NCBI GenBank assembly: GCA_038064515.1 | Contig: JBBTSY010000004.1 | Location: 32,585-96,584 of the forward strand | Length of the DNA stretch: 64,000 nt | Reading direction: 5' to 3' | Source of the DNA: Patescibacteria group bacterium | GTDB taxonomy: Bacteria; Patescibacteriota; Minisyncoccia; 2-02-FULL-40-12; GWA2-44-9 | Shown: positions 1 through 64,000 of the stretch, piece by piece | Numbering within the stretch: the first letter of the stretch is position 1 | Layout: the number at the start of each line of letters is the position of its first letter | Position numbers and translations under genes: made by a program | Notes under the pieces: model-generated | The model's input: only the letters and a program-made list of their open reading frames with translations | Databases searched by the model: none | What the model was told of the DNA's origin: nothing

Positions 1-360
1 CATTGGGGTTCATGGCACTCCGGCCAGCCCGGTAAGCGGCGCCCCACGCCCAGAATTACTTCAGCGTCGCGCAAACGGGCCTGTTGCATTTGATAATCAA
101 GCGCGCCGAAATCGTACCGATCTTTGGTTGGTTCGATCATCGGCCAGTGCGCGGAAAAGCGAAAGCGACGCGCCTTCAAGTCATCCAACAATGCTAAGAG
201 GACCGATTTGTAATCAAGCTTCAGCTCATCCGCATGGAACTTACTGAATGACACTCCATAGATAAAATCCGATGGGACTGGCTGATCGGCGAGTAAAATA
301 CCAATGAACACAATAGCCGCGCCGCACACTACCGCAATATATAGAATCCGTTTTATCATA
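1..360 (-). CDS. N-terminal 120 aa of a TIM-barrel glycoside hydrolase-like protein (GH5/GH42-like). The gene continues beyond the window start.
   Basis: Reverse-strand translation from the ATG at 358-360 gives MIKRILYIAVVCGAAIVFIG... with the motifs SAHWPMIEP..RYDF..LD, typical of a GH TIM barrel. It overlaps the stop of the upstream transporter gene by 4 nt (ATGA). The ORF is open to the window edge. Confidence 0.45.
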
Positions 361-1237
361 TAAAAAGAATCAAGAACCCGGTAAGAATGAAAAACACCGC
401 CACGATCTTTACGGCGAATGCCTTCGTGCTCATTTCCTCGGGGAAATACTGCGGAAACCGCGCACTCGCAAACGCCGCGAACAACAATAAGAACATAAAC
501 TGCAAGCCTGCAAGCGCACTTACGAGCGACACATTGCCTAATTTGATCGCCAGGAGCGTGAGGAAGAAGGCCGTTCCCGCCAGTAACTTATTTGCAAGCA
601 ACACGAGTGGCAGATGCGACTTCGACTGGCGCACGTCAGCAAGAATGGACCGCCGGACTGATCCGGGAATGAGGAAAAGCAACGCCACGGTTACGTTCGC
701 CATGCGCGACCAAAAAAAGCCGTTTAGAAACGATGTTTCAAAAAAAATAGTTTTAAGGAGCACCGAAGAGAGCCCAAACGCGATGCCCGCCACCAGTGCG
801 TATGTCAGCGCCGCGCGCGACAGGCGAAAGTGCGACACCAGGAACGTACCGAGCACCAGCAACGCAAATCCAAAGACAAATCCATCGGGTAGTCGGTCGC
901 GAAGCACGAGCCAGCTGAATGCGAGCGTCGCAATCGCCGCGATGCCGCCCATCACCGGCGCAACATCGGAAGCATCAGCAATAGCCAGCGCCCGGTACAG
1001 CATGACGAGTGACAAAGTAAATGAAGTTGCCGCCCCAAGCGATATCACCAACACGATGAACGACGGGACACTTACCACGCCAAATGGCAGTAACACGATC
1101 ACCGCTCCGGATAAAACGCTGACAATAAACGCGTACACAGCCGGTTGCGAAACTTGCCGGATAAGATACTTGTCTAAAAGCACTACAACGGCGCTGATAA
1201 ACTGCGCAATGACAACTAAAAAAATCCAAGTCTGCAT
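356..1237 (-). CDS. DMT/EamA-family multi-pass membrane transporter
   Basis: 293 aa with about 10 predicted TM helices and the duplicated EamA-like architecture. It is tightly coupled between the GH1 gene and the downstream GH-like gene. Confidence 0.55.
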   Translation of the reverse strand: MQTWIFLVVIAQFISAVVVLLDKYLIRQVSQPAVYAFIVSVLSGAVIVLLPFGVVSVPSFIVLVISLGAATSFTLSLVMLYRALAIADASDVAPVMGGIAAIATLAFSWLVLRDRLPDGFVFGFALLVLGTFLVSHFRLSRAALTYALVAGIAFGLSSVLLKTIFFETSFLNGFFWSRMANVTVALLFLIPGSVRRSILADVRQSKSHLPLVLLANKLLAGTAFFLTLLAIKLGNVSLVSALAGLQFMFLLLFAAFASARFPQYFPEEMSTKAFAVKIVAVFFILTGFLILFI

Positions 1238-1238
1238 A

Positions 1239-2366
1239 CTATTTTAGTATACCACTACTTTGGATGAGCTTTTGGTATTCCAGCGCCGATGGGCGCACGG
1301 TGCGTTCGAGCGTAGCGTAGTTGATCGCTACCAACCCAAATCGAGGTTTAAATCCGTAGGCCCACTCGAAGTTATCAAGCAGTGACCAATAAAAGTAGCC
1401 CCTCACTTCCAGACCGTCGCGCTGGGCGCGGTCAACCTGTTTGATATGGTCAGTAATAAACTGTGCTCGTTGCGTATCGGCAGTATCAGCAATGCCGTTT
1501 TCTAAGATATAGACGGGCTTGCGGTACCGCTTTAGCTCCATGAGTACATAATACAGTCCTTCGGGGTAGATTTCCCAGCCCATGTCTGATTTGGGAAGTT
1601 GCTGACGAAAACAAAATTGGTGATGAAAGTAATAGTTCAACCCGATGAAATCTTGATACCTAGAAATGCTCCGAAGGAACCGGTGATTCCAAAACCAGCG
1701 CATAAACAATGCCAACGGATGCCAGCCTGGCGTAAAGTGAATGTTATTTTTAGCAATACCGATCTGCACTCTCGGAACGATTGTCTTCATCCGTTCATAC
1801 GCGAGTTTATGCGCTTGAACTAGAGCTTTTGTGACTCGCTCAAATTTCAACAGGTTTTTCTGAAATGGCGGCCATGAACCAACTCGATAGCCAATCGATG
1901 CGTAGACCATCGGTTCGTTGATCGTGATCCAGTAGGTGGCTTTATCGCCCAAGTGCTTTAGTACGTACTCACAATATCGGGCAAACTTCTCGGCCGCTTG
2001 GGGATGTTCAAACCCGCCTTGTTGAGAAAACCACAACGGCAGAGTGAAATGCCAGAGCGTTACGAATGGCTCTAGGCCGTGCGTGTGGAGCGAATCAAGA
2101 ACCGCCGCGTAGTGGCTGACGGCAGATTCATCGAATACTCCTTCTTCCGGCTCAATGCGCGACCACTCGATGGAAAAACGGTGCGCGTTATGTCCTAACT
2201 GCCGAGCAAGCGAAAAGTCTTCTTGAAAGCGATTGTAGTGGTCGGTGGCGCGGCCAGCCAATGGCACTTTCCCCTGCCGCGCGGCTTCAGCCCAGTCGTT
2301 ATTCTCGATACCGCCCTCAACCTGATACGACGCAGTTGCGGCCCCCCAATAGAATTGCGGATCCAT
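1239..2366 (-). CDS. Glycoside hydrolase family 1 beta-glucosidase
   Basis: N-terminal YWGAATASYQVEGG, the ITINEP acid/base motif and the ENG nucleophile motif. 375 aa. Confidence 0.85.
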   Translation of the reverse strand: MDPQFYWGAATASYQVEGGIENNDWAEAARQGKVPLAGRATDHYNRFQEDFSLARQLGHNAHRFSIEWSRIEPEEGVFDESAVSHYAAVLDSLHTHGLEPFVTLWHFTLPLWFSQQGGFEHPQAAEKFARYCEYVLKHLGDKATYWITINEPMVYASIGYRVGSWPPFQKNLLKFERVTKALVQAHKLAYERMKTIVPRVQIGIAKNNIHFTPGWHPLALFMRWFWNHRFLRSISRYQDFIGLNYYFHHQFCFRQQLPKSDMGWEIYPEGLYYVLMELKRYRKPVYILENGIADTADTQRAQFITDHIKQVDRAQRDGLEVRGYFYWSLLDNFEWAYGFKPRFGLVAINYATLERTVRPSALEYQKLIQSSGILK

Positions 2367-2384
2367 GTACCTAGTATATCAAAA

Positions 2385-2418
2385 AAAGAAAAAACGGCAT
2401 CAGCAATGCCGTTTTTTC
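2385..2418. terminator. Rho-independent terminator hairpin, bidirectional A-run/T-run, downstream of the DUF378 gene
   Basis: aaaaACGGCAT-cagca-ATGCCGTtttttt. Confidence 0.6.
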
Positions 2419-2431
2419 AGCAAAAAGCGAC

Positions 2432-2632
2432 CTACATCTGCGACTTTGCCTTACTGCCCGTGGCGAGCATGTAGACAGCGCTCAAACCTACTAAGATGTA
2501 GACCACTCGGGCAATGGTTGAGCCACTACCGAAAATCGAGTCCACAAGGTTGTAGTCGAAGAAGCCGATGAGGCCCCAATTCAAACCGCCGACCACAACG
2601 AGAATCCAGGCCAGTATGCCTAAATTTTTCAT
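2432..2632 (-). CDS. DUF378-family small membrane protein
   Basis: 66 aa with two TM helices and the GLNWGLIG signature typical of DUF378. Confidence 0.65.
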   Translation of the reverse strand: MKNLGILAWILVVVGGLNWGLIGFFDYNLVDSIFGSGSTIARVVYILVGLSAVYMLATGSKAKSQM

Positions 2633-2827
2633 AGAATATGGCGAGTACTTATTTTAGTACCATCGACCTTTCCTCCTAATTGTATAAAACCTACAAAAAC
2701 AGTGCAAGAGGAGCGAAGGCGACGAGGTACTGCGGCCACCAGGCCGAATGTGCAAACGAGAAATGCACAGGCTTGTCGGCCGGCCCGCTTCACCAGAGCT
2801 TCAGTAAGGCGAGTAGTCAGGTATGGC

Positions 2828-3334
2828 TTAGCGCACGAGCGGAACCCAGTTGCCGATTGCAACACCCATAGCGATGGCCATGCCGCCAATTATGAGCATC
2901 CGCATGCCGCGTGAGAACCAGTGAATCCCGAAATTTCTGGCGCTAAATGCTCCGAGAAGGAAAAGGCTTACCAGAGAAATTACTACTGAAATACCTAACG
3001 GATTTGAGAAAAAAACGTAAGGGGCCAACGGAATTAAACCGGCCAGAATATACGACGCGAACATAATAAACCCGCCAACAATGGCATAATGCAGTGGGAT
3101 TTTCGAATTTCCCGTATATTCCTCCACCGAACGCTCCGAAAGGAAACTTCCGGCCGCCATCGAGAAACCTTCTACGGTGAGCAATACAATGCCGGTAACG
3201 AGAATCGCCGAGCGTTCAACGCCGGAGATGGCGATTCCCGAAAGAAGGCCGACCGTAGAAACCAGGCTGTCTTCCACGCCGAAAATAAGACTGCGAAGAT
3301 ATACCGCGATGCGTTCTCGTGATTGTGCTGGCAT
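2828..3334 (-). CDS. VIT1/CCC1-family iron/manganese transporter
   Basis: 168 aa. The VIT-family pattern EDSLVSTVGLLSGIA plus about 5 TM helices. Confidence 0.65.
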   Translation of the reverse strand: MPAQSRERIAVYLRSLIFGVEDSLVSTVGLLSGIAISGVERSAILVTGIVLLTVEGFSMAAGSFLSERSVEEYTGNSKIPLHYAIVGGFIMFASYILAGLIPLAPYVFFSNPLGISVVISLVSLFLLGAFSARNFGIHWFSRGMRMLIIGGMAIAMGVAIGNWVPLVR

Positions 3335-3405
3335 GCAATAATTCTATCTTAATTCATTGAAAAAACAATGTTTTTATTGTAAACTAATTCAGTTTCGGAG
3401 ATTAT

Positions 3406-3479
3406 TGCGGGATCGTCTAATGGTAGGACATCGCCCTTTGAAGGCGAGTATCTTGGTCCGAATCCAAGTCCCGCAGCCA
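3406..3479 (+). tRNA. tRNA-Gln (anticodon UUG)
   Basis: Cloverleaf by hand. The acceptor stem TGCGGGA/TCCCGCA closes, followed by discriminator G and an encoded CCA. D-arm gtct/ggac. Anticodon stem tcgcc/ggcga with loop cTTTGaa. T-arm cttgg/ccaag with a tccgaat loop (C rather than U at position 55). Confidence 0.75.
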
Positions 3480-3551
3480 AGGTAGGAAGTATCGAGGTGA
3501 CCAAGGTGCCTCGGTTGGCTGCTACCCGCAGCTCTGCCGACAAATTATAAA

Positions 3552-4154
3552 ATGAGGTATCAATTTTTATCTGTAGATCTACAAAATGACTTTGCTTCTG
3601 AAGGTGGCAGTCATTATAAAATCCGACCTTCTATAAACTTCGATAAAGAAGTTCTGTTTCCGTTTCTAAAAGAAAAGGATATTAAAGTCAGCGAGATAAT
3701 TTCCGATTATCGACAACCAAGACCAGGAGATAGGGATGAGAGTTGTGTGCCTGGCACTTGGGGTTATGAATCCATCGTCCCAAAAGAGGTTGTAAAGTCT
3801 CAATGGGTAAAATGCATGAACTCACCGATTTGGACTAGAGACAATATAGGCGATCCAAACAAAATTGCTGGCTTGCCTTACCAAGATACAAAAGGATTTG
3901 GAGAATGGCTGGAAGAGAATATTGGTAAACCAGAAGAAGTAACACCTGTATTATTCGGTCTTACTATTGATTGTTGCGTACTAAGCACCCTTCAGGAGCT
4001 TAGCTGGCGGGGTTATTATCCCTTGGTCTTGAAAGAAGCCGTGGATCATTATCGAGGTACCGAAGAAGCCAAAGAAGCTGTCTTAAAAACACCTATCAAT
4101 AACTGGGCGGATGCAATCACTTGGGACGAACTGAAAGATAAATTGAATGGATAA
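3552..4154 (+). CDS. Isochorismatase-family cysteine hydrolase, paralog A
   Basis: FLSVDLQNDF N-terminal motif and the catalytic-Cys motif GLTIDCCVLST. 200 aa. About 85% aa identical to the ORF at 6623-7225. Confidence 0.75.
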   Translation: MRYQFLSVDLQNDFASEGGSHYKIRPSINFDKEVLFPFLKEKDIKVSEIISDYRQPRPGDRDESCVPGTWGYESIVPKEVVKSQWVKCMNSPIWTRDNIGDPNKIAGLPYQDTKGFGEWLEENIGKPEEVTPVLFGLTIDCCVLSTLQELSWRGYYPLVLKEAVDHYRGTEEAKEAVLKTPINNWADAITWDELKDKLNG

Positions 4155-4884
4155 ACTAAATACAAATAGAGAGGCATGGAATAAAGTAGCTGATCACTTC
4201 TTTTCCCACTCGGCCTTGCCTGTATGGGGGCCTTTTGGAATTGGCAAGAACCAAGATATTATCGGGGCAATTAAAGGTAAAACATTCTTAGAAGTCGGGT
4301 TTGGTAGTGGTCATTCAATTCAGTATTTAGTTAAAAATGGTGCGAAGAAAGTCTGGGGTATAGACATATCAAAAACACAGTTTAACTTTGCCACCAAGCT
4401 TAATAAGAAAGCCATAGAAAATGGAAAGGTTGAATTATTTGAAGTAAACATGGAGAAAAAGTTGAAGTTACCCTTAGTCGATACGGTGTTTTCTATTTAT
4501 GCTTTTGGGTGGACAGTTGATCCAAAGAAATCATTAGTAAACGTATATTCATATCTTAAACCTGGTGGCAAATTTATCTGGAGCTGGGACCATATCTTTT
4601 TTACTGATGTTGAGGATCAGAAAGATAAGTTAGTAGTTCGCTACTCATATCACGATGAACATGAAATTTTTTTGAAGAAGTGGAAAGGTGGAGTGCCAGT
4701 TTATCTAAGGTATCGAAAAACATCGACATGGTTTAAATTAATTAAAGACGCTGGTTTTAATATCGTCGGCTATTTAGAGCCTGCACCAATCATAAAAAAG
4801 GATTTAAGCAGGTCGTATTATACTATTCATAAGGCTAAGCGCGTGCCGTGTTCCATGATTTGGGTGTGCGAGAAACCAAGATAA
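4147..4884 (+). CDS. Class I SAM-dependent methyltransferase (small-molecule type)
   Basis: Motif I LEVGFGSGH and the post-I acidic loop GIDIS. It overlaps the upstream gene by 8 nt, suggesting translational coupling. Confidence 0.7.
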   Translation: MDKLNTNREAWNKVADHFFSHSALPVWGPFGIGKNQDIIGAIKGKTFLEVGFGSGHSIQYLVKNGAKKVWGIDISKTQFNFATKLNKKAIENGKVELFEVNMEKKLKLPLVDTVFSIYAFGWTVDPKKSLVNVYSYLKPGGKFIWSWDHIFFTDVEDQKDKLVVRYSYHDEHEIFLKKWKGGVPVYLRYRKTSTWFKLIKDAGFNIVGYLEPAPIIKKDLSRSYYTIHKAKRVPCSMIWVCEKPR

Positions 4885-5280
4885 AATAATGCCGGAAAAT
4901 TCAACGATAAGATTAAAAATAGTTGGTACCGGGACAAGACCAGGTAGGGGCAGTGCTTTCCCAATTGGGGGAAATCAAATTCTAACCTGTGCCACTTGGG
5001 AGAGTTGAACAATTATCTCATAACCTTCAGAGGAATTTTAAGTAAAACGTCGCAGTCACAAGCTATATGAGACGCTCGGCACCCTTTTTATACTGTTCCA
5101 TTTGTCTCGTTTACCCCGACCGAGGAGTGTCGTAGAATGGAGCCAGCGACCCTCCGAAAGTCCTTGTAACATTCACTCGGGTGGTCACTAGACCCCAGTG
5201 TTCAGCTAATTTGCTCGCCCGCCCTAGCTTTAGTGAAGGAGGGAGCATAGTTCAAGCGACCGAGGGGTATCCGCCCGAAC

Positions 5281-5880
5281 GTGGAAGAATTCATGGAAAC
5301 AACGCCTCAAATTATAGAGACCGCACGAGATCACCACATTCCTGGTATTGTTGCCATTGCGGAGAAGCTCAAAATGAACCCTCAGGAATCGGAGCCCGAG
5401 AAACTGAAGAAAGGGTTTTTGGTCTACACACTTGATGCACGCGGCTATTCGCGTCGATTGAACGAATTCTTTGTTGTTGAAACCAGTGGAGAGCGTGTGG
5501 GCGGTTTTCTCATGTGTTACGACCGCAACTTTATTCAGAGCCTTATTGAGGAAGGGCAAGAAGAGCACGAGCGAGGTATCCTCAACTTTATTCAGTCTGT
5601 AGAGCCCGTGGAAAACTTTGTGTATGGCGGAGAGATTGGTGTTGACCCCAAGGCCCGACAGCAAGGAATTGGCAGAAAAATGCTGGAACGAGTATTTGCC
5701 CTCATGCGCGACAAAGGCATTAGACGCATGTACGCGGCAATTCTGCATGGCCCTGTTCAAAATTTGACATCTATCGCATTCGCCACGGCGACTGGCGCAG
5801 AGAACATAGGCGAGGCGAGAAATGACGATGGATTGCTTTGGGGGCTATACAGATGGTCAGTATCAGAAGACGGGAAATAG
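5281..5880 (+). CDS. GNAT-family N-acetyltransferase
   Basis: Motif A QQGIGRKMLERVFALMRDKGIRRMY. The second ATG at 5293 has the better SD (GGAAG), so the true start may be 5293. Confidence 0.65.
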   Translation: MEEFMETTPQIIETARDHHIPGIVAIAEKLKMNPQESEPEKLKKGFLVYTLDARGYSRRLNEFFVVETSGERVGGFLMCYDRNFIQSLIEEGQEEHERGILNFIQSVEPVENFVYGGEIGVDPKARQQGIGRKMLERVFALMRDKGIRRMYAAILHGPVQNLTSIAFATATGAENIGEARNDDGLLWGLYRWSVSEDGK

Positions 5881-5917
5881 CCCCGACCGAGATATGTCGA
5901 TTTGATAGAATAAAAAT

Positions 5918-6595
5918 ATGAAAATAGTCGTTATAACCGGAGCTAGTCGGGGAATCGGATTGGCCACCGCCAAGAAGTTTTTAGCTGAAGAGTGGCGAGT
6001 TATCGGCACATATTGGCATACGCCAGTTTCACTCAATGCGCCGAATTTTGTTGCAGTGAAAATGAATCAGGGCAACTTCGAAAGCATTGCCCAGGCTGTG
6101 GATGCGATCAAAGCACACACGCAGAGCATTGATGTGTTAGTGAACAACGCAGGAATCAACCCCGATGGTCGTGATGAGGGAGTAAATTTGAAAAAAATCC
6201 GTGAGACATTTGATGTGAATCTTTTCGGCCTCATTGATATAACGGAGCGCCTTCTTCCGGCTATGACCGCAGGAAGTCACGTCGTGAACATTGATTCTAA
6301 CTACGGGGCGTTCTCTTTTCCTATTGATGACAATACCGCAGTGGGCTACCGTCTCTCTAAGACTGCCCTGAATATGTATACGCGAACGTTGGCATTTCGT
6401 CTCCAAGAGAAAGGCATCGTCGTATCCTCACTTGATCCCGGTTGGGTGAAGACGGATATGGGCATGAGTGTGTCTAGCACGACAGAACAACCCGACCGTG
6501 AGCCGGAACAGCCAGCCCAAGAAATTTATACTCTCGTAACAACCATCACCGAATCGGGATGCTTCTGGAAATTCGGTAAAAAACGCGAATGGTAA
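5918..6595 (+). CDS. Short-chain dehydrogenase/reductase (SDR)
   Basis: TGASRGIG cofactor motif, NNAG, and the catalytic YRLSK (YxxxK). Confidence 0.85.
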   Translation: MKIVVITGASRGIGLATAKKFLAEEWRVIGTYWHTPVSLNAPNFVAVKMNQGNFESIAQAVDAIKAHTQSIDVLVNNAGINPDGRDEGVNLKKIRETFDVNLFGLIDITERLLPAMTAGSHVVNIDSNYGAFSFPIDDNTAVGYRLSKTALNMYTRTLAFRLQEKGIVVSSLDPGWVKTDMGMSVSSTTEQPDREPEQPAQEIYTLVTTITESGCFWKFGKKREW

Positions 6596-6622
6596 TAGTG
6601 GGCAAGACGAAACAATAATTGT

Positions 6623-7225
6623 ATGAACTACCAATTTCTTTCAGTAGACCTACAAAATGATTTTGCTACTGAAGATGGTAAGCATTATAAAGTCCGACCC
6701 TCAATAAACTTTGATAAAGAAGTTCTTTTTCCGTTCCTCAAAGAAAAAAATATTAAGATTGGCGAGATAATTTCTGATTATCGCCAGCCTAGACCAGGAG
6801 ATAAAGATGAAAGTTGTGTCCCCGGAACATGGGGTTATGAATCAATCGTTCCGGAAGAGATTGTTAAATCTCAATGGATCAAATGCATGAATTCGCCGAT
6901 TTGGGTACGAGAAAATATCGGTGACCCAAATAAAACGGCAGGGTTGCCATATCAAGATACTAAAGCATTTGGGGAATGGCTGGATAAGAATTTAGGCAAA
7001 CCCGAAGAAATTACCCCAGTCCTTTTCGGCCTCACCATTGATTGCTGTGTGTTAAGCACACTCCAGGAGCTTAATTGGCGAGGATACTACCCGCTTGTAC
7101 TCAAAGAAGCAGTCGACCATTATCAGGGCACGGAAGAAGATAAGGAAGCAGTTTTGAAGACACCCGTTAATAATTGGGCGGAGGTAGTTGTTTGGGAAAA
7201 ATTGAAAAGTAAAATAAGGCAATAG
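6623..7225 (+). CDS. Isochorismatase-family cysteine hydrolase, paralog B
   Basis: Same motifs as paralog A. The DNA is about 80% identical with mostly synonymous differences, so both copies are intact and under selection. Confidence 0.75.
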   Translation: MNYQFLSVDLQNDFATEDGKHYKVRPSINFDKEVLFPFLKEKNIKIGEIISDYRQPRPGDKDESCVPGTWGYESIVPEEIVKSQWIKCMNSPIWVRENIGDPNKTAGLPYQDTKAFGEWLDKNLGKPEEITPVLFGLTIDCCVLSTLQELNWRGYYPLVLKEAVDHYQGTEEDKEAVLKTPVNNWAEVVVWEKLKSKIRQ

Positions 7226-7303
7226 TTGTGCTCTTACTCCGTCGTACTATAATAAGGGTAGTACGTTAACCCTGTTCCTATGATTATTGGAGGAATTCAA
7301 CTC

Positions 7304-8101
7304 ATGAAGGCGATTTTGATGTATTTGGTGCCGGTGAGCATCATTTTTGTTGCGCCGCCCGTGTCATCGCCTAGCGCGTCGCCAACACCGACAAGCATTG
7401 TGTCACCGATTGAAGATGTGCGCTTGGCATACGTTCAGCGCCAGCTGATCAACTCTGGTTTTGAGGAGGAAAAAGTAAATCAAATCCTCACTGATAGTCG
7501 TCGTGAAATCCTTCCGGAAAAGAGCGTCGCCTACCGCGCACCTAACTGGACGCTGATCAAGCGGAAGATCTACGCGCCTGGTTTCGTCCTGCGGGGGAAA
7601 GACTTCATCGCCGCCAATCCGGAAGCCTTCGACAACATGCGGGAGAGTGGCGTGCCCAAGGAGATCGTCGCGGGCATCATCGCCATCGAAACGGAATTCG
7701 GCAAGAACACCGGCAATACGCCCACGTTTAATGCCATCTACTCGCGCCTGAACCACAAGAAGAGCACTGAAAACTGGCGCTTGGAAGCTGAACGGCTGGC
7801 CGCGCTTTCGAAGTACTGCCTGCGATCCAATCTCGACTGCTACAACATCAAAGGTTCCTACGCTGGCGCGATGGGCATTGTGCAATTCATGCCCGACTCG
7901 CTCATGGATTACGGCGTCGACGGGAACGGCGATGCCTTCGTTGATCTTCAGAATCCCGAAGATGCGGTTCCGAGCGCGGCAAACTTCCTGATAGCCCACG
8001 GTTGGAAACAAGACCAGTACAAAGCGCTCACGCGCTACTACGGCAATCCCGTCGGGTATCCCGAGATTGTTCTCCACTACGCTACGCTCCTGGCAAGGTA
8101 G
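7304..8101 (+). CDS. Lytic murein transglycosylase (MltB/Slt-type), signal-anchored
   Basis: GAMGIVQFMP motif. N-terminal hydrophobic anchor plus a Pro/Ser-rich linker. A TATAAT box at about 7250 and a GGAGG SD precede the ATG at 7304. The gene is visibly more GC-rich than its neighbours. Confidence 0.7.
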   Translation: MKAILMYLVPVSIIFVAPPVSSPSASPTPTSIVSPIEDVRLAYVQRQLINSGFEEEKVNQILTDSRREILPEKSVAYRAPNWTLIKRKIYAPGFVLRGKDFIAANPEAFDNMRESGVPKEIVAGIIAIETEFGKNTGNTPTFNAIYSRLNHKKSTENWRLEAERLAALSKYCLRSNLDCYNIKGSYAGAMGIVQFMPDSLMDYGVDGNGDAFVDLQNPEDAVPSAANFLIAHGWKQDQYKALTRYYGNPVGYPEIVLHYATLLAR

Positions 8102-8102
8102 C

Positions 8103-8139
8103 AAGAGCATCGCCGTTCGCGATGCTCTTTCGTTTTTTT
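8103..8139. terminator. Bidirectional rho-independent terminator between the convergent mltB-like and DUF167 genes
   Basis: AAGAGCATCGC-cgttc-GCGATGCTCTT followed by tcgttttttt. Confidence 0.7.
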
Positions 8140-8144
8140 GATTT

Positions 8145-8354
8145 TTATTGCACTTCAACCACTTTGCGGCGAGAGGTAGTGCCGGAGATAATTCGTACGT
8201 GATCGTGGGGAACACCGAAGTATTCGGCAATCTTTTCAACTACTTCATCATTCGCCCGTCCCTGCTCCGGCGTCGAACGCACACCGACGGTAATTTTGTC
8301 GCCGTCGACGGTGATAAAATCCTGTTTTATTTTAACATGCACAAAATACCGCAT
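8145..8354 (-). CDS. DUF167 (YggU-like) small protein
   Basis: 69 aa, matching the UPF0235/DUF167 pattern. Confidence 0.55.
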   Translation of the reverse strand: MRYFVHVKIKQDFITVDGDKITVGVRSTPEQGRANDEVVEKIAEYFGVPHDHVRIISGTTSRRKVVEVQ

Positions 8355-8356
8355 AG

Positions 8357-8605
8357 GTGTATGATAGGAACGTAGAGGTTAATCTCAAAACTATGGATGA
8401 CAATCATCAATGTGAGTGTCGGAAGTATCGCCACCGTGGAGCGCAGGGTATGTCGTCGGGAGTGTACGGTTTGGCATTTATCGGTGCCGCAGTTTACTTT
8501 ATTCAGAACGCCGATTCACTCGGAAGCGGGATTATAGGCCTTCTAAAAGCGATTATTTGGCCAGCACTTGTCGTCTACAACCTGCTTGGTTTCCTCGGCC
8601 TGTAG
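8357..8605 (+). CDS. Small membrane protein with a Cys/His-rich N-terminus (hypothetical)
   Basis: CECRKYRHRG followed by two TM helices. The true start may be the internal Met at 8393. Confidence 0.35.
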   Translation: MYDRNVEVNLKTMDDNHQCECRKYRHRGAQGMSSGVYGLAFIGAAVYFIQNADSLGSGIIGLLKAIIWPALVVYNLLGFLGL

Positions 8606-8614
8606 AGCGTTTTA

Positions 8615-9199
8615 CTATTGCATGATTCTCTCGAGCTGTTCCAAAACAATCGGAAGTTCTTTAATGCCGTCGCCTCCGCCGAAGTGGCCTTTGCTGTGTT
8701 CAATTACTGTTTTTGCTTCAAGGCGTTCCTGAAAAAGCTTCTGATTTTCGATAGGAACGAACGGATCATCGTCTGAAAAAATAGCAAAAAATTCATCAGC
8801 GTGCGTGCGCACTTTTTCCCAATCAATGGGCGTTTCAACCCATGGTTTTGCAATTTCTACACTCTCCGGTCCTTCTTCGCGGATCGTCTCTTCATCCAAA
8901 GCTAACCACGGTGCTACGAATACGGCACCACCAACTTTCACTCCCGCAGATAAGGTCGCCAGATAGCGCAGTACCGCTTGGCTACCTACGCTATGCCCCA
9001 CAAAATAGGTATCCGCGTCCGGAGCACCGACTTGCTCGGCAAGAAAGGGAATCCAAATCTCAATCTTTGGGTTATCAGAATCCGGCATTGCAGGCACATG
9101 CACCTCAATCCCCTTTGCTTCCAGCTCTTTTTTAAGCCACGGAAACCAGCCTTCTTCAGGATACCCGCCCCAGCCGTGAATAATAAAAACACGTTTCAT
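8615..9199 (-). CDS. Alpha/beta hydrolase of the YdeN/RBBP9 serine-hydrolase family
   Basis: IIHGWGG, the GHSVG nucleophile elbow and a C-terminal His. 194 aa. Confidence 0.65.
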   Translation of the reverse strand: MKRVFIIHGWGGYPEEGWFPWLKKELEAKGIEVHVPAMPDSDNPKIEIWIPFLAEQVGAPDADTYFVGHSVGSQAVLRYLATLSAGVKVGGAVFVAPWLALDEETIREEGPESVEIAKPWVETPIDWEKVRTHADEFFAIFSDDDPFVPIENQKLFQERLEAKTVIEHSKGHFGGGDGIKELPIVLEQLERIMQ

Positions 9200-9213
9200 T
9201 CAGCTGAAGTAAA

Positions 9214-10293
9214 TCAACGATTCAGCCACGCAGAGTCGTACCATTGCTTAGCAATAGCTCCTAATGTTACGAGGAAAAATACGAAACCTACGATCCAGCC
9301 TGCAAATGGCACGAGATATACGACGAACAGCGCGATAGTGCCTAAGATTGCCGTTTTCCAATTAACCGGAGCCGGATCACGCTTCATACCAACCTTCGCC
9401 AGCCAACTGCCAAACAGAATACCGGAGCCGACAGCCGACAATATCATCCACGCAATATAGCCAAACAAGGCGAGTATCGCGATAGGAATGCCGACAGCGG
9501 TAAAACCCACTAGAATGATTGCGACCGGAACCGCGATCATAACGAGAAATCCACGCAAAAGGCTTGGCCAGAAGTTGTTGATCCCCTGATGGACGACACG
9601 CGGCGCTTTCGTTTTGAAGATGAGCACCAAAAGAATCGCGGTAACGATAGCTAACAACAGCTTCGCAAAGAATGAGAATACGATGAGTGGACCAAAGGAT
9701 TGTCGTCGATCAAATCGCTGGATCTGATTGAAGGTGGTCGTCCCCGTAATACGCGCCCCTGAAGCGATGGTGGCCTCTTTCTTTGATTTGTATGACAGGT
9801 TTCCGGCAACTACGGCAGTATCGCCAAGTGTAACTTGGCCAGAAGTGATATTTACGTTTCCATCCACGCGGCCATCAACAATGACTTGCCCGCCGGCCAC
9901 CACCAGGTCACCGCTCACTACAGAGCCGGATGTTAGATGGACCTGTCCGCCAGCGACAAATAGATCATCAGCGATGGTACCATCTATTGAAACATTACCG
10001 CCGGCAACACGAGCGTCATCGCCTACCGATCCACCAAGGTTGATCGTCCCGCCGGCGAGAATTGCATCCTCTGCAACATCACCAGTCACGGAGAGATTGC
10101 CTCCGACAGCTATCAGATCACCTGAAACCACACCGGAAACGGTAATCGTCCCCGACGCAACATACAAATCGTCTGCCATCGTTTGTCCTCTGGCTAACGA
10201 GTAACTGTCGCCCGCTTTAAACGTAGCCGCCGTCGCAACTACCGGCCACACCAACAACACTGAAACTAAAACCAAACTAATGAGTTTTTTCAT
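9214..10293 (-). CDS. Exported beta-helix (bactofilin/DUF4097-like repeat) domain fused to a C-terminal polytopic membrane domain
   Basis: Signal peptide, then about 150 aa of G-x-V-x-V-x-G-D pentapeptide-like repeats, then 5 TM helices. Confidence 0.45.
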   Translation of the reverse strand: MKKLISLVLVSVLLVWPVVATAATFKAGDSYSLARGQTMADDLYVASGTITVSGVVSGDLIAVGGNLSVTGDVAEDAILAGGTINLGGSVGDDARVAGGNVSIDGTIADDLFVAGGQVHLTSGSVVSGDLVVAGGQVIVDGRVDGNVNITSGQVTLGDTAVVAGNLSYKSKKEATIASGARITGTTTFNQIQRFDRRQSFGPLIVFSFFAKLLLAIVTAILLVLIFKTKAPRVVHQGINNFWPSLLRGFLVMIAVPVAIILVGFTAVGIPIAILALFGYIAWMILSAVGSGILFGSWLAKVGMKRDPAPVNWKTAILGTIALFVVYLVPFAGWIVGFVFFLVTLGAIAKQWYDSAWLNR

Positions 10294-10337
10294 ATATGCT
10301 AATAATATTATTTTTTAAAACTGCTTACAAGTCTGAC

Positions 10338-10362
10338 AAAAAACCGCCTCACGGCGGTTTTT
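10338..10362. terminator. Bidirectional terminator hairpin
   Basis: aaaaaACCGCC-tcac-GGCGGTtttt. Confidence 0.65.
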
Positions 10363-10368
10363 AGAGAA

Positions 10369-10722
10369 CTATTCGTAGCGCAGGGCACGGATCGGATCGA
10401 GGCGGCTGGCTTTGAGAGATGGGAGCGCGCCGGCAATAAGTGCCAACGCGATGCCACCAGCAAGGATGCCCAGGAACGGCAAGATAGGAAAGGCGAGCAG
10501 TTGAAAGCCGACGAAGTCTTTCAGGAAGGTGTTCGTGGCAACACGATTACCTATCAAGCCAATGATGATACTAGAACCAATGCCGAGAGCTGAACCCCAG
10601 AAGCCGATACTCGCCGCTTCCAGAGAAAAAATAGTAAAAATCGTGCGGCGGTTGGCGCCGAGCGCTTTCATGAGTCCGATCTCCGAAGTTCGTTCGTTAA
10701 CTGCGTTTCTACTCATTGTCAA
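10369..10722 (-). pseudogene. C-terminal remnant (TM3-TM4) of an FtsX/MacB-type ABC-transporter permease
   Basis: Carries RTSEIGLMKALGA and the C-terminal ASRLDPIRALRYE FtsX-domain motifs. Only 117 aa remain. There is no room upstream for TM1, the extracytoplasmic domain or TM2, because the M23 gene starts 39 nt away on the other strand. Confidence 0.6.
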
Positions 10723-10760
10723 TGCTGGAAAATATCCTCAACAACCCTTAGAATACCCTT

Positions 10761-11383
10761 GTGATGAAAAAGGCTTTCGTAGTAATCGTAATAGTTATTC
10801 TTACCGCGTTATTTTTCTGGTTTTTCGCCAAGAAGAGCGTAGCGCCAGAGCCACTAGAAACAGGCAAAAACTTTAGCCCGAGTCCGTCGGTAGGCGCGAT
10901 AACTAATGGTAATAAAGCTACCTGGGTTGCGCCCATTAGTAATGTCCGTGAGCGCATCACCAAAAAACCATTCGGTATTTTCGTGTCTCCTGCCGATTCA
11001 CCAGTCAGTCGGAAAAATTTACCGGTTATCATACCGGCGTTGATTTTGAAATATTTCCCGGTGAAGAAAATTCCTCTGTACCCGTGTATGCACTTTGTAG
11101 CGGCCCTTTACTTGAGAAAATTACGGCAAGCGGATATGGCGGCGTCGCTGTTCAAGAATACGAACTAAACAATCAACCGGTTACCGTAGTATACGGGCAC
11201 GTAAAACTTTCGAGCATTTCCATAAAATCCGGTCAGCAACTTAAAGCGGGCGACAAACTTGCCGTTTTGGGCGAGGGATTTAGCGCAGAAACCGGAGGAG
11301 AGCGAAAGCATTTACACATCGGCATACATAAAGGCGCTGGAAGGCGCTGGCGTGGATCTACGGGGATATGTGCAAAACCCTGA
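10761..11383 (+). pseudogene. Membrane-anchored M23 (LytM-type) peptidase, interrupted by a -1 frameshift in an A5 run at 11013-11017
   Basis: Frame 0 gives the TM anchor plus ...FGIFVSPADSPVSRK. The +2 frame continues ...FTGYHTGVDF...VVYGHV...GDKLAVLG...KHLHIGIHKG, a complete M23 core. Adding one A restores a single 207 aa ORF. Confidence 0.65.
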
Positions 11384-11429
11384 CACATTAACCGGCTGGA
11401 TAAACTTTGCCGACTATATACAATAGCGT

Positions 11430-11891
11430 ATGAAATGGAAGCATCCGCCAGTTATTAAAATTTACGAAGCTTTAGGCTCGGTTGCTGACGGCCGGGTAGA
11501 AGTTTCCGGCAATACCGCTAAAGTTTTTTCATCGAGCGGTAATAAATTCTACACTATTTCTTATGATCCGAAAAAACGAGCCATTATGGCCAATGATAAT
11601 GGCTCATATTGGAAGGGCTATCTCGGGTATCCATCTATTGCTTTTCTTCTTAAGATTGGCTTGCTTGAATTCCGTCCGGATTTAGCAAGTCTTCTGAAAG
11701 GAATCCGATGGAAAGACATAAATCAAAAATTTAAGAATGATTTTGGTAAGACGCTAGCATATATTGAGACATTTTTAGATACAGAATATAAGAAGAGTCT
11801 CGCGGATTATGTAAAAATTGTTGATAAGAAAATCAGCGCACTTAATCTTGGCCTACTTGGCACCAAAACTACTCCCCCAGGAGGTTACTAA
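11430..11891 (+). CDS. Hypothetical protein, 153 aa
   Basis: ORF with no motifs I recognise. Its stop overlaps the SD of murB. Confidence 0.4.
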   Translation: MKWKHPPVIKIYEALGSVADGRVEVSGNTAKVFSSSGNKFYTISYDPKKRAIMANDNGSYWKGYLGYPSIAFLLKIGLLEFRPDLASLLKGIRWKDINQKFKNDFGKTLAYIETFLDTEYKKSLADYVKIVDKKISALNLGLLGTKTTPPGGY

Positions 11892-11892
11892 T

Positions 11893-12924
11893 ATGAAAAT
11901 CGGGGAAAATATATTTTTAGCCCCCTACACCACGTTTAAGATTGGCGGAAAGGCTAAATTTTTTATCGAAGCAAAGCACATAGACGACGTAAAGGATGGA
12001 ATTAAATTCGCGGAACAAAAAGGCCTGCCCTTTTTTATTTTAGGTGGCGGAAGTAATATTTTAATCTCCGACAAAGGTTTTTGCGGTCTTGTCATTCGGG
12101 TCAGTATCCGGGGAATTCAACGTGACAAAAATATTCTTCAGATTGGCGCCGGCCACAACTGGGATAATGTTGTCGCATATGCTGTCCGCGAGAATCTCTC
12201 GGGCATTGAGAACCTCTCACTTATTCCTGGGACTATAGGAGGAGCTGTGTTCCAGAATATCGGAGCATACGGCGCCGAACTGTCGGATGTTATCACGTCC
12301 GTTGTTGCGTTAAATACGACAACTGGAAAAATAGAGAAGCTTTCACATAAAGAGTGCCGTTTCGGATATCGCAAGAGTATTTTCCAGGAGCATTCCGGCG
12401 AGCTGGTCATTCTAAAGGCGATAATAAGACTGTCTCCAAAATTTAAACCCAATCTTTCATATCATGATATTAAAGAATATTTCCACAATCGGGCCGTTAC
12501 TCTTAGCACGATAAGGAAAGCTGTCATCAGTATTCGTCGAGCGAAATTGCCGTATCCCGACACAATAGCCAATGCGGGATCATTTTTTAAAAATCCGATT
12601 ATTTCCAATGCCCGAGGCATAACGCTGATAAAAAAGCATCCTGAATTGAAACAAAAGAAGGCGAAAGGCGGCATCAAACTTTCCGCCGGGCAACTCATCG
12701 AACTTACAAAATGGAAGGGCCGGCGTATAGACAATGTCGGGGTATCCGATAAACACTCACTGGTATTGGTAAATTATAATAATGGTACGGCTGAAGAAAT
12801 TGTAAACCTTGCCCGCAAGATTCAGAATAGCGTACTTAGGCGATTTAGTGTTCGCCTCGAACCGGAAGTCGTAATCCTAAATTACAAACCTAGCCGGATA
12901 GCCACTGGAACTGTTATTTTTTAG
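11893..12924 (+). CDS. murB: UDP-N-acetylenolpyruvoylglucosamine reductase
   Basis: FAD-binding N-terminal domain (FKIGGKAKFF, ILGGGSNIL). AGGAGG SD 8 nt upstream of the ATG at 11893. Confidence 0.85.
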   Translation: MKIGENIFLAPYTTFKIGGKAKFFIEAKHIDDVKDGIKFAEQKGLPFFILGGGSNILISDKGFCGLVIRVSIRGIQRDKNILQIGAGHNWDNVVAYAVRENLSGIENLSLIPGTIGGAVFQNIGAYGAELSDVITSVVALNTTTGKIEKLSHKECRFGYRKSIFQEHSGELVILKAIIRLSPKFKPNLSYHDIKEYFHNRAVTLSTIRKAVISIRRAKLPYPDTIANAGSFFKNPIISNARGITLIKKHPELKQKKAKGGIKLSAGQLIELTKWKGRRIDNVGVSDKHSLVLVNYNNGTAEEIVNLARKIQNSVLRRFSVRLEPEVVILNYKPSRIATGTVIF

Positions 12925-12963
12925 TATATTAGTATACAATGAGTTCGAGTATCAATTAAAACT

Positions 12964-13410
12964 ATGTTCATGGATAAATTCATTGAGCAGTTGGATCTGT
13001 ATTTTGGTAAGAAGGCGCCTCAATTACCAAGGGGCATTAAGGAGTTCCTCGTCAAAATCGCACCATACTTAGCAATAATTAGTGTCGCTCTCTTTGCTAT
13101 TAGTATCTTTCCCCTTCTCACTGCCGGTTTCGGCTCTCTAGGCGCGGTTGGATATTACGGCGCTGGATTCTCGAGAACAGGCTTATTTGTCCACTTGATA
13201 GTGTCGGTTATTGTTTCGGTAATCTACCTTATGGCCATTCCGGGGCTCTTCAAAAGATCAATTCGCTCCTGGAACCTCATCTTCTATGCAACACTTATTA
13301 CCGCCATTGGTAGTTTACTTACTTTCAGTATTGCCAGTCTTATCCTCGGTCTACTCATCGGATTCTATGTGTTGTTTCAGGTTCGAACATACTATACGGG
13401 ACAACACTAA
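12964..13410 (+). CDS. Hypothetical 4-TM membrane protein
   Basis: Hydrophobicity pattern only. Confidence 0.4.
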   Translation: MFMDKFIEQLDLYFGKKAPQLPRGIKEFLVKIAPYLAIISVALFAISIFPLLTAGFGSLGAVGYYGAGFSRTGLFVHLIVSVIVSVIYLMAIPGLFKRSIRSWNLIFYATLITAIGSLLTFSIASLILGLLIGFYVLFQVRTYYTGQH

Positions 13411-14336
13411 AGTCCCCAGACTAAAACATGCGTGAGGTCTAGCAGATTAAAATATTTTTGATAAGCTGTGAACAGTTTATCATCCTTTTCCCCAAGAGTA
13501 TGGCCTTTAGCTCTCGAATAGATATCTAAAAAATTAGTCTCTTTAAGAGAAGAGCAAAGCCTTGCCACATCCCAAAGGTAGTTTCTAAACCCGACACTTC
13601 CAAAGTCAAGAAATGCAATTCTCTTGTCCGCCGTAAGGATAAAATTTGACGGGTTAAAATCACCGTGACTAAGAACTTTGCTAAGGCCGATTTCTGGTTC
13701 CGCAATTTGATCTAATTCTTTACATACTTCTATAAATTGACTGTGTATAAATTGAGAGCGAGGGTGCTGCTGTTTTTCTAAAATACTAATATTCTTATTC
13801 AAATCCGCAAAATTAGCCCTCGCTTCATATTCAAAACTGGGCAGGATTTTAATTTTTTGAAACTCAATCAGGCTAAGCGCCAAAGGTTCGGCAATGTTAT
13901 CAGGCAGTCCATTCTCCTGCTTAATAATTTGTCCCAACGTTTCACCTTCAACATATTCTCGAAGATATAAGCCGTGCGATTGAATAAATACATATGATTT
14001 CGGTATTTTTAAAAACCGGGCTGGATTTTTTGAAAGTTCGGTCGTAATAGATTTTCCAATTTCGTAATCTCTCTTCTTTTTAAGCGTAGGGTGAGCTGAA
14101 GCAAAAATCTTTTTGACAGTGATATCGCCATCAAAAGTCTTGATCTTTAGTTTATAAACGGCGACAAGACTAAAACTTTCAGAATCAAGATAAGTCTTTA
14201 TTGGCTTTATTCTCACTTCTAAAATCTCACCGAGATCTCCGATAGTTTTGATGTAGCCCTGCAGTATTTTTCTTACTTTAGTGCCATTAAGGAGCCCATT
14301 GAGCTTATCTTCATTAATATTCATTAAAAAAGTCAA
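13407..14336 (-). CDS. Phosphotransferase-family kinase (APH/choline-kinase fold)
   Basis: HGDFNPSNFIL catalytic loop and the DFG motif. It is adjacent to the alpha-glucan genes. Confidence 0.6.
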   Translation of the reverse strand: MTFLMNINEDKLNGLLNGTKVRKILQGYIKTIGDLGEILEVRIKPIKTYLDSESFSLVAVYKLKIKTFDGDITVKKIFASAHPTLKKKRDYEIGKSITTELSKNPARFLKIPKSYVFIQSHGLYLREYVEGETLGQIIKQENGLPDNIAEPLALSLIEFQKIKILPSFEYEARANFADLNKNISILEKQQHPRSQFIHSQFIEVCKELDQIAEPEIGLSKVLSHGDFNPSNFILTADKRIAFLDFGSVGFRNYLWDVARLCSSLKETNFLDIYSRAKGHTLGEKDDKLFTAYQKYFNLLDLTHVLVWGL

Positions 14337-15827
14337 TTATCCTCTTTGTTCAGGCTGGCCGCCGCGAATTTCCCGATACTTTTGTTTATATTTTCCAATT
14401 ATTTCCTCGACTTCATAGTTCGGAATCTCTAGGCGTAAAAGGTCAATTGCATGCAAAGTGTCATAAATATCGGATTTATTCTCTATTTTCCAGACCGCAT
14501 CCCGCCATAAAATAGCTTTTTCATATTCACTCCTGTTTGCTGCTTCTTTTTCCAAACGTTTAAGCATATCGATAAAAGCATGATATTTTATTGCTTCTTC
14601 TCCCCCCTGCTCGAGGGTTCTTTCTTTAAAAGGTATGCGGTTTATGTTTTCTCTGGCATGAAGTATGTTGTAGATTTTCCCGCTCTCCTTCCATTGGAAA
14701 GCAGTAGAAATAATCTTTTCATACAAAAACGACGCTTTTTCCGTTGTATCATGGCTGATTCCGGGAATATTTTTTATAACCGAATGACACAATACGGCTC
14801 CGCGCACAATCTCCTCTAGGCTCCACCATGGTTTTCCCGATGCCCACCAAAACTGGTCGCTTGATAGAGCTTTGTCCAATGTCTTGCGTATTTCTTGATA
14901 ACCGGGATGCTCCTTGTCCATGGCATACACGCTACTTACGGCAAGGTCGACAAGATCCCGCTGCCAATGATGAATCTCGTTTTCGGGATCGTCCCAAGAT
15001 AAAAATTGAATACCTTTTTTAATATCTTCTTCGCTTGATGCCCAAGTTGATTTTACGGGCCTAACTTCCTGCGTATCAGGATACAAATCAAGCAAATCTG
15101 AAACTTTGACTAAATCAAGTTCCGGTGTTTGAAAAAACTCAAACAACATCTTATCAAGTCCAGGTCGATGATGACCGAAGGTTTCACCATCCATGCCGGT
15201 AAGCAAGTAGTGATTTTTTTTCAAATCGTCCCTAAAAACTTCTTTGAAAGACTCAAAGGATCGTACCGCTGCGCTCATAATTAAGTTACTTGGGCCTCTT
15301 TCCCTAAAGAATACCGAGAGATCGGTTCCTTTAATTTTATATGTCTTATTATAATCAACCTGACCAGTTTTACCGTTGTAAGCGATTTCATCTATAATAA
15401 TCCACTTGTAGCCAAACTGCTGAACTATGGGAACTATTTTTTCATCATAGGCCATTTCTGGAGGGAAAAATCCCTCCGGCCGATAGTGGTTATCTATATA
15501 AAATTTAAGGGTGGATTCATTTTCTTCAATCTGCCTTATTATTTCTTGCTCGGATAGAAATGGAAGGAGAGCGTGGTATTTAGCCGAACCGGTGAGTTCA
15601 AGTCGGCCTCCTTTTACAAGATCACGTATTATCTCAATTAAATCCCAGTATCCATGAGCATCAAACATTTCCAAAAGCACACCACTTATATTCATTGTTA
15701 GTCTGGTCCTTTGATTTTTTTTGACACCTTCTAAAATAGGACGATAACTCTGGACTACTACAGCCTCAAGAATATCCGGCTGTTGTCCAGCCGGCTGGTA
15801 TATATGTAGAAAATTAGCCCACTTCAT
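14337..15827 (-). CDS. Glycoside hydrolase family 57 (alpha-glucan-active)
   Basis: NFLHIYQP (HQP-type) N-terminus and GRLELTGSAKYHALLPFL. Confidence 0.7.
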   Translation of the reverse strand: MKWANFLHIYQPAGQQPDILEAVVVQSYRPILEGVKKNQRTRLTMNISGVLLEMFDAHGYWDLIEIIRDLVKGGRLELTGSAKYHALLPFLSEQEIIRQIEENESTLKFYIDNHYRPEGFFPPEMAYDEKIVPIVQQFGYKWIIIDEIAYNGKTGQVDYNKTYKIKGTDLSVFFRERGPSNLIMSAAVRSFESFKEVFRDDLKKNHYLLTGMDGETFGHHRPGLDKMLFEFFQTPELDLVKVSDLLDLYPDTQEVRPVKSTWASSEEDIKKGIQFLSWDDPENEIHHWQRDLVDLAVSSVYAMDKEHPGYQEIRKTLDKALSSDQFWWASGKPWWSLEEIVRGAVLCHSVIKNIPGISHDTTEKASFLYEKIISTAFQWKESGKIYNILHARENINRIPFKERTLEQGGEEAIKYHAFIDMLKRLEKEAANRSEYEKAILWRDAVWKIENKSDIYDTLHAIDLLRLEIPNYEVEEIIGKYKQKYREIRGGQPEQRG

Positions 15828-17319
15828 CTATTTTTTCTTTATGGAATCTCAGCGCCATTTCAAAAAGTTTCATATATTCGGCAGCGGATTTCTTCCAAGA
15901 AAAATCTTGAGTCATAGCGCTTTTAATAATCTTGGACCAGAAATTCTTTTGGCGATAAATTTGATATGCCCTGACCATGGCAATGGTAAGAGAAAACGGA
16001 TCGAATTTTTCAAACACAAAACCAGTTCCTTTGCCTGTTTCAGGATTAAAATCCTCAACTGAATCAGCAAGACCGCCCACCTTACGGACTATGGGTATGG
16101 CCCCGTAGCGCATCGCCTCCATCTGAACCAAACCGCAAGGTTCAGATTTGGAAGGCAACAGAACCACATCAGCACCACCAAGAACAAGCCTGGTCAAACG
16201 GGAATCAAATGCAAAATGTACGCCCACCCTATCCGGGTATTTTTTCTTTAAATCTTCAAAGAATAAACGATATTGAGGGTTACCTTCGCCAGTCACGATA
16301 AGTTGCAAATCTAAATTTTGCATAAATTGATCCAGCATTTGGATTAAGATATCGAAACCTTTTTGTTCGTCCATGCGAGAGACAATACCGGCAACAAATC
16401 TGTTTTCATTAACTTCAATCCCAAACTGTTTTTGAAGAACTATCTTATTTTCCTTCTTTTTCTCAATAGTCTTGGAGTTGTAATTAACATCCAAGTCTGG
16501 ATCTGTTTCTGGATTAAGGGAATCTACATCGATACCGTTTAAAATTCCAAATAAGCGGCTTTTTCTTTCATTCAGAAGTTTATCTAAATGGTTACCAAAT
16601 TCTTCAGAAAGAATTTCTTTTGAATACGTGGGCGATACTGTATTAATCACATCCGCATAAAATATGCCCCTCTTCATCCCATTTAGTTTTATTATTCTCT
16701 CATGAGGGATGGACGGTATAGGTTGCTGACCATCATCATAGTCCATTTCGCTGACAAACTGGGGATCAAACATTCCTTGATATCTAAGATTATGAATTGA
16801 AAATACTGTTGTTATGTCCTTTAAAACTGGGTCGTTTTTGTATTCAGTATGCAGATAATTTGGAATAAAACCGGCCTGCCAGTCGCAAGCCACAATTATG
16901 TCAGGTTTCCACTCTGAATGCTTTAAAAATTCAAGAACTCCTTTGGACAAAAGAACCCATCGGATAGTATCGTCTCCATAACCGTAAACATTGGCTCTTT
17001 TTTCGTAGTACTCCATATTTTCAAGGAAATAGGTAACGCCTCCGTTCTCTTCACTTTTTAGAACATTTGAAGTTAAAATACCATGTGGATCGGTTTCGGG
17101 AGTGCCTAAATTAAGACCCTTCAACTCTAAGGTCATATTATACTTTTCTGCATCAATGCTTGCATACTTAGGGACCATTACTCTTGCATCACACCCCAGA
17201 TCCCTAAGAGCTTTGGGCAAAGAATACATAATCTCGCCTAACCCGCCAACTTTCACGAACGGGGCTGCTTCAGATGCAACAAACAGAATTTTATATCCGG
17301 TAGTTTTAGGAAGATTCAT
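15814..17319 (-). CDS. glgA: Glycogen/starch synthase (GT5)
   Basis: KVGGLGEIM motif. 501 aa. Confidence 0.85.
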   Translation of the reverse strand: MNLPKTTGYKILFVASEAAPFVKVGGLGEIMYSLPKALRDLGCDARVMVPKYASIDAEKYNMTLELKGLNLGTPETDPHGILTSNVLKSEENGGVTYFLENMEYYEKRANVYGYGDDTIRWVLLSKGVLEFLKHSEWKPDIIVACDWQAGFIPNYLHTEYKNDPVLKDITTVFSIHNLRYQGMFDPQFVSEMDYDDGQQPIPSIPHERIIKLNGMKRGIFYADVINTVSPTYSKEILSEEFGNHLDKLLNERKSRLFGILNGIDVDSLNPETDPDLDVNYNSKTIEKKKENKIVLQKQFGIEVNENRFVAGIVSRMDEQKGFDILIQMLDQFMQNLDLQLIVTGEGNPQYRLFFEDLKKKYPDRVGVHFAFDSRLTRLVLGGADVVLLPSKSEPCGLVQMEAMRYGAIPIVRKVGGLADSVEDFNPETGKGTGFVFEKFDPFSLTIAMVRAYQIYRQKNFWSKIIKSAMTQDFSWKKSAAEYMKLFEMALRFHKEKIDEVG

Positions 17320-17430
17320 GTTAATTATATTAGCACCATTTAGTCTTTTAGTACATTGATTTATCCCTCTATCTTTAAAAATAAATCTAAAAGTGATATG
17401 ATAAGAACACTAACTAATTAACTTATAATT

Positions 17431-17922
17431 ATGGAACAAAACATGCCAGAAGAACGTATGGGAATTTCGAAAGTAGTCATCTTTATTGTCATTCTCCTTA
17501 TTGCGGGAATAGTATATTGGGTAGTTAATTCCAGGGAGTCCTCTTCTCCGACGCTAGGTATAAGTCCGACAACGACTCCTACCGTTACGCCGACCGTATC
17601 ACCTACCAAAAGCGGCACACCGACAATAACTCCTACAAATTAAAGCGCCATAAAGACGTTTACCGTGACTGCGAGCAATTTTACTTTTTCACTTAAGGAA
17701 ATTAAAGTAAAGAAGGGCGACAAGGTGAAGATCATCCTCCAGAATACCGGAGGCACGCATGACTGGGTAATCGATGAATTCAATGCCCGCACAGCCCGGA
17801 TTGGAAACGGCCAGACCGCCACGGCAGAATTCACCGCCGATAAGACCGGCCGGTTCGAATACTATTGTTCTGTCGATACTCATCGCGCTATGGGCATGAA
17901 GGGAACGCTCATCGTTGAATAG
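17431..17922 (+). pseudogene. Membrane-anchored type-1 copper (cupredoxin) protein split by an in-frame TAA at 17641-17643
   Basis: The ORFs 17431-17643 (TM anchor plus PT-rich linker) and 17665-17922 (cupredoxin: HDW...YYCSVDTHRAMGM, His/Cys/His/Met ligands) are in the same frame. The first beta-strand KTFTVTASNFTF spans the gap, so a GTG restart would truncate the fold. Confidence 0.55.
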
Positions 17923-18004
17923 GACGTAACGCTCAAAAGACTTTTGCGGCTAGATTCTCAAAGAGGTTTCTTTTTATGTACTACGACTTGGGTGAGTGTG
18001 AGGG

Positions 18005-18033
18005 TTGACAATTTAATATTTCTGATATATAAT
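18005..18033 (+). promoter_or_regulatory. Sigma-70-type promoter: TTGACA, 17 nt spacer, TATAAT
   Basis: TTGACA at 18005-18010 and TATAAT at 18028-18033, about 60 nt upstream of the DEAD-box helicase gene. Confidence 0.55.
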
Positions 18034-18093
18034 TAACTTCCTCAATAGATTCTCTGGTAGCCAGTAGCGCATCCGGCGTCTCTTATAGGAATC

Positions 18094-19290
18094 ATGGCAA
18101 CAAGAAATTTTAGCCGACCATCTTTCGGTCGCCGACCGAACTTCAGACGAGCTCGCCCTTCGTTTTCCCGAGGCGGTTTTAAGGGTCAAGGAATCGACAC
18201 ATCTCGCTTCGTTAATAAAGCAGTGATTACTGAACAGGTCGAGCATTTCGTGCCCGAGCACGCTTTTACTGATTTTGCCATTAACGAACGGCTCAAAGCG
18301 AACATTCTGATTAAAGGATATGGCACGCCCACGCCAATCCAGGATAAAACAATTCCCCACATCCTCCGCGGATCAGATATCGTAGGCATTGCTAATACCG
18401 GCACCGGCAAAACGGCCGCTTTCCTTATCCCCTTGCTTCATAAGGTTCTTCTGAATCCGATGGCTAATATCCTTATCGTTGTCCCCACGCGTGAGCTCGC
18501 TATCCAGATCGACAAAGAACTCCAAGACTTCGCAAAAAACTTGCGGATTTTTTCCGTCTGCTGTGTCGGAGGAGCAAGTATCGGCCGCCAGATTTCGGAG
18601 TTGCGCCGCGGAGGCAATTTCATTATTGGCACGCCTGGACGATTAAAAGACCTCATCGAGCGCCGTCACATCAATCTCTCTAAATTTAAAACAATCGTGC
18701 TGGATGAAGCTGACCGCATGCTTGATATGGGCTTTATCGCCGATATGCGCTTCCTTATGGCCGGCATGCCATCGCCTCGCCACACGCTTTTCTTCTCCGC
18801 CACCATCTCTCATGAAATTGAAGGCTTGATCCGAGAATTTCTTCGCGATCCGGTTCGTATTTCAGTAAAAACACATGATACTCCAACGAACGTAGACCAG
18901 GACGTCGTAAAAATCAGCAAAGGAGACACTAAGCTCAATGTGCTGTTCAATCTCTTATCGCAGTCGGAATTCAGCAAAGTGCTTATCTTTGGCAGAACTA
19001 AACATGGCGTTGACAAGCTCTCTCACGTCCTTGTGCAAAAAGGCTTTAAGGCAGAATGTATCCACGGCGATAAAAACCAATCTCGACGCCAGAAGGCTCT
19101 TGATCTGTTTAAGCGCGATCACGTTCAGATCTTAGTTGCCACCGATGTCGCCGCTCGCGGCCTCGATATCGCCGGCGTCAGCCACGTCATTAACTATGAC
19201 CTCCCGGCAACCTATGATGATTATGTACACCGCATCGGACGAACCGGGCGTGCAGGACAAAAGGGGAAGGCAATTACATTTATCGAGTAA
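18094..19290 (+). CDS. DEAD-box ATP-dependent RNA helicase with an RG-rich N-terminus
   Basis: Q-motif, GTGKTAAF, DEAD (VLDEADRM), SAT and HRIGRTGR. Confidence 0.9.
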   Translation: MATRNFSRPSFGRRPNFRRARPSFSRGGFKGQGIDTSRFVNKAVITEQVEHFVPEHAFTDFAINERLKANILIKGYGTPTPIQDKTIPHILRGSDIVGIANTGTGKTAAFLIPLLHKVLLNPMANILIVVPTRELAIQIDKELQDFAKNLRIFSVCCVGGASIGRQISELRRGGNFIIGTPGRLKDLIERRHINLSKFKTIVLDEADRMLDMGFIADMRFLMAGMPSPRHTLFFSATISHEIEGLIREFLRDPVRISVKTHDTPTNVDQDVVKISKGDTKLNVLFNLLSQSEFSKVLIFGRTKHGVDKLSHVLVQKGFKAECIHGDKNQSRRQKALDLFKRDHVQILVATDVAARGLDIAGVSHVINYDLPATYDDYVHRIGRTGRAGQKGKAITFIE

Positions 19291-19310
19291 GGTATACTCT
19301 ATCTATATCT

Positions 19311-19886
19311 ATGAACATTAAGGCGGCTGTTTTTGTTAAGGGCATCAATGGCACGGATCCGATTCTCGATGACGGGCGACCTCAAGTCGCCTTTATTGGG
19401 CGTTCAAACGTCGGCAAATCCAGCGTTATTAATTCCCTGACTGGCAAAAATGATCTAGTTCGCTCGAGCCCCCGCCCTGGGAAGACTCGCGAAATAAATT
19501 TCTTTCTCGTAAACAATAAAACCTATTTCGTAGATCTTCCCGGTTATGGCTATGCGCGCATGTCTCCCAAAGAAAAAGAGCACCTCCAACGATTAATCCT
19601 TTGGTATCTCGTCGATGAAAAAATCGCCAATCGAACAGTCGTACTTATCATTGATGGTAATGTTGGCCCTACGGGCATGGATTTAGAAATGCTCCTCCTG
19701 CTTCAAGAACATAATCTTGAAATCATTGTTATTGCAAACAAAATGGATAAACTCAAGAAGGACCAGCAGGCCAAGCGCCTCGCAGAACTCCAAGACCAAC
19801 TTGGCATTGAGCCGATCCTTCCCTACTCCGCTGAAACTCATAACGGCCGTGAAGCACTGCTAAGGATATTACTTGAAACAAACTGA
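19311..19886 (+). CDS. engB: Ribosome-biogenesis GTPase YihA/YsxC
   Basis: GRSNVGKSS (G1), DLPGYG (G3) and NKMD (G4). Confidence 0.85.
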   Translation: MNIKAAVFVKGINGTDPILDDGRPQVAFIGRSNVGKSSVINSLTGKNDLVRSSPRPGKTREINFFLVNNKTYFVDLPGYGYARMSPKEKEHLQRLILWYLVDEKIANRTVVLIIDGNVGPTGMDLEMLLLLQEHNLEIIVIANKMDKLKKDQQAKRLAELQDQLGIEPILPYSAETHNGREALLRILLETN

Positions 19887-19889
19887 TTA

Positions 19890-20129
19890 ATGTACTACCT
19901 GTATCTTCTTCAATGCAGTGACGGCAGTATCTACACCGGTATCACAACTGATATAAAACGAAGATTTACTGAACATAAAACCGGCGAAGGCGGCCGGTTC
20001 ACTCGATCTCGTAAAGTGACGAAAATTTTATATACTGAACGATTCGACAATCGTAGCCAGGCGCTCAAGCGCGAAGCGGAAGTTAAAAGCTGGCATCGAA
20101 CGAAGAAACTTAAATTGATTAATGCGTGA
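19890..20129 (+). CDS. GIY-YIG domain protein (UPF0213-type mini-nuclease)
   Basis: YYLYLLQCSDGSIYTGIT...RRFTEH. 79 aa. Confidence 0.7.
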   Translation: MYYLYLLQCSDGSIYTGITTDIKRRFTEHKTGEGGRFTRSRKVTKILYTERFDNRSQALKREAEVKSWHRTKKLKLINA

Positions 20130-21204
20130 GCTCCATAATCGCGAGCTCCAACGGCAGTTGAGGAATAGGAGAAATCTTCATGTCGTTGCGGACATTCGTG
20201 AATGCCGCCAGCATTTTTAAAAGATGCTGACTGTCAATTTCGCTCGCCAGATCAGCAAGCCTTTTTCCCGAATCACCGCTTGGTTCTTCGCCCATCGAAA
20301 CAAGTACCGCAGGACTTATTTTTTTTATCATTACTTTGCGGAGATATTCAAGGAATCCTTTCGTGAAATGCTCGAGATTATGCCCAGAATGATATATCTG
20401 TTGAACAAATCCAAGGGCCAGCGAGCGCTCGTTATGAATAAGATAGCCAAGGAAATCAGGATTCATATGCTCTGGAATCAAACCGAGTACCAGTGTCGCC
20501 TTAGCAATAGTAATTTGCTCTTTATCGCCAAACGAGGAGAGTAACTTTGATAGCGCCACTTCCGCGTCACGAAGCGCGCCATCCGACGAAGATGCGATAG
20601 AAGCAATGACAGTATCGTCCACGAATGCCTTCTCGGCTTTTACGATCATAGTGAGCTTCTCGGCAATTTCTTTGCTGGTGAGCTTTTTGAAATCAAACCG
20701 CTGTACGCGCGAAAGGACGGTAGGAAGAATTTTTTGAGGATCAGTAGTGGCTAATACCAGGACAACATGCGCTGGCGGCTCTTCCAGGATCTTCAGGAGC
20801 GCGTTGAATGCCTCTTTGGTGACCATGTGCGCCTCGTCAATGATGAAAACCTTATAACCGCCGCTAGCCGCCGCCACAGCGGCTGAATCTTTCAAATTGC
20901 GAATCTCGTCAATGCGGCCATTGGATGCGCCATCAATTTCAATAAGATCTAAAGAACGCCCTTCACTGATTGCAAGGCAACTCTCACATGTATTGTCCGG
21001 TTCGCCGGATTTTGCGCGATGCTTGCAATTAAGGGCTTTCGCCAGGATGCGCGCCAATGTTGTTTTTCCCGTCCCCCGCGGTCCGGAAAATAGATACGCA
21101 TGGCTTAAGCGCCCGCTCGAGAGAGCGCCCTTGAGTGTTTGAACAACGTGTTGCTGTCCAACTACTTCGTTAAATAATTGAGGTCGATACTTTCGATATA
21201 GCAT
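20119..21204 (-). CDS. dnaX: DNA polymerase III gamma/tau subunit, short form
   Basis: GPRGTGKTT Walker A, a Zn-Cys cluster, DEAH and the SRVQRFDF sensor. Confidence 0.85.
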   Translation of the reverse strand: MLYRKYRPQLFNEVVGQQHVVQTLKGALSSGRLSHAYLFSGPRGTGKTTLARILAKALNCKHRAKSGEPDNTCESCLAISEGRSLDLIEIDGASNGRIDEIRNLKDSAAVAAASGGYKVFIIDEAHMVTKEAFNALLKILEEPPAHVVLVLATTDPQKILPTVLSRVQRFDFKKLTSKEIAEKLTMIVKAEKAFVDDTVIASIASSSDGALRDAEVALSKLLSSFGDKEQITIAKATLVLGLIPEHMNPDFLGYLIHNERSLALGFVQQIYHSGHNLEHFTKGFLEYLRKVMIKKISPAVLVSMGEEPSGDSGKRLADLASEIDSQHLLKMLAAFTNVRNDMKISPIPQLPLELAIMELTH

Positions 21205-21314
21205 AGTTTCTAGTAACTAGCTTCATGCTCTTTTGCCAAACTACAAGACCACGATGGAATCTCACCATGTCCGTACCTTAATCTAAAAACTAGAAACTAT
21301 CAACTAGAAACTAT
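21203..21314. repeat. Array of the quasi-palindromic 12-mer ATAGTTTCTAGT: one copy at 21203-21214 and two reverse-complement copies at 21289-21300 and 21303-21314
   Basis: Exact 12/12 matches. One copy overlaps the dnaX start codon and another contains the gtrA-like stop codon. The same 12-mer occurs at 31086-31097, and a near-copy at 37724-37735. Confidence 0.6.
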
Positions 21315-21916
21315 CTCCTGAATACAAGCAACCTAAAACCTACAAAGTTGAAGATGAGGGCCACGGCGGAACCGGCGATGGCGGAAATGTTCGCCCATCG
21401 AACTGCTGAAAGCCCGAAATTATCCGTGCCCAATCTAAGAACAGCGGTAAATACGATTGTATTAATTACAAGACTCAACAGGTTTATGGTAAAGAACTTT
21501 CCAATCTCGGATGCCCCGGTCCTACCATTAGTTTGAAAAACCCATGTCTTATTCCAGAAGTAGCTATGCGTTGACGCCACTAAAAATGCCGCCGCCTTAA
21601 AGAACGATAATGTTGTGCCTCCGGTAATGCTGGAAATGGAGATGAGCAGATTCAAGGTACCAAAGTCGACAACGGCATTTGTAAAACCGATAGTTGCGAA
21701 TTTACCAAATTGATTAAAGAATGCCAGCCAGCGGCCCAGAAAATATCCGAACTGGACTCCAATCATCCATAAAACGGGAATAAATACCACAAGGCTTACC
21801 CAGGGAATACCGAACAGCGGCTCAATCTTTAAAAATAGCAAGATTTGCCACGCGATAAAACCGGCTGTTAATCCGGTAATAAGCGCGGAGATAATATCTT
21901 TACGTGTTATGGTCAT
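21311..21916 (-). CDS. GtrA-family membrane protein (polyprenyl-phosphate-sugar translocation family)
   Basis: 4 TM helices, KF..VG.N..D core and the FNFVGFRLLVFRR C-terminus. Confidence 0.65.
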   Translation of the reverse strand: MTITRKDIISALITGLTAGFIAWQILLFLKIEPLFGIPWVSLVVFIPVLWMIGVQFGYFLGRWLAFFNQFGKFATIGFTNAVVDFGTLNLLISISSITGGTTLSFFKAAAFLVASTHSYFWNKTWVFQTNGRTGASEIGKFFTINLLSLVINTIVFTAVLRLGTDNFGLSAVRWANISAIAGSAVALIFNFVGFRLLVFRR

Positions 21917-24375
21917 GAAATTACAGAAACCGCAGGCTGCTGATAGCTCGATCGGATCGCATTCTCGACATCGGCTCTCGGTTGGCCGTACTTTCTTTCG
22001 GAAAGCATTTTAAGAGCCCTCGCAATCGCAGGATGCGGCGGCTTTTCTTGAATCGTTTTAATGTTGAATGGCTGGCTTGTTTGGTTCTGTATCAACAGTT
22101 TAACATGAGCTTGAAAATTATCTATGTTGAGAAGATCCTGAACGCTGAATACGGGCTCAAACTGATTTTTCAAAAACTCCGCGTCATCGGCTCCCACTCT
22201 GAATGCCACCATGGAACCGACATTTCCAAACACCGCATTCTTGATTTCATCGCGCAACTGCTTGATGTACTGATGCGCGATCACGAGATTAAGGCGATAC
22301 TTGCGGGCTTCTGAAAGAATCGTGGCGATACTTTCCGTCGTAACGGTTTGAAACTCATCAATATATAAGTAAAAATCCTTGCGCAAGTTTTCTTCCACAT
22401 CTACGCGTGATAATGCCGCCATGAGTAACTTACCCACAACCACCATTCCCAACAGGTACGCGTTAATTTCGCCGATCTGACCTTTGGAAAGGTTTACGAT
22501 AAGAATCTTTTGTTCATCAATGAGATCTCGGAAATTGAACGCGCTACGAGGCTGGGCGATGATCGGCCGCAAGTAATCATTCGCCAAAAACGGATTAAGT
22601 TTTGAAGTGACATACGGAGCCATATTGGCCAGTGCCGCGTCGCCCCCGGCCTTTTCCGCTTCCTGCTCCCAAAAATTCTTTACGAGCGGATTTGTTTCTT
22701 GCGCTAAAAGTGCTTTGCGGTATCCGGCATCAGTCAGCACGCGCGGTATTGCGGCGAGCGTCGGCATAAAGTGAGCAATACCAGTATGAACGGACCCATT
22801 CTCTTCGAACTTCCGCTGATAAATATCCAAAAGAAGCAAAATGCTATTTTTGAAATACTGTTCGAACATCGGTCCGAAAGCTTCCGGAACGCCTTCATAG
22901 AGCGATTTCACGATCGCGAGAACCTCATTGGCAACAAATGTTTTTTGTTCGGGTTTCGTCGGGTCGAACTCCAGCATGTTCAAGCCGAGCGGGAATTCAG
23001 TGCTTCCGGGATTAAAATACACGATGTCATCGGCACGTTCTTTGGGTACCATCGAAAGGACATATTCGGCAAGTTCGCCATGCGGATCGATGATACAGAC
23101 ACCTTTGCCGTTATTAATATCCTGGACGATCATGTTTTTTATCAGCGAAGATTTACCGGTGCCCGTCTGTCCCACAACATACATATGCCGGCGGCGGTCA
23201 TCATCGCCTACACGGACCATTTTTTCATCACCGCGAAAATTACTCGTACCAATCACCACGCCGGAGTCAGGCAGGTTCAACGGCGGCTCTGCGACTTTTG
23301 CCTTGAGCATTTTGATCTTGGGCGCTTGCGTGGTCGGCAGAGGGAAATGATAGATACTCGTCAACTCTTCACTCGAAAGAAATATCGTCTGCTCATTATC
23401 AAATATGCGGAAAGAGAAATTAAGGACTAAGTCTTCGAGGGCTTTCTTCCGAAGCTTCACAAGCTCCAAGCTATTGCGCTCGGGAGCTCCGAATTGCACG
23501 AATGCTCCGCCGGCATCATTGAGAATCTGCTCGGCACGAGGCTGATTATCGGCGGAGGCCAGAATGCGGATATTAACATCGTAAAGCGACCGCGAGGCCT
23601 TACTCTGAAGCGCCTCAACTATCTTGGCCTCAAATGGCGTCATGGTCTTCTGGGTTTCAACGTTCACATCGGATTTTTTCTTCTTTCCCTGCTTTGCTAG
23701 TATAAGCGCTTTATTAAAATCGTTCCCGGCTTGCATTTCATGAGCGACTTTTTGGGAAAGCGCGCGGATATTTTCCCGATGCGATGGCCGGATAAGAATT
23801 TGGATAGCCGCCCCCTCGCCTTCACGCTGTAATTTAGAAAGGGTGTTTATGACACCGCCCAACGGATCAGATTCGAGATCGTTGTACGTACGCAACGACA
23901 GAATGGGGCTAGCTTTCTGTTTAAGATATGTTCCCGCCACAACGCCTTGAGGATTAAAGATATTGTAGTCCTTCACGCGCAACACTTCGGCTACAGGATA
24001 TAGGCCGTGAACTTGCTGTTGAAAAGTCTGCTCATAACTCCGGGGAACGGCAATATAAAAGTGGATTTCCTCACCGATATGATGCACCGCCATCTCAAGG
24101 GCGAGGTACGGCTCACCGTAGGCAAATTTATTCCAACCGGTGGCGTGGATGCCGGTAAAGGAAGCGTACAGCTGTTCCATTACCGCGATTAGCTCCTTTT
24201 CAGGCTTTGGATTCGACTCGGAATCCTGGCCGCGAGGCAATGTAATCAGAAAGAGCGACATATTGAGCGCGCGGGCTACGGCCCCTTTGGAACGCACCGC
24301 TCCCAGAATAATAAGAACTGCCGAGCTCAAGATCAGCAGAACAAGCGCATAGGTTATAAGAAGAATGGGAGACAC
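21913..24375 (-). CDS. VirD4/TraG/TraD-type coupling-protein-like P-loop ATPase (FtsK/HerA superfamily) with an N-terminal TM helix and a roughly 400 aa uncharacterised domain
   Basis: MYVVGQTGTGKSS Walker A, IIDPHGE, LYIDEFQ Walker B and RKYRLNLVIAHQYIKQL (the R..G..l..Q...QL pattern of type IV coupling proteins). 820 aa. Confidence 0.55.
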   Translation of the reverse strand: MSPILLITYALVLLILSSAVLIILGAVRSKGAVARALNMSLFLITLPRGQDSESNPKPEKELIAVMEQLYASFTGIHATGWNKFAYGEPYLALEMAVHHIGEEIHFYIAVPRSYEQTFQQQVHGLYPVAEVLRVKDYNIFNPQGVVAGTYLKQKASPILSLRTYNDLESDPLGGVINTLSKLQREGEGAAIQILIRPSHRENIRALSQKVAHEMQAGNDFNKALILAKQGKKKKSDVNVETQKTMTPFEAKIVEALQSKASRSLYDVNIRILASADNQPRAEQILNDAGGAFVQFGAPERNSLELVKLRKKALEDLVLNFSFRIFDNEQTIFLSSEELTSIYHFPLPTTQAPKIKMLKAKVAEPPLNLPDSGVVIGTSNFRGDEKMVRVGDDDRRRHMYVVGQTGTGKSSLIKNMIVQDINNGKGVCIIDPHGELAEYVLSMVPKERADDIVYFNPGSTEFPLGLNMLEFDPTKPEQKTFVANEVLAIVKSLYEGVPEAFGPMFEQYFKNSILLLLDIYQRKFEENGSVHTGIAHFMPTLAAIPRVLTDAGYRKALLAQETNPLVKNFWEQEAEKAGGDAALANMAPYVTSKLNPFLANDYLRPIIAQPRSAFNFRDLIDEQKILIVNLSKGQIGEINAYLLGMVVVGKLLMAALSRVDVEENLRKDFYLYIDEFQTVTTESIATILSEARKYRLNLVIAHQYIKQLRDEIKNAVFGNVGSMVAFRVGADDAEFLKNQFEPVFSVQDLLNIDNFQAHVKLLIQNQTSQPFNIKTIQEKPPHPAIARALKMLSERKYGQPRADVENAIRSSYQQPAVSVIS

Positions 24376-24378
24376 GTA

Positions 24379-24783
24379 TTATTTCGGTTGCTCGACTTTC
24401 TTGCGGGCAACCAGCTCATCATAGAGATCATCAACCAGGGCATCATGAAACGCATCAATTAATGCGGCATTATTTGTCTTTACGGCTTGGGTAATGGCAT
24501 GCTTGAGGCTTTGATTGAAGGCAATCGCCACCAATGATTGGACGTGGTCGTCCATTCCCGAAGAATTATCTAAAGGAAGTTCTGGTACAACTGTTTGGTC
24601 ATCCGATTGTGCTTGGGATTGCTGTTGGATTTGACCACCAACAACATCGTGCAAAATCTCCTTTTCTTGAGTCTCTTTGATTGGTTCAGATTGCTCTTGC
24701 TCAAGCATCGTTTTCTTTTCCTGGAGCTCGTTTTCAAGACTTGCGATCTCTTGTTCTAGCGTTTCATTCATCCTTACACTCAC
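24379..24783 (-). CDS. Coiled-coil protein (hypothetical). It overlaps the ATPase gene by 4 nt.
   Basis: The N-terminal heptad-rich ETLEQEIASLENELQEKKTMLEQEQ suggests a coiled coil. The start is either the GTG at 24781-24783 or the ATG at 24769-24771. Confidence 0.4.
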   Translation of the reverse strand: MSVRMNETLEQEIASLENELQEKKTMLEQEQSEPIKETQEKEILHDVVGGQIQQQSQAQSDDQTVVPELPLDNSSGMDDHVQSLVAIAFNQSLKHAITQAVKTNNAALIDAFHDALVDDLYDELVARKKVEQPK

Positions 24784-24918
24784 TGACGAGTAATGGCTCG
24801 CGTTCCGCTAAGCGAAGTGCTTACAGCGCAGCAAACTATTACACGACATATTATGCTATTATCCATGACCATCCTCGCCACCAGGAACAGCTCGTCAGGT
24901 GAGTGTGAGGATTCATGG
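24763..24918 (-). promoter_or_regulatory. Long-range imperfect inverted repeat (about 26 bp arms with an about 100 nt spacer) that encloses the translation start of the coiled-coil/ATPase operon
   Basis: In mRNA sense the 5' arm is CCAUGAAUCCUCACACUCACCUGACGAG and the 3' arm is CUCGUCAGUGAGUGUAAGGAUGAAUGAA. The 3' arm contains the SD and AUG. Confidence 0.4.
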
Positions 24919-24990
24919 CTCCAGTATACCATAAAAATACGGGGTGTGGATAATAAAATGCCCATAAAATGGTATAGTTGAATAGATTTA

Positions 24991-26541
24991 ATGAAACATC
25001 TTCGAGAATTTACCATCGTCATTCTCATTATCCTGGTTGCTACTATTTTTCGGTTATATAAGCTTGACACATTCCCCCCGGGCTTATATCCCGATGAAGC
25101 AATGAACGGTAACAACGCCATCCAAGCCTACGAGACGGGTGAATATAAAATTTTCTATCCGGAAAATAACGGACGAGAAGGACTATTTATCGCGATTCAA
25201 TCGCTTTCTATCCGAGCATTCGGTAATACCGCTTATGCTCTACGGTTTGTATCCGCAATCACCGGCATACTTACCGTCTTGGGCCTCTATTTCCTCGCTA
25301 AAAAACTGTTTAACTGGCAGATCGGCGCAATCGCCAGTTTTTTAATGGCCATATCTTTTTGGCATGTTACGTTTTCACGTATCGGCTTTCGCGCTATTAT
25401 GGCTCCGCTTCTGGTCGTCTGGGGAGCTTATTTTTTCTGGAAAGGATTAAGTACTACCCGCTGGCAACATTTTGCAATCAGCGCCATATTCTGGGGCTTG
25501 GGTTTTTATACCTATATTTCTTTCCGCGTCATGCCTGGGGCGATCATTGCCGCTCTTCTGGCATATTGGTACGCTATTAAAAAAGATTTCAGCCACGATC
25601 GTTATATCCACGCGAGAAATCGCATCACCCAAGGATTGGCAGTCTTCATGCTGGTGGGCGGTATTGTGATTTTCCCTTTGGCATATCACTTTTACCTCCA
25701 GCCGGAAGATTTTCTCGGCCGCATAACTCAAGTTTCCATATTCTCGCAAGATAGTCCTTTAAAAATATTAGCCACGAATTTCGGCAAAACGCTGGGGATG
25801 TTTAATTTCGTCGGCGACCATAACTGGCGGCACAACTTCGCCGGGCGGCCCATCCTTTTCTTGCCCGTCGGCATTTTCTTCATTCTTGGATTTTTCAAAA
25901 GCATCCTCCGATTGGAACGGGGCCGGAAAACGCGCGGCCGTTTTTCGCCGCCGCATATTTTCTTATTTTCCTGGTTTTTTTTGGGACTGCTCCCCGTCGT
26001 TCTCTCGGCAGAAGGCATTCCTCACTCCCTCCGCGCCATTGTGGTCGTGCCGGTGATTTATATCTTCACCGCCGAGGGATTATGGTGGATTTTTGAGTGG
26101 TCACGCGACCATTATCGGGTGCGTAGCCGCCAGCAGAGCTATCTTCCCCTTGCGCATCATCATATCGCCCAAAGCACCCTTGCTATTTCCCTCGCCCTCG
26201 GCGCTTTTCTCTTGGCCGACGCGATTTACGAATTCAAGACTTACTTCTATGACTGGGGGCCAAACGAAACCGTGCGTGCTAATTTCAATCAAAATTACGT
26301 CGATATAGCTGACAGGCTCAACGCCCTGCCTCGTATAAAGGTAAAATATGTCTTAGTTAATGCCGGCGGCACACTGGTAAATGGCATCCCTATGCCGGCT
26401 CAAACTGTCATGTACCTCACTGATACCTGGACGTCGGAAAAGCAACAGGCAAAAAATATCTTTTATTTAAACATGGAGCAGTACGCCCAGCGCCGATACC
26501 TTCCCAACGCGATTATCATCCCGCTTGAGGAGAAAAAATAG
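24991..26541 (+). CDS. GT-C fold glycosyltransferase, family 39/83 (ArnT/PMT-like)
   Basis: N-terminal TM1 then the YPDEAMNGNNA loop-1 acidic motif. About 11 TM helices. 516 aa. Confidence 0.7.
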   Translation: MKHLREFTIVILIILVATIFRLYKLDTFPPGLYPDEAMNGNNAIQAYETGEYKIFYPENNGREGLFIAIQSLSIRAFGNTAYALRFVSAITGILTVLGLYFLAKKLFNWQIGAIASFLMAISFWHVTFSRIGFRAIMAPLLVVWGAYFFWKGLSTTRWQHFAISAIFWGLGFYTYISFRVMPGAIIAALLAYWYAIKKDFSHDRYIHARNRITQGLAVFMLVGGIVIFPLAYHFYLQPEDFLGRITQVSIFSQDSPLKILATNFGKTLGMFNFVGDHNWRHNFAGRPILFLPVGIFFILGFFKSILRLERGRKTRGRFSPPHIFLFSWFFLGLLPVVLSAEGIPHSLRAIVVVPVIYIFTAEGLWWIFEWSRDHYRVRSRQQSYLPLAHHHIAQSTLAISLALGAFLLADAIYEFKTYFYDWGPNETVRANFNQNYVDIADRLNALPRIKVKYVLVNAGGTLVNGIPMPAQTVMYLTDTWTSEKQQAKNIFYLNMEQYAQRRYLPNAIIIPLEEKK

Positions 26542-26565
26542 TTCGACCAGCTTACCATAAATAAT

Positions 26566-28356
26566 ATGCATAAATTACAAAAATTCTTTCCCGTCATCTT
26601 GATCGTGTTCGCAGTTTTTTTTGCGGTGATGAGTATGGTGAATGATTCGCAGATCGTCGATGAGATCCCTCATGTCGGCGCCGGCTACTCCTACCTCGTA
26701 AAGCGGGACATGCGGTTTAACCCCGAACATCCGCCGCTGGCCAAAGATCTCGCCGCATTGCCGCTCTTATTCATGAATCTGAAAGACACAGTGTTTTCTA
26801 CCGCGCATTGGGAACAGGGCCTTAATGATCAGTGGGAGTTCGGCCGTAAGCTGATCTACAACTCGGGCAATGACGGGGATGCGATCAAATTCTTCTCTCG
26901 CTTGCCGATGCTATTGTTCTATATTCTCGCCGCCATTATTATTTTTAAATGGGGCACCGAGCTCTACGGAGACACTGGGGGCATGCTCGCGCTGATCATC
27001 TTTCTTTTCTCTCCGACCGTCATGGCGCATAGCCGTTTCGTGACTACCGATATTCCCGCACTCTTCGGGACGTTGGCAAGCATCTATACGTTCCTGCATT
27101 ATCTCCAGAAGCCAACACGCAAGGGCATGATTATTGCTGGAGCGGTGTTCGGACTGGCGCTCCTCATGAAATTCTCCACGTTCCTTTTGATTCCCTTTTT
27201 GGCAGTTGTCGCTTTGGCTTATGGACTTTTTTATAATCACCACAAACATGGGCGCTATAAAAACAGCCTTAAAACCCTTGGCAATGCATTTATCATCTTT
27301 GTTATCGGCTTTCTAGGCGTCGTCTGGCCAGTTTACGGCTTTCATATCTGGCACTACCCGGTAGAGCGTCAGCTGGCCGACACTACGGCCCTCATGAGTT
27401 CTCAAGGCAATCGGCTCCTGGCAGATGTGGTGGTGTGGATGGCCGATAAGCCATTTATTCGAGCGCTGGGACAGTACTTTCTGGGCTTCTTGATGGTTCT
27501 ACAGCGATCAGCCGGCGGCAATACGATCTACTTCCTCGGCGAAGTAAAAAACTCTGGCGGACCATTATACTTTCCATTAGTTTATTTCATTAAAGAGCCT
27601 TTAGCCTGGTGGGGATTGGTATTTGTCGCTCTTTCCGGCGCCGCCTATCGCATTAGCAGGGTCAAGCAGTCCGTTAAAAAAATTGCAGTTTTGATTCACG
27701 ATCATTTCCCCGAAAGCGTTATGATAGCGTGGATAGCTTTCTATTGGTTCATCAGCATCCGCAGTACGCTCAATATCGGCGTCCGCCACCTTCTTCCCAC
27801 TTATCCATTTGTCATCCTGTTGGTTGCCGGCCAGATCGCCCTCATCGCCGACTGGTTGCGCAAGCATGAAAAAGGATTTATTAAAGCGTTCTCTCTGATA
27901 ATCGCCGCGCTTCTGGGTTGGTATGCGTATGAAAATATCCGAGTCTTCCCCTATTACCTAACTTATTTCAATCAAACGGTTGGCGGACCATCCGGCGGTC
28001 ATGAGTATGTTGCTGATTCAAATCTCGACTGGGGACAGGACCTTAAGCGGCTAAGCCAGTTTGTTGAGCGAAAAGGTATTCCTAAAATTGAATTGGATTA
28101 CTTCGGCTGGGCTGATCCGCGCTTCTATCTAGGCGATAGGTATATCTGGGTTACTGCCACAAGCTACAGCAATTCTCATGACTTCCTTAAGCGCAACCGG
28201 ACCGACGGCTGGATCGCCGTCTCGGCAACCTTTTTCCAGCAAGCAACCAGCTCTAACGTAGACCATCCGGGACCACTGCAGTATCTCTGGCTTAAAGGCT
28301 ACAAGCCAGAGGCGGTAATCGGCAACTCCATATTTGTGTGGCATATTACGAGATAG
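26566..28356 (+). CDS. GT-C fold glycosyltransferase, family 39 (PMT_2-like), second tandem copy
   Basis: DEIPHVGAGYSYL...NPEHPPLAK, a multi-TM N-terminal half and a soluble C-terminal domain. 596 aa. Confidence 0.7.
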   Translation: MHKLQKFFPVILIVFAVFFAVMSMVNDSQIVDEIPHVGAGYSYLVKRDMRFNPEHPPLAKDLAALPLLFMNLKDTVFSTAHWEQGLNDQWEFGRKLIYNSGNDGDAIKFFSRLPMLLFYILAAIIIFKWGTELYGDTGGMLALIIFLFSPTVMAHSRFVTTDIPALFGTLASIYTFLHYLQKPTRKGMIIAGAVFGLALLMKFSTFLLIPFLAVVALAYGLFYNHHKHGRYKNSLKTLGNAFIIFVIGFLGVVWPVYGFHIWHYPVERQLADTTALMSSQGNRLLADVVVWMADKPFIRALGQYFLGFLMVLQRSAGGNTIYFLGEVKNSGGPLYFPLVYFIKEPLAWWGLVFVALSGAAYRISRVKQSVKKIAVLIHDHFPESVMIAWIAFYWFISIRSTLNIGVRHLLPTYPFVILLVAGQIALIADWLRKHEKGFIKAFSLIIAALLGWYAYENIRVFPYYLTYFNQTVGGPSGGHEYVADSNLDWGQDLKRLSQFVERKGIPKIELDYFGWADPRFYLGDRYIWVTATSYSNSHDFLKRNRTDGWIAVSATFFQQATSSNVDHPGPLQYLWLKGYKPEAVIGNSIFVWHITR

Positions 28357-28775
28357 TGATCTGGCTCGCCGAGGCAGTACACACCAGAGAGAGTACGACA
28401 TCGCCGCCTACTGGCGGTGTGTCTCGTTCTCGCGCCAGTTGCACTGCGAAAGCCTCTCCTAGGGGTATACTGTTTCGGTTCACTTTTAGATAAATTAGCA
28501 AAAAAAAGGCCTGCGAGACAACACACGCAGACCAAGGACGGGCGACAGGACGGTATGAATTGGAGAAAAAACGAGCCACCACACGTCGCACCAGGTGGCC
28601 CAGCGATGGTTATTAAGGAGGCAGGGACCTCCCTAACTCCTCGGATGCCGCTCCAAGGATAGAGCAGATTAGCCGGTTCCCCCTGCCCGACTTGAGGGCT
28701 CTCTTGTATCCCTCGAGAGACTGCGGGTGCTTACGCAGTCCAGGCCTCCGTACCGCCCGTCAAACAGCGGCCGAT

Positions 28776-28907
28776 GAGGCCCGAAAAAAGCCAACAACTA
28801 CTTCAACTTCAGCTATCACTAGGAGAAATCTTGCTATATTCTTAACAGTCTATGAGTTCTTACTTGAATACTGGAAATAGCGTATTTACTGGCTTTTTTC
28901 GGGCCTC
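28776..28907. repeat. Perfect 17 bp inverted repeat (GAGGCCCGAAAAAAGCC / GGCTTTTTTCGGGCCTC) enclosing a 98 nt AT-rich loop
   Basis: Arms at 28776-28792 and 28891-28907. It lies in a 600 nt GC-rich non-coding region downstream of the ftsQ-like gene. Confidence 0.6.
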
Positions 28908-28973
28908 TTGCGAAGCCCAATATGAAAGGAACTACCAACCAGTACAGTATAGCATACCCAGCTATAATGTCAA

Positions 28974-29834
28974 CTACCTAGGCTGGGTTAATGATGGAGT
29001 TTGTTCCAGTGTCGGCTCGGGTGACAACGTCGGTTGTTCTCCTTTATCAAAATATACCCGCCCATCAATGCGAAGATCAATGTATTTTTTGGGATGAAAA
29101 GAGGGATCTTTACTTTTTTCTTCAAGAAATATCTTAAGGACCTCGAGTTGCTTATCTACGTTTGAATCGAGAGCAAAGACAAGATAATAACCCGCGCCGG
29201 TGTGAACTCGAAATTCATTGATCAGGTCGCCTGGAATCTCAATGTTCTTCAGAGCAATACCAAGCTCTGGCAAACGCTTCGTAACGATCTGAATCGATTT
29301 GAAAAAATCCTGATCAAGTTTAAAGCTGGTATCTCGATAGTCATTCACTGCGGTGAGCAGCGCACCCGACGAAGGAATGGCTTTCCCCCACGTTACACCC
29401 TTATCATCAAAATAAGCGCATTCGTTCTGCCGACACCAAATACCAATGGGCACACGCTCCACCCCGCTGATTTCCAGCGTATGAAAGTAATTTTTCGCAA
29501 CACGAACCTTTTCGAGAGAAGGAAATTTTTGAGCAAGGTCCTGCTCCGCGTACACCGCATTGAACAGCAGGATATCACGATATGGTCGGAAGTTCCACTG
29601 TTCGGTATTGATCATTGATTGAACATGCGCGAGCACGTCGCTTTGCTTGATTCGCTGGAAATCTTGGACATAAATGTCTCGAATCATAAATACCGAAGAA
29701 AATAGAAATAGGTATATCGCACCGCTGAAGGCAAAAAGACCGAGCGCGGTGCCGGCAACATATTTCAGAGATACGGGACGCTTCTTATTAAAGCTCCCTT
29801 GGAAACGAACATTGGTAATTGGGCCCGGTCTCAT
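28974..29834 (-). CDS. Cell-division protein FtsQ/DivIB-like (POTRA domain)
   Basis: Single N-terminal TM helix and a POTRA-like region. It overlaps serS by 4 nt, and sits in a division/cell-wall gene context. Confidence 0.55.
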   Translation of the reverse strand: MRPGPITNVRFQGSFNKKRPVSLKYVAGTALGLFAFSGAIYLFLFSSVFMIRDIYVQDFQRIKQSDVLAHVQSMINTEQWNFRPYRDILLFNAVYAEQDLAQKFPSLEKVRVAKNYFHTLEISGVERVPIGIWCRQNECAYFDDKGVTWGKAIPSSGALLTAVNDYRDTSFKLDQDFFKSIQIVTKRLPELGIALKNIEIPGDLINEFRVHTGAGYYLVFALDSNVDKQLEVLKIFLEEKSKDPSFHPKKYIDLRIDGRVYFDKGEQPTLSPEPTLEQTPSLTQPR

Positions 29835-31081
29835 TTAATTTCCTTCAAGCCACCCATATAGGACTGGAGTACTTTAGGAATTTTGATTGTTCCTTCCTTC
29901 GTTTGATAGTTCTCGAGAATTGCAATAGGAAAACGGCTTGAGACAATAGCAGTGCCATTGAGCGTGTGAGCGAAGTTATTTACTCCTTCTTCCGTTTTAT
30001 ATCTTATATTCAACCGACGAGCCTGATAATCGGTGCAGTTGCTGGTGCTGGTAATTTCACCATAGCCGCCCTGATCGCTCTTCATAGTCATCCAGGCTTC
30101 AATATCAAACTTTCGGTATGCTGGGCCACCCAAGTCGCCACTGGCAACATCGATGACGCGATACGGAATATCCAAACCGTTAACAATTTCTTTTTCAATA
30201 TTTAAAAGTTCGTCATGCATTTTTTCGCTATCCTCTGGCTTACAAAACACAAACATTTCAAGCTTCGTAAACTGATGCACGCGGTAGAGACCCTTACTGG
30301 TTCGGCCCGCGGCGCCGACTTCAGTGCGAAAGCAATGCGACAGCGCAACGTACTTCTTGGGTCCTGCTGAAAAGTCGAGAATCTCATTTGCGTGATACCC
30401 ACCTACGGTAATTTCGGCAGTTCCGATGAGGCTTAGGTCGGAATTCTCGATAGAGTATACCTGCGATTCCGGGCCACGTGGATTAAATCCGATGCCAGAA
30501 AGAATCTCATTGCGTGCCATGTCGGGAGTTTCCAGTAAGGTAAAGCCGTGTTTGGTAACTATGTCGATGCCATACTGTATTAGTGCCCGACTCAAACGCA
30601 CCAAATTATTTTTTGCAAAATAGAACTTTGCGGCGGCGACCTTTGTACCCCGTTTAAAATCAATGAGATCCAGTTCTAATAAGAGCTGTTCGTGGTCTTT
30701 CGGTGCAAAATCAAACTTTGTTTCTTTGCCTTCTATAGCCAATACCTTGTAGTCATCTTCGCTACCGATCGGAACATCGGGATGAGTGAGGTTCGGAATC
30801 TTCAAAAGCAGTTCTTTAGTTTGTGCCTCTGTAGCTCCTAAATCATGTTCGAGTTCGATAATATGTTCGCCGACTTCCCGCATCCGCACAATATCCTCGT
30901 CCGACGGCTTTCCTTTTGATGTTTTATTGCGCAGTGCCCGCATCTCATCGAGCTTGGCGATATGGGAGCGACGCTTCTCGTCTAAATCAATAAGCTGATC
31001 GACATCAACATCCACGCCGCGGTTGCGGTTGTTCTTCTTTACTGTATCTGTATTCTCTCGAATAAATTTAATATCAAGCAT
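29831..31081 (-). CDS. serS: Seryl-tRNA synthetase
   Basis: N-terminal coiled coil and class II motifs (FRTEVG..., GTAIVSSR). Confidence 0.9.
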   Translation of the reverse strand: MLDIKFIRENTDTVKKNNRNRGVDVDVDQLIDLDEKRRSHIAKLDEMRALRNKTSKGKPSDEDIVRMREVGEHIIELEHDLGATEAQTKELLLKIPNLTHPDVPIGSEDDYKVLAIEGKETKFDFAPKDHEQLLLELDLIDFKRGTKVAAAKFYFAKNNLVRLSRALIQYGIDIVTKHGFTLLETPDMARNEILSGIGFNPRGPESQVYSIENSDLSLIGTAEITVGGYHANEILDFSAGPKKYVALSHCFRTEVGAAGRTSKGLYRVHQFTKLEMFVFCKPEDSEKMHDELLNIEKEIVNGLDIPYRVIDVASGDLGGPAYRKFDIEAWMTMKSDQGGYGEITSTSNCTDYQARRLNIRYKTEEGVNNFAHTLNGTAIVSSRFPIAILENYQTKEGTIKIPKVLQSYMGGLKEIK

Positions 31082-31106
31082 AAAAATAGTTTCTAGTTTT
31101 TAGTGG

Positions 31107-32570
31107 TTATCCCCGGGGCTTCATTGTCGGGAATAATAAGATTTCTCGCAATGAACGCGAATCGGTCAGAAGCGCGACAAGGCGATCGATGCCGATGCCG
31201 ATGCCTGCCGCCGGCGGCATACCGTGTTCCAGCGCTTCGATAAACTCTTCATCCAGCCGTTGGGCTTCTTCATTCCCTTTCTCGTGCATTTTTTCCTGAT
31301 TTTCGAATCGCTCCAATTGATCGATTGGATCATTAAGCTCGGAAAACGCATTGGCCATTTCCGTGCCGCCAACCAGTAATTGGAAGCGTGCCACGTTTTC
31401 TGATTCGGACGACAGCTTCTTTGATAGCGGCGAGAGATCGATGGGATGGTTGATAACGAATACCGGATCAATCATTTCATGACGCGCCAGTTTTTTGAAA
31501 ATTTCATCAGCGATGTTGCCTTTTGTCATCGCTTTATCAATCTGCATGCCGAGCTCTTGGGCTTTGCCGCGGAATGCCTCTTCGTCCGCATGTTCGTAAT
31601 CAAGACCGGAATACTTCTTCACGACATCGTTGAATTCCATCCGCGCAAACGGCTTTCGAAAATTGATTGTGTTGCCGTCATACTTGATTGAAGTTTGGCC
31701 ATACAGCTCCATAGTCAAAAATTCAAAAAGATTCTCGGTGAGCTTCATGAGCCATTCGTAATCCTGATATGCCGCATAAGCTTCAAGCATCGTGAATTCC
31801 GGATTGTGTTCCTTGTCCATGCCTTCATTTCGAAAGTTTTTGCCAATTTCGAATATTCGCTCAAGGCCGCCCACTAGCAGGCGTTTCAAATACAGCTCCG
31901 GCGCAACACGAAGGTAGAGATCAATATCCAGATCATTCATATGCGTTTTAAACGGGCGCGCAGTTGCGCCACCCGGCAGTGGTTGGAGTATCGGAGTTTC
32001 AACTTCGAGATAATTGTTCTCTTTGAAAAACTGGCGGACCAAATCGATAATTTTGAAGCGAAGAAGAAATTTCTCTTTTACTTCCGGATTAAAGATCAGG
32101 TCCAAGTAGCGCTTGCGGAAACGATCCTCCACATCCTGAAGGCCATGCCATTTCTCCGGCAATGGCAATAGAGCTTTCGTCAAGAGGCGATATTTTTCCA
32201 CCTGAAGCGTACGTTCAGATTTCTTGGTAAGAAAGAGGGAACCGGACACTTCAAGAAAGTCCCCGATATCAATCGTCTCAATAAAAAAATTATATTCGCG
32301 ATCACCGACGAGGTCTTTCTTAAAATATACTTGAACGGATCCGCTACCGTCATCAATATTAAGGAAAGTAGAACCGCCATGCCCGCGTACCGCCAATACG
32401 CGTCCCGCCAAGACAAGAAACTTCTTATCTGCCATGAGGCCTTCAAAATCCTCAAGAACATCACCAATAGTGTGAGTACGCCATGATTTTGCCGGATAAG
32501 GATCGATGCCGGCTTTCTTTAATTTTTCGAGCTTCTCAAGTCGGGCGACTAAGATTTCATCTAGTGGCAT
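31107..32570 (-). CDS. lysS: Lysyl-tRNA synthetase, class II
   Basis: OB-fold N-terminus and class II motifs. I place the start at MPLDEILVARLEK (32570), so that the greA terminator lies upstream rather than inside the gene. Confidence 0.85.
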   Translation of the reverse strand: MPLDEILVARLEKLEKLKKAGIDPYPAKSWRTHTIGDVLEDFEGLMADKKFLVLAGRVLAVRGHGGSTFLNIDDGSGSVQVYFKKDLVGDREYNFFIETIDIGDFLEVSGSLFLTKKSERTLQVEKYRLLTKALLPLPEKWHGLQDVEDRFRKRYLDLIFNPEVKEKFLLRFKIIDLVRQFFKENNYLEVETPILQPLPGGATARPFKTHMNDLDIDLYLRVAPELYLKRLLVGGLERIFEIGKNFRNEGMDKEHNPEFTMLEAYAAYQDYEWLMKLTENLFEFLTMELYGQTSIKYDGNTINFRKPFARMEFNDVVKKYSGLDYEHADEEAFRGKAQELGMQIDKAMTKGNIADEIFKKLARHEMIDPVFVINHPIDLSPLSKKLSSESENVARFQLLVGGTEMANAFSELNDPIDQLERFENQEKMHEKGNEEAQRLDEEFIEALEHGMPPAAGIGIGIDRLVALLTDSRSLREILLFPTMKPRG

Positions 32571-32611
32571 AATTACTACAGTATAGCGGTTAAAATATAA
32601 ATTACAACATG

Positions 32612-32640
32612 AAAAATGCCCCTTTCGAGGCACTTTTCTT
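32612..32640 (-). terminator. Terminator hairpin downstream of greA
   Basis: Minus-sense GUGCC-ucgaaagg-GGCAU followed by UUUUUC. Confidence 0.45.
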
Positions 32641-32683
32641 CTTTACCTCTTCGTATCCGCGATCGGGATTTCATTCGTTATAC

Positions 32684-33142
32684 TTATTTTACCTCGACGA
32701 GTTTATATTCAGTCGTCCCTTTCGGAGTTTTCACTTGAATTAGATCGCCTTTCTTATGGCCCAGGAAGGCGCTCCCTAAAGGAGATTCATTTGAAATATA
32801 GCCTTCCTGGGGATTCGATTCGGCAACTCCAACAATAACAAACCGCTTTATGCCGGCTTTAGATTCTACCTTGACGCTCGAACCGACGTTTACCGTGGTG
32901 CCGCCGCGGCCGTCGCCAATCAGGATCGCTTTCTCAAGAATCGATTTAATTTCTTCGATACGGCCTTCGTTGAGCGACTGGGCTTCTTTCGCCTCCGCAT
33001 ACTCGGCATTCTCGGAAAGATCACCAAGCTCCTTTGCTTCCCGTATGCGCGTAGCAATTTCGGGACGCAATACATTAGTCCGTTTTTCAAGTTCTTGCCC
33101 AAGTTTTTCGAGGCCCTCTTGGCTAAAATACTGGTTATTCAT
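32684..33142 (-). CDS. greA: Transcription elongation factor GreA
   Basis: Coiled-coil N-terminus and an FKBP-like C-terminus. The start is MNNQYF at 33140-33142. Confidence 0.85.
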   Translation of the reverse strand: MNNQYFSQEGLEKLGQELEKRTNVLRPEIATRIREAKELGDLSENAEYAEAKEAQSLNEGRIEEIKSILEKAILIGDGRGGTTVNVGSSVKVESKAGIKRFVIVGVAESNPQEGYISNESPLGSAFLGHKKGDLIQVKTPKGTTEYKLVEVK

Positions 33143-33263
33143 CCCGTATGAAGCAGTACAGACCAAAGCGGATCACCGCTTCAGCGTATACTGCGTAAGT
33201 TATGCAACATATCAAAACTACATTTACGAACCCGCTAGGGCTGCTTCTAACGGGATTCATGAT
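33139..33263 (-). promoter_or_regulatory. Conserved 5'-leader RNA element, copy A: a 14 bp long-range helix whose 3' strand abuts the greA AUG
   Basis: In mRNA sense: AUGAAUCCCGUUAGAAGCAGCCCUAGCGGGUUC ...73 nt... CUGUACUGCUUCAUACGGGAUGAAU. A homologous element with compensatory changes is at 47684-47803. Confidence 0.5.
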
Positions 33264-33317
33264 ATGGTAATGGTCTACTCTAGCTGGTTTCCTTAAAAAT
33301 GTAAACCCCCCAGCTAT

Positions 33318-35222
33318 TTATTGTGTTTTTCTATTTGGATCAAAGTACCATTTAAGAAAATCGTAGGCCGTTCGGGTAGCATGCCCTTCATTTGAAGCCG
33401 CACCTTCGATGAGAATTGTAATTGCCACTTCCGGGTTCTCGAACGGTGCAAAGGCGGTAAAAAGCGAGTTAATGCTTGTGTTTTTTACTACTTCGGCAGT
33501 ACCGGTTTTGGCCCCTGCTGTGACTGGCAAGCCGGAAAGAAGTTTTGCCGTTCCCGACAAGACTGTCTCTTGCATATCTCGTTTCACCTCGCGGATAACC
33601 TCGTCTTTGAAAGGCAATCGGCCCAGGGCGTCAGGCTGAAATACTCGGATAGGATTCTTACTGTTATCGACAATGCGGTTTACCACGGAGGGCTTATACA
33701 TCGTCCCGCCATTGGCAATGGCCGATATATAACTATTAATCCATAGAGGCGATACGACAAGATCTCCCTGGCCGATGGAAATATTGTATGTGTCGCCAAG
33801 GTACCAGTTCTCATTCGTATTTTTTCTTTTCCACTCCGGAGTAGGCACGAAGCCTTTTTCTTCTCCCGGCAGATCAATGCCCAGGATCGCATCAGCCCAC
33901 GCACCTTTTAAATACTTAGCGATCCTACTGATGCCAAGCCCCGGAATGTCGTTATGGCCACCGCCAAGAGTGTAGAAGAATACATTACACGAGTCAGCAA
34001 TAGCGCGTCGCAGGTTAAACGGCCCCAAATCTACCCGCCAGTTTTTATAAATTGTTGGTTCGTTGGGCTTGAGCGGATTCGGGATTGTGATATTCACACA
34101 ATCCTGAATGGTAGTATTTCGAGTAATCACTCCTTCTTCAAGGCCTGCCATACCTATGAACGGCTTAATCACTGAACCGGGATTATACAATCCGCTTACG
34201 GCCCGGTTGAACAGCGGCTTACTGGGGCTAAGGAATAGCTTCTCAAATTCTTCTTGAGAAACTGCAGAGTTAAAAATATTATTATCGTATCCTGGAAAAC
34301 TCACCATGCCGAGCACGGCGCCACTCCGCGGATCCTGAACAATTGCCGCCGCACGACCCAGATTTGCAGTGCGCAAGGTGTTAAACAGCGTATTATAAAG
34401 CGTTTCCTGAATATCATGGTTGAGATTCAGGACTACATCATCGCCGGGAGCGGGTTCCTGTTGGGTACTACTGCCTTCTTGCTGGGTGAAAAAAATCCGG
34501 CCGTGCGTCCCTCGAAGCGCTTCTTCATAGGCGGCTTCGATGCCGGCGCGACCGATTGAGTCAGATACTAGATAGTACGAATCCTTTTCCAGGTTATCTC
34601 TGCTCACCTTTCCGATATAACCGACAACCGTAGAAAATTGATGTCCATCGATATATGAACGCTTTGTCGTAGCGACCACATAAAAACCTTTAAGATTTAA
34701 CTGACTGAACGCAAGCACGATTTCTTTGGGAATGTCGGAAGCGACAATAAAAAGAGAGTTATTTTTGGCTCCATCAGTGATGAGGGCATTCGTCTCTTCC
34801 GGGTTTTTGCTTAAAATTTTTGCAAGAACGTCAACATTTTCTTTCAGCTGGGCGGCGTCCCGCGGAAGATCACGAGAAATCGCCACGAGATCAAAGCTAG
34901 GCACATTTTTGACCAATGCCTGGCCTTCATTATCAAAAATTAATCCCCGCGGCGGCGAAATCGTAAAATTTACCGTTTTATTCTGCGTCGCAAGATCAGC
35001 GTAGAATGCATTGCCTAAGATACTTATCTTGAAAGTCCCAAATGAGATCACGGCAAAGAGTACGACGATGATGCCGGTGGTGATCCGAAAAACATTCATT
35101 GAAATCGGTTGTTCAATATTTGAATAATCGCTACTTGAATCCATCAGGGTTTCTTCCGGGGTTACCCAGTCGTCATGGCTAACGCTAATGCGATATTCCT
35201 TTTTTTTGTAAAATGAAATCAT
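33318..35222 (-). CDS. mrdA: Penicillin-binding protein 2 (class B transpeptidase)
   Basis: N-terminal TM helix, dimerisation domain, SVIKP (SxxK) and KTGTA. Confidence 0.85.
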   Translation of the reverse strand: MISFYKKKEYRISVSHDDWVTPEETLMDSSSDYSNIEQPISMNVFRITTGIIVVLFAVISFGTFKISILGNAFYADLATQNKTVNFTISPPRGLIFDNEGQALVKNVPSFDLVAISRDLPRDAAQLKENVDVLAKILSKNPEETNALITDGAKNNSLFIVASDIPKEIVLAFSQLNLKGFYVVATTKRSYIDGHQFSTVVGYIGKVSRDNLEKDSYYLVSDSIGRAGIEAAYEEALRGTHGRIFFTQQEGSSTQQEPAPGDDVVLNLNHDIQETLYNTLFNTLRTANLGRAAAIVQDPRSGAVLGMVSFPGYDNNIFNSAVSQEEFEKLFLSPSKPLFNRAVSGLYNPGSVIKPFIGMAGLEEGVITRNTTIQDCVNITIPNPLKPNEPTIYKNWRVDLGPFNLRRAIADSCNVFFYTLGGGHNDIPGLGISRIAKYLKGAWADAILGIDLPGEEKGFVPTPEWKRKNTNENWYLGDTYNISIGQGDLVVSPLWINSYISAIANGGTMYKPSVVNRIVDNSKNPIRVFQPDALGRLPFKDEVIREVKRDMQETVLSGTAKLLSGLPVTAGAKTGTAEVVKNTSINSLFTAFAPFENPEVAITILIEGAASNEGHATRTAYDFLKWYFDPNRKTQ

Positions 35223-35734
35223 TGTTTTAATCGTTTATAGAGACACAAACGAATGAGGCTTACCATAACTACCAATGCGATAAGATGGTAGATCAAAATC
35301 TGGGAATTCCGGAGCATTGCCATTATATCAAAAGATTGCGAAAAGAATACTCGATTTATTCCCGCAACAGATCCTAAAAATACCAGGACCAGAATGCTCC
35401 CGAGAACAAGCGCAGTAACATTATTCATCAGCCCTCCTTCAATTGATATTAGTGGCTGTATATTGATCAATCGCAAAAACGCTCCATATACCAGAAACGC
35501 TATAAGAAATGGGGCCGTAAGCATGCCAAATGGCAGACCGGAGAACACTTCACCCGTAAACGCAAATGCAAGGCCTGCAATAATGGAGAACTGGCCAGCT
35601 CCGAAACACAGCGGAATCGCCAGAAGAAAAGCAGGAATTGCCGCATGCGCATAGATGCCGAGAAACGAAGGAATAATGGCATTCCCAATCAGCGCTACAA
35701 TGAAAACGATAAAAAGTGCGACGACTGCGCGCAT
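35219..35734 (-). CDS. mreD: Rod-shape protein MreD-like
   Basis: 5 TM helices, 171 aa. Assigned by its position after mreC and before the PBP2 gene. Confidence 0.5.
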   Translation of the reverse strand: MRAVVALFIVFIVALIGNAIIPSFLGIYAHAAIPAFLLAIPLCFGAGQFSIIAGLAFAFTGEVFSGLPFGMLTAPFLIAFLVYGAFLRLINIQPLISIEGGLMNNVTALVLGSILVLVFLGSVAGINRVFFSQSFDIMAMLRNSQILIYHLIALVVMVSLIRLCLYKRLKQ

Positions 35735-35736
35735 GG

Positions 35737-36528
35737 CTATGGCTTTAAAAGTAATACGGGACCAAGAGGAATCTTTCGCATCGCTGGATCTATTTTTACT
35801 TTTTTAAAAACTGCTGAATCGTTGGCCTCAATATAGCTTACTCGGCCGATTGTGAGTCCTGCCGGGAAACCGTCATTGCCATTTGAGATAATCGTATCTC
35901 CTTCAGCAATTTGATCTTCTTGAACTACGAGATTTAATATTATACCGTTCTCCAGATTTCCTTTGGTAATTCCCATAGTCGGTTTACCGAGAACTTGAGC
36001 GCTAATTTCTAACGCCGGATCGTTGATGAGCTGGACTCGGGATGTTGTCGGCAATATTTCCTTGATACGTCCGACCAATACTCCTTCTTCAGTAATGACA
36101 ACCTGACCCGCCGTCACGCCATGATTACTACCGCGATTGATGAGCGCATTATATCCGGGAGGGTCAAAATCGATCATGAACATTCCAGCGGCCAATGCCG
36201 GCTGAATATTTTTTATCGTGATCTTCAATGACTTGCGAAGAAAATCATTCTCGTTTTCCAGCGCTTCTCTATCCCCAATCCGAGCCACTAACGCTATATT
36301 CTCCTGACGGAGGCGTGCATTCTCTTTCGTGAGATCTTTGATATGCCCGAATTCTCCCGCCATAGTCCGCGCGATACTGGATCGCTCAAAGATATATGCC
36401 ATCGGCGATCCGATCAAACCGAGAGCTCGAGAAGTGAGAGCATTATTAAAGACATGCGCGTTTACGAGTCCCACGCCGGCAATCACGATAAGAAAAATAA
36501 ATATCAATCGATATGATAGGCGTGCCAT
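35737..36528 (-). CDS. mreC: Rod-shape protein MreC
   Basis: N-terminal TM helix, coiled coil and beta-rich domains. Confidence 0.75.
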   Translation of the reverse strand: MARLSYRLIFIFLIVIAGVGLVNAHVFNNALTSRALGLIGSPMAYIFERSSIARTMAGEFGHIKDLTKENARLRQENIALVARIGDREALENENDFLRKSLKITIKNIQPALAAGMFMIDFDPPGYNALINRGSNHGVTAGQVVITEEGVLVGRIKEILPTTSRVQLINDPALEISAQVLGKPTMGITKGNLENGIILNLVVQEDQIAEGDTIISNGNDGFPAGLTIGRVSYIEANDSAVFKKVKIDPAMRKIPLGPVLLLKP

Positions 36529-36547
36529 GGTGAATTCTGCTGTTATC

Positions 36548-37597
36548 TTAAATATATCCTTCTTGCTGTGTCGAGAGAAGTATCGGTTTTAGTTCTTCTA
36601 AATGTTCCAAGATATATCCGCATCCGCGGGCAACAGCAGTAAGCGGATCGTCAACAATTTTAACACCCAGTTTTGTTTCATGGGCGATAAGCCGGTCAAG
36701 ACCTTTTAAAAGTGCTCCGCCGCCGGCTAGATAAATTTGGCGGTTAATGAGGTCTGCGGTTAGTTCAGGAGGTGTTTCTTCGATGGTATTCTTAACTGCC
36801 ATTACGATACTCTTGACAGAGCGTTGCATCGCATCGCGAATCTCTTCTGAAGTCACTGAAATTTGTTTGGGCAAACCAGAAACAAGATCTCGGCCCCGCA
36901 CTGTCCCTTCCAATTCTTCTTCCAGGGGATATGCGGAACCAAGCAGGATTTTTAGATTCTCCGCCGTCGCCTCGCCAATTAATAGATTACGCTCTTCCCG
37001 CAAATAGCGGAGAATATCTTCATTTAATTTGTCACCGGCAATGCGAAGTGAACGAGCAGCGATCGTGCCATTCATGGAGATAAGAGCAACTTCAGTGGTG
37101 CCGCCGCCTACTGCGACAATGACATTAGGCACGGCATCTTGAATCGGTAAGCGCGTACCGATAGCTGCCGCCATCGGCTCTTCAACAAGGTACACCTCTC
37201 GAGCGCCGGCATTGTACGTCGCATCTTCGACGGCTCTTTTTTCCACTTCTGTTACGCCCGATGGCACGCTGATTACTACGCGAGGCCGCGGTAAAATCGT
37301 AAATCCCCCCTTATGGACTTTATCTACGAAATATTTCAACATTTGTTCGGTCACCTCAAAGTCAGAAACAACGCCGGAGACTAAGGGTCGCGTTACAGTA
37401 ATATATCCCGGCGTCCTGCCAACCATGCGCCGGGCACCAGAACCAATATCAAGAATTTTGCCGGTTTTCTGGTTTATTGCAACGATGGAAGGTTCATTGA
37501 TGACGATACCTTTTCCGCGCACATAGACGAGAGTGTTGGCAGTCCCGAGATCAATTCCAATATCTTTTGACCAAATTCCGAAGAATCTATTGAGCAT
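36548..37597 (-). CDS. mreB: Actin-like rod-shape protein MreB
   Basis: DLGTANTLVYV phosphate-1 motif and VVAVGGGTTEVA. Confidence 0.9.
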   Translation of the reverse strand: MLNRFFGIWSKDIGIDLGTANTLVYVRGKGIVINEPSIVAINQKTGKILDIGSGARRMVGRTPGYITVTRPLVSGVVSDFEVTEQMLKYFVDKVHKGGFTILPRPRVVISVPSGVTEVEKRAVEDATYNAGAREVYLVEEPMAAAIGTRLPIQDAVPNVIVAVGGGTTEVALISMNGTIAARSLRIAGDKLNEDILRYLREERNLLIGEATAENLKILLGSAYPLEEELEGTVRGRDLVSGLPKQISVTSEEIRDAMQRSVKSIVMAVKNTIEETPPELTADLINRQIYLAGGGALLKGLDRLIAHETKLGVKIVDDPLTAVARGCGYILEHLEELKPILLSTQQEGYI

Positions 37598-37675
37598 AGT
37601 GGTAATATTTCTAGCACATACCTGCCTGCCGGTAGGCCGGTGGCTTCCCTACCTTAGCAGAATTAGTATCAACAA

Positions 37676-37705
37676 GCAAAAAAGCCCTTAATTGGGACTT
37701 TTTTG
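37676..37705 (-). terminator. Terminator hairpin downstream of proS
   Basis: Minus-sense AAAAAAGUCCC-aauua-AGGGCUUUUUUG. Confidence 0.55.
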
Positions 37706-37730
37706 GATAAAATTAGAATAGATATAGGTT

Positions 37731-39173
37731 CTAGTAGCCTTGAGCAAACAACCAGCGGCGTTTTGCCGGACCGCCACAACCCACACAGGCGCCATCAATA
37801 GCCTCTTCCGTTCTTTCAAGCTCGAGCACCCGCGTACTGACTTTTGTCTCTTCCTTGATCTTGGCCTCACATTCAGCATCTTCACACCAAGGAGCACGAA
37901 TAAAGTAACGCTGTTTTTCCAAAGATTCTTTAAATAAATCGAGGCTGTCAACATTAATAGTTAGATTGTCGCGATTTTTTTTTGATTTCTCGAAGAGTTC
38001 ATTTTGGATAGCCTCAAGAAGCTCTGGAATTTTTGCTTCAAGCTCATCTAGAGGAATAAAGCCTTTTTCAAACGTATCTCGGCGGACAAATTTTACGGTA
38101 CCCTGTTCGATTTCTTTAGCGCCAACCTCCAATCGAACCGGCACACCCTTAAGCTCCCAGTTATTAATACGAAATCCGAGCGAATGTTCAGAATCGATAT
38201 CAACGGCTATTCGAACACCACGCTGTCTCAATTGATGAGATATCTTCATCGCATGATCTTTAACAGTCGCGTCGCCACCGACTATGAGAATAACAACCTG
38301 ATGCGGAGCTACGCGGGGCGGTACGATCAATCCAGAATCATCACCGTGACTAAGGATAAGACCTCCTATTGAGCGCGTAGACAAACCCCATGAGGTTTGA
38401 AAAGGATGCTCTTTTTTCCCTTCCTCATTCAAGAATTCGATATCAAAAACTTTTGCAAAATTATCACTGAGGTTATGGGATGTCGCGGCTTGAAGTGCTT
38501 TACCGTCAGGGATAACCATCTCAATTGAATAGGTTGTCTTTGCCCCGGCAAATTTTTCAGATTCGCTCTTAATACCTGCATAGACTGAAATCGCGAACTG
38601 CTCTTCATAAAATTTCTTATACCATTTAAGCGCCTTAAGCGTCATCTCAATAGCTTCTGCTTCCGTCTGGTGGACGGTATGACCTTCCTGCCATAAAAAT
38701 TCTGAAGTGCGCAAAAATGGATAGGTGCGCTTTTCCCAGCGCACAACATTCGCCCATTGATTGATCTTCAATGGCAAATCGCGATAGCTTTGAATCCAAT
38801 CGGAAAATGTTTTGTACATGATAGTCTCCGAGGTGGGACGAATCGCATACGGCTCGGCGAGTTCTTCGCCGCCAGCGTGCGTTACTATTGCAAGTTCAGG
38901 AGAAAATCCTTTGAGATGATCTTTCTCCTTTTGGAGATACGACATCGGGATTAGCAATGGGAAATAGGCGTTCTGCACGCCATCTTCCTTAAACCATTCA
39001 TCGAGAGTCTTTTGAACATGTTCCCAAATGGCATATCCATAAGGCCTAATGATCATCGATCCCTTTACCTCCGAATAGTTGGCTAATTCAGCCCGCAACA
39101 CTACATCGTGGTACCATTCCGAGATATTCTCTGATTTTTTAGTGAGTCCTTTTTTCTCGAATACCTGTGTCAT
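37731..39173 (-). CDS. proS: Prolyl-tRNA synthetase, archaeal/eukaryote-like type
   Basis: Class II catalytic core, an anticodon-binding domain and a C-terminal Zn-binding domain. 480 aa. Confidence 0.9.
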   Translation of the reverse strand: MTQVFEKKGLTKKSENISEWYHDVVLRAELANYSEVKGSMIIRPYGYAIWEHVQKTLDEWFKEDGVQNAYFPLLIPMSYLQKEKDHLKGFSPELAIVTHAGGEELAEPYAIRPTSETIMYKTFSDWIQSYRDLPLKINQWANVVRWEKRTYPFLRTSEFLWQEGHTVHQTEAEAIEMTLKALKWYKKFYEEQFAISVYAGIKSESEKFAGAKTTYSIEMVIPDGKALQAATSHNLSDNFAKVFDIEFLNEEGKKEHPFQTSWGLSTRSIGGLILSHGDDSGLIVPPRVAPHQVVILIVGGDATVKDHAMKISHQLRQRGVRIAVDIDSEHSLGFRINNWELKGVPVRLEVGAKEIEQGTVKFVRRDTFEKGFIPLDELEAKIPELLEAIQNELFEKSKKNRDNLTINVDSLDLFKESLEKQRYFIRAPWCEDAECEAKIKEETKVSTRVLELERTEEAIDGACVGCGGPAKRRWLFAQGY

Positions 39174-39174
39174 G

Positions 39175-40257
39175 TTAGAAGAATTTACCGATATCTTTTA
39201 TGGTAATAAACGCCATTAGTGCGAGAAGCAGGATAAAGCCTGAAGCATTAATGACGCCCTCCACCTTTTTATTAAGAGTGACACCGCGAATTTTTTCAAC
39301 AATGAGAAGGAAGGCGCGACCGCCATCAAGCGCCGGAAATGGGATGATATTAAGCACCGCCAAGTTTACCGAGATCATTGCCATAAACTGTAATAGGAAA
39401 TTAAAGCCCACTCGCGCCGCTTGGCCGGTAAGATTTGCAATTCCTATCGGCCCGGAAACGTCGGCTAAAAGCTTACCATGGAAGAGAAGAGTTTTGAAGA
39501 GTAGTCCGTATCCGTACACCGTATTAATGACGAGGCCTACGCTGTCATACACGCCCCGCCAAACGGATTCATACCATGGGTAAGAATAGATGCCGGTTAA
39601 AATTGGGGCGATACCGAGCGGTCCCTGTCCAGCCGGAGGATTGGCACGCAACCCGACCTCTTTCTGCAATTCTTCGCCGCCTCGCTGTAAAATTATTGTA
39701 ACTTTTTCCCCTTTATGCTGATTTACAAAATTGGAGACATCTTTTGAGTCGGTGATTGCAACTGTGCCGCCATTCGATAAACGAAACGCCTTGATCTCAT
39801 CAAGAATGCGCAAATCAGCCGCCTGGGCCGGACTATCCGGGGAAATCTGATAAATTTGCACTTGCAGATCGCTCGCGAGAGAGAGGGCGCTATTTTCTAC
39901 CACCTTCCGAAGACCGATAAAATTACCGATCATGAGGAGCAGGATGGCAAAGAGAAAGTTCATCGTTACGCCGGCAATAACAACTTTCATGCGCGGCCAG
40001 AATGGTTTCGATCCAAAGCTTCGAGGATTATCGCGTTCCTCGCCATCTTCTCCCAGAATTTTTACAAAACCGCCGAATGGTATCCAATTAATGGAATAAA
40101 TCGTTTCCCCGCGCTTAAAGCCCCAAAGTCGCGGAGGAAATCCAAATCCAAATTCTTCTACCTTCATGCCGGCGCGCTTGGCAAATACAAAATGACCAAA
40201 TTCGTGAACAAACACAAGCACACTGATAACTGCAATAAAAATTATGGTAGTGAACAT
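39175..40257 (-). CDS. rseP: Site-2 protease, M50 family (RseP-like)
   Basis: HEFGHF HExxH motif, a PDZ region and the LDGG motif. Confidence 0.8.
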   Translation of the reverse strand: MFTTIIFIAVISVLVFVHEFGHFVFAKRAGMKVEEFGFGFPPRLWGFKRGETIYSINWIPFGGFVKILGEDGEERDNPRSFGSKPFWPRMKVVIAGVTMNFLFAILLLMIGNFIGLRKVVENSALSLASDLQVQIYQISPDSPAQAADLRILDEIKAFRLSNGGTVAITDSKDVSNFVNQHKGEKVTIILQRGGEELQKEVGLRANPPAGQGPLGIAPILTGIYSYPWYESVWRGVYDSVGLVINTVYGYGLLFKTLLFHGKLLADVSGPIGIANLTGQAARVGFNFLLQFMAMISVNLAVLNIIPFPALDGGRAFLLIVEKIRGVTLNKKVEGVINASGFILLLALMAFITIKDIGKFF

Positions 40258-40263
40258 CAGTGG

Positions 40264-40824
40264 TTAGGAATTCATCAACTCATTCTCTTTTCTTTTTACT
40301 AACTCGTCGAATTTTTTATTGAGATCGTCGATGATTTTCTGGAGTTCTTCCTTTGCTTTGCGATCATCGTCGTCCCGAGCTTTTTTCTCCTTAATTTCCG
40401 CCGTAACTTTTTTGAGGATATCTTCTCGGATCTGGCGAACGCGAATTTTTACTTCTTCAATTCTTTGATGAAGAATTTTAATAAATTCTTTGCGCCGCTC
40501 TTCGGTAAGCGGTGGAATGTTTAGACGAACAGCAGTACTGTCGACAACCGGATTAAGCCCAAGGCTAGTCGTATCCTTAATCGCTTTTTCAATAGCGGGC
40601 AATGCTCCCTTGTCCCAGGGCTGAATGACGAGCGTACGAGGTTCGGGAGTATTAATTGTGGCAATTTCCTTAATTCGCAGTTTGCTTCCGAGATATTCAA
40701 CATAGATATCTTCAACGAGAGAAGGACTGGCGCGACCCGTGCGAATCCCGCCGGCCTCACTCTTGGCAAAATCAAGTGCGGCATCAAAATCTTTCCGGCG
40801 CCGCAGGATTAAGTCTTTATACAT
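40264..40824 (-). CDS. frr: Ribosome recycling factor
   Basis: Full-length RRF pattern. 186 aa. Confidence 0.9.
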   Translation of the reverse strand: MYKDLILRRRKDFDAALDFAKSEAGGIRTGRASPSLVEDIYVEYLGSKLRIKEIATINTPEPRTLVIQPWDKGALPAIEKAIKDTTSLGLNPVVDSTAVRLNIPPLTEERRKEFIKILHQRIEEVKIRVRQIREDILKKVTAEIKEKKARDDDDRKAKEELQKIIDDLNKKFDELVKRKENELMNS

Positions 40825-40863
40825 GCGCCAAGCCTATCATTAAAAAGTATTGATTTCAATCAG

Positions 40864-41742
40864 TTATTGATTAAGGAGAAAGGTCTCCAAAGCGAGACGA
40901 TGATTGTATTGCGGTTGAGAAATAATATGTTTAAGTCTCAAAAGTCCCTTGATGGCACGATGCGCTTTTTCGTCATCGCGCAGATGCGCATGAGCCCATC
41001 GTAACCAGTAGTCTACGGCGTGAGCATATTCCTCTTTCTCGTAGAGTTTCTTGGCATATTGAAGCCGCTCCGCCACACCCTGGCTTGATACTTTTCGAAA
41101 ATCACGAATTGCCGTTCGAACATCATCAATTGATCCCGATTCGATCGTACGGATAGCCCAACCCAGCCTTCCATTTGCAATTTCAGTAACCAGCGCGCTC
41201 GTTTCATTATCTGCTTTCTTTGAGGCGAGCATTTTTTTAATAACCTCATCAGTATGCGGTAAAAATGGAACTTCCTGACATCGAGAAGTAATCGTAGGAA
41301 GCAGCTGTTTGGGCTGTGAGCTAATTAGAAGTAACGTGGAATAAGGCGGGGGTTCCTCTAAAACTTTCAACAGCGCATTAGATGCTTCAATCGTCAGGCG
41401 ATCGGCATCGTCAATAATCACGAACTTATAGGGGCCCGCCAGCGGTTTTCGAGATATAAAAAGATTCACTTCTCGAATATCGTCGATGTAAATTTTCGAC
41501 TCACCCTCATTCACTCGCGGCCCGATTACCAGCCGGTCTGCATCAAGTACCGATGCGGAATCAGGATTGGCTAAACGACAGAGTTCTTGGGCGAATTTTC
41601 TCTTGCCGATCATTTCCGGACCGGAGAAAAGATATGCGTGGAGAAACCGATCTTTTTTAAGAAGATTTTCGAAGTAGCTCTTTTGAAATTCGAATCCGAT
41701 CGTGTGCCAATCCATAGAACCCATCTCAATAATACTTTTCAT
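40864..41742 (-). CDS. holB: DNA polymerase III delta-prime subunit
   Basis: HAYLFSGPEMIGK and the SRCQ sensor. The first 9 codons (MKSIIEMGS) lie inside the MITE-like element. An alternative start is MDWH at 41713-41715. Confidence 0.7.
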   Translation of the reverse strand: MKSIIEMGSMDWHTIGFEFQKSYFENLLKKDRFLHAYLFSGPEMIGKRKFAQELCRLANPDSASVLDADRLVIGPRVNEGESKIYIDDIREVNLFISRKPLAGPYKFVIIDDADRLTIEASNALLKVLEEPPPYSTLLLISSQPKQLLPTITSRCQEVPFLPHTDEVIKKMLASKKADNETSALVTEIANGRLGWAIRTIESGSIDDVRTAIRDFRKVSSQGVAERLQYAKKLYEKEEYAHAVDYWLRWAHAHLRDDEKAHRAIKGLLRLKHIISQPQYNHRLALETFLLNQ

Positions 41743-41922
41743 GCCGAAATTTCAGGATTATGAGCGAAAAGAGTGAAGAGTGAGGAAGCAGAGTGGTACT
41801 CTGCTGACGAGATCTGATCTCTTTGCAGCCAGAATCCTGAAATACATTCAAGCTACTACCTGCAGTATTTCGTCGCCTTCGCTCCTCAATTGCAGGCGAA
41901 AGGGTGTTATTGAGATGGGTTC
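41716..41922. mobile_element. MITE-like palindromic element, copy 1 (207 bp), with 16 bp perfect TIRs AGAACCCATCTCAATAA / TTATTGAGATGGGTTC
   Basis: Near-identical to 60015-60174 except for a 47 bp internal insertion. It also carries nested internal inverted repeats (tttcaggatt/aatcctgaaa). Confidence 0.75.
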
Positions 41923-41928
41923 CACATA

Positions 41929-43062
41929 TTAATAAATACCAGAAAGCACGCGAGAAGCAATAGCATCAGCGGCACCTGGGGTAGCGAAGGTTTTAACTTT
42001 CTGACTTACATCGAGATACCGGGCTGGTTCAAGCAATGATTGGATTTGATTGATGAGAATGTGTGTCGTAATATTAGCTCCTTCCAAAATTGCCAAGCCT
42101 GCTTTGGCGAATTCGATGGCATTGGTTATTTGTTCACCGCGACTGGCTTGCTGTAGCGGAATAATAATGGCAGGCTTCCCTACTTGAGCAATTTCGAAAA
42201 GCGACGCCGCGCCAGACCGAGAAATTATAATATCGCAGGCGGCATAGGCCATTGCCATTTCTTTCACGTTCAAAAACGGATACAATCGATACCGCGATTC
42301 AATAAGGGAACCGTAACTCTCTTTCCCCTCCTTGATAAACGTATCAACAATTGCCCGAACACTCTCATATTGAGAATCGCCGCATTGATGGATAATCTGA
42401 TAATCTTTTACGAGCTCAACAAGTGAGTTTGCGATAATATCATTGATTACTTTTGCCCCTTGGCTGCCGCCGAGAATCAAAAGTGTTTTCGTATTCCCGG
42501 AAAAATTAAATGATTCGAGCGCGGCGCTGCGATCAGCGCCGAATAGATCCATTCGCACCGGATTCCCCACCAGCATCGCTTTCCCCGGAAAATATTTCTC
42601 GGCGGATTTAAAACTTATAAAAACAATGTTTACAAAGCGGGTGACGATCCGGTTTGCCAAGCCAGGGATGGAATCAGACTCATGCAGATATACGGGAATA
42701 AAAAATAATTTTGCGACTAATACGAGAGCTACTGAATCATAACCGCCTTTTGAGAAAACCACATCTGGCATAAACCAAAATAGATACCAAAGTGCCTGAA
42801 TAAAACCAATAGGTATTTTAATCAAATCTAGAAATAGCAATGGACTGGCATATCGTCGGAGTCCGCCAGCTATAATATGCTTAAATGCGAATCCGCCTTC
42901 TTGAGCTGCACGCTCAAGAAAACCGCGATTCGCACCAATAAGGAGTAGACGTACGTTAATATTTTTTTGTTGAGCGTGAGCTTGAAGAGATTTTGCCACA
43001 GCCAAGAGCGGGTAAACATGTCCTCCGCTAGCGCCACCAATAAGAAGTATTCGCTTTTCCAT
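41929..43062 (-). CDS. murG: UDP-GlcNAc:lipid I GlcNAc transferase
   Basis: GGTGGH N-terminal motif and the GT28 C-terminal domain. Confidence 0.85.
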   Translation of the reverse strand: MEKRILLIGGASGGHVYPLLAVAKSLQAHAQQKNINVRLLLIGANRGFLERAAQEGGFAFKHIIAGGLRRYASPLLFLDLIKIPIGFIQALWYLFWFMPDVVFSKGGYDSVALVLVAKLFFIPVYLHESDSIPGLANRIVTRFVNIVFISFKSAEKYFPGKAMLVGNPVRMDLFGADRSAALESFNFSGNTKTLLILGGSQGAKVINDIIANSLVELVKDYQIIHQCGDSQYESVRAIVDTFIKEGKESYGSLIESRYRLYPFLNVKEMAMAYAACDIIISRSGAASLFEIAQVGKPAIIIPLQQASRGEQITNAIEFAKAGLAILEGANITTHILINQIQSLLEPARYLDVSQKVKTFATPGAADAIASRVLSGIY

Positions 43063-43118
43063 ATGATATTAGTGTATCATCCCTGAAATCTTCTACTATA
43101 CCCTATCTCGATAACATT

Positions 43119-43745
43119 TTATGCCGACGTAGTTCGATCCGGCAACGGCTTCACTTGACCGCGAGCAACCCTCATCTTCAGATCATGGAAGATTTTCCAT
43201 TGAAATACTGCCCCGAGCATGGCTAAACATCCGCCCAGCAGAAACAAATTTTCAAAACCATATCGTTGCGCTAAAAATCCCCCCAATGAGGCGGCAACTG
43301 CCGCAGAAACACCGATCGCCACCGACTCAAACGACCATTCAATATTTTCCTGCATTTTATCGATATGCCGAGTAAAAATAGCAAACCAAGGTGGCACCGC
43401 GAGCGCTAAACTAATGCCGTAAATCGCCTGGATAATATAGATATGATTCGCGGTACGGGCGAAGAAATAGAGAAATGGTACCATGGCGGCCAGCGTGCTA
43501 CCGGCAACAAGCGAGTAAAAATCATCGTACTCACCATGGTTTTTATCGAGATAGTGCGCTACAGGAATTTGAAACACCACTTTGAAAATTTGCGCGATTG
43601 CTGTAGCAAAGCCAACAACTTCTAAAGATCCATTATTGATTTGCTGAGTAATGAAAACGGCGAACACCGGGGCAAAGACAGAAAAACCGGAATTAATGAG
43701 AAAGTCGGAAGTAATGAGAACCCTCACCGTGTGGCTGATTTTCAT
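43119..43745 (-). CDS. Half-size MFS-like transporter (6 TM). It may be a truncated MFS gene.
   Basis: 208 aa with 6 TM helices resembling one MFS repeat. Confidence 0.4.
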   Translation of the reverse strand: MKISHTVRVLITSDFLINSGFSVFAPVFAVFITQQINNGSLEVVGFATAIAQIFKVVFQIPVAHYLDKNHGEYDDFYSLVAGSTLAAMVPFLYFFARTANHIYIIQAIYGISLALAVPPWFAIFTRHIDKMQENIEWSFESVAIGVSAAVAASLGGFLAQRYGFENLFLLGGCLAMLGAVFQWKIFHDLKMRVARGQVKPLPDRTTSA

Positions 43746-43765
43746 AACCTTATTGTATCATAAAA

Positions 43766-43864
43766 GCCCCGCCCTCTGGGCACACGAATCAACATTTAGC
43801 CTAAGCAACCGGTGTATCAAGTAAGCTATAGACAATTATTGTTCATGAGCTTAGAGGGCGGGGC
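43766..43864. repeat. 12 bp GC-rich inverted repeat (GCCCCGCCCTCT / AGAGGGCGGGGC) around a 75 nt AT-rich loop
   Basis: It lies between the subtilase stop and the MFS-like start. The 3' arm in minus sense is followed by UUUUAUG. Confidence 0.55.
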
Positions 43865-43878
43865 CATATTGTTGAAAA

Positions 43879-45048
43879 TTACCGGCCGAGAATCGGCATT
43901 CCGAAGCCGGAATCATTATCTTCTCCTTCCGGGCCGACATCTTGAGTTAATTCTTTAAGTTTTTTGAAAACAGCTTGAGCTGGATACTCTTCATCAACAT
44001 TCCAGATAAGCGCGGCAAGCCCAGAGATATGAGGAGCAGCCATGGACGTGCCCGATAAATTCGCATAACCTTCTTTCCACGTAGATTCGATATTTACGCC
44101 GGGCGCGACAAACTGGAGATCCTTTTCGTTCGCGTCATTATTCTGGGTCGTTTTATTGCTTCCGCGCGAGCTCCAATCGGGAATTTCATTTTGATCATCA
44201 AGTGCGCCTACGCTAACCACACGAACATTTGCCGCGGGGAAATCGATACTACCTTCATAATCGCCATCGTTACCGGCGGCGGCCACTACCAGTACATCGT
44301 GATCACCGGCATAGTCGATTGCTTGATGAATGAGTGGGCTTTCGATATCTGCGCCTAGACTTAGATTGATAATTTGCGCGCCTTCATCGACGGCAGTTCT
44401 TATTGCAACGGCAATATCGTCAGCCCAGCAAGAACCGTTAGCGTCGCAGACGCGATAAACTAAAAGCTTTGCTTCGGGAGCAACACCGTAAATTCCCTTG
44501 CCTTCTTTACCGCCATCCGCGGCGATAATGCCGGCGACATGCGTGCCATGACCATTTTTATCTTCACATTTACCGCTCACTACCGATTGTTTGAGATTGC
44601 TAAAATCCTTACAGTCTTTAAGTCGTTCCGCAAGATCGGGATGATTTTTTGAAATGCCGGTATCAAGCACTGCGATTGCGATACCTTCGCCGCCTAAAGT
44701 TTCAAAGAGTTTGGCATCACCTCGGATAGATGCCACACCCCATGGAATTTGCGCATCAGGAACGCTGTGGCCGACTTGAGCATCAATGGAAGAAGAAACA
44801 TAGAGCCGCTGTACATGCTCTATCTCTACGCCAAAAATTTTTGTAAGACGCAACTGCCAATCGGTAAGATCGGTGGTAAATCCATTATCAAAATTATTGC
44901 GTACATTGAAGCTATTCTTCCAGAGTCCCGCTTTCGATTTGATAAAGTAGCGGTTGTCGTCGGTGTCATTCTTAGCGGCTCGGACTGGGATTGTAGTAGC
45001 GAAAATAAAGGAAAAAACTAATAAACACGCGGTTATTGTTGTTTTCAT
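43879..45048 (-). CDS. Secreted subtilisin-like serine protease (S8)
   Basis: Signal peptide, the Asp site (VLDTGI), the His site HGTHVAG and the Ser site GTSMAAPH. Confidence 0.85.
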   Translation of the reverse strand: MKTTITACLLVFSFIFATTIPVRAAKNDTDDNRYFIKSKAGLWKNSFNVRNNFDNGFTTDLTDWQLRLTKIFGVEIEHVQRLYVSSSIDAQVGHSVPDAQIPWGVASIRGDAKLFETLGGEGIAIAVLDTGISKNHPDLAERLKDCKDFSNLKQSVVSGKCEDKNGHGTHVAGIIAADGGKEGKGIYGVAPEAKLLVYRVCDANGSCWADDIAVAIRTAVDEGAQIINLSLGADIESPLIHQAIDYAGDHDVLVVAAAGNDGDYEGSIDFPAANVRVVSVGALDDQNEIPDWSSRGSNKTTQNNDANEKDLQFVAPGVNIESTWKEGYANLSGTSMAAPHISGLAALIWNVDEEYPAQAVFKKLKELTQDVGPEGEDNDSGFGMPILGR

Positions 45049-45104
45049 ATTTGCAGGTCTATTTTAGCATATTCCAAACCTCCCGTACAGGAATTAATCC
45101 ACAC

Positions 45105-45791
45105 CTATATCCTGTCGTCAGGCCCCCCCATAAAGCGTTTTGCTATCCCCCGAACCCGCTCATTGAAGTGGTGCAGATGATCTTCAAAATCAAACGCTCG
45201 ACTAATCATCGAGCCTGATTTTTTCTCGATCCAAACGATAAGCGCAATCGCGAGAACGACAAAGATGATAAGAAATCCAATCTCCTTCAAGTAGTGGGCG
45301 TAGATTTTATATCCTTCGCCGAAGAATGTGCCAAGCCCAAAGGTGATCACGACCCAGCCAAACGATCCGATAATATTATAGAGTGCAAATTTTTTGATGT
45401 TATACTTGATAGAGCCCGTCATGATGAGCGTAGCAATCGTTAATGAAAGCGTGAATTTCGCAAATAAGATAAGTTTTCCGGTATGCTGATCGAGATAATG
45501 CCGGGCTCGTTCGATAAACCGCCTCCGCTTAGGATTGCGCTGGACAAACCATTCAACTGACTTTGAGCCGCCAAAATATCCAATTGTATACCAAATGAAG
45601 CCGCTCACGACCTCGCCCGCAAAACTCGCCAAAGCGGCGGGAATTAATGAGAGGCCGCCAACAGAAACGAGGAAGCCGGCGATAACGAGCGTGTTAAACC
45701 CTTCCAAAATTGACGCAATAAACAGGAACAGATATTTATGTTCCAGGATGATGGGCGCATGCGTTTGAAGGAAGATAAGAATGGAATCCAT
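45105..45791 (-). CDS. DedA/TVP38-family membrane protein
   Basis: DedA signature region. Confidence 0.7.
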   Translation of the reverse strand: MDSILIFLQTHAPIILEHKYLFLFIASILEGFNTLVIAGFLVSVGGLSLIPAALASFAGEVVSGFIWYTIGYFGGSKSVEWFVQRNPKRRRFIERARHYLDQHTGKLILFAKFTLSLTIATLIMTGSIKYNIKKFALYNIIGSFGWVVITFGLGTFFGEGYKIYAHYLKEIGFLIIFVVLAIALIVWIEKKSGSMISRAFDFEDHLHHFNERVRGIAKRFMGGPDDRI

Positions 45792-46393
45792 TAGATATAG
45801 TGCTTAAGCGCTTCAAAATCTTTTTTCAGGGTATCTTTAGTTGTATTGTTGTAGATTGCCACAGCTGGATGATAGAGCGGTATGATTGTGACTTCTCCAT
45901 ACGTTGTCGTTGCGGCAAATGTTTTCCCATGCATTTGACTGATCGGTCGCAGGACGTTCTGTAAATTAAATTTTTCCATCACATACACCATGGAAAATCT
46001 CCCCAAAGTCGCAATTACTTTCGGCTGAATGATAGTAATCTGCCGATCCAGAAAAGGACCGTATGCTTCAATCTCTTCGGGCACTGGGTCTCGATTGAAC
46101 GGCGGACGATCTTTCACGATATTCGTGATATAGACATCTTTGCGATCAATGCCAACACCCTCCAAGAGCTGATCAAGGATCTTTCCAGCGGCACCCACGA
46201 AGGGCCGACCAGTCTTTGCTTCGTTGCGCCCCGGCGCCTCACCCACAAACATAATAGTAGCATGATGATTACCTTCGCCTATAACCGGATACACGCCACC
46301 CTTTACGCGGTCCGCGTAAAGGGGCGACCCAGTTAAGTTCACCACTTCATCCCGAATATGCCGTAAAAGCTCCGTTTTTTCATCAGTACTCAT
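45791..46393 (-). CDS. Uracil-DNA glycosylase, family 4
   Basis: GEGNHHATIMFVGEAPG hallmark and a 4Fe-4S Cys pattern. Confidence 0.85.
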   Translation of the reverse strand: MSTDEKTELLRHIRDEVVNLTGSPLYADRVKGGVYPVIGEGNHHATIMFVGEAPGRNEAKTGRPFVGAAGKILDQLLEGVGIDRKDVYITNIVKDRPPFNRDPVPEEIEAYGPFLDRQITIIQPKVIATLGRFSMVYVMEKFNLQNVLRPISQMHGKTFAATTTYGEVTIIPLYHPAVAIYNNTTKDTLKKDFEALKHYI

Positions 46394-46402
46394 AGATATA
46401 GC

Positions 46403-47686
46403 TTAGCGAGATTTGCCATAATGAGCAACCAATCCGGCTATTCCCCACCACATGAGTATCCCTTGCTGAAGCGTCCAAAAGAAATGATCAAAGACACCAA
46501 TAAAGATCAGGGAAACGAACATGCCTGCTATGAAGAGCCGCTCGAGATCAAACTTCGCCGCCCGAAAAAAACTGATAATTATCAATGCCAGCCAACTGAT
46601 AAACGCGGCAATACCTAAAATACCCAGCTCCGCATAGATGAGCAGATAAATATTATGAGCCGGCTGGTACAGTTCGCGAGGCAATCCTGGCCGGTACTTC
46701 ATAAGCCAGGGAACAAAATTTCCGATACCCAGGCCCAAACTGATTTTCTGATGGCTATGGAGCGCCTGCGAATTATAATATTGTCGCAGAACGATCGTTT
46801 CATCAGTCGGAGCTATAGTTAAGCGTCCTACAATATCTCCCCAAAATAAAACCGCGAATAACCCGCCTACCGCAACCGTTGTCAGTGCCATGCGCCATAA
46901 CTTTTCAAGATCACCGCGATAGCGCCCAAGCCAAAAAATAATTCCCGCGCTGACAAGTAATACCCAAGCGAAAATAATCGTTCGTGAGAATGTGGCGAAA
47001 AATCCAAAAAGAATAATTGCGTATGTTACATGCCATATCCGATCATTCACCCGTTTTTTGTAGCGGACATAAAGAATATACAAGCTCCCCAAGCCGAGAA
47101 AAAGATACGTCGCCAAAATATTCGGATGCGGCGTTGTGCCATAGGCACGCATTATTTTTTCTCCGGCTTCATTGTAGAAAACCGCCACCCCCCTCATGTC
47201 GGGACGCAACACGCTTTCACCCAAATATTGAAGATTGATATCGGCTTGGCGAATAAATTGCACTATTCCCAATCCGGCCTGAAATACGCCGCCTAACCCA
47301 ACCGCCATCAACATTGCCGCCGGTGATGCGACTTCGAAAGATCTATGTCGCATGTAGAAATACAGGAGGACGCCTTCGGTAAGTTTCCCAAACCGATACC
47401 AACCAATCTCCGGCTTAAGTAATCCTATCAACGATAAGCCCGCTACCAAAACGAACAGCGTGAGCGCCACAGAACTCCACGTGGGCCAGGCAAATGACCC
47501 CCTTTTTTGCCACAGCCAAAGGATCAGGATTACCGCTAAAAGGAGGTCGGTCCCATAGAGCGCAAAAGAAACATACTCATTGAAATACCAGGATGACGAG
47601 TAGAGGATAATGCGGGCTTGAAACGGAATGGCGGCAAGAAAAAAAAGGAGAAAAAACCGCTCAATTTTTTGAAACCACTGTTTCAT
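46403..47686 (-). CDS. O-antigen ligase (Wzy_C/WaaL)-like polytopic membrane protein
   Basis: PAHNIYLLIYAELGILG motif and about 10 TM helices. I place the start at MKQWF (47684-47686); the ORF track extends to 47695. Confidence 0.65.
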   Translation of the reverse strand: MKQWFQKIERFFLLFFLAAIPFQARIILYSSSWYFNEYVSFALYGTDLLLAVILILWLWQKRGSFAWPTWSSVALTLFVLVAGLSLIGLLKPEIGWYRFGKLTEGVLLYFYMRHRSFEVASPAAMLMAVGLGGVFQAGLGIVQFIRQADINLQYLGESVLRPDMRGVAVFYNEAGEKIMRAYGTTPHPNILATYLFLGLGSLYILYVRYKKRVNDRIWHVTYAIILFGFFATFSRTIIFAWVLLVSAGIIFWLGRYRGDLEKLWRMALTTVAVGGLFAVLFWGDIVGRLTIAPTDETIVLRQYYNSQALHSHQKISLGLGIGNFVPWLMKYRPGLPRELYQPAHNIYLLIYAELGILGIAAFISWLALIIISFFRAAKFDLERLFIAGMFVSLIFIGVFDHFFWTLQQGILMWWGIAGLVAHYGKSR

Positions 47687-47803
47687 CCCGTACAAAGCAG
47701 TACAGAATCGGATATAGCTCCGTACCGGCGATTATAAAATTTACTTGGCATAGCGCAGTTTTGATTAATGAACCCGCTAAGGCTACTTTGTATGGGATTC
47801 ATT
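47684..47803 (-). promoter_or_regulatory. Conserved 5'-leader RNA element, copy B (homolog of 33139-33263)
   Basis: In mRNA sense: UAAUGAAUCCCAUACAAAGUAGCCUUAGCGGGUUC ...63 nt... CUGUACUGCUUUGUACGGGAUGAAA. The 5' end overlaps the permease stop codon and the 3' end is the ligase start. Confidence 0.5.
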
Positions 47804-48950
47804 ATTCTCGAATAAAAAGGATGAATACGATGCCGACAAGAAACATCAGCCCCAGAACATACGTCACCCACGAAGAAATGGTAAAGCTAAATTCGGGATC
47901 ACGATCGCCTTCTTGTTTGGCTTTTCTGAACATGAAGAGCAAAATGACCGCTTCAAGGCCGATGGCAACCGCGCCCACAAGACTGATAATATCAACGGCA
48001 CTTCGCAAGCCACCGACATAGAGGACAAACGGTGGCAGAACTACGAGCGCCCATGCAGTATTCCGCTTAAGACGATAGTCAAGAACAAAGATATCTCTTA
48101 GAGCCGTACCCAGCATGAGGAAAGAGGTGGCAATGGCGCAAACTCCAAAAAATGACCCCAGCAAAACAATCTTGGACCCCAAGGTCTCCATCAATCCTCG
48201 AAGCGCATCATCCGAAGTTGAAAATCCGGAAACGCCTACCACGGTGAATGTAAAAAGCAAATAGAGAAGGCCGGTAAAAATAACGGCAAATATAATGGCC
48301 GGTTTCAGTAGATACTCCTGGCCCTTAAGCATCTGGCGCTGTAACGGAATTGATGTTAGTCCCGCGAAAGCGAAAAGTAAAACGCCGTAGGGCAAGTACC
48401 AGTATGATGGTACTACTGAAAGAAAATTATTCACATCAATGTAGGGCATTCCTACGGCAAACACCGACAAAATTACCGTAACGAATAATCCGGTCAGAAA
48501 AAACTCGATAGCGGCCACGGTTTTAAATCTAAAAGGCAGGATCGAGGCAACGACAAAGAAGAAAGCGATGCTATAAAAATCGCTTCGAAAATAAAAAAAC
48601 TCCGAGAAAAGGTTATTCAAAAATCCGCCCGCATAGTGGATATACACGAGAAGCGCGCCATAGATACCGAGAGCATTGGCAAAAAAGATCAGACGCTTTG
48701 CCCACTTTCCCAGGTATTTATTAGCGTACCCTACGAGCTGATGACGGCGCGTCGTACGCAAAATAATTTCTGCGTAGATAAGGTTGAAAAGAATCGTAAC
48801 CGCTCCGATTAAAAACGCAAGGAGAACGCCGATGAGAAATCCTGACTTCGTAAATGCCAACGGAATACTGAATATGCCGACACCCACCATTGTGCCGATC
48901 AGTATCGCCGTAGCATGGAGAAATGCCTTATTCTTCAAAAGCTCCCACAT
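47802..48950 (-). CDS. Amino-acid permease, 11 TM (aromatic amino-acid/APC-like)
   Basis: 382 aa polytopic protein with a Trp/Tyr-permease-like N-terminal pattern. Confidence 0.5.
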   Translation of the reverse strand: MWELLKNKAFLHATAILIGTMVGVGIFSIPLAFTKSGFLIGVLLAFLIGAVTILFNLIYAEIILRTTRRHQLVGYANKYLGKWAKRLIFFANALGIYGALLVYIHYAGGFLNNLFSEFFYFRSDFYSIAFFFVVASILPFRFKTVAAIEFFLTGLFVTVILSVFAVGMPYIDVNNFLSVVPSYWYLPYGVLLFAFAGLTSIPLQRQMLKGQEYLLKPAIIFAVIFTGLLYLLFTFTVVGVSGFSTSDDALRGLMETLGSKIVLLGSFFGVCAIATSFLMLGTALRDIFVLDYRLKRNTAWALVVLPPFVLYVGGLRSAVDIISLVGAVAIGLEAVILLFMFRKAKQEGDRDPEFSFTISSWVTYVLGLMFLVGIVFILFIRE

Positions 48951-49337
48951 AGGATGATTCTACCACGAAAACCTTCGCTCGCTACCATCTTTTTCATCAC
49001 AACTGCCTCGGTATTTGGAAAGGTTCGCTCGTCTCATCTACACCTCCGTTCCACCTAGTAAAGAAGCTTCCATAAGGAAGCTTCTTTACGTCGAAGCACC
49101 ACTTCGGCTATTCGACTTCGCTTATTTCATCAAATACCTCGCGAAGTGATTCAGAAGACGGGAGCTCGCTTATTTAGTTAGCGGAAAATCAGGCAAATGT
49201 TCTAGACGCATTTAAGAGGTCGAAAGTTCGTTCTGCAACCAGAGTAAATAGAGCGAGGCTGTGCTGTGAGAAAGCATTTCGCAGTCCGAACGGGCATGGT
49301 GTCCCGCTATGGCGGGACGAGTGAGGACGAGAATAGG
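48951..49337 (-). other. About 390 nt structured non-coding leader between lon and the permease gene
   Basis: No credible ORF. Perfect 14 bp palindrome GTAAAGAAGCTTCC-ATAA-GGAAGCTTCTTTAC at 49055-49086, plus several 6-7 bp hairpins. Confidence 0.4.
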
Positions 49338-49361
49338 ACAAATCCCCCGCTGGGGGGATTT
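49338..49361 (-). terminator. lon terminator hairpin
   Basis: AAATCCCCC-gctg-GGGGGATTT followed by a U-rich tail in minus sense. Confidence 0.7.
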
Positions 49362-49393
49362 GATCCGTGGTTTCGAATGGCATAGCCGAGCGG

Positions 49394-51727
49394 CTATTTC
49401 AGCGCGACTTTCAATACGTCGTCCATTGTCTTAGCAAACATGAACTTGATATCTTTTTTCACTTCTTTAGGAATCTCGTCGAGGTCTTTTTTGTTTTCGA
49501 ATGGCAAAATGATTGTCTTGATGCCAGCGCGATGAGCGGCGAGCACTTTTTCATTAATGCCGCCAATTTCCATAACTTTGCCGCGCAGGGTGATTTCTCC
49601 GGTCATAGCCACTTCTTTCTTGACCGGCATATCTAGAAAAAGAGAAACGAGTGAAGTAGTAATAGCAGTGCCGGCGGAAGGCCCGTCTTTCTTTACGGCA
49701 CCCATCGGCACATGAATATGAATATCGTGCTTGGCAAACTCTTCTTCAACGCCTTTTTTCGCTACCCAGGCGCGAGCAAAACTCAATGCCGCCTGCGCAG
49801 ATTCCTTCATCACCAAACCAAGCTGACCCGTAAGGATAAGGTGGCCCTTTCCGGGCATTCTGGAAGTTTCAATCGTGAGCACTTCGCCGCCGACGGGAGT
49901 CCAAGCAAGGCCCATCACAACGCCGATCTCATCTTTCGTGTGCGCAACCTGGTGCGTAATTTTGGCCGGGCCGAGATATTTATGAATGGCTTCTTTAATG
50001 ACTATAATCGTTTTAATTGAAGGTGATTCCACGAGCTTTCTTGTCACTTTTCGAATGATGGTTCCAAGCTGGCGTTCAAGGTCCCGAACACCCGCTTCCC
50101 GCGTATGATGCCGCACAACGTCCATTACGGCCGAATTTTTAATCGTCAAGGATTTCTTCGCCAAGCCATGCTCTCGCAAGAGTTTTGGGATAATAAAATC
50201 TTCGGCAATTTTTACTTTCTCTTGTTCGGCATAGCCAGGAAATTCAATGATTTCCAAACGATCGCGCAACGCGGGAGGAATCGTTTCCAAAGTATTGGCC
50301 GTCGTAACAAACATCACATCCGATAGATCGAATGGAACTTCAAGGTAGTGATCTGAAAATGCTTGGTTTTGGGCGGGATCGAGCGCTTCTAAGAGAGCGG
50401 CAGATGGATCGCCTCGAAAATCCATACCAATCTTATCAATTTCATCGAGCATAAAGACTGGATTTTTCACTTTCGAAGTATGGATGCCTTGGATAATACG
50501 TCCTGGCAAAGCGCCAACATAAGTTCGGCGATGGCCGCGGATTTCAGCTTCATCCCGCAAGCCACCGAGGGACATTCGAACAAACTTGCGGCCTAATGCC
50601 CTGGCGATGGATTGTCCGATGGAAGTCTTGCCGACTCCCGGAGGCCCCACAAAACACAAAATAGGACCGCGCAACTTGTTCATCTGCTTTTTCACGGCTA
50701 GATATTCAATGATGCGTTCCTTAACTTTTTTCAAACCATGGTGATCCTGGTCAAGCACTTTCTGCGCTTCTTTTAAATCAATGCGCTCTTTAGTCTTATC
50801 GCTCCACGGTAATTCAACAAGCCAGTCAAGGTAGCTTCGAAGGTAGGAAACTTCAGGGCTGAAATTGGGCATTTTACTCAAGCGGTTAAGCTCCTTTATT
50901 GCTTTTTCTTCGGTCTCTTTGGGCATGCCTGCGGTTGTGATTTTTTTTCTTAAAACATCGTATTCCGCCTGCTCATCTTCTACGCCAAGCTCTTTCTCGA
51001 TGCTTTTAAGCTGTTCGCGAAGGAATAACTCCTTTTGCATCTTACCAATCTTTTTCTTTGTTTCCTTCATTAAGTCCTTTTCAGCTTCGACGATATCGAG
51101 TTCGCGAGTCAGGGTAATATTAAGCTGTTCTAAAACCTGCTTCACATTGATGGTTTCCAAAATATGCTGTTGATCCTGAACTTCCAGATTTAAATTAGCG
51201 GCAATTAAGCTGATAATCTGTTCGGGATCCTTTAGTTGTGACATCATATAGATCACTTCTGGTAGAATTGCCGGGAATGAGCGGATCTCGGAAATCTTTC
51301 GGAATTGATCAATGACGCGGCGCATTAGAACTTTTTCCTCTATATCATCTTCATGGGCATGAAGTGTTACCGGGCTTGCCTTCACGTTGAAAAACTGGCC
51401 GTGATCATCAAGCTTAACAATGTCCGCACGAACGATGCCTTCGACGTCGATCTTTGAAGATCCGTCGGGCAATTTAAAAACGGAGATGACACGGCCAATA
51501 GTGCCAATGCGAAATAGATCCTGCTCATTGACTTCGTCTTCGATATTTTTTTGCGTAGCAAAAAATATGAGGTTGTTGCGAAGCATGGCCGCATCAAGAG
51601 CATTTATGGATTTAGGCCGCTGGACGATAAGCGGCATGACAATTTTCGGGAATAAAACCGTATTCTTTAAGGCAATAAGTGGCAGGTCCTCGGGAATGGT
51701 TAAATTGTTGACTTTGTAACTTGACAT
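49394..51727 (-). CDS. lon: ATP-dependent protease Lon
   Basis: LON N-domain, GPPGVGKTS and the catalytic PKDGPSAG. Confidence 0.95.
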   Translation of the reverse strand: MSSYKVNNLTIPEDLPLIALKNTVLFPKIVMPLIVQRPKSINALDAAMLRNNLIFFATQKNIEDEVNEQDLFRIGTIGRVISVFKLPDGSSKIDVEGIVRADIVKLDDHGQFFNVKASPVTLHAHEDDIEEKVLMRRVIDQFRKISEIRSFPAILPEVIYMMSQLKDPEQIISLIAANLNLEVQDQQHILETINVKQVLEQLNITLTRELDIVEAEKDLMKETKKKIGKMQKELFLREQLKSIEKELGVEDEQAEYDVLRKKITTAGMPKETEEKAIKELNRLSKMPNFSPEVSYLRSYLDWLVELPWSDKTKERIDLKEAQKVLDQDHHGLKKVKERIIEYLAVKKQMNKLRGPILCFVGPPGVGKTSIGQSIARALGRKFVRMSLGGLRDEAEIRGHRRTYVGALPGRIIQGIHTSKVKNPVFMLDEIDKIGMDFRGDPSAALLEALDPAQNQAFSDHYLEVPFDLSDVMFVTTANTLETIPPALRDRLEIIEFPGYAEQEKVKIAEDFIIPKLLREHGLAKKSLTIKNSAVMDVVRHHTREAGVRDLERQLGTIIRKVTRKLVESPSIKTIIVIKEAIHKYLGPAKITHQVAHTKDEIGVVMGLAWTPVGGEVLTIETSRMPGKGHLILTGQLGLVMKESAQAALSFARAWVAKKGVEEEFAKHDIHIHVPMGAVKKDGPSAGTAITTSLVSLFLDMPVKKEVAMTGEITLRGKVMEIGGINEKVLAAHRAGIKTIILPFENKKDLDEIPKEVKKDIKFMFAKTMDDVLKVALK

Positions 51728-51775
51728 CGGTGTTAGGATTATATCTTAAATTCAAAAAAAATCAATCCATACCTT

Positions 51776-53143
51776 TTATAGCTCGGCAATAAAGCCGGGA
51801 GAAGGTACGCTAGCTTTGACGCTTACGTCGGTCGTTATTTTTCGGGCTAAAGATTCCGCGACCTCCGCTTCTCCCTGAACCACGAAAACCTGCTTAATCC
51901 CCCTTCCTTCATTGCTCTTGGTAATGAATTTTATTAATCCATCTTGGTCCGCATGAGCAGAATATCCTCCGATAGCTTTTACTTGGCAATGAACAGGAAC
52001 TTTTTGGCCCAAAACTGTTACTTCCGGTTCTCCGTCAAGGATTCTTCTCCCCAGACTTCCTTCTACCTGATACCCTATGAATAAAATGGTGTTATCGCGG
52101 CCGCTTAGATATCTGGATTCGTGATGAATAATCCTGCCTCCTTGAGACATTCCTGATCCCGCAACGATGATTTTGGGCGCCTCAACATCATTGATACGTT
52201 TAGAATCATTGACCGTAGGAGTGAATGTCAGCCATGGAAATTGAAATAATCCGCCATGCTCTTTCAAAATACTTAATGCCACGGCATTAAAATAATGCGA
52301 AAAGCGGCCGTAGGCTTGAGTCATTTTAATAGCAAGCGGACTGTCTAAATACACGGGTACTGGCGGGATGCGCTTTTGTTCTATGAGAATATCAATTTCG
52401 AGGAGCAGTTCCTGTATTCTTTCAACAGCAAACGCGGGAACCATTAAGACGCCGCGGCGGTGTATCGTATCTGTGATAACCCCTTGAAGGATATCACGGC
52501 GGATAGCGCGATCTTCATGAATGCGGTTGCCATACGCCGATTCGATAATGGCATAATCGGCATCTTTTACATAATCGATCGGATTCAGGAGTGGTGCCGG
52601 CGGATTTCCTAAATCTCCCGAAAACACGATTCGTTTTGACGCGACGCCTTCTTGGACTACGATTTCCACGATAGCCGAGCCGAGGATATGGCTTCCTTCG
52701 TGAAATGTGAGCATAACTCGATCATTCAGGCGGATTGGTCTGGCATACGGCATGCCCCGCACCAGGGTCATTGATTCATCCAAATCGTTCTGCCTATACA
52801 AGGGCGGATGGCCCATGCCTTTAGCTTCTTCTTCAATCCGTTCCAGAGTATCTTCAAGCGCAATCGGCATCAATGCCTGCGTAGGTTCAGTCGTGATAAT
52901 CTGTCCCCTGAATCCGTCGCGATAGAGCTTCGGAACACGGCCAATGTGGTCGGCGTGTGTGTGAGTGATGAGAAGATAATCAATGTCGGCCGGATCATAG
53001 GCAAAGGGATGATAATTGAGCTCTTCACTGAATCGGCTTCCCTGAAACAAGCCGCAATCAACAAGAATCTTTAAATCATCTGCCTCCAGCAAATAATTAG
53101 CTCCGGTGACGGATTTTGCTCCACCATAAAAATGTAGGCGCAT
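51776..53143 (-). CDS. MBL-fold beta-CASP ribonuclease (RNase J/CPSF-like)
   Basis: HTHADH motif and a beta-CASP region. I place the start at MRLHFYGG to avoid a 46 nt overlap. Confidence 0.75.
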   Translation of the reverse strand: MRLHFYGGAKSVTGANYLLEADDLKILVDCGLFQGSRFSEELNYHPFAYDPADIDYLLITHTHADHIGRVPKLYRDGFRGQIITTEPTQALMPIALEDTLERIEEEAKGMGHPPLYRQNDLDESMTLVRGMPYARPIRLNDRVMLTFHEGSHILGSAIVEIVVQEGVASKRIVFSGDLGNPPAPLLNPIDYVKDADYAIIESAYGNRIHEDRAIRRDILQGVITDTIHRRGVLMVPAFAVERIQELLLEIDILIEQKRIPPVPVYLDSPLAIKMTQAYGRFSHYFNAVALSILKEHGGLFQFPWLTFTPTVNDSKRINDVEAPKIIVAGSGMSQGGRIIHHESRYLSGRDNTILFIGYQVEGSLGRRILDGEPEVTVLGQKVPVHCQVKAIGGYSAHADQDGLIKFITKSNEGRGIKQVFVVQGEAEVAESLARKITTDVSVKASVPSPGFIAEL

Positions 53144-53144
53144 T

Positions 53145-53972
53145 TTAGAGAAAGATGGATATAAAATATCCGAGGATGCTTGCCGTGGCAATCGGCGGCA
53201 AGGCGGCCATCGCCTGGCGCTGGCCTTGATTAACGAAAAGGAGGTGCGTCACAAAAAGTCCCGCTGCGGAGAAACCGGCCACGATGAACGCGCTTGTCAA
53301 TGATGTCGTCACGAGCGATGCCGCAAACATGATTGGCAGACCGATATCGCCCGAGCCAAGAATCATACATCGGTCACGAAAATTATTATTACCGATCCGC
53401 ATTAAAAAATCGCGATACTGAATAGGAATCAAAAAGCCGAAGATCGCGCCGCTCTGAACCATATTCTCTGCTAAACGCACCATATGTTTAGTCTTATATA
53501 CGGAAATAATATCGTAAATGGAAAGCGCTGAAATAATTAAAAGCGCGGCAATGGGAGTCACGCTTAATCCTAATAGGGCCGCAATGCCCGCGATACCCAG
53601 GATGATGCCGATATTGTGCGTAAGAATTGTTTTAATCAACATCATCATTGCCGCCAAAGAAAGCGCGGCAAGAATATCCCATGGGGATGTTAAAAAGGAA
53701 GCAAAAAAGAGCTGTGAGCCGGAAACCGTGATTAAGATCAGAAAAATTTTAAAGGAAACGGCGGCAACGCGCTTAAACTTGGAAAGAATAAACGAGAACA
53801 AAAGAAACGAAATGATAATGAGGAAGAGATTCGGCCAAGAAAACTGCAACGGTTCCACGATAATCGTATCGGGAGCATAAGAGCCATAATGATAGGCCAC
53901 AAAGAGCCCCACACTCATCGCCGCCGCGAAAAGTAGAAGTTCTTTTAAAAAAAGAGAGAGTTTATAATTCAA
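53145..53972 (-). CDS. Presenilin/signal-peptide-peptidase-like intramembrane aspartyl protease (A22)
   Basis: SIYDIISV (YD), ILGSGDIGLP (GxGD) and a LPPIATA PAL-like motif. About 8 TM helices. Confidence 0.6.
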   Translation of the reverse strand: MNYKLSLFLKELLLFAAAMSVGLFVAYHYGSYAPDTIIVEPLQFSWPNLFLIIISFLLFSFILSKFKRVAAVSFKIFLILITVSGSQLFFASFLTSPWDILAALSLAAMMMLIKTILTHNIGIILGIAGIAALLGLSVTPIAALLIISALSIYDIISVYKTKHMVRLAENMVQSGAIFGFLIPIQYRDFLMRIGNNNFRDRCMILGSGDIGLPIMFAASLVTTSLTSAFIVAGFSAAGLFVTHLLFVNQGQRQAMAALPPIATASILGYFISIFL

Positions 53973-53975
53973 TAT

Positions 53976-54254
53976 TTATTGATTCCACGGATGAGAGGGA
54001 TAATTACTTAAAAGCCATCCGTACCCCTCCCCTTTAGGAATTCTTACGCTGTTCAAACGCATCCAAGTATCCATGGCCAATCGCTGAGTCGGCGTAATTC
54101 TTTGTACCTGTGTATCTTGCGCAGTCTGAACTATGAGCTCTGAATCAAAGTTCTTCAATGAGATAAAAATCAATGAAACACAGAAACCAGTAAATAGAAA
54201 TATGAAGGCTCCTCCTATGTACGACTCGACTTGAAATGTCAGTGGATTTCTCAT
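53976..54254 (-). CDS. Hypothetical small membrane protein
   Basis: ORF only. Confidence 0.3.
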   Translation of the reverse strand: MRNPLTFQVESYIGGAFIFLFTGFCVSLIFISLKNFDSELIVQTAQDTQVQRITPTQRLAMDTWMRLNSVRIPKGEGYGWLLSNYPSHPWNQ

Positions 54255-54261
54255 GCGGTAA

Positions 54262-54741
54262 CTATCGAACCATTATCGTTCCCGTCTCGTTAATGTTTCT
54301 CTCATTATGATATCCGAAAATACCCTTCGTAGCAAAAGTGAAACCAAAAGTACTGCCCGGCTGGACGTCGCCAATGCTATCAAATCCTGCGACATTATTG
54401 TGCTCGGGATGAGGATCCGAAACTACATATATCGAAAAGAGGCCATCGTTGCGGAAACGAACCGTATCTCCCGCATGAATGCGAAGATTAGTCGGGCTAA
54501 ACACTCCTACCCGATATGATACGGTATACATGCGAGGCTGGCGGGATTCAGTCGGTGTAGGCGATTGCGAACTATCAGTCACGGCTTCGCCCGAACTGTT
54601 TTTTGAACCGAAAATGCTTACGGCAAAAGCCATCAAAATAAGAACAAGGATGATAAGAATCCAAAACGTACCGGTATCACTTAGAGTGTTTAATCGTTCT
54701 TCTTCCTTTCGAGCAAGTTGAGGAATATAATCCGGGTCCAT
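54262..54741 (-). CDS. Hypothetical membrane-anchored protein, possibly with a cupredoxin-like beta-sandwich
   Basis: TM anchor, an ST-rich linker and IHAGDTVRFRNDG...GYHNE. Confidence 0.3.
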   Translation of the reverse strand: MDPDYIPQLARKEEERLNTLSDTGTFWILIILVLILMAFAVSIFGSKNSSGEAVTDSSQSPTPTESRQPRMYTVSYRVGVFSPTNLRIHAGDTVRFRNDGLFSIYVVSDPHPEHNNVAGFDSIGDVQPGSTFGFTFATKGIFGYHNERNINETGTIMVR

Positions 54742-54790
54742 TTATACGCATCTTAGTATAATAAAAAAGAGACTGCAACGAGCCGAGCGG

Positions 54791-56071
54791 TTATTTCTTG
54801 AGAGCGTCGAGAACTACTCTTCGATCGGACCAAGGAATCTTTTTTCCGCCGGCAACAGCAAGCGTTGTCTCCGAGCCCTTCCCGGTGATGACGACGATAT
54901 CGCCGTCTTGAGCGCGACGAATCGCGGCGCCGATGGCCTGTTCGCGATCCATAATATACCGTATCTTCGATAGATTTTTTATGCCTTTTGCTACTTCGTT
55001 GAGAATCTTCTCCGGATCTTCTTCGTAAGGATCTTCATTTGTTAAAATAATTTCCCGGCAATACTGATCGGCAATGCGTCCAAACTCCGGCCGCTTCCAG
55101 GTATCGCGGCCGCCACCGGCGGCGCCCAAGACGCAAATCAGCTTTTTCTCCCCGGGAAGCTCGCGCGAAAGCGCGCCGTACGCCGCCTCTAAGGAATCGG
55201 GCGTATGGGCATAATCAACCACAACGCTGAATGGTTTTTTCTGTACAAATTCCATGCGACCGGGAATATTATTAATGGATTCCAGAGCCGGTTGGGCGGT
55301 AGGCAGGTCGACGCCATACATCGCTCCCACGGAAAGAGCCGCTAATGCGTTATAAATATTAAATTTTCCCCCAAAATGTAGTGTGAATGACGTAGAGTAT
55401 AGATCAAAGAATGATACATCTAAGCTCAACTTTATATTGATCGCCCGCATCTCGCCGCGTTCTAAACCGTAGAATATCTTCTTGTGCGCCAAAAAATTCC
55501 CGAAAGATTCCGCGTGGGGATCATCGACATTAATAACATGAATGTTGCTCGTCCGCTTAAAGAGCTCCTGCTTCGCTTTTAAATAATTCTCGAATGAGCC
55601 ATGTGCTTCAATGTGCTCTTTGTGGAGATTGGTAAAAACCGCGCAGTCGAAATCAATACCGAGGTGGCGTTTTTGCCTGATGCCCTCGGACGTAACTTCC
55701 AACACTACGTGCGTGCATCCGGCTTTTTTTGCTTTGGACAAAAATTTCTGCAATCGGAACCGACCAGGCATTGTCATCTTCAGCGTGTTGGGCCATTCCT
55801 TATCTTTGATCTTATAGCCCAACGATCCGATAGCCGCCACCTGGTGGCCTCCTGCTTCAAGAACTTTGGAAATTAGGTAGACAGTCGTAGATTTACCCTT
55901 TGTTCCCGTCACACCGATCACTTTCATCGATTTCGAAGGAAAGCCGTATATAATGGCTCCGGTATGGGAAAGAAGGGTGTGGTAGTGTGGCTGAAAAAAA
56001 GCAAAAACAGACTTCGGAATGAGCTTTCGGATGTAATACAGAATTTTATCGAAGATAGTTTCTTGAAGCAT
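54791..56071 (-). CDS. Mur ligase family (MurE/MurF-type)
   Basis: GVTGTKGKSTT P-loop and a Mur ligase middle/C-terminal domain pattern. Confidence 0.7.
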   Translation of the reverse strand: MLQETIFDKILYYIRKLIPKSVFAFFQPHYHTLLSHTGAIIYGFPSKSMKVIGVTGTKGKSTTVYLISKVLEAGGHQVAAIGSLGYKIKDKEWPNTLKMTMPGRFRLQKFLSKAKKAGCTHVVLEVTSEGIRQKRHLGIDFDCAVFTNLHKEHIEAHGSFENYLKAKQELFKRTSNIHVINVDDPHAESFGNFLAHKKIFYGLERGEMRAINIKLSLDVSFFDLYSTSFTLHFGGKFNIYNALAALSVGAMYGVDLPTAQPALESINNIPGRMEFVQKKPFSVVVDYAHTPDSLEAAYGALSRELPGEKKLICVLGAAGGGRDTWKRPEFGRIADQYCREIILTNEDPYEEDPEKILNEVAKGIKNLSKIRYIMDREQAIGAAIRRAQDGDIVVITGKGSETTLAVAGGKKIPWSDRRVVLDALKK

Positions 56072-56979
56072 CAGCGGATTTTTCTTGCCAGATTGTAGAT
56101 GAAATACCAGAATTTTGAAATAGGCAGGTCAAATGAGCCGGGATATTCAATTGTTTGTCCTCCAAAACCGAGCTTAAAGCGAGTTACGCCCGGCCAGCGT
56201 TGAGCATCAATGCCCCAAAAGTCATAGAAAAGAAAGCCAAGAGCTTTCAAGTGCTTGATGATATCCCAATGAAGGGCGTACGGCGCCATTAAGTTTCGAA
56301 AATCGTGATCTGAAGCCCCGTGCAGATAATAACTAGTATCATCGCACATAAGTATTATCGCTCCCGCGACCGGAGTTTTTCCATGGTAAGCAATTAGGAG
56401 ATTGGTTTTAAGCCGGCCGTCTAGTGTCAGCAACTTTTGATAGTATTTCTTTTCGTGAGCATAGAACTTATCGTGAGTCGTCGTTTTCTTGAGTAAATTC
56501 CAAAATATTTCTATGTCATCGCTTAATTGCACCCTGATGTCATGATTCTGGGCAAGCTTAATATTGTAGCGTGTCTTGTGATGCATTTGAGATAATAGGA
56601 CATCCTCTTGCAACGCAAGATTAAGCGCCACTGTCTTGTGCGGTTGGATATGCTTCTTGGACTTTCGCAAGCCGAAGTCAAAGATGAGTTCGGTTATCGT
56701 ATCGGAAAGCGGTTCTATTTTCACAAAAATAGATTTCTGTTCCCGAGCAAGCTCCCGAAGATATTTGAAAAAGAATCCGATCTCATGCTTGAGGCCGCCT
56801 TCAATTCCATCAAATTGAATCGTTGGGCCATGCGGAATGTACAAATAATTTTTACCGAACGGCAGATCATGCCGGATGATATTGGCGCCGATCTTTCCGT
56901 TGTCGAATCTAAACGTCTTTCTGCCTACGGCAGTTTGGAACTCCAGCCATTCATCGGTTTGTAAAAATGATTTACGCAT
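56071..56979 (-). CDS. FemAB-family peptidoglycan interpeptide-bridge aminoacyltransferase
   Basis: FemAB pattern (tandem GNAT-like fold, YYLHGAS). Confidence 0.7.
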   Translation of the reverse strand: MRKSFLQTDEWLEFQTAVGRKTFRFDNGKIGANIIRHDLPFGKNYLYIPHGPTIQFDGIEGGLKHEIGFFFKYLRELAREQKSIFVKIEPLSDTITELIFDFGLRKSKKHIQPHKTVALNLALQEDVLLSQMHHKTRYNIKLAQNHDIRVQLSDDIEIFWNLLKKTTTHDKFYAHEKKYYQKLLTLDGRLKTNLLIAYHGKTPVAGAIILMCDDTSYYLHGASDHDFRNLMAPYALHWDIIKHLKALGFLFYDFWGIDAQRWPGVTRFKLGFGGQTIEYPGSFDLPISKFWYFIYNLARKIR

Positions 56980-56980
56980 A

Positions 56981-57565
56981 CTATTTCTTATTAAGAATCT
57001 GCAACGCTTCTTTCACGCGATCATGGAGGTTGTTGGTTTTCTTTACTTCCTTGAGTGCATCATGCGCTTGAGTCTGACTGTATCCCAGCGCCAGAAGAGC
57101 TTCGAGCGCTTGCGATTCCTGGCCCAGATCTATACCAGCCATGTCACCCATATCCAGATGGTCTACCTTGTTTTTCAGTTCCAAAATGAGGCGCTGGGCG
57201 GTTTTGGGGCCCAGGCCAGAAATCTTTTTGAGATAGGAGGCGTCATCATTCATTACGGCTGCTTTTAGGTGCCTCGCTTCGATTGAGGCAAGAATATTCA
57301 TGGCATTTTTTGAGCCGATTCCCTGTACCGAAGTAAGGAGATTGAACAGGTCAAGACCTTCCTTGGTGTCAAAGCCATACATATCAAAAGTACCTTCGCG
57401 AAGGTTCATTTGGGAGTGTAAAAATAGCTTGACTTTGCCCTCAGATTTTGCTAAACTATCTAGCGTTTTGGGAACAATATGGACCTTATATCCAACGCCA
57501 CCCGCATTCACGATTACAAATCGATCTCCGCGATATTCAATAGTACCTTCCACGAAGCTAATCAT
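56981..57565 (-). CDS. ruvA: Holliday-junction branch-migration protein RuvA
   Basis: OB domain, two HhH motifs and a C-terminal domain III. Confidence 0.85.
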   Translation of the reverse strand: MISFVEGTIEYRGDRFVIVNAGGVGYKVHIVPKTLDSLAKSEGKVKLFLHSQMNLREGTFDMYGFDTKEGLDLFNLLTSVQGIGSKNAMNILASIEARHLKAAVMNDDASYLKKISGLGPKTAQRLILELKNKVDHLDMGDMAGIDLGQESQALEALLALGYSQTQAHDALKEVKKTNNLHDRVKEALQILNKK

Positions 57566-57613
57566 GCCCCTACGATAGCATAAAGGGGCTAAAAACGTAA
57601 ACTTTTACCCTAA

Positions 57614-59611
57614 ATGTTCAAACTAGTTTCTCGCTATAAACCGGCCGGCGATCAGCCTGAAGCCATCGAAAAGCTCACGCAAGGGCTCAAGAAGGGCAAA
57701 AAGCATCAGGTGCTTTTGGGCGTCACCGGATCGGGAAAAACATTCACGATGGCTCACGTCATCGCTAACTATGAAAAACCGACACTCATCATCTCGCATA
57801 ATAAAACACTTGCCGCCCAGCTCTATCGCGAATTCAAAGAATTTTTCCCGCACAATGCCGTCCATTATTTTGTAAGCTACTATGATTACTACCAGCCGGA
57901 AGCATATATTCCCCACTCGCATACATATATCGAAAAAGATTCCAAAATCAACGAAGAGATTGATCGGCTTCGACACGCGGCGACGCAGGCATTGATGGCC
58001 CGTGACGATGTAATCATCGTCGCTTCAGTTTCCTGTATCTACAATCTCGGCTCTCCCGAAGATTATCGCGCCATGGGTTTGGAAATATTCGAAAAAAAGA
58101 AGATTACTTCTTCAGAACTGATCCGCAACCTTATCCGCCTGCAATATGCTCATGATATTGAATTGAAACGCGGAACATTCCGCAAAACCCGTGATGAACT
58201 GGAGATCGTAAATCCGAGCGGTGAAGAAATCATAAAAATCCGGTTCAAAAATGATGTTATCTACGGTATCAGCCGCGCAATCATCAAGAACGCAGAAGAG
58301 CTGGAGACGAGTATTCCCGCCTTCGAAAAAATTGTTGAAACCACTATCTTTCCGGCGAAATATTGGATAACTACCGATAATAAGATCGGCCTGGCCGTGG
58401 AAAATATCAAGAGCGAACTCCAGAAACGAGTTCAACAGCTTAAGAAACTCGGCAAGAGCGAAGAAGCCGCGCGTCTCCAGGAAAAAACACTCAACGACAT
58501 TCAGATGATGCGCCAAACCGGATACTGTCATGGAATTGAGAATTACTCGATGCACTTGGATTTCAGAAAACCAGGTGCGCCGCCGTTCAGCTTGCTCGAC
58601 TTCTTTAAAAGCAAGGGAGATTTTTTGACGATCGTCGACGAATCGCATATTTCAATTCCCCAGCTTCGCAGTATGCATAGTGGCGATTACTCGCGTAAAA
58701 AGACGCTCGTGGACTACGGATTTCGTTTGCCTTCCGCGATTGATAATCGCCCTTTAAAGTTTCCGGAATTCCAACAACGCGTCCGGAAAACCGTCTATGT
58801 TTCCGCCACTCCCGGAAAATATGAACTGGAGAAAGCGGGCAAGAATAATATTGCCGAGCAAGTCGTTCGTCCAACCGGGCTTCTTGATCCTACAATTGAA
58901 ATCTGTCCCACAAAAGATCAAATCCCTCATCTCATCGAAAATATCAAAAAACGAACATCAAAAGGAGATCGGGTTATTGTCACTACGCTTACGAAACGCA
59001 TGGCGGAAGATTTATGCGAGCACTTAGGCGATAAGGGTATCAAAGTAAACTACTTGCACTCGGAAATTAAAACTCTCGACCGATTGAAAATTCTCAAAGA
59101 CTTCCGCTTGGGCATTTACGACGTTATTGTGGGCGTGAATCTTTTAAGAGAGGGACTGGATCTGCCCGAGGTGTCGCTCATCGCCATTCTTGATGCCGAT
59201 AAAGAAGGGTTCCTTCGCAATACAACGACGCTCATTCAAACCATGGGCCGAGCGGCTCGCAATATTAATGGCCACGTGATTATGTACGCGAATAAGCTCA
59301 CAAAATCCATCGCTTCTGCCATCAGTGAGACTACGCGCCGCCGCAAAAAGCAGAATGCTCATAATAAAAAACATGAGATTGAGCCAACTTCAATCAAGCG
59401 TCATATTTCAAGCGTGGAAATATCAAATCCCAAAGTACTGAACGATAATCGGACTGGCGACAATAGTTCTAATATCACCTTCTCAAGCCCCCGCAAACAG
59501 GCCCAAATCACTCAACTTACTAAACTGATGGAAAAAGCGGCTTACAAACTTGATTATGAACAAGCGCTCATGATCCGCGAGCAGATCCAAAAGCTTAAGC
59601 ACAAAGAATAG
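57614..59611 (+). CDS. uvrB: Excinuclease ABC subunit B
   Basis: GVTGSGKTF, the beta-hairpin YYDYYQPEAY, helicase motifs and a UVR C-terminus. Confidence 0.95.
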   Translation: MFKLVSRYKPAGDQPEAIEKLTQGLKKGKKHQVLLGVTGSGKTFTMAHVIANYEKPTLIISHNKTLAAQLYREFKEFFPHNAVHYFVSYYDYYQPEAYIPHSHTYIEKDSKINEEIDRLRHAATQALMARDDVIIVASVSCIYNLGSPEDYRAMGLEIFEKKKITSSELIRNLIRLQYAHDIELKRGTFRKTRDELEIVNPSGEEIIKIRFKNDVIYGISRAIIKNAEELETSIPAFEKIVETTIFPAKYWITTDNKIGLAVENIKSELQKRVQQLKKLGKSEEAARLQEKTLNDIQMMRQTGYCHGIENYSMHLDFRKPGAPPFSLLDFFKSKGDFLTIVDESHISIPQLRSMHSGDYSRKKTLVDYGFRLPSAIDNRPLKFPEFQQRVRKTVYVSATPGKYELEKAGKNNIAEQVVRPTGLLDPTIEICPTKDQIPHLIENIKKRTSKGDRVIVTTLTKRMAEDLCEHLGDKGIKVNYLHSEIKTLDRLKILKDFRLGIYDVIVGVNLLREGLDLPEVSLIAILDADKEGFLRNTTTLIQTMGRAARNINGHVIMYANKLTKSIASAISETTRRRKKQNAHNKKHEIEPTSIKRHISSVEISNPKVLNDNRTGDNSSNITFSSPRKQAQITQLTKLMEKAAYKLDYEQALMIREQIQKLKHKE

Positions 59612-59698
59612 TTTCGAGGGCGTGTCTTGTGGTTTTTTAGAAATCATGATATGCTTTTCGAACTAAAAACTAATCATTATAAACTAGTAACTATCCAT

Positions 59699-59962
59699 AT
59701 GCCGAATACAAAATCAGCCATTAAGGCACTGCGACAATCAAGAAAACGACGAGTCAAAAATCTCGGCAAAAAAGACGCTTATAAGTCGGCCGTAAAGGAG
59801 TTTAAGAAATTACTTATTGCCGGCAAATTTGATGAAGCGAAACAGCTCTTGCCAAAGGTCTATCAAAAACTCGACAAAGCAACTAAGGCTAATGTTATCA
59901 AAAAGAACAAGGCCAGCCGCTTGAAATCAAAAGCCTCTAAAATGCTTGCCCGTCCAAAATAA
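59699..59962 (+). CDS. rpsT: 30S ribosomal protein S20
   Basis: MPNTKSAIKALRQS... The ORF track starts earlier, at 59627, but the S20 N-terminus begins at 59699. Confidence 0.85.
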   Translation: MPNTKSAIKALRQSRKRRVKNLGKKDAYKSAVKEFKKLLIAGKFDEAKQLLPKVYQKLDKATKANVIKKNKASRLKSKASKMLARPK

Positions 59963-59988
59963 ATGATATAGCTAGCAGTGAAATACAT

Positions 59989-60013
59989 AAAACCCCGCAA
60001 TCGGCGGGGTTTT
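59989..60013 (+). terminator. rpsT terminator
   Basis: aaaaCCCCGC-aatcg-GCGGGGtttt. Confidence 0.75.
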
Positions 60014-60014
60014 A

Positions 60015-60174
60015 AGAACCCATCTCAATAATGCTTTTCATGCCGAAATTTCAGGATTATGAGCGAAAAGAGTGAAGAGTGAGGAAGCAGAGTGGTACTC
60101 TGCTGACGAGATCTGATCTCTTTGCAGCCAGAATCCTGAAATTGCAGGCGAAAGGGTGTTATTGAGATGGGTTC
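60015..60174. mobile_element. MITE-like palindromic element, copy 2 (160 bp), with 17 bp TIRs
   Basis: About 99% identical to copy 1 apart from the 47 bp indel. Its right TIR overlaps the ftsW stop codon. Confidence 0.75.
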
Positions 60175-61250
60175 TAAGTATGCTTGGATATGTTCAATAT
60201 AATACCGATACCGCTCAAGAGCGCGAGCGTTGCGGTACCGCCATAGCTCACAAAAGGAAGCGGTAGACCGGTAAGAGGCCCCAGGCCGGTTACTGCGGCA
60301 ATATTAATAAACACTTGCACCACGATCCAAGTAGCGATTCCCATCACATAAAGCTTAGCGAATTTATCAGGCGCTTTTTTCGCAATCTGCGCCATGAAGA
60401 AAGCAAGTAATAAAAATAGGGATATAAGGACACCTGCCCCGATTAATCCTAATTCCTCCACAATTACGGCGAATATCGAATCTCCCACTGCTTCAGGCAG
60501 AAAACCGAACTTTTGAGTGCTCTTCCCGAAGCCGACGCCAAAAACTCCACCAGAACCGATCGCAATTAGGGACTGATTGAGTTGGTAAGAAATGCCTCGC
60601 GGGTCAAAAGAAGGATTCAAAAAAGTCTTCACGCGATTCAGTCGATAGGGCGCTAAGAAAATCAGTCCCCCACCGATGAGCAAACCGATAAGGATCATGA
60701 TAGCAAAGTCTTTCCAGCGCACTCCAGCCACCAGGTAAACTCCCAGCGCTATCGCGACAACAATAATAAGCGTTCCCAAATCCGGCTGGAGCATCAGTAA
60801 TAAGCCAATAAATCCAACTACCAGAAAGAATGGAATGATTCCATATGTCCAATTTTTTATCCTATCATTGCGCCCCCCAAACCAGGCGGCAAAATAAATG
60901 ACAAGGGCCAGTTTAATAAATTCCGCGGGCTGAAACGTTTGTCCGAAAACTTTGATCCAGCTCTGCGCATTATTGATTTTCAATCCCACTCCCGGAACAA
61001 ACACAAGAATCATGAAAGCCAAGGCTCCAAAGAGAATTGGCAAAGAAAATTTACGCCAATATTTATAGTCAATTTTTGACAAAATTACCATCACGAGGAG
61101 ACCGGGCACTACCGCAAATAAGAACTGGTGTTTTACGAAAAAATATGCGGAACCGAATTGCTTTCCCCCCTCGATAATCCCCGCTGAAGATAGCGCGACG
61201 AGCCCAAACGCTATCAGTGTAATGGTCGTCCAGAGTAGCTTCTTATCCAT
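60174..61250 (-). CDS. ftsW: SEDS-family peptidoglycan glycosyltransferase FtsW/RodA
   Basis: 10 TM SEDS pattern. It sits adjacent to mraY. Confidence 0.85.
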   Translation of the reverse strand: MDKKLLWTTITLIAFGLVALSSAGIIEGGKQFGSAYFFVKHQFLFAVVPGLLVMVILSKIDYKYWRKFSLPILFGALAFMILVFVPGVGLKINNAQSWIKVFGQTFQPAEFIKLALVIYFAAWFGGRNDRIKNWTYGIIPFFLVVGFIGLLLMLQPDLGTLIIVVAIALGVYLVAGVRWKDFAIMILIGLLIGGGLIFLAPYRLNRVKTFLNPSFDPRGISYQLNQSLIAIGSGGVFGVGFGKSTQKFGFLPEAVGDSIFAVIVEELGLIGAGVLISLFLLLAFFMAQIAKKAPDKFAKLYVMGIATWIVVQVFINIAAVTGLGPLTGLPLPFVSYGGTATLALLSGIGIILNISKHT

Positions 61251-62327
61251 TTAGAAGATATTTTTTATCTTCGAATCGACAAGGAAAATAATCAGACCTA
61301 CGACAGCGCCTAGAGCACTAATCATCCAGAATCGCATCGTCACTTGTGTTTCAGGCCACCCGAGAGCTTCAAAATGATGATGAATCGGCGTGGAAAAGAA
61401 AATTTTCTTGTTGCGGATTTTCTTTGAAATCATCTGAATGATTACGGACAGTGATTCGGCAAAAAAGATGACGGCAATAATCGGAAGCAAAAACGGAGTA
61501 TCCGTCAGCATAGCCACGGCACCGACAGTAAAGCCCAATGCCATAACGCCCGTATCACCCATGAAGAACTTTGCAGGATAAATATTGTACCAGAGAAAAC
61601 CCACTAACGCTCCCATGATGGCCGCCATGAACGTCGTCATATCCATCATGGTTTGGTCAAAAGTAATAGCCGCCAAAGCGCCAAAAATCGTCATGAACAC
61701 CCCTCCCGACAAACCGTCTAAACCATCGGTCTCATTGGCAGAGAATGCGGTCGCCACGATCACCAGAATGAAAAAAGGAATATACCACCAGCCCAGAAAT
61801 ACCGTACCGAGAAATGGCACAGCTACGCTAACATGGCCAAGCTTATAGTAGAACCACCAAGCACCAAGCAACGCAACGATTGTATAAAACAATAAGCGGC
61901 GACGCATCGAGAATCCACCACGTTTCATAACACCTAGGATATCATCAACCAAACCGACGAGACCGGCAAATATCAAGAATCCGAGCGGCAACAGCGTCTC
62001 CTTTCGAGAAAGAAAATTAAACTGATCCCAAATACCGTTAAAGAATCGAGACATCAGCCAGGATACTCCGGTAATAACGGTAACGGTAATCCAGATTGGT
62101 AGCCCGCCCATGGTCGGAGTTCCTTCTTTCTTTTTATGGAAAGACATGAAGACCGGCGCGTTGGTTCTTTCAATTTCCTTGCCAGGTTTAAAACGCTTCT
62201 GCAGAACTTTAAGCCAGAAATGGGTAATAACGATATTGAGAGCAAATGCTATTACACCAACGCCGAAAATCCGAACGACGTTGAAGATATTAAATTGATC
62301 AAGACTTATAACAACATCCATCCTCAC
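61251..62327 (-). CDS. mraY: Phospho-N-acetylmuramoyl-pentapeptide transferase
   Basis: MraY motifs (DDxxG, NETDGLDGL). The probable ATG start is at 62319-62321; the ORF track begins at the GTG at 62327. Confidence 0.9.
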   Translation of the reverse strand: MRMDVVISLDQFNIFNVVRIFGVGVIAFALNIVITHFWLKVLQKRFKPGKEIERTNAPVFMSFHKKKEGTPTMGGLPIWITVTVITGVSWLMSRFFNGIWDQFNFLSRKETLLPLGFLIFAGLVGLVDDILGVMKRGGFSMRRRLLFYTIVALLGAWWFYYKLGHVSVAVPFLGTVFLGWWYIPFFILVIVATAFSANETDGLDGLSGGVFMTIFGALAAITFDQTMMDMTTFMAAIMGALVGFLWYNIYPAKFFMGDTGVMALGFTVGAVAMLTDTPFLLPIIAVIFFAESLSVIIQMISKKIRNKKIFFSTPIHHHFEALGWPETQVTMRFWMISALGAVVGLIIFLVDSKIKNIF

Positions 62328-62330
62328 AAC

Positions 62331-62594
62331 TCACCGAGCCTCTGCAAGGCTGTCTTTCAGCCTACGCTTGAGCCCGGATAAGGCATTAGTACGTAATTTC
62401 AAGTTATGTTCTCGTGCCAAAGCATCAGCCTTGCTTTTGTATGCTTCAAAATACACTAGTTCATACGGCCCTCGATTTTTAGTAGCAGTACTCATGTTGG
62501 CGTTGTGTTCTATGATTCTTTTGGCTACATTTTGTGTGTAGCCAATATAGATTACTTTATTTCGTTTACTTTCAAGGATATAGACATAGAACAT
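62331..62594 (-). CDS. GIY-YIG domain protein (second stand-alone copy)
   Basis: MFYVYILESKRNKVIYIGYT...RIIEHN...ELVYFEAY. The ORF-track upstream extension overlaps the dacA-like gene and is unlikely to be coding. Confidence 0.65.
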   Translation of the reverse strand: MFYVYILESKRNKVIYIGYTQNVAKRIIEHNANMSTATKNRGPYELVYFEAYKSKADALAREHNLKLRTNALSGLKRRLKDSLAEAR

Positions 62595-62625
62595 AAGGCT
62601 CGGTGAGTGTAAGGATCCATAATAA

Positions 62626-63585
62626 TTATTCCCAGCGATAGGCATCAGTGATCCAGTCGACAAGCTTGCGCGTATCGCCAAAACGATCCTTTGACCCCAG
62701 GATGATACTGACAATCTTATCACGATAACCGGGAATATCGACAATCAAGATCATGGATCCCAGCGCCGCATCGGTGTAGCCGGTCTTCCCGCCGGAGATA
62801 TTGGGAATTGTGCCCAACAGCTCGTTGGTATTTTCGATAGAATGCACGATAGCTCCGTCTTCGGAAGTGAGAACAATTTCCTTCACCTGCAATAACGTCC
62901 AAATTTCATTGTACCGGAGAGCGTAAACCACCAGCCTTACAAGATCTTGCGTGGTAGAGTAACCATTGTCATTTAATCCAGCCGGATCAAGAAATAGGGA
63001 CTCGCCCATGGCGATTTGTTCGGCTTTTTTGTTCATTTCGGCAAGAAAATCGATGCCTAGAGTCTTTGCATGCGCCGCGATAGCGTACGCCGCATCATTT
63101 GATGATTCGATGAGCATCATCTTCATAAGGTTCTTGATGCGCATTTGTTCGCCTGCTTCCAAACTCCTGCGCAATCCGTCGACTCGCACCGAATCTTTTC
63201 CAACAGTTGCGATATCCTCCGGGTTAAGTTTTTCAATAGTCACAATAGCACTCAAAATTTTTGTTAAAGAAGCAATCGGAAGGCGCTTTTTCGTATCTTG
63301 CGCAAAAAGAAATCGTGAGGATTGAGTATCATAGACAATGGCCGATCGTGCCGTCAATTCCGGACGTTTCCGGCTCGAATCCAGAAAAGGAATATAAGAA
63401 GTTTCGGAAGCGGGAAATACATAGGCAAAAGCCTCATTGGAGATGGCTTTTTGGTCTTGCTTTAGAACGGTTGGCTCGTCCTGGGGCTGTTCGGCATTAA
63501 TAACCCGAAACAAGTTAATTCCCGCGATAGCGAGAACAAGAACTGCCACTACCGAAACCGTAGATTGTACTGAAAGCCGTTTCAT
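62626..63585 (-). CDS. D-alanyl-D-alanine carboxypeptidase (S11, DacA-like)
   Basis: SLTK (SxxK), SSN and KTG motifs. N-terminal anchor. Confidence 0.8.
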   Translation of the reverse strand: MKRLSVQSTVSVVAVLVLAIAGINLFRVINAEQPQDEPTVLKQDQKAISNEAFAYVFPASETSYIPFLDSSRKRPELTARSAIVYDTQSSRFLFAQDTKKRLPIASLTKILSAIVTIEKLNPEDIATVGKDSVRVDGLRRSLEAGEQMRIKNLMKMMLIESSNDAAYAIAAHAKTLGIDFLAEMNKKAEQIAMGESLFLDPAGLNDNGYSTTQDLVRLVVYALRYNEIWTLLQVKEIVLTSEDGAIVHSIENTNELLGTIPNISGGKTGYTDAALGSMILIVDIPGYRDKIVSIILGSKDRFGDTRKLVDWITDAYRWE

Positions 63586-64000
63586 TTTTTGATATCCAAA
63601 TTCAGCTCTTTAAGCTGTTTCGGTGAAATTACGGAAGGACTTTCCATCATAAGATCGCGGGCGTCACCAGTTTTGGGAAACGCAATTACTTCGCGGATAT
63701 TGGGCTCATTGTGAAGGAGAGATACAAGACGATCAAAGCCCCAGGCAATTCCACCATGCGGCGGAGTTCCATGCCGAAATGCCGTAAGCATGTGGCCAAA
63801 ATTTGATTCAATTTTTTCATTTTCAAGGCCCATGATTTCAAAAACCTTTTTTAATGCTTCGGCGCGATGATTGCGAATACTGCCGCCGCCGATCTCTAGG
63901 CCGTTGAGTACGACATCGTATTGCGAGGTAAGAATGTCGCCGATATTATTTTTACCCATCAAATCCGACATATATTCAGGCTTAGGCGCGGAAAACGGAT
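63582..64000 (-). CDS. aspS: Aspartyl/asparaginyl-tRNA synthetase, C-terminal part (the gene runs off the window end)
   Basis: Class II motif 3 region: GLEIGGGSIR...PPHGGIAWGFDRLV...IREVIAFPK. Confidence 0.75.
   Translation of the reverse strand, partial: PFSAPKPEYMSDLMGKNNIGDILTSQYDVVLNGLEIGGGSIRNHRAEALKKVFEIMGLENEKIESNFGHMLTAFRHGTPPHGGIAWGFDRLVSLLHNEPNIREVIAFPKTGDARDLMMESPSVISPKQLKELNLDIKK

Follow-up and report, generated by a model that had tools for sequence, protein, structure and literature searches.

A Patescibacteria homologue of conjugative coupling proteins with a DUF8128 domain and a conserved small partner

The window, a 64,000-nucleotide stretch of a Patescibacteria chromosome, encodes an 820 aa ATPase that is a chromosomal homologue of the coupling protein (T4CP) on which the conjugation systems of monoderms and archaea rely. 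On balance, and with some reservation, we favour the explanation that it is a phylum-wide T4CP-type motor which, together with an obligate small partner, serves a relaxase-less T4SS encoded elsewhere on the chromosome. In such an arrangement, six ATPase subunits would form a ring, driven by ATP, on the cytoplasmic side of the membrane. The small helical protein would be bound to this ring as an obligate adaptor or regulator, and the two would recruit a substrate (DNA or protein) and energise its delivery to the T4SS. The GtrA-family gene downstream would be co-transcribed with the ATPase simply through operon compaction, with its functional place beside two PMT_2 glycosyltransferases.

Gene layout and chromosomal setting

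The original prediction described a run of three genes, and an ORF check found all three on the minus strand, at the positions it had given and in the order small protein, ATPase, GtrA (Table 1). For the small protein, the ATG start at 24771 (130 aa) is also the call made in an independent assembly with the same sequence. Translational coupling had been proposed on both sides of the ATPase. Downstream, the stop of the ATPase and the start of GtrA lie in a shared ATGA (4-nt overlap); upstream, the small gene ends in a TAA that is 3 nt away from the GTG of the ATPase, a short gap rather than an overlap. The small protein is operonic with the ATPase and a conserved partner of it (72/81 loci). A TG-extended sigma-70-like site lies at 24950-24923 on the minus strand, in the stretch that separates the first PMT_2 gene from the small-protein gene; because promoter-like sites in this region are no more numerous than in shuffled sequences, it is a candidate promoter only.

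Table 1 Features of the three-gene locus and its upstream neighbours, in window positions.
Feature	Position	Strand	Basis or remark
Small partner protein	24379..24783	-	ORF; 134 aa from GTG, more likely 130 aa from ATG at 24771
T4CP-type ATPase, 820 aa	21913..24375	-	From the N-terminus: membrane helix, DUF8128 N-domain, FtsK/HerA-superfamily motor
N-terminal transmembrane helix of ATPase, residues ~1-33	24277..24375	-	Kyte-Doolittle peak 2.79
DUF8128 domain of ATPase, residues 34-385, alpha/beta	23221..24276	-	Precomputed PF26449; domain model
Motor domain of ATPase, residues ~386-780	22036..23220	-	Invariant motifs, secondary structure, TrwB fold match
Walker A GQTGTGKS	23149-23172	-	Motor domain of ATPase
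Walker B FYLYIDEF	22351-22374	-	Motor domain of ATPase
GtrA-family membrane protein, 201 aa	21311..21916	-	PF04138
Two PMT_2 GT-C glycosyltransferase genes	24991-28356	Divergent, upstream of trio	Pfam scan
Divergent intergenic region, small-protein gene / first PMT_2 gene	24784..24990		One sigma-70-like site

The three genes are flanked on both sides by housekeeping genes, and GC content stays at 0.46-0.48 across 18-30 kb with no compositional break. Orthologues with intact motifs occur across the Patescibacteria lineages sampled, at conserved housekeeping positions. In agreement with the original prediction, a Pfam scan of 31 window ORFs, those flanking the trio among them, turned up no T4SS, relaxase or integrase gene (about 30 smaller ORFs fell outside the scan). 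None was found either in the ~5 kb beyond the left window edge, the sole outside stretch covered. Across 81 sampled loci, no T4SS component or relaxase is encoded within +/-6 kb of the ATPase, and neither in the window nor in these loci does a VirB3-, VirB6- or VirB8-like gene stand beside it. As the window and these +/-6 kb neighbourhoods hold no T4SS or relaxase gene, the ATPase is tied to a T4SS by homology only. The original prediction had set its reading against that of an ordinary, well-characterised family with the rest of a T4SS just outside the window; by profile and context the ATPase does fall into an ordinary family (T4CP), while no T4SS lies just outside, in the ~5 kb covered on one side.

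Motor, N-terminal domain and membrane helix

Pfam matches and fold both identify the ATPase as a genuine VirD4/TraG/TrwB-type P-loop motor, which bears out its original assignment as a VirD4/TraG-like coupling ATPase. Three Pfam families score above their gathering cut-offs, namely TrwB_AAD_bind (38.9 bits, cut-off 20.5), T4SS-DNA_transf (38.2 bits, cut-off 20.1) and DUF87 (39.1 bits). The motifs quoted earlier are all present, and each contains invariant columns in an alignment of 28 homologues: Walker A GQTGTGKSS at residues 402-410 (GQTGTGKS, 402-409), DPHGE at 430-434, Walker B YIDEFQ at 671-676 (FYLYIDEF, 668-675) and RKYRLNLVIAHQYIKQL at 691-707. Homologues number more than 5,000, with 55-98% identity among the best 120. 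A full-length AF2 model of moderate confidence (pLDDT 73) has Foldseek matches in the PDB to TrwK/VirB4, TrwB, Cagbeta, DotL and HerA. The best of these are to full-length TrwK/VirB4 (E 1e-10, ~900 columns aligned); with TrwB, the moderate-confidence model gives E 1e-7 and a TM-score of 0.50-0.57 normalised to the target. Between Walker A and Walker B, the secondary structure of the model places a helical insert (residues ~477-620) where T4CPs have their all-alpha domain. HerA helicases, including defence HerA, were considered and rejected, as HerA models match only locally at the P-loop and no effector gene adjoins.

The motor falls below every cut-off of the curated NCBIfam T4CP models (TraD, VirD4-like CD1115, TraG); the best match, to SXT_TraD (E 6e-13), reaches 48 bits where the cut-off is 366, CD1115 follows with E 3e-9, and all of these matches are confined to the surroundings of Walker A. 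VirB4 families fare worse: AAA_10 scores 18.8 bits (cut-off 27.5), CagE_TrbE_VirB has no match, and VirB4_plasma and CD1110 give E ~1e-5, far under their cut-offs. The ATPase shares with TrwB/VirD4/TraG coupling proteins (R388 TrwB, PDB 1E9R/1GKI) the FtsK-HerA P-loop motor with its helical insert and, in the version encoded here though not in the fused or the Bacillus plasmid homologues, an N-terminal membrane helix, but its identity to them is only 17-18%. It differs from TrwB by an extra DUF8128 domain of ~350 aa between anchor and motor, and in being chromosomal, phylum-wide and accompanied by a small, probably obligate partner, with no relaxase or T4SS in cis.

The region N-terminal to the motor had been called novel and unassignable. 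It is instead Pfam PF26449 (DUF8128), by precomputed annotation of this exact protein, and belongs to a domain common to plasmid and phage proteins; the same annotation is present on all of the best 120 homologues, and a search with the domain returned 3,112 cluster representatives at E <= 1e-3. Modelled alone (pLDDT 72.6, pTM 0.72), the domain appears to adopt a fold like that of the VirB4 N-terminal domain: the N-terminal half of VirB4/TrwK is its sole significant match in the PDB, and the top 14 matches are all TrwK/VirB4 (E 3e-6 to 2e-4, TM 0.34-0.40). Sequence-profile comparison with the VirB4 N-domain gave no match, so the likeness is at the level of fold only. A VirD4-like all-alpha domain had also been considered for this region; in the models, the N-domain resembles VirB4, and the all-alpha position is occupied by the insert in the motor. 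With VirB4 (R388 TrwK, PDB 7O42/8RTD), the ATPase has in common the two-domain layout and the predicted N-domain fold, while its motor sequence is nearer to T4CP profiles and it lacks VirB3, VirB6 or VirB8 neighbours.

Ahead of this domain lies the single, strongly hydrophobic helix that the original prediction had noted, followed by basic residues (RSKG..R). R388 TrwB has two membrane helices. Among homologues, an N-terminal membrane helix is present in 50/52 unfused ATPases and in 0/27 of those cleanly fused to the small protein (two more apparent fusions span masked N stretches and were left out of the 27).

Small partner and other neighbours

The small protein is the sole neighbour of the ATPase that is kept across the phylum. 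It lies directly upstream of the ATPase or is fused to it in 72/81 loci, with clean in-frame fusions in 27 of the 81 (about one third); in these, the fused small protein takes the place of the membrane helix, and the two are mutually exclusive. It had been described as a small coiled-coil protein, which holds for the first ~30 residues only. Next come a variable linker rich in Q/E and, at the C-terminus, a helical domain of ~55 aa, which is the conserved part and carries the motif KGI..A..VA.K..P..LD.FHD.LV., with D and H invariant in the alignment. The protein has no match in Pfam, NCBIfam, PHROG, PADLOC or the PDB. Of its 579 homologues, those with a named source are hypothetical proteins from Patescibacteria or from unclassified bacteria, and the 120 listed carry no Pfam domain. 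For its role, the T4CP Cagbeta of Helicobacter pylori, which the small helical protein CagZ regulates (PDB 8DOL), may offer an analogy; the structural matches of the ATPase include Cagbeta. The analogy concerns the role only and draws on the title of the PDB entry.

The GtrA assignment proved sound (PF04138, 61.8 bits, cut-off 26.1, E 8.7e-17, residues 72-199). A functional trio devoted to glycan translocation found no support when gene neighbourhoods were compared. GtrA lies directly 3' of the ATPase in only 9/80 other loci and is missing from that position in 71/80, including every fused-type locus, and PMT_2 genes lie upstream in 15/81 loci, all within one architectural sub-lineage. GtrA is probably a lineage-specific bystander that functions with the two adjacent PMT_2 GT-C glycosyltransferases. 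GtrA with GT-C enzymes is a well-known, self-sufficient glycosylation pairing that needs no ATPase. In other lineages the neighbours are NDK (18 loci), an ADK/dNK-like kinase (12), beta-CASP (14), RmuC (8) and DnaX (9); as each of these sets is restricted to one architectural sub-lineage, they look like inherited synteny.

Relatives outside Patescibacteria and competing explanations

The nearest relatives outside Patescibacteria are found on Bacillus, actinomycete (Embleya/Streptomyces) and haloarchaeal plasmids, where they are annotated as DUF87 domain-containing or type IV secretory system conjugative DNA transfer family proteins. Their alignment to the window ATPase is collinear across residues 67-819, with 22-29% identity (BLASTP 3e-43), and they share the architecture of N-domain and motor. 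On Bacillus plasmids, a replication-relaxation relaxase gene comes immediately after the homologue, and beyond it lie TcpD/TcpE-like genes and a VirB4-sized ATPase; in Embleya, PrgI and an ATPase precede the homologue, and a relaxase and NlpC/P60 come after it; and in the haloarchaeal cluster, the homologue stands beside pilin and conjugal-transfer genes, with the N-domain encoded as a separate gene. Judging from these gene positions, the plasmid homologues are putative coupling proteins. They differ from the window ATPase in adjoining a relaxase and a VirB4-like ATPase, and those of Bacillus lack the membrane helix. The annotated genes that adjoin them include no evident homologue of the small partner. 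The architecture also occurs on Bacillus phages that lack a T4SS: Bacillus phage G gp156 (phrog_5156) matches the ATPase as a full-length profile (6e-78) and the DUF8128 domain model (E 3e-15, TM 0.59), and tblastn matches to the few such Bacillus phage proteins span residues 106-764. Unlike the chromosomal ATPase, gp156 is phage-borne, and it has no T4SS context.

A coupling-type ATPase amid glycan-translocation and glycosyltransferase genes had been thought an undescribed arrangement. By the counts of a published survey, however, 5,713 T4CP homologues are present in 2,918/3,035 Patescibacteria genomes (96%), about two in each genome and just 148 in all close to virB4, while a VirB4-based T4SS is present in 2,417/3,035 (80%) (Quinonero-Coronel et al, 2025; PMC12102498). 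As described there, these homologues resemble the window ATPase in matching VirD4-type HMMs and in being chromosomal, near-ubiquitous, far from virB4 and relaxase-less, and their possible exaptation is already raised. Beyond the survey's description as drawn on here, the present analysis adds the DUF8128 domain with its predicted VirB4-like fold, the conserved small partner, and the split-with-helix and fused-without-helix forms. In favour of a T4SS-linked motor, the Southlakia T4SS cluster has no coupling protein in cis (PMC10633639).

The idea that a coupling-type ATPase was repurposed for envelope or glycan translocation with GtrA and glycosyltransferases, as first proposed, draws on the 4-nt gtrA overlap, the two PMT_2 genes diverging upstream, and the retention of GtrA in the nine other loci, where identity to the window ATPase is only 44-56%. 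Considering the loci that lack GtrA or PMT_2, the DNA-transfer contexts of the relatives outside Patescibacteria and the self-sufficiency of GtrA with GT-C enzymes, it is very unlikely, and there is no indication of a glycan role for the ATPase. That the locus is what remains of an integrated element, conjugative or mobilisable, is more improbable still: although the family's outside relatives sit on plasmids and phages, the ORFs scanned include neither an integrase nor a relaxase nor any further transfer gene, GC content shows no break, both flanks are housekeeping genes, and intact orthologues hold conserved positions. The ATPase might instead be a paralogue of the VirB4-type assembly ATPase, with its weak T4CP profile matches amounting to cross-family noise, as its best full-length structural matches, the VirB4-only matches of the isolated N-domain and the separate haloarchaeal N-domain gene, which recalls TrsD-like split VirB4 N-termini, would suggest. 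This we consider unlikely, as T4CP profiles outscore VirB4 families, the TM-scores to VirB4 are low (0.3-0.4), the Bacillus and Embleya clusters hold a separate VirB4-sized ATPase alongside the homologue, hhalign with the Bacillus VirB4-like protein was not significant, and the plasmid homologue adjoins a relaxase gene, the classical T4CP position.

The main competitor to a T4SS-linked motor is a T4SS-independent translocase, in which the DUF8128 ATPase and its partner would be an autonomous nucleic-acid or polymer pump exapted in Patescibacteria; its tasks might include dealing with DNA that is imported or stems from the host, transactions on the chromosome or the scavenging of nucleotides. 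We regard it as possible but doubtful. The excess of T4CP over VirB4 genomes in the survey's counts argues for it and against a T4SS-linked motor, as do the Bacillus phage proteins and the fused forms, which lack a membrane anchor and would be soluble; the presence of about two copies in each genome, the rarity of nearby virB4, the survey authors' own mention of exaptation and the DNA and nucleotide genes adjoining in other lineages also favour it. The T4SS-linked reading is further weakened by Tn-seq in S. epibionticum, cited in the same survey, in which a T4CP homologue (perhaps not a DUF8128 member) was dispensable and the T4SS essential, by the distance from the NCBIfam equivalog cut-offs and by the moderate quality of the structure models. 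Against an independent translocase, each neighbour set is confined to one sub-lineage, the nearest outside relatives stand in conjugation operons, MAG incompleteness could account for part of the gap between 96% and 80%, and comEC-dependent DNA uptake is non-essential in S. epibionticum (review, PMC12857230). A bolder form, which we hold more tentatively again, is that the pair is a near-universal, conjugation-derived but T4SS-free machine that has been permanently domesticated for one of the core tasks of epibiotic life, such as moving host-derived or own DNA or nucleoprotein. The split forms with a membrane helix and the fused soluble forms would then be two solutions to localisation, and the VirB4-like N-domain would place the ATPase midway in evolution between VirB4 and T4CPs.

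Architecture of the ATPase

The three minus-strand ORFs of the original prediction, a small coiled-coil gene, a VirD4/TraG-like ATPase gene and a GtrA gene, were all found in place. The TAA of the small gene is followed after 3 bases by the GTG of the ATPase gene, while the ATPase stop and the GtrA start have an ATGA in common. Translation of the small gene probably begins at the ATG at 24771 (a 130 aa product), the start called in an independent assembly of identical sequence. GtrA was matched by Pfam at 61.8 bits (cut-off 26.1).

Features of the ATPase locus and of compared loci (window positions unless a fetched locus, prefixed L, or ATPase residues are indicated)
Feature	Position	Strand	Basis or remark
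Small protein, 134 aa	24379-24783	-	ORF
ATPase, 820 aa	21913-24375	-	ORF
GtrA, 201 aa	21311-21916	-	ORF and Pfam
GQTGTGKSS	ATPase residues 402-410		invariant columns, 28-homologue alignment
DPHGE	ATPase residues 430-434		invariant columns, 28-homologue alignment
YIDEFQ	ATPase residues 671-676		invariant columns, 28-homologue alignment
R..LNLVIAHQ...QL	ATPase residues 691-707		invariant columns, 28-homologue alignment
Tandem PMT_2 GT-C glycosyltransferases, 516 and 596 aa	24991-28356	+	
GtrA-stop to dnaX-start intergenic, 107 nt	21205-21310	-	long imperfect hairpin
Distinct ~160 aa upstream family	L043:5452-5922, L068:5360-5854, L028:122-622		Komeilibacteria-like, Falkowbacteria-like loci
Nucleotide/nucleic-acid neighbours, fused-type examples	L067:8372-8956, L051:1323-1928, L070:9960-11342		

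The ATPase has an intact P-loop motor, strongly conserved and of the type IV coupling protein (T4CP) type. All the motifs first read from the sequence are present, each with invariant columns among the homologues. The Pfam models T4SS-DNA_transf, TrwB_AAD_bind and DUF87 passed their gathering scores, and the AF2 model (full length, pLDDT 73) matched TrwB (E 1e-7, TM 0.50-0.57) as well as Cagbeta, DotL and HerA, so the VirD4/TraG-like assignment is borne out by both scores and fold. NCBIfam T4CP models gave local matches only, far under their cut-offs. A reading as a defence system was dropped because PADLOC returned only generic HerA/mad8 P-loop matches and no defence context.

Residues 1-33 form a single strongly hydrophobic helix. 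The N-terminal ~350 residues, which had been called novel and unassignable, are already catalogued in precomputed annotation as Pfam PF26449 (DUF8128), a domain mentioned by no paper in our literature search. Its profile matched 3,112 cluster representatives in a set of 1.84 billion proteins; the best 150 matches are mostly shorter fragments, and the majority of the long ones are of 790-865 aa or 909-932 aa. Modelled alone (pLDDT 72.6, pTM 0.72), the domain had 14 significant PDB matches, every one a TrwK/VirB4 chain (E 3e-6 to 2e-4), with modest TM-scores of 0.34-0.40. When the N-domain alignment was run as a profile against the PDB, no meaningful match emerged, and comparing the family alignment with the VirB4-like ATPase of a Bacillus plasmid by hhalign gave a non-significant probability of 3.5% (a single-sequence template, with little power). 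Because the TM-scores are modest and sequence profiles give no bridge between the families, we describe DUF8128 as a predicted VirB4-N-terminal-domain-like fold, homology being unproven.

The domain also occurs outside CPR. Using tblastn, we found 319 plasmid records at 22-29% identity to the ATPase, 24 of which span 80% or more of the query; the top ones are collinear over residues 67-819 and therefore include the N-domain. A Bacillus subtilis plasmid protein matches at 3e-43 (BLASTP). On Bacillus plasmids the homologue immediately precedes a gene for a replication-relaxation-family relaxase, and conjugal-transfer genes, TcpD/TcpE-family genes and a VirB4-sized ATPase also follow it. In Embleya the genes run PrgI-family, ATPase, DUF8128-ATPase homologue, relaxase and NlpC/P60 hydrolase. 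On a haloarchaeal plasmid, pHTS138 of Haloterrigena, a TraM-recognition ATPase, pilin and conjugal-transfer genes adjoin a separate N-domain gene of 399 aa. The DUF8128-like domain is a separable module in archaea, since it has its own gene there (L085:7737-8936), which overlaps the start of the gene for the TraM-recognition ATPase (1,034 aa; L085:8926-12030). A few Bacillus and thermophile phages have the identical architecture (phrog_5156 at 6e-78, phage G gp156). Because these plasmid and phage relatives share it, the N-domain is ancestral to a T4CP-like clade of monoderms and archaea.

A conserved pair and its neighbourhoods

We compared the window with 80 loci fetched out of 442 confirmed GTDB loci. 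The small protein is directly upstream of the ATPase, or fused to it, in 72/81 loci, upholding the predicted tie between the two: 43 are separate genes, 27 are clean in-frame fusions (908-968 aa) and 2 are apparent fusions whose reading frame passes through masked N stretches. A membrane helix is found in 50/52 unfused ATPases and in none of the fused ones; fusion and helix are thus mutually exclusive, and the helix is dispensable once the two proteins are joined. These natural gene fusions back the small protein as an obligate partner of the ATPase.

The partner consists of a variable coiled-coil and linker followed by a conserved helical C-domain of ~55 aa with an invariant D..H. It had no match in Pfam, NCBIfam, PHROG or PADLOC, nor in the PDB when the small-protein alignment served as profile, and the best 120 of its 579 homologues carry no Pfam domain. 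At 3 other loci, a distinct ~160 aa protein lies upstream of the ATPase and could be either another kind of partner or a strongly diverged one; its L043 representative has no Pfam match. The C-terminal motif ..WL.I.PG.N.FF.EQ.AKIK is conserved in this family.

GtrA, predicted as the third member of an operon, is 3' of the ATPase in only 9/80 other loci. Because the small protein is kept in 72/81, the conserved unit is a pair and not a trio, and the GtrA link is incidental. PMT_2 is divergent upstream in 15 loci, and both GtrA and PMT_2 neighbours are confined to unfused-type loci. Of the 29 fused-type loci, 18 carry NDK near the ATPase (13 of them directly downstream), 14 a beta-CASP nuclease and 12 an ADK/dNK-like kinase, and none of the three is present in any unfused-type locus; this nucleotide/nucleic-acid gene synteny is strictly lineage-bound. 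SecY, L20, IF3, PBP and similar genes are further neighbours. The neighbour analysis yielded no third conserved gene beside the pair, the remaining neighbours being lineage-specific, and no VirB4 or relaxase homologue was within +/-6 kb at any locus. A family of ~800 aa with no Pfam match is convergent downstream of the ATPase in 7 loci (e.g. L015:6017-8422, minus strand).

The window itself is a Patescibacteria (CPR) chromosome. Its small protein matches, at 100% identity, one from an NCBI "Patescibacteria group bacterium" MAG, and the highest-ranking ATPase homologues with a named source belong to Yanofskybacteria and Paceibacterota. Housekeeping genes surround the locus (DnaX, EngB-like GTPase, DEAD-box helicase, SerRS, LysRS, ProRS, PBP, MurB, MurG-like, Mur ligase, Lon, UvrB, glycogen synthase and two PMT_2 genes). 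As predicted, T4SS, relaxase and integrase genes are absent from the 31 window ORFs scanned with Pfam, which are larger than the other ~30. The ~5 kb past the left edge of the window likewise hold no such genes, and by Pfam the ATPase falls in an ordinary T4CP-type family.

Candidate roles

Patescibacteria are dependent on other cells, and to our knowledge no T4SS before theirs had been shown to be indispensable for the growth of a bacterium. A coupling-protein homologue is a natural candidate for its substrate receptor. The essential T4SS cluster has no recognisable coupling protein (Wang et al, 2023, PMC10633639). Quinonero-Coronel et al (2025, PMC12102498) report VirB4 in 2,417/3,035 Patescibacteria genomes, 5,713 VirD4-type T4CP homologues in 2,918 genomes with only 148 near virB4, and an almost complete absence of relaxases; as the S. 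epibionticum T4CP homologue is non-essential and its T4SS genes are essential, the authors hold T4CP exaptation possible. Our ATPase gene belongs to these known, recently described orphan homologues, and the arrangement, originally taken to be undescribed, is already published. What follows for the original prediction is mainly negative: its observation and ATPase type were confirmed and its interpretation was supported in part, while the domain stood in Pfam and the arrangement in print beforehand, and GtrA is linked only incidentally. The VirB4-like N-domain, the small partner and the dichotomy of split with helix versus fused without helix appear undescribed so far.

We lean towards the ATPase coupling a DNA or protein substrate to a T4SS encoded elsewhere. 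It would form an ATP-driven ring of six subunits on the inner side of the membrane, and the small protein would serve it as adaptor or regulator, for which Cagbeta-CagZ (PDB 8DOL) may be taken as a comparison; the gene position of the plasmid homologues is the classical coupling-protein place (review PMC12857230). The main rival, a translocase independent of any T4SS, is possible if rather doubtful, and is favoured by the presence of T4CP in 96% versus VirB4 in 80% of genomes, by the phage homologues and by the predicted solubility of the fused forms. The best matches of the full-length model are full-length TrwK/VirB4 (whole-length alignment, E 1e-10); that the ATPase, with its T4CP-type Pfam matches, is a VirB4 paralogue seems unlikely. 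A glycan-linked role with GtrA is highly improbable, as the neighbourhood statistics run counter to it, and a mobile-element remnant, scarcely credible in a window where GC content shows no island, was rejected in view of composition and gene context. The N-domain, small partner and dispensable helix offer definite starting points for mapping interactions, for co-folding and for knock-outs in Saccharibacteria that can be cultured.

Flanking features

The PMT_2 pair and GtrA lie on either side of the ATPase pair and resemble a surface glycosylation module, dependent on polyprenyl-phosphate sugar, that the inserted ATPase pair divides. The order PMT_2, pair, GtrA is seen again at several other loci of the unfused type, L008 and L061 among them. 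The hairpin between GtrA and dnaX (MFE -43.1 kcal/mol, z = -5.6 versus 200 shuffles) has no Rfam match and carries two direct copies of UAGUUUCUAG in its 5' arm, which pair with CUAGAAACUA; the latter abuts and overlaps the dnaX AUG. It could be a terminator or insulator, or could occlude the dnaX start. Elsewhere in the window, two opposite-strand ORFs of ~290 aa, 356-1237 (minus) and 387-1247 (plus), overlap almost completely; because the minus-strand ORF matches an EamA-family gene called in an independent assembly, the plus-strand ORF is probably spurious.

Follow-up and report, generated by a model that had tools for sequence, protein, structure and literature searches.

The minus strand of an intergenic region in this Patescibacteria group bacterium (positions 28357-28973 of the 64,000-nt stretch of DNA that was analyzed, hereafter the window) very probably carries a real gene for a structured noncoding RNA (ncRNA). 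It is quite likely that this RNA is not a member of any known family. Considered purely as a matter of identity, without a mechanism, the locus is best explained as a structured ncRNA gene that stands on its own and belongs to an undescribed family, a reading in which we have good confidence.

The region is noncoding, as a sequence-only reading of the window had proposed. It is bounded by the stop codons of a PMT-family gene on the plus strand (26566-28356) and an FtsQ-like gene on the minus strand (28974-29834). Protein coding was considered and rejected: none of the five ORFs of 62-81 aa inside the region has a Pfam match, the ORFs are not conserved, and indels that are not multiples of three separate this copy from those of relatives. 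The same reading described the region as the longest noncoding stretch in the window, which holds only roughly. The region ranks third among gaps between ORFs of at least 100 aa, and the two larger gaps (17320-18093 and 11169-11817) hold ORFs of 70-153 aa that are probably genes. GC content reaches 58.7% at 28500-28775, versus 45.6% in the whole window and 40.6% at 28776-28945. The GC-richness ascribed to the 5′ two-thirds of the region is therefore real, but because the element lies on the minus strand this is its 3′ part. The strand, the promoter, and the relationship of the inverted repeat to the GC-rich part, as two domains of one transcript, had been missed.

Transcription signals frame the gene at both ends. 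A promoter scan identified a −35 hexamer, TTGACA, directly after the ftsQ-like stop codon (28968-28973, minus strand), and the scan together with homologue comparison identified an extended −10 element, TGCTATACT (28946-28954, minus strand). This sigma-70 promoter (28973-28946) is near-consensus, scoring 11/12 in the scan with a 16-nt spacer, and a promoter with TTGAC at a fixed distance occurs in all 34 of the 34 homologues examined. From the promoter geometry, transcription is predicted to start near 28939. Downstream are two intrinsic terminators on the minus strand. The first is a GCCACC...GGUGGC hairpin that abuts a run of six U (28566-28599; −14.7 kcal/mol). The second, GGUCUGCG...CGCAGGCC followed by U8 (28500-28533; −13.6 kcal/mol), was missed by a simple terminator scan owing to its 10-nt loop, and is the only part of the locus covered by a weak Rfam match to Atu_C7. 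The T-runs of the two terminators end at 28566 and 28500. Most homologues are likewise closed by terminators. The 3′ end probably lies at the second terminator, which would give an RNA of ~440 nt with both ends placed by prediction; predicted lengths in relatives range from roughly 270 to over 800 nt. A further 143 nt (28357-28499) separate the RNA terminator from the PMT stop codon and include a plus-strand terminator-like site at 28452-28466. They are probably the 3′ untranslated region and weak terminator of the plus-strand PMT gene, outside the RNA as delimited here, and this spacer is nearly absent in several relatives.

The 5′ domain of the RNA keeps its genomic position throughout a clade of ultra-small groundwater bacteria (Patescibacteria/CPR); we collected 35 distinct sequences of it, from Paceibacteria (Yanofskybacteria, Zambryskibacteria, and relatives). 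No ordinary gene occupies this position in relatives, the case that the sequence-only reading had set against its own proposal. Loci fetched solely through the neighboring FtsQ protein already carry the 5′ domain. A metagenome scan added 33 loci, for 34 distinct cores, using a pattern that fixed 27 positions, whose invariance is thus built in; one further sequence (L010) came from a covariance-model search. In all loci with flanking sequence available, the gene order is serS-ftsQ-(murB)-RNA, converging on PMT-type glycosyltransferase genes. The 5′ domain retains 53-86% nucleotide identity in relatives whose FtsQ proteins are only 34-61% identical. The RNA is missing at the syntenic site of L033, where ftsQ and the PMT gene abut, and in other relatives the 4 kb around ftsQ yielded no copy; thus, the RNA is either not universally essential or relocated. 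With filters off, the covariance model found nothing in nine other FtsQ loci, a match in L018 being a plain hairpin. The RNA was also not found in the viral contigs searched.

This fixed position raises the question of whether the element instead acts in cis, as a 3′ element of the lysS-serS-ftsQ operon whose stem would be an RNase III processing or stabilizing site on read-through transcripts. In every case it follows immediately after ftsQ or murB on their strand, a scan of the window revealed no terminator separating it from ftsQ, and a perfect duplex of at least 20 bp is a classical RNase III substrate. However, the near-consensus promoter immediately upstream is conserved in every copy examined, 1-2 kb of other sequence (murB) intervenes between ftsQ and the element in several relatives, and the loops and leader are conserved in sequence far beyond the needs of a processing stem. 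We consider a cis-acting role highly improbable and return to the free-standing ncRNA gene.

The 5′ domain (28767-28945, minus strand) is an AU-rich, sequence-conserved unit of ~180 nt in which a leader precedes a stem that closes a two-hairpin junction. The conserved leader, identified in homologue alignments, reads GUAGUUCCUUUCAUAUU in the window and AAGUUCUUUACAUA in most relatives (28919-28939, minus strand). Beside it is a GGGC-containing flank, GGGCUUCGCAAGA (28906-28918, minus strand), recognized by duplex tabulation and from homologue sequences. Its pairing partner in relatives is GGGCCC/GAGCC, located immediately 3′ to the long hairpin; we term the resulting helix P0. The P0 partner is placed consistently just before the motif AAnAAGAyGG, and its duplex energies do not beat those of shuffles. 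Helix P0 likely exists in relatives and is weakly defined in the window copy.

The long stem is formed by a 5′ arm, GAGGCCCGAAAAAAGCCAGUAAAUAC (28882-28907), and a 3′ arm, GUAGUUGUUGGCUUUUUUCGGGCCUC (28776-28801), both on the minus strand and both supported by covariation. It corresponds to an inverted repeat reported earlier, which proved slightly longer than described: it is perfect over 18 bp (28776-28793 / 28890-28907) and extends to 26 nt at 88% (28776-28801 / 28882-28907). First-order Markov shuffles of the window yield 0.1 perfect inverted repeats of at least 14 nt within 200 nt, so this repeat is far beyond chance. It forms a 20-23-bp stem enclosing two hairpins, with 96% of alignment cells paired and changes on both sides at 7 of 23 pairs. 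Hairpin H2 (28839-28876, minus strand) has the form UUC-CAGU, a 20-nt loop containing the invariant CAAGUAAGA, and ACUG-UUAA-GAA; compensatory changes are seen at 4/4 inner pairs and 2/4 outer pairs. The second hairpin, H3, is variable, and with the strand joining it to the 3′ arm occupies 28802-28838 (minus strand). Covariation extends to all six of its modelled pairs, with 78-85% of cells paired. Of the helices in the window copy, H3 is the least certain. Two other candidate features were rejected. CsrA-type GGA motifs fail since the AAGGAU of H2 reads GAA in the window, and the strands of a potential pseudoknot between the leader and the H2 loop (UCUUUAC with GUAAGA) are almost invariant, the few variants breaking pairs without compensation.

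Covariation supports this fold in two alignments. In a structure-blind MAFFT alignment, 90.8% of cells pair, versus 38-57% with partners slid, and 15 pairs change on both sides, versus 8.5 ± 1.8 in shuffles. The covariance-model alignment, itself fitted to the structure, has 93.9% of cells paired and compensatory changes at 19 of 37 modelled pairs. Compensatory changes across both alignments thus affect 15-19 of the 37 modelled pairs. The 126 G·U cells compared to 24 A·C cells indicate that pairing is selected on one RNA strand, and so fix the strand. The covariance model scores 97-174 bits on the forward strand versus 30-54 bits on the reverse, and 130.2 bits for the window copy at 28767-28945 (minus strand). 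The minimum free energy of the minus strand is −174.3 kcal/mol (z = −4.26).

An element that acts as DNA (a cruciform, a recombination or replication site, or a bidirectional terminator), or a decayed, nonfunctional sequence, could also account for a long AT-rich inverted repeat between convergent genes, and the plus strand too folds below shuffled controls (z = −3.56). This explanation is largely refuted, and we regard it as extremely unlikely. The excess of G·U over A·C cells is at odds with it, hairpins inside the presumed loop covary, promoter and terminators are conserved, the 5′ domain is better conserved than FtsQ, and there is no ORF or Pfam remnant.

The GC-rich 3′ domain (28600-28775, minus strand) was delineated by folding, by comparison with L042, and from tails in the Yanofsky clade. 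It contains hairpin A, with loop UAAGCACC (28740-28719), hairpin B, with loop AUACAAGAGAG (28714-28694), and a branched hairpin (28688-28618) that encloses an inner hairpin at 28659-28638. The branched hairpin is the ggcaggg/ccctgcc hairpin that had been recognized from the sequence alone, and on the minus strand it is closed by GGGCAGGG (28688-28681) and CCCUGCCUC (28626-28618). L042 is the only relative whose tail can be aligned to that of the window; stems are swapped compensatorily between the two, and loops are kept. Among eight Yanofsky-clade tails, RNAalifold found compensatory changes at 14 of 42 pairs. In this clade a conserved module directly precedes the terminator; of 33 tails, 14 carry a conserved hairpin and then UAAGCC at that place. 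Most relatives have 3′ domains with 55-59% GC. A model of the tail as a tandem, sponge-like array of AAGAYGG modules was rejected, as the motif occurs only one to three times, mostly at the tail start.

The 3′ domain is far more variable than the core, and there may in fact be two separate things at this locus: a functional RNA of ~180 nt, comprising the leader and long hairpin domain, and a GC-rich part that is an unrelated, fast-evolving spacer or a second RNA. Tail length ranges from about 0 nt (L041, with nearly none at 63 nt) through ~100 nt (L054 and L037) to over 700 nt, the tail cannot be aligned between the window clade and the Yanofsky clade, and only the 5′ domain is universal. For these reasons the 3′ domain may be dispensable or a separate entity. 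Nonetheless, no promoter-like site or terminator lies between the two parts in the window, and the terminators are at the far end of the tails. In relatives, P0 joins the flanks of the hairpin, and the conserved AAnAAGAyGG linker leads into helix D1. The tails themselves have covarying helices and a conserved terminal module. We therefore consider two unrelated entities unlikely and treat the gene as encoding one RNA of two domains.

To what extent does this RNA resemble known families? Rfam 15 gave no match in the window at gathering thresholds. At E ≤ 10, in scans that listed matches down to about 9 bits, no family was supported for the window region and three relatives (L012, L053, and L009), and the same was true at E ≤ 1 in a further scan of seven relatives; the scans yielded only chance matches to miRNA-type hairpins or a terminator. 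Specifically, the covariance models for OLE, GOLLD, ROOL, HEARO, and raiA had no match in any Rfam 15 scan. ARAGORN was negative for tmRNA in both the window and 19 homologous loci, and CR-I, CR-V, T-loop, and SRP motifs occur at shuffle frequency in 32 full-length homologues. Overall, the earlier suggestion of a divergent tmRNA, RNase P RNA, or SRP RNA finds no support in the Rfam, ARAGORN, and hallmark-motif tests. The other suggestion made there, a novel structured RNA, is supported by the conserved promoter, the terminators, the syntenic locus in 35 sequences, and the covarying base pairs. The general sequence features of an ncRNA gene are present (its own promoter, its own terminator, no conserved ORF, and covarying structure), and a literature search found no described CPR ncRNA of this kind.

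A strong promoter, a structure rich in GC, and a length of ~400-900 nt would all be compatible with a highly divergent housekeeping RNA (RNase P RNA, tmRNA, SRP RNA, or 6S RNA). CPR RNase P RNAs in particular are diverged and can escape Rfam thresholds, with RF00010 scores down to 5 bits (Lui et al. 2021, PMC8172020). RF00010 and RF00011 gave no match at gathering thresholds, nor at E ≤ 10 in the window region, L012, L053, and L009, where forms below ~9 bits would go unlisted. There are resemblances to the bacterial RNase P RNAs described by these models: similar size, a conserved core with variable peripheral helices, GC-richness relative to the genome, and an A-rich strand beside a GCC helix that superficially recalls J3/4-P4. 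By eye, GAAAAAAGCCAG and GGGGGAACCGGCUAAUC faintly resemble CR-I and CR-V, respectively. However, the sole CR-I-like and CR-V-like strands pair with each other, as a candidate P4, around only ~95 nt, which is insufficient for an RNase P core. Counts of the motifs CR-I (AGGAAAGUCC) and CR-V (ACAGAAnnCGGCUUA), which in RNase P RNA form P4 around the catalytic and specificity domains, equal those in shuffled controls. Strings resembling CR-I, CR-V, and the S-domain (also GUGAAAGUCCGCC and GAUAAACCCCGCAAG in L009) are neither positionally conserved nor enriched over shuffles, and RNase P RNA was rejected. Terminal 5′-3′ P1 pairing was not found, and the RNA is absent from the L033 syntenic site.

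The other housekeeping RNAs fit no better. The tRNA-like domain of tmRNA (5′ GGGG, GGUUCGAAUCC-like T-arm, and 3′ CCA) was not recovered: ARAGORN was negative, and T-loop and 5′ motifs are no more frequent in the 32 homologues than in shuffles. The RNA also has no G-rich 5′ end, T-loop, T-arm, or 3′ CCA. An A-rich stretch beside GCC resembles the PK1/tag region, and an invariant UAA sits in a hairpin loop, but indels of 2, 11, and 13 nt upstream of the UAA break the frame, so a tag ORF was rejected; the would-be C-terminal residues of the tag also vary (AFK, VFK, and VCK). For SRP RNA (RF00169/RF01854), there was no Rfam match, and the domain IV GNRA hairpin and AGCAG/CAGG internal loops are at shuffle frequency. 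6S RNA, a housekeeping RNA often unannotated in CPR genomes, also has a long closing stem, and both would be abundant, promoter-driven ncRNAs, the abundance being a prediction for the RNA described here. However, 6S is a ~185-nt rod whose 5′ and 3′ ends pair, with a large central bubble and a terminal stem, whereas here the stem closes a two-hairpin junction and lies between a free 5′ leader and a long 3′ domain; with no match to RF00013, 6S was rejected. A stem with two hairpins also recalls the topology of 5S rRNA, a three-way junction RNA of ~120 nt. This candidate was rejected because RF00001 has no match at E ≤ 10 and because the closing stem, at 23 bp, exceeds the ~10 bp expected of 5S rRNA. 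Taken as a whole, a divergent housekeeping RNA is a very remote prospect compared with an undescribed family.

rRNA-type RNase III processing stems are likewise perfect duplexes of at least 20 bp formed from the flanks of a structured module, but the module here is ~95-120 nt and not 5S-like by Rfam, and the stem is conserved in sequence. OLE, GOLLD, and ROOL are large "ornate" bacterial ncRNAs with Rfam families and unknown or emerging functions (PMC12286853). The RNA described here resembles them in its length of hundreds of nucleotides, multiple helices, clade restriction, and own transcription signals, and in having been discovered through conservation and covariation, not function. Like this RNA, OLE is linked to membrane or envelope genes. 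There are also differences. The host is a CPR bacterium, the RNA has no Rfam 15 match to these families, it lies away from tRNAs and prophage genes and was not found in viral contigs, and it combines a conserved AU-rich 5′ core with a hypervariable GC-rich tail.

We tentatively suggest, by analogy with such systems, that the RNA serves as a trans-acting, protein-binding scaffold. It would act as a stable, abundant platform for a protein or other macromolecule, following a logic analogous to that of OLE, 6S, SRP, and RNase P RNAs. Recognition would fall to the sequence-invariant 5′ domain as the core, with the GC-rich 3′ domain as an accessory expansion contributing stability or structure. The perfect duplex of at least 20 bp is also a plausible site for RNase III processing or for binding of a double-stranded RNA-binding protein. 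The fixed linkage to ftsQ/murB and PMT-type glycosyltransferase genes may hint at a role in the cell envelope or division, and this is the weakest step of the proposal.

Large structured ncRNAs are rare in bacteria, and, to our knowledge, nearly every one that has been solved does something fundamental or unexpected (examples include ribozymes, RNP machines, and RNA cages). Genomes of CPR/Patescibacteria are ~1 Mb in size and have very little noncoding DNA. These bacteria are uncultured, and we know of essentially nothing reported on their RNA biology. The retention at one locus throughout a clade of a promoter-driven RNA of 0.4-0.9 kb, conserved above its protein neighbors, in genomes this small implies a function that justifies its cost. 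On balance, we lean toward the view that this is the founding member of a new class of large, two-domain RNAs that is specific to a clade of CPR/Patescibacteria (Paceibacteria: Yanofskybacteria, Zambryskibacteria, and relatives) and highly expressed from its consensus promoter, with a sequence-invariant AU-rich core that would bind a conserved cellular partner (possibly involved in division or the envelope) and a GC-rich part that is an evolvable expansion. The class would be categorically new in the sense of being unrelated to any described RNA family; no new biochemical principle is claimed. The analysis supplies a concrete family, with a covariance model, 35 sequences, and defined domains, as a basis for transcriptomics, structure determination, and partner identification. 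If the proposal is correct, this RNA would be among the few large ncRNAs beyond rRNA, RNase P RNA, and tmRNA in minimal-genome, host-dependent bacteria.

The interval 28357-28973 is bordered by the stop codons of a PMT-family glycosyltransferase gene (26566-28356, plus strand) and of a gene for a 286-aa FtsQ-type POTRA protein (28974-29834, minus strand), past which serS and then lysS follow along the minus strand. ORFs of 62-81 aa within the interval match no Pfam family. The sequence-only description of this region is confirmed: the GC-rich part is real (58.7% GC at 28500-28775 versus 45.6% for the whole window and 40.6% for 28776-28945), the ggcaggg/ccctgcc hairpin is present, and the inverted repeat comprises 18 perfect base pairs (28776-28793/28890-28907), or 26 nt at 88%. 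Markov shuffles of the window predict 0.1 perfect inverted repeats of at least 14 nt within 200 nt. Its description as the longest non-coding stretch is approximately right; two gaps between long ORFs are larger, though with ORFs of 70-153 aa. The largest gap between ORFs of at least 100 aa (17320-18093, 774 nt) has no Rfam match and no ORFs other than those of 64-85 aa, which lie on both strands; it may contain small genes or a further non-coding element. Another inverted repeat, 19 nt at 95% complementarity, occurs at 41717-41735/41904-41922, with 168 nt between the arms.

On the minus strand, a promoter scan identified a -35 TTGACA (28973-28968) and, after a 16-nt spacer, an extended -10 TGCTATACT (28954-28946), scoring 11 of 12 including the extended -10 TG. 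Given the position and geometry of this promoter, transcription is predicted to start near 28939. Two putative minus-strand terminators follow: a GCCACC...GGUGGC hairpin then U6 (28599-28566, -14.7 kcal/mol), and a GGUCUGCG...CGCAGGCC hairpin then U8 (28533-28500, -13.6 kcal/mol). The RNA predicted from these ends is ~375-440 nt long. The minus strand folds at -174.3 kcal/mol (z = -4.26) and the plus strand more weakly (-149.9 kcal/mol, z = -3.56). As judged by these signals, the RNA gene is an independent transcription unit. The 143 nt from the RNA terminator to the PMT stop codon (28357-28499) are GC-rich, with their own hairpins and a weak plus-strand terminator-like site (28452-28466). This segment lies outside the predicted RNA, is almost nil at the equivalent position in several relatives, and probably represents the PMT 3' UTR.

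The first loci of relatives were fetched via the neighboring FtsQ protein alone (28 genome loci plus the three closest relatives), independently of the RNA sequence. As the earlier reading had proposed to check, part of the region is conserved in related genomes: the first ~200 nt of the minus-strand interval are kept in Yanofskybacteria, Zambryskibacteria, and further relatives, in the same orientation and downstream of ftsQ. A degenerate pattern built from conserved blocks, with exactly one match in the window and 0 in 100 shuffles, recovered 33 further loci from metagenomes and no match in viral contigs. Duplicate removal left 34 distinct cores (5' domains), and a covariance-model search added L010, in which the stem is kept and pattern positions deviate. 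The 5' domains are 53-86% identical to the window copy at the nucleotide level, while FtsQ is only 34-61% identical. Every one of the 34 cores comes with a promoter set at a constant distance from its leader: TTGAC, then a 16-17 nt spacer (18 nt in one core), then a TGnTAtAcT-like -10.

In all loci with flanking sequence, serS and ftsQ precede the RNA, with 0-2 kb (in some cases murB) between ftsQ and the RNA, and this series converges on the PMT genes. In the window these are tandem PMT/PMT_2-family (ArnT-like) genes (24991-26541 and 26566-28356, plus strand), a pair kept beside the RNA in most relatives. The murB gene (FAD_binding_4 plus MurB_C) lies between ftsQ and the RNA at L012:5144-6133, L008:4786-5793, and in L020, and the RNA retains its own promoter in relatives with this insertion. 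The FtsQ-like protein is also present on Hainich groundwater metagenome contigs and in a Patescibacteria MAG (GCA_964360865.1). At L033:4001-6369 ftsQ and the PMT genes abut directly, leaving no RNA at that syntenic site. It was likewise not found at the FtsQ loci of some other relatives; in L011, L014, L015, and L016 neither PMT genes nor the RNA occur within 4 kb of ftsQ. SerRS is 66-70% identical to that of the window in these four loci and in RNA-bearing L010, and only 37-41% identical in other Yanofsky-type RNA-bearing loci, a split in sequence identity that points to two lineages of SerRS or to an exchange of genes.

The 5' domain (28767-28945, minus strand) comprises a leader and a long stem, formed by the inverted repeat, that encloses hairpins H2 and H3. 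RNAalifold recovered the long stem. A hand-built model with 37 pairs (long stem, outer and inner helices of H2, and H3) was checked on a structure-blind MAFFT alignment of 34 sequences: 90.8% of cells pair, versus 38-57% with 3' partners slid by 1-3 columns, and 15 pairs change on both sides, versus 8.5 +/- 1.8 in shuffles, of which 1 in 500 reached that number. In a model-based alignment of 35 sequences, which leans towards structure, the paired share of cells is 93.9%, and compensatory changes occur in 19 of 37 pairs, including 4/4 inner pairs of H2. The search pattern itself makes its fixed positions invariant; the compensatory changes sit at positions left free. With R1, a covariance model of this domain, forward-strand scores are 97-174 bits and reverse-strand scores 30-54 bits (window copy, 130.2 bits). 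G·U cells are far commoner than A·C cells (126 versus 24), as predicted for selection on a minus-strand RNA, which argues against a DNA-level palindrome. The sequence evidence thus fixes the RNA strand as minus.

Sequence hardly varies in the H2 loop (AUUCAAGUAAGA...) or in the leader (AAGUUCUUUACAUA, but GUAGUUCCUUUCAUA in the window). Between leader and long stem, nine homologues have an optional ~40-nt hairpin whose stems covary and whose apical loop is conserved (GUGCUUUAGCC/GUGCGUAAGCC); carriers in columns 41-94 of A5, the alignment of 5' domains, are L007, L037, L039, L047, L049, L052, L055, and L062. About half of the homologues have another hairpin 3' of the stem. In relatives, the stem is flanked on its 5' side by GGGCYC, which can pair with GGGCCC/GAGCC on the 3' side, always just upstream of a conserved AAnAAGAyGG linker; this pairing is weakly defined in the window copy. 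Within the 5' arm of the stem, GAAAAAAG (28893-28899, minus strand) gives A-AAA-AAG, a classical -1 frameshift slippery heptamer, which lies outside any conserved reading frame and was therefore judged coincidental.

The 3' domain is far more variable. The distance from core to PMT stop codon ranges from 63 nt (L041) to ~1.4 kb, and the longest, lower-GC intervals probably include an extra gene. Terminators lie 247-706 nt past the core in most loci; tails are short (~100 nt) in L054 and L037, and most have 55-59% GC. Yanofsky-clade tails are homologous but modular, and 14 of 42 pairs in their helices D1 (GGCCCGGCGCAGUC/GACUGCGCCGCGGCC), D1b, and D2 (AUCGGCAGGA/UCCUGCCGAU) are compensatory across 8 sequences. 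Directly before the terminator, 14 of 33 tails have a hairpin GGC-A-CAGGA...UCCUG-UAA-GCC, which, with the covarying helices, argues for a single RNA spanning promoter to terminator. For the window's tail, only L042 has an alignable counterpart. Between these two the stems of hairpins A and B differ yet remain complementary, the loops (U)AAGCAC(C) and AUAnAAGAGnG are kept, and a block GCUCUAUCCUYGGA...GCAUCCRGGAGU is shared. Because tail helices covary and the loops and block are conserved, the GC-rich part is, on these alignments, a structured, fast-evolving 3' domain and not the decayed gene that had been considered.

A divergent housekeeping RNA, the other identity proposed at the outset, found no support. 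At gathering thresholds, Rfam 15 (4227 families) matched only a tRNA-Gln in the whole window, outside the region. At E<=10 the region and L012, L053, and L009 gave just chance matches (plant/animal miRNA hairpins, a terminator-containing sRNA), and at E<=1 seven relatives gave no relevant match. ARAGORN found no tmRNA, either in the window or in 19 homologous loci. Hallmark motifs taken from the literature for RNase P (CR-I, CR-V), tmRNA (T-loop, 5' end), and SRP occur at most at shuffle frequency in 32 full-length homologues. A very degenerate RNase P could escape such searches, as some CPR RNase P RNAs reach only ~5 bits on RF00010 (Lui et al. 2021, PMC8172020). However, the topology is wrong (the sole P4-like strands enclose ~95 nt), 5'-3' terminal pairing was looked for and not found, and the RNA is missing from the syntenic site in L033 and from the FtsQ loci of other relatives. 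We consider all housekeeping options combined very improbable. The conserved covarying fold, two-domain organization, and clade-restricted synteny seen in the alignments, with the transcription signals, support instead the novel structured RNA also envisaged. No account of an RNA like this from CPR bacteria came up in literature searches, and we regard the element as a candidate for a new family of large ncRNA in Patescibacteria.

A promoter this close to consensus suggests high expression. This, with conservation of leader, stem, and H2-loop sequence beyond pairing and an expandable periphery, resembles RNAs that function within RNPs alongside a conserved partner. We therefore tentatively favor a trans-acting scaffold that binds a protein or other macromolecule; a base-pairing regulator or a ribozyme is also possible. 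Recognition in such a scaffold would lie with the 5' domain as the core, and the GC-rich domain would be an accessory. The perfect 20-23 bp stem is also plausible as a site for RNase III or a dsRBD, and this could separate the domains. By synteny alone, the constant neighbors ftsQ, murB, and two PMT-type glycosyltransferases suggest a connection with the cell envelope or with division.

Follow-up and report, generated by a model that had tools for sequence, protein, structure and literature searches.

In the 64,000-nt stretch of a Patescibacteria group bacterium analysed here (hereafter the window), the greA gene (32684..33142, minus strand, 152 aa; ATG at 33142-33140) is preceded by a segment whose two ends can pair over a long distance and close upon the start codon. 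The initial annotation read this segment as a conserved leader that controls greA through RNA structure. The question addressed here is whether it is indeed a dedicated regulator of this gene, or sequence that reached the greA start in some other way.

Architecture of the segment upstream of greA

The sequences on which the initial proposal was based are present on the minus strand, and its locus was correctly placed, with boundaries that were about 3 nt too generous on the 5' side. The segment is a 114-nt element (TCCCGTTAGAAGCAG...CTGCTTCATACGGGA; 33142..33255, minus strand), here called w1, whose terminal A (33142) serves as the first base of the greA start codon. GreA homologues of 73-99% identity begin with MNNQYF or MQNQYF at this same point, confirming that the AUG at the end of the helix is the greA start. 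The 5' terminal inverted repeat of w1 (33241..33255, minus strand) and its 3' counterpart (33142..33156, minus strand) constitute the arms of the long-range helix, CCCGUUAGAAGCAG / CUGCUUCAUACGGG, in which 12 Watson-Crick pairs flank a 2x2 mismatch. At the outer end an additional U-A and an A-U pair use the A and the U of the greA AUG, in agreement with the earlier statement that the initiation region is involved. The helix, described previously as about 14 bp long, is real and recurrent, and it forms part of the minimum free energy fold of w1 (-48.5 kcal/mol, z = -5.6), with none of 200 shuffled sequences being equally stable.

A second copy, w2 (47686..47797, minus strand, 112 nt, TCCCATACAAAGTAG...CTGCTTTGTACGGGA), is located in a TAATGAA stop-start overlap between a gene of the Trp/Tyr-permease family and a Wzy_C (O-antigen-ligase-like) gene. 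As had been noticed, w2 has a different pairing sequence that still pairs, including a G.U, but an A.C mismatch went unmentioned: CCCAUACAAAGUAG with CUGCUUUGUACGGG gives 12 Watson-Crick pairs, one U.G pair and one A.C mismatch (z = -2.2). In both copies the helix comprises 14-16 bp on the minus strand, with the 3' arm reaching the downstream start codon. Two blocks common to w1 and w2, AGCCYTAGCGGGTTC and CTGTACTGCTTNNTACGGGATGAA, occur exactly twice each in the window, where 0 matches to CTGTACTGCTTNNTACGGGATGAA are expected by chance.

The module AGCCCTAGCGGGTTC of w1 (33228..33242, minus strand) repeats the arm end imperfectly a third time inside the element (CTAGCGGGT vs CTAACGGGA), and local pairing between it and the 5' arm is possible. 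It defines a subfamily, A1, and is confined to copies of this type (w1, w2 and, among loci of relatives, which are designated by L numbers, L005, L010, L013b and L025); L021 carries a diverged, inverted version. A search of the locus against Rfam 15 gave no match at the gathering threshold and only chance-level matches at E <= 10, which bears out the earlier remark that no known class corresponds to it; for the whole window the sole match at the gathering threshold is tRNA-Gln. A resemblance of GCGGGTTCG to tRNA was discarded, as neither ARAGORN nor Rfam returned anything for it.

Upstream of w1 lies a promoter-like site, TTTACA-17-TAGAGT (33277..33305, minus strand), and homologous promoters are present at the L001 and L004 greA loci. 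The predicted transcript start is about 10 nt from the AUG that precedes w1, at which no Shine-Dalgarno sequence is found. The greA start offered by the open-reading-frame list is a TTG within w1.

A family of short elements with complementary termini

Relatives amounting to 0.7-1.5 Mb were searched by sequence with nhmmer, by an inverted-repeat scan and with a covariance model, the last of these being a search that the initial annotation had suggested and that did find additional copies. Together with the two copies of the window, the 12 elements from relatives make up a set of 14 distinct elements of 106-136 nt with the layout TCCCG...CGGGA, carried by about 0.35 Mb of genome sequence. Their termini are complementary over about 15 bp, following the pattern 5'-TCCCGYWMGA...TCKWRCGGGA-3'. 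The inverted-repeat scan gave 16-18 matches against 0-2 in distance controls, and loosening its threshold to 11/15 led only to additions at noise level; a seed-based scan for any inverted repeat produced 269 mostly chance matches and was left out of the statistics. A pattern scan of metagenomes returned seven loci, four of them chance matches and three real (L008, a duplicate of the L005 copy, and the new L010 and L013). The exact pattern TCCC..AGCCYTAGCGGGTT..TGTACT had 0 matches in the contigs of representative genomes, among which the species is not included.

The genes that follow the elements are unrelated to each other: greA, lysS, an ftsQ-like gene, the Wzy-like gene, the gene after mreC and small unknown genes. 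The elements encode no transposase, and the sole open reading frame that they carry is an unconserved one of 36-50 codons. Interior identity amounts to 58-70% among members of subfamily A1 and falls to the random level when subfamilies are compared, and copies diverge by 30-40% in the interior even within one genome. What is conserved across subfamilies is the ends of the helix (TCCCG/CGGGA), and with nothing conserved outside the arms there is no candidate for a ligand-binding core.

The arms measure 14-19 bp, and in 14/14 elements complementarity extends to 13-15 of 15 positions. Over the whole set 95% of the cells are paired, and two-sided changes are seen at 11/16 pairs. The covariation that the initial annotation took as evidence for a functional RNA thus exists, but RNA function is not demonstrated by it, since mobile elements with terminal inverted repeats also have complementary arms and since most of the 14 members were ascertained through arm complementarity itself; the five members found by sequence similarity alone (w1, w2, L005, L010 and L013b) have complementary arms too. 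The argument from strand-specific wobble did not hold. Selection at the RNA level was assessed through the asymmetry between G.U pairs and A.C mismatches in the 14 elements, and no asymmetry was found: the first 15 helix positions contain three G.U against four A.C on the sense strand, and the extended arms 10 against 12.

Empty sites and target duplications

An element is absent at 7/7 of the closest greA loci examined. The spacer between the PBP2 gene and greA is 175 nt in the window and 46-80 nt in L001, L002, L004, L095, L098 and L099, and in L096 it consists of about 160 nt of unrelated sequence. Empty greA sites carry a single ATGAATAAT or ATGAATAAC (also as ...ATGAATAAC/T). Similarly, the site in L001 that is orthologous to the position of the L005 element is empty and holds a single ATGAATGAA. 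A perfect 4-bp direct repeat flanks nine of the 14 elements (TGAA in seven, TGGA in one and TTGA in one), and in the remaining five the duplication is decayed or absent. From these target duplications and empty sites it follows that the sequence in front of greA arrived by insertion. The view of it as a conserved greA leader fails. A 2-bp duplication with A...T termini may be an alternative to the 4-bp duplication. An insertion of the IS200/IS605 type, with a target on the left only and a matching right end carried by the element, was judged less parsimonious because the left and right tetranucleotides co-vary between copies (TGAA, TGGA, TTGA).

In w1, the ATGAA upstream of the element (33256..33260, minus strand) comprises the ancestral greA start codon and the left TGAA of the duplication, and the right TGAA (33138..33141, minus strand) follows the terminal A of the element to give the ATGAA of the present greA start.

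Comparison of occupied sites also speaks against a conserved leader. At two pairs of orthologous sites, L021 and L025 (greA) and L027a and L035 (mreC/D junction), the flanks are 77-83% identical and the elements are 52-56% alike, which is the random level, whereas elements at different sites can be similar (L028 at greA and L035 at the gene after mreC, 73% alike). The greA start is occupied in five lineages by different subfamilies, more distant lineages having a different subfamily or orientation at this gene, and neither random insertion nor simple tolerance accounts for this occupancy. The covariation of arms within a subfamily (GTTAG/CTAAC vs GTACG/CGTAC) is likewise unlike what recognition of double-stranded ends by a transposase would predict. 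In about 1.5 Mb of genome fragments we found neither matching termini 400-4000 bp apart with a duplication, as expected of an autonomous partner, nor solitary termini beside a transposase, although both results are weak evidence.

Insertion on start codons and the stop-free frame

Thirteen of the 14 elements end exactly at a start codon, their last A and the following TG making up the start of the host gene. Under a null in which only TGAA sites at start codons or in intergenic sequence are viable, the chance that 7/7 TGAA insertions fall on starts is about 5e-6. Four copies reside in overlaps of the ATGA or TAATG type, where duplication of TGAA yields a second stop as well as a second start.

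In each of the seven sense copies that have an ATGAA upstream, the frame of that ATG runs through the element without a stop (joint chance about 2e-6), and the remaining frames through these copies contain 1-8 stops, about four on average. Presence of the ATG and openness of the frame are associated (Fisher p = 0.005). We refer to such a frame as a relay ORF. That of w1 begins at the upstream ATGAA (33135..33260, minus strand), has 41 codons and no internal stops, and ends with a UAA at +6..+8 of greA; that of w2 (47683..47802, minus strand) has 39 codons, its AUG overlapping the permease stop (UAAUG) and its UGA the start of the Wzy-like gene (AUGA). The stops form an AUGA overlap in four copies, read UAAcgggAUG, with 4 nt before the AUG, in two, and are located at +6..+8 in w1 and in L075. 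The last of these belongs, with L094, to an unrelated element family at serS that has the same layout. The distance between the two AUGs (element length + 4) is 1 or 2 modulo 3 in all open copies and never 0. Among copies without an upstream AUG only L016 has another relay ORF, of 45 codons, which starts at an ATG 12 nt upstream of the element and stops 8 nt upstream of the gene (P = 0.04). Neither an upstream AUG nor an open frame is found in L025, L027b and L028 (greA) and in L032 (ftsQ-like gene), so coupling cannot explain the translation of the host genes of these four.

The genes of the window mostly lack a Shine-Dalgarno sequence; in many of them a -10 box precedes the ATG by 6-9 nt, or the start lies in an ATGA/TAATG overlap, and leaderless-type starts appear to be in use in this organism. 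With its first pair 3-4 nt past the upstream AUG, the helix would impede initiation at that codon unless translation begins co-transcriptionally. Coupling is known to be efficient over the range of stop-to-start distances seen in the relay ORFs (PMC10666635, PMC12548453).

A probable mobile element, proposed to be read by the ribosome

The reading that we favour, with a probability of roughly 0.6, is that w1 is one copy of a MITE-like, non-autonomous family of Candidatus Yanofskybacteria-type CPR, and that its relay ORF maintains translation of the host gene by coupling. To the observed repeat family, insertion polymorphism, duplications, start-codon position and open frames, it adds a transposition mechanism, transcription and coupling that we infer. 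The family would insert at T(G/T)(A/G)A tetranucleotides, duplicating the 4 bp, and w1 would have landed in the TGAA of the greA ATGAAT, as a result of which the greA start codon now exists in two copies. The upstream copy would keep the native, promoter-proximal context without a Shine-Dalgarno sequence, and the downstream copy, composed of the element's A and TG, would head greA. The long-range helix would then be the two termini of the element paired in the transcript. Ribosomes beginning at the upstream AUG would read the 41-codon frame, melting the helix, terminate a few nucleotides from the greA AUG and reinitiate there, by termination-reinitiation, RNA-unfolding coupling or both. Such a relay would make the insertion translationally tolerable for an organism dependent on leaderless-type initiation and stop-start overlaps. 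Given that the element lands on start codons, duplicates them and can be read by ribosomes, it appears to be a tolerated insertion and not a dedicated greA regulator. The divergence of the interiors suggests a greater age than expected of an active MITE family, but the arms, duplications and frames have stayed intact, which points to selection after insertion and makes a host function possible.

A dedicated or domesticated cis-regulatory RNA, in which the helix sequesters the start and opens on a signal (temperature, a ligand, a protein or GreA-dependent elongation), controlling greA and other genes, is in our judgement unlikely. It would fit the stable helix overlapping the A and U of the AUG, the 95% complementarity kept by the arms despite sequence change, even where the duplication has decayed (L025, L028, L027b and L032), the recurrence of such an element at the greA start in five lineages, and an internal CGGGA/T site in most elements that might serve as an alternative partner of the 5' arm. 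These observations are opposed by the absence of the element from the closest greA loci, the unrelated host genes, interiors that are conserved neither between subfamilies nor at orthologous sites and hence offer no conserved sensing core, the loss of the local alternative hairpin in w2, and sense-strand G.U pairs that are no commoner than A.C mismatches, besides the signs of arrival by insertion. Quite improbable, too, is a processing signal in which the paired termini would be cut by a double-strand-specific RNase, leaving the AUG at or near the 5' end of the mRNA for leaderless-type translation. The near-perfect helix of 15-19 bp that ends exactly at the AUG in 13/14 elements, the apparent use of leaderless-type starts and the cleavage of Correia element repeats of Neisseria by RNase III (review PMC10969869) are consistent with it, and it would account for how the four copies that have no relay ORF are expressed, but it leaves unexplained why the upstream AUG is retained and why the frames are open where that AUG is present.

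A segment of about 110 bp that is flanked by inverted repeats and lies directly at gene starts recalls an inverton that flips and leaves the relay ORF either open or with stops, so that translation would be phase-variable; at greA, the A1-like interior of L021 is indeed opposite in orientation to that of L025, with an intact upstream ATG and in-frame stops. However, the arms and interiors of these two copies differ far more than their flanks, meaning that they are separate insertions and not a single segment in two orientations. Transposition is indicated by the empty sites and duplications, the surroundings showed no recombinase, and independent assemblies of one species agree in orientation (w1 = L007; L004 = L005), all of which makes inversion very improbable. 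Hardly credible is a small protein gene, with the frames of 36-50 codons encoding functional peptides (MNPVR...): although the frames are open, start with AUG and have a common N-terminus, MNPVR(S/N/D), the common residues are a mere translation of the conserved 5' arm. This interpretation was rejected, the peptides being unrelated beyond the residues encoded by the arm; moreover, the conserved 3' DNA is read in differing frames between copies, and gene callers did not call the frames in L004, L005 and L007.

Relationship to known systems

The MITE-like, relay-ORF family shares with bacterial MITEs such as Correia/nemis of Neisseria, ERIC/IRU of enterobacteria and RUP/BOX of pneumococci a size of about 100-150 bp, terminal inverted repeats, a long hairpin in transcripts, the lack of a transposase gene, several copies per genome, insertion polymorphism and, presumably, an effect on neighbouring expression (review PMC10969869). 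In keeping with assignment to this class, it is below about 500 bp, has no transposase, and shows terminal inverted repeats, target duplication and dispersed filled and empty sites; high similarity among copies is lacking, as is an autonomous partner with the same termini in the fragments searched (about 1.5 Mb, a weak test). The termini and duplication differ as well (TCCCG...CGGGA with 4-bp T(G/T)(A/G)A, against a TA duplication for Correia), the copies are few and strongly divergent, and nearly every one lies on a start codon, duplicating it, with a frame free of stops that leads from the old start to the new one. A literature search for this layout of start-codon duplication with a stop-free frame found no report of it.

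The palindromic elements of Rickettsia are comparable in being palindromic, mobile, present in a reduced genome and able to survive in or at genes by staying translatable, as selfish DNA that host protein synthesis can accommodate (PMC10969869, citing Ogata et al. 2000). They are inserted in-frame within coding regions and become part of the protein, with a conserved peptide. Our copies, in contrast, are found at the start codon and not inside genes, are out of frame, and are read as an upstream ORF of their own, which terminates at the host start and whose peptide is unconserved. Similar in translational layout are inhibitory-hairpin coupling (phage f1 genes VII/IX, MS2 coat-lysis and rpmI-rplT) and ATGA/TAATG termination-reinitiation, where a downstream start without its own ribosome-binding site lies in or next to a hairpin and is separated by no more than a few nucleotides from the end of the upstream ORF (PMC12548453, PMC6728339, PMC10666635). 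The upstream stops of the relay ORFs are likewise a few nucleotides from the downstream start or overlap it by 1-8 nt, but in our family an inserted repeat, not a gene, supplies the upstream ORF with its body, and target duplication creates the arrangement in one step. Riboswitches and other 5' leader regulators have in common with the family a structured 5' region in which the initiation codon is occluded; the family differs in having no conservation at orthologous positions, no specificity for a gene family, no conserved unpaired core, and no match to a curated RNA family in Rfam.

Implications for compact genomes

If confirmed, the tolerated-insertion reading shows how selfish DNA can persist in streamlined CPR genomes, by regenerating the start codon and remaining translatable while the host gene is still expressed. 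It would also provide indirect evidence on initiation in the uncultured Yanofskybacteria (leaderless-type starts and coupling, with little use of Shine-Dalgarno sequences) and a natural set of relay ORFs for studying termination-reinitiation across a strong hairpin. For annotation, it is a warning that a covarying, structured "leader" in a metagenome-assembled genome can be a mobile repeat, and that adjoining starts are easily miscalled.

More tentatively, these elements could represent a class of CPR mobile elements adapted to translation starts, or actively targeting them, that rebuild the start codon and relay ribosomes through a stop-free frame, with the hairpin as a handle, for the host or for the element, on translation of essential genes (greA, lysS and serS). 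A comparable rebuilding, of -35 boxes, is seen with related CCCCG...CGGGG elements, whose duplication is TTGA; if the idea is true, the start-codon and -35-box elements would be "signal-regenerating" transposons shaped by compact genomes with leaderless mRNAs.

An inserted element at the greA start codon

The GreA protein places the host organism among Candidatus Yanofskybacteria (CPR/Patescibacteria). We compared the greA region with loci from relatives and metagenomes (designated L001 to L099). The closest relatives have the gene order mreB-mreC-mreD-PBP2-greA-lysS-serS in common, and a promoter-like TTTAC(A/T)-17-TA(G/A)AGT is common to the window and its relatives at greA. Between PBP2 and greA lie 175 nt in the window and in L007, which is 99% identical to it, as against 46-80 nt in L001, L002, L004, L095, L098 and L099; the L096 spacer runs to about 160 nt and is unrelated in sequence. 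The empty sites of L002 (...ATGAATAATCAG) and L095 (...ATGAATAACCAA) contain a single ATGAAT, whereas the window displays ATGAAT-element-ATGAAT. Using nhmmer we located a third copy in another species (L005:18305-18418), for which the orthologous L001 site is empty, with one ATGAATGAA. The initial observation is thereby confirmed and its interpretation supported in part. The conserved greA leader proposed in the initial annotation is contradicted by the spacers of the closest relatives, which lack the element: it is an insertion, neither a gene-specific leader nor a riboswitch, although its helix is real and conserved.

The window harbors two copies on the minus strand. Copy 1 (33142-33255, 114 nt), before greA, reads ...TAGAGTagaccattaccatatcATGAA (flank), TCCCGTTAGAAGCAGCCCTAGCGGGTTC...GGTCTGTACTGCTTCATACGGGA (element), TGAATAACCAG... 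(flank), and copy 2 (47686-47797, 112 nt), before a Wzy_C gene, reads ...gagaaTAATGAA (flank), TCCCATACAAAGTAGCCTTAGCGGGTTC...TTCTGTACTGCTTTGTACGGGA (element), TGAAACAG... (flank). Both fold with their ends paired, at -48.5 kcal/mol (z = -5.6) and -32.3 kcal/mol (z = -2.2), respectively, in agreement with the long-range helix described initially. The different but still pairing arms of copy 2 were also described correctly, except that an A.C mismatch beside the G.U pair was omitted. The blocks common to both copies have no other occurrence within the window, and Rfam returned no match to the element, consistent with the initial annotation, which named no matching riboswitch or leader class. 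Homologue comparison sets the true greA start at the ATG at 33142, as first assigned, and not at the TTG at 33166, in the 3' part of the element (MVCTASYGMNNQYF...), from which a mechanical ORF list runs the gene (32684-33166); elements of this type are able to mislead start-codon calling.

Family members and insertion sites

Exact-pattern scans had no match among representative genomes, and in metagenomes they added two copies. In a sample of 80 greA-centred loci and five more obtained via exact protein look-up, an inverted-repeat scan that required TCCC...GGGA at a spacing of 95-140 nt and complementarity at 13 or more of 15 positions produced 16 matches against 0 at control distances (18 against 1-2 at 12/15). 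The covariance-model search suggested in the initial annotation, trained here on six copies, recovered the same set as the other scans and no additional copy within the window. The family comprises 14 distinct elements of 106-136 nt, every one in Yanofskybacteria-like loci: the two window copies, L005, L010, L013a, L013b, L016, L021, L025, L027a, L027b, L028, L032 and L035 (a and b being two elements in one locus). Common to all are the ends 5'-TCCCG(Y)(W)(M)GA... plus complement, and by their interiors they divide into subfamilies. Only subfamily A1, which includes both window copies, has the AGCCYTAGCGGGTT module, in which the arm end recurs imperfectly inside the element.

A perfect 4-bp direct repeat abuts TCCCG...CGGGA in 9/14 elements (TGAA in seven, TGGA in L021, TTGA in L010), and in 13/14 the terminal A and the TG after it make up the initiation codon of a genuine gene. 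The hosts are greA (five copies), a 175-aa gene after mreC (two), lysS, an ftsQ-like gene and Wzy_C (one each), and, for L005, L013a and L013b, small ORFs that are unknown or partial. At four copies the insertion site is a stop-start overlap (ATGA or TAATG), both codons of which are duplicated. ATGAA occurs at 18 of 61 gene starts in the window, where 86 TGAA sites are fully intergenic; with these window counts, the probability that all seven TGAA insertions fall on start codons is about 5e-6, even supposing every intragenic insertion to be lethal. The sole exception to this position is L010, in which the duplicated TTGA belongs to a TTGATT-16-TATAAT promoter; related CCCCG...CGGGG elements of other Patescibacteria also duplicate TTGA and rebuild TTGACT/TTGACA -35 boxes. 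Four related elements are flanked by duplicated TTGA (L032:16536-16656, L091:7972-8100, L052:1318-1388 and L010:1281-1392). In L010, L032 and L091 the right-hand TTGA becomes a -35 hexamer (TTGACT, TTGACA or TTGATT) with TATAAT 15-17 nt downstream, so that the duplication rebuilds a promoter as it does start codons elsewhere; the L052 copy is followed by no evident -10 box.

In some copies the match between the left flank and the 3' end of the element extends beyond 4 nt to 10-14 nt (CTAAYGGGATGAAT at L004:18419-18437 and L005:18286-18304; ACTGGGTATG at L075:15964-15973), perhaps through conversion between the two repeats, through a longer duplication or as a footprint left by a previous copy.

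Elements that share an orthologous site are unrelated to each other. At the greA site those of L021 and L025 are 52-56% identical between flanks of 77-78% identity, with the A1-like interior of L021 inverted relative to L025, and at the mreC/D junction L027a and L035 are 55% identical between flanks of 69-83%. Similar elements occupy different sites, as in L028 (greA) and L035 (gene after mreC), which are 73% alike. These patterns imply that a few sites, chiefly greA, were repeatedly occupied by different subfamilies. The greA start is filled in five lineages (the window, L021, L025, L027 and L028) by differing subfamilies or orientations, and its neighbours, equally often sampled in this greA-centred set, are rarely occupied. 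We conclude, with a probability of about 0.9, that the element is a mobile repeat.

Conservation of the terminal helix

The initial annotation had argued for a functional RNA from covariation and strand-specific wobble. The arms do co-vary strongly, with 95% of cells paired and both sides changed in 11/16 pairs, against 36-43% pairing in slid controls, although most members were ascertained via complementarity itself. The wobble argument fails: among sense-strand mismatches A.C is as frequent as G.U, and therefore no RNA-specific signature is present. Arms that stay intact in copies with 30-40% interior divergence, and arm changes compensated within A1, suggest from sequence comparison that complementarity is maintained. 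It could be kept up by selection that acts on the transcript, or by a mobility mechanism reading the folded single strand.

A relay reading frame through the element

The frame that enters from the upstream ATG is stop-free through the element (a relay ORF) in both window copies, L013a, L013b and L027a; L005 and L035 have a single stop in it, located in the 3' arm (UAAcgggAUG), and the remaining two frames contain 1-8 stops. With shuffled interiors the per-copy chance of openness is 0.08-0.24 and the joint probability 2e-6. The frame is closed in all six elements that lack an upstream ATG there (Fisher p = 0.005). In L016, however, an ATG located 12 nt farther upstream begins an open frame of 45 codons, with its stop 8 nt before lysS (P = 0.04). 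Since the relay peptides have only the arm-encoded MNPVR in common and the conserved 3' DNA is read in frames that differ between copies, it is openness that is conserved and not the peptide. An unrelated family (CCCAGTAA...TTACTGGG, 130-141 nt), found at the serS start or promoter of two other Patescibacteria, is arranged in the same way: in both copies an ATG abuts the 5' end and the frame through the element is stop-free, giving a 50-codon ORF with TATG duplication and a stop at +6..+8 of serS (L075:15974-16114) and a 45-codon ORF (L094:15977-16106).

Shine-Dalgarno sequences are rare in the upstream regions of the 59 window ORFs, and many window genes have a -10 box (TANNNT) 6-9 nt before the ATG (leaderless-type) or an ATGA/TAATG overlap with the preceding gene. 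In such a system a downstream AUG behind 118 nt of structured RNA would recruit no ribosomes of its own, and the old AUG retains its native context. There is good documentation of coupling via termination-reinitiation or via the melting of an inhibitory hairpin, which is effective only at short stop-start distances, as at these elements (PMC12548453, PMC10666635, PMC6728339). From these considerations we infer that the relay ORF may keep the host gene expressed by coupling, in which case only open-frame insertions would survive. We lean slightly towards this mechanism, against which stand the start of the helix 3-4 nt past the upstream AUG and four start-codon copies without a relay ORF (three at greA, all of which lost the upstream ATG, and one at the ftsQ-like gene). 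For the latter copies, hairpin cutting by an RNase is a plausible complement to coupling, by analogy with Correia elements, whose hairpin is cleaved by RNase (PMC10969869).

Relation to known elements

Structurally the element is a MITE: it is small, has inverted termini and a duplication, and occurs in dispersed copies at sites that are filled or empty. It departs from usual MITEs in that its copies are not near-identical and that no autonomous partner was found in about 1.5 Mb of sequence. It would resemble Correia and ERIC elements in being transcribed as a hairpin inside mRNAs, and Rickettsia palindromic elements in surviving through translatability. Unlike all three, it is located at the start codon, regenerates that codon by duplication plus its own terminal base, and would be read as a separate relay ORF. 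The best reading, computational and drawn from 14-16 elements, is a MITE-like element that duplicates the start codon and contains a relay ORF; literature searches found no description of such an element, and its design is unusual and directly testable.

Other hairpins and inverted repeats

A hairpin of about 113-140 nt with the terminal helix GAGGCCCGAAAAAAGCCAG.../...CTGGCTTTTTTCGGGCCTC occupies one syntenic position, between an ftsQ-like POTRA gene and a PMT glycosyltransferase gene, in six genomes (window 28774-28909, minus strand; L017:13399-13538; L029:8434-8546; L052:10192-10304; L095:7560-7684; L096:10702-10821). Of the 23 pairs in its consensus helix, 6 are changed on both sides, and the G.U pairs are valid on the minus strand only. 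Rfam contains no match to this hairpin, a candidate for a conserved structured RNA.

The inverted-repeat element GAACCCATCTCAATAA...TTATTGAGATGGGTTC occurs twice on the minus strand (41720-41912 and 60019-60174), both copies containing an internal ATGAAAAGYATTATTGAGATGGG. Copy 1 is longer inside by an additional segment of about 38 nt and extends over the initial codons of the gene for DNA polymerase III delta' (40864-41742), whose annotated start may therefore derive from the element; copy 2 lies directly after the stop of gene 60174-61250, ahead of a terminator. A 97-nt element of the CCCCG...CGGGG group, CCCCGCCCTCTGGGC...GCTTAGAGGGCGGGG (43767-43863), abuts on the upstream side the -10 box (TACAAT) of gene 43119-43745, at the place expected for the -35 box. 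In a related genome, an ORF of 320 aa (L099:976-1938) that weakly matches RVT_1 (reverse transcriptase) lies between the DNA polymerase III delta' and ribosome recycling factor (frr) genes.
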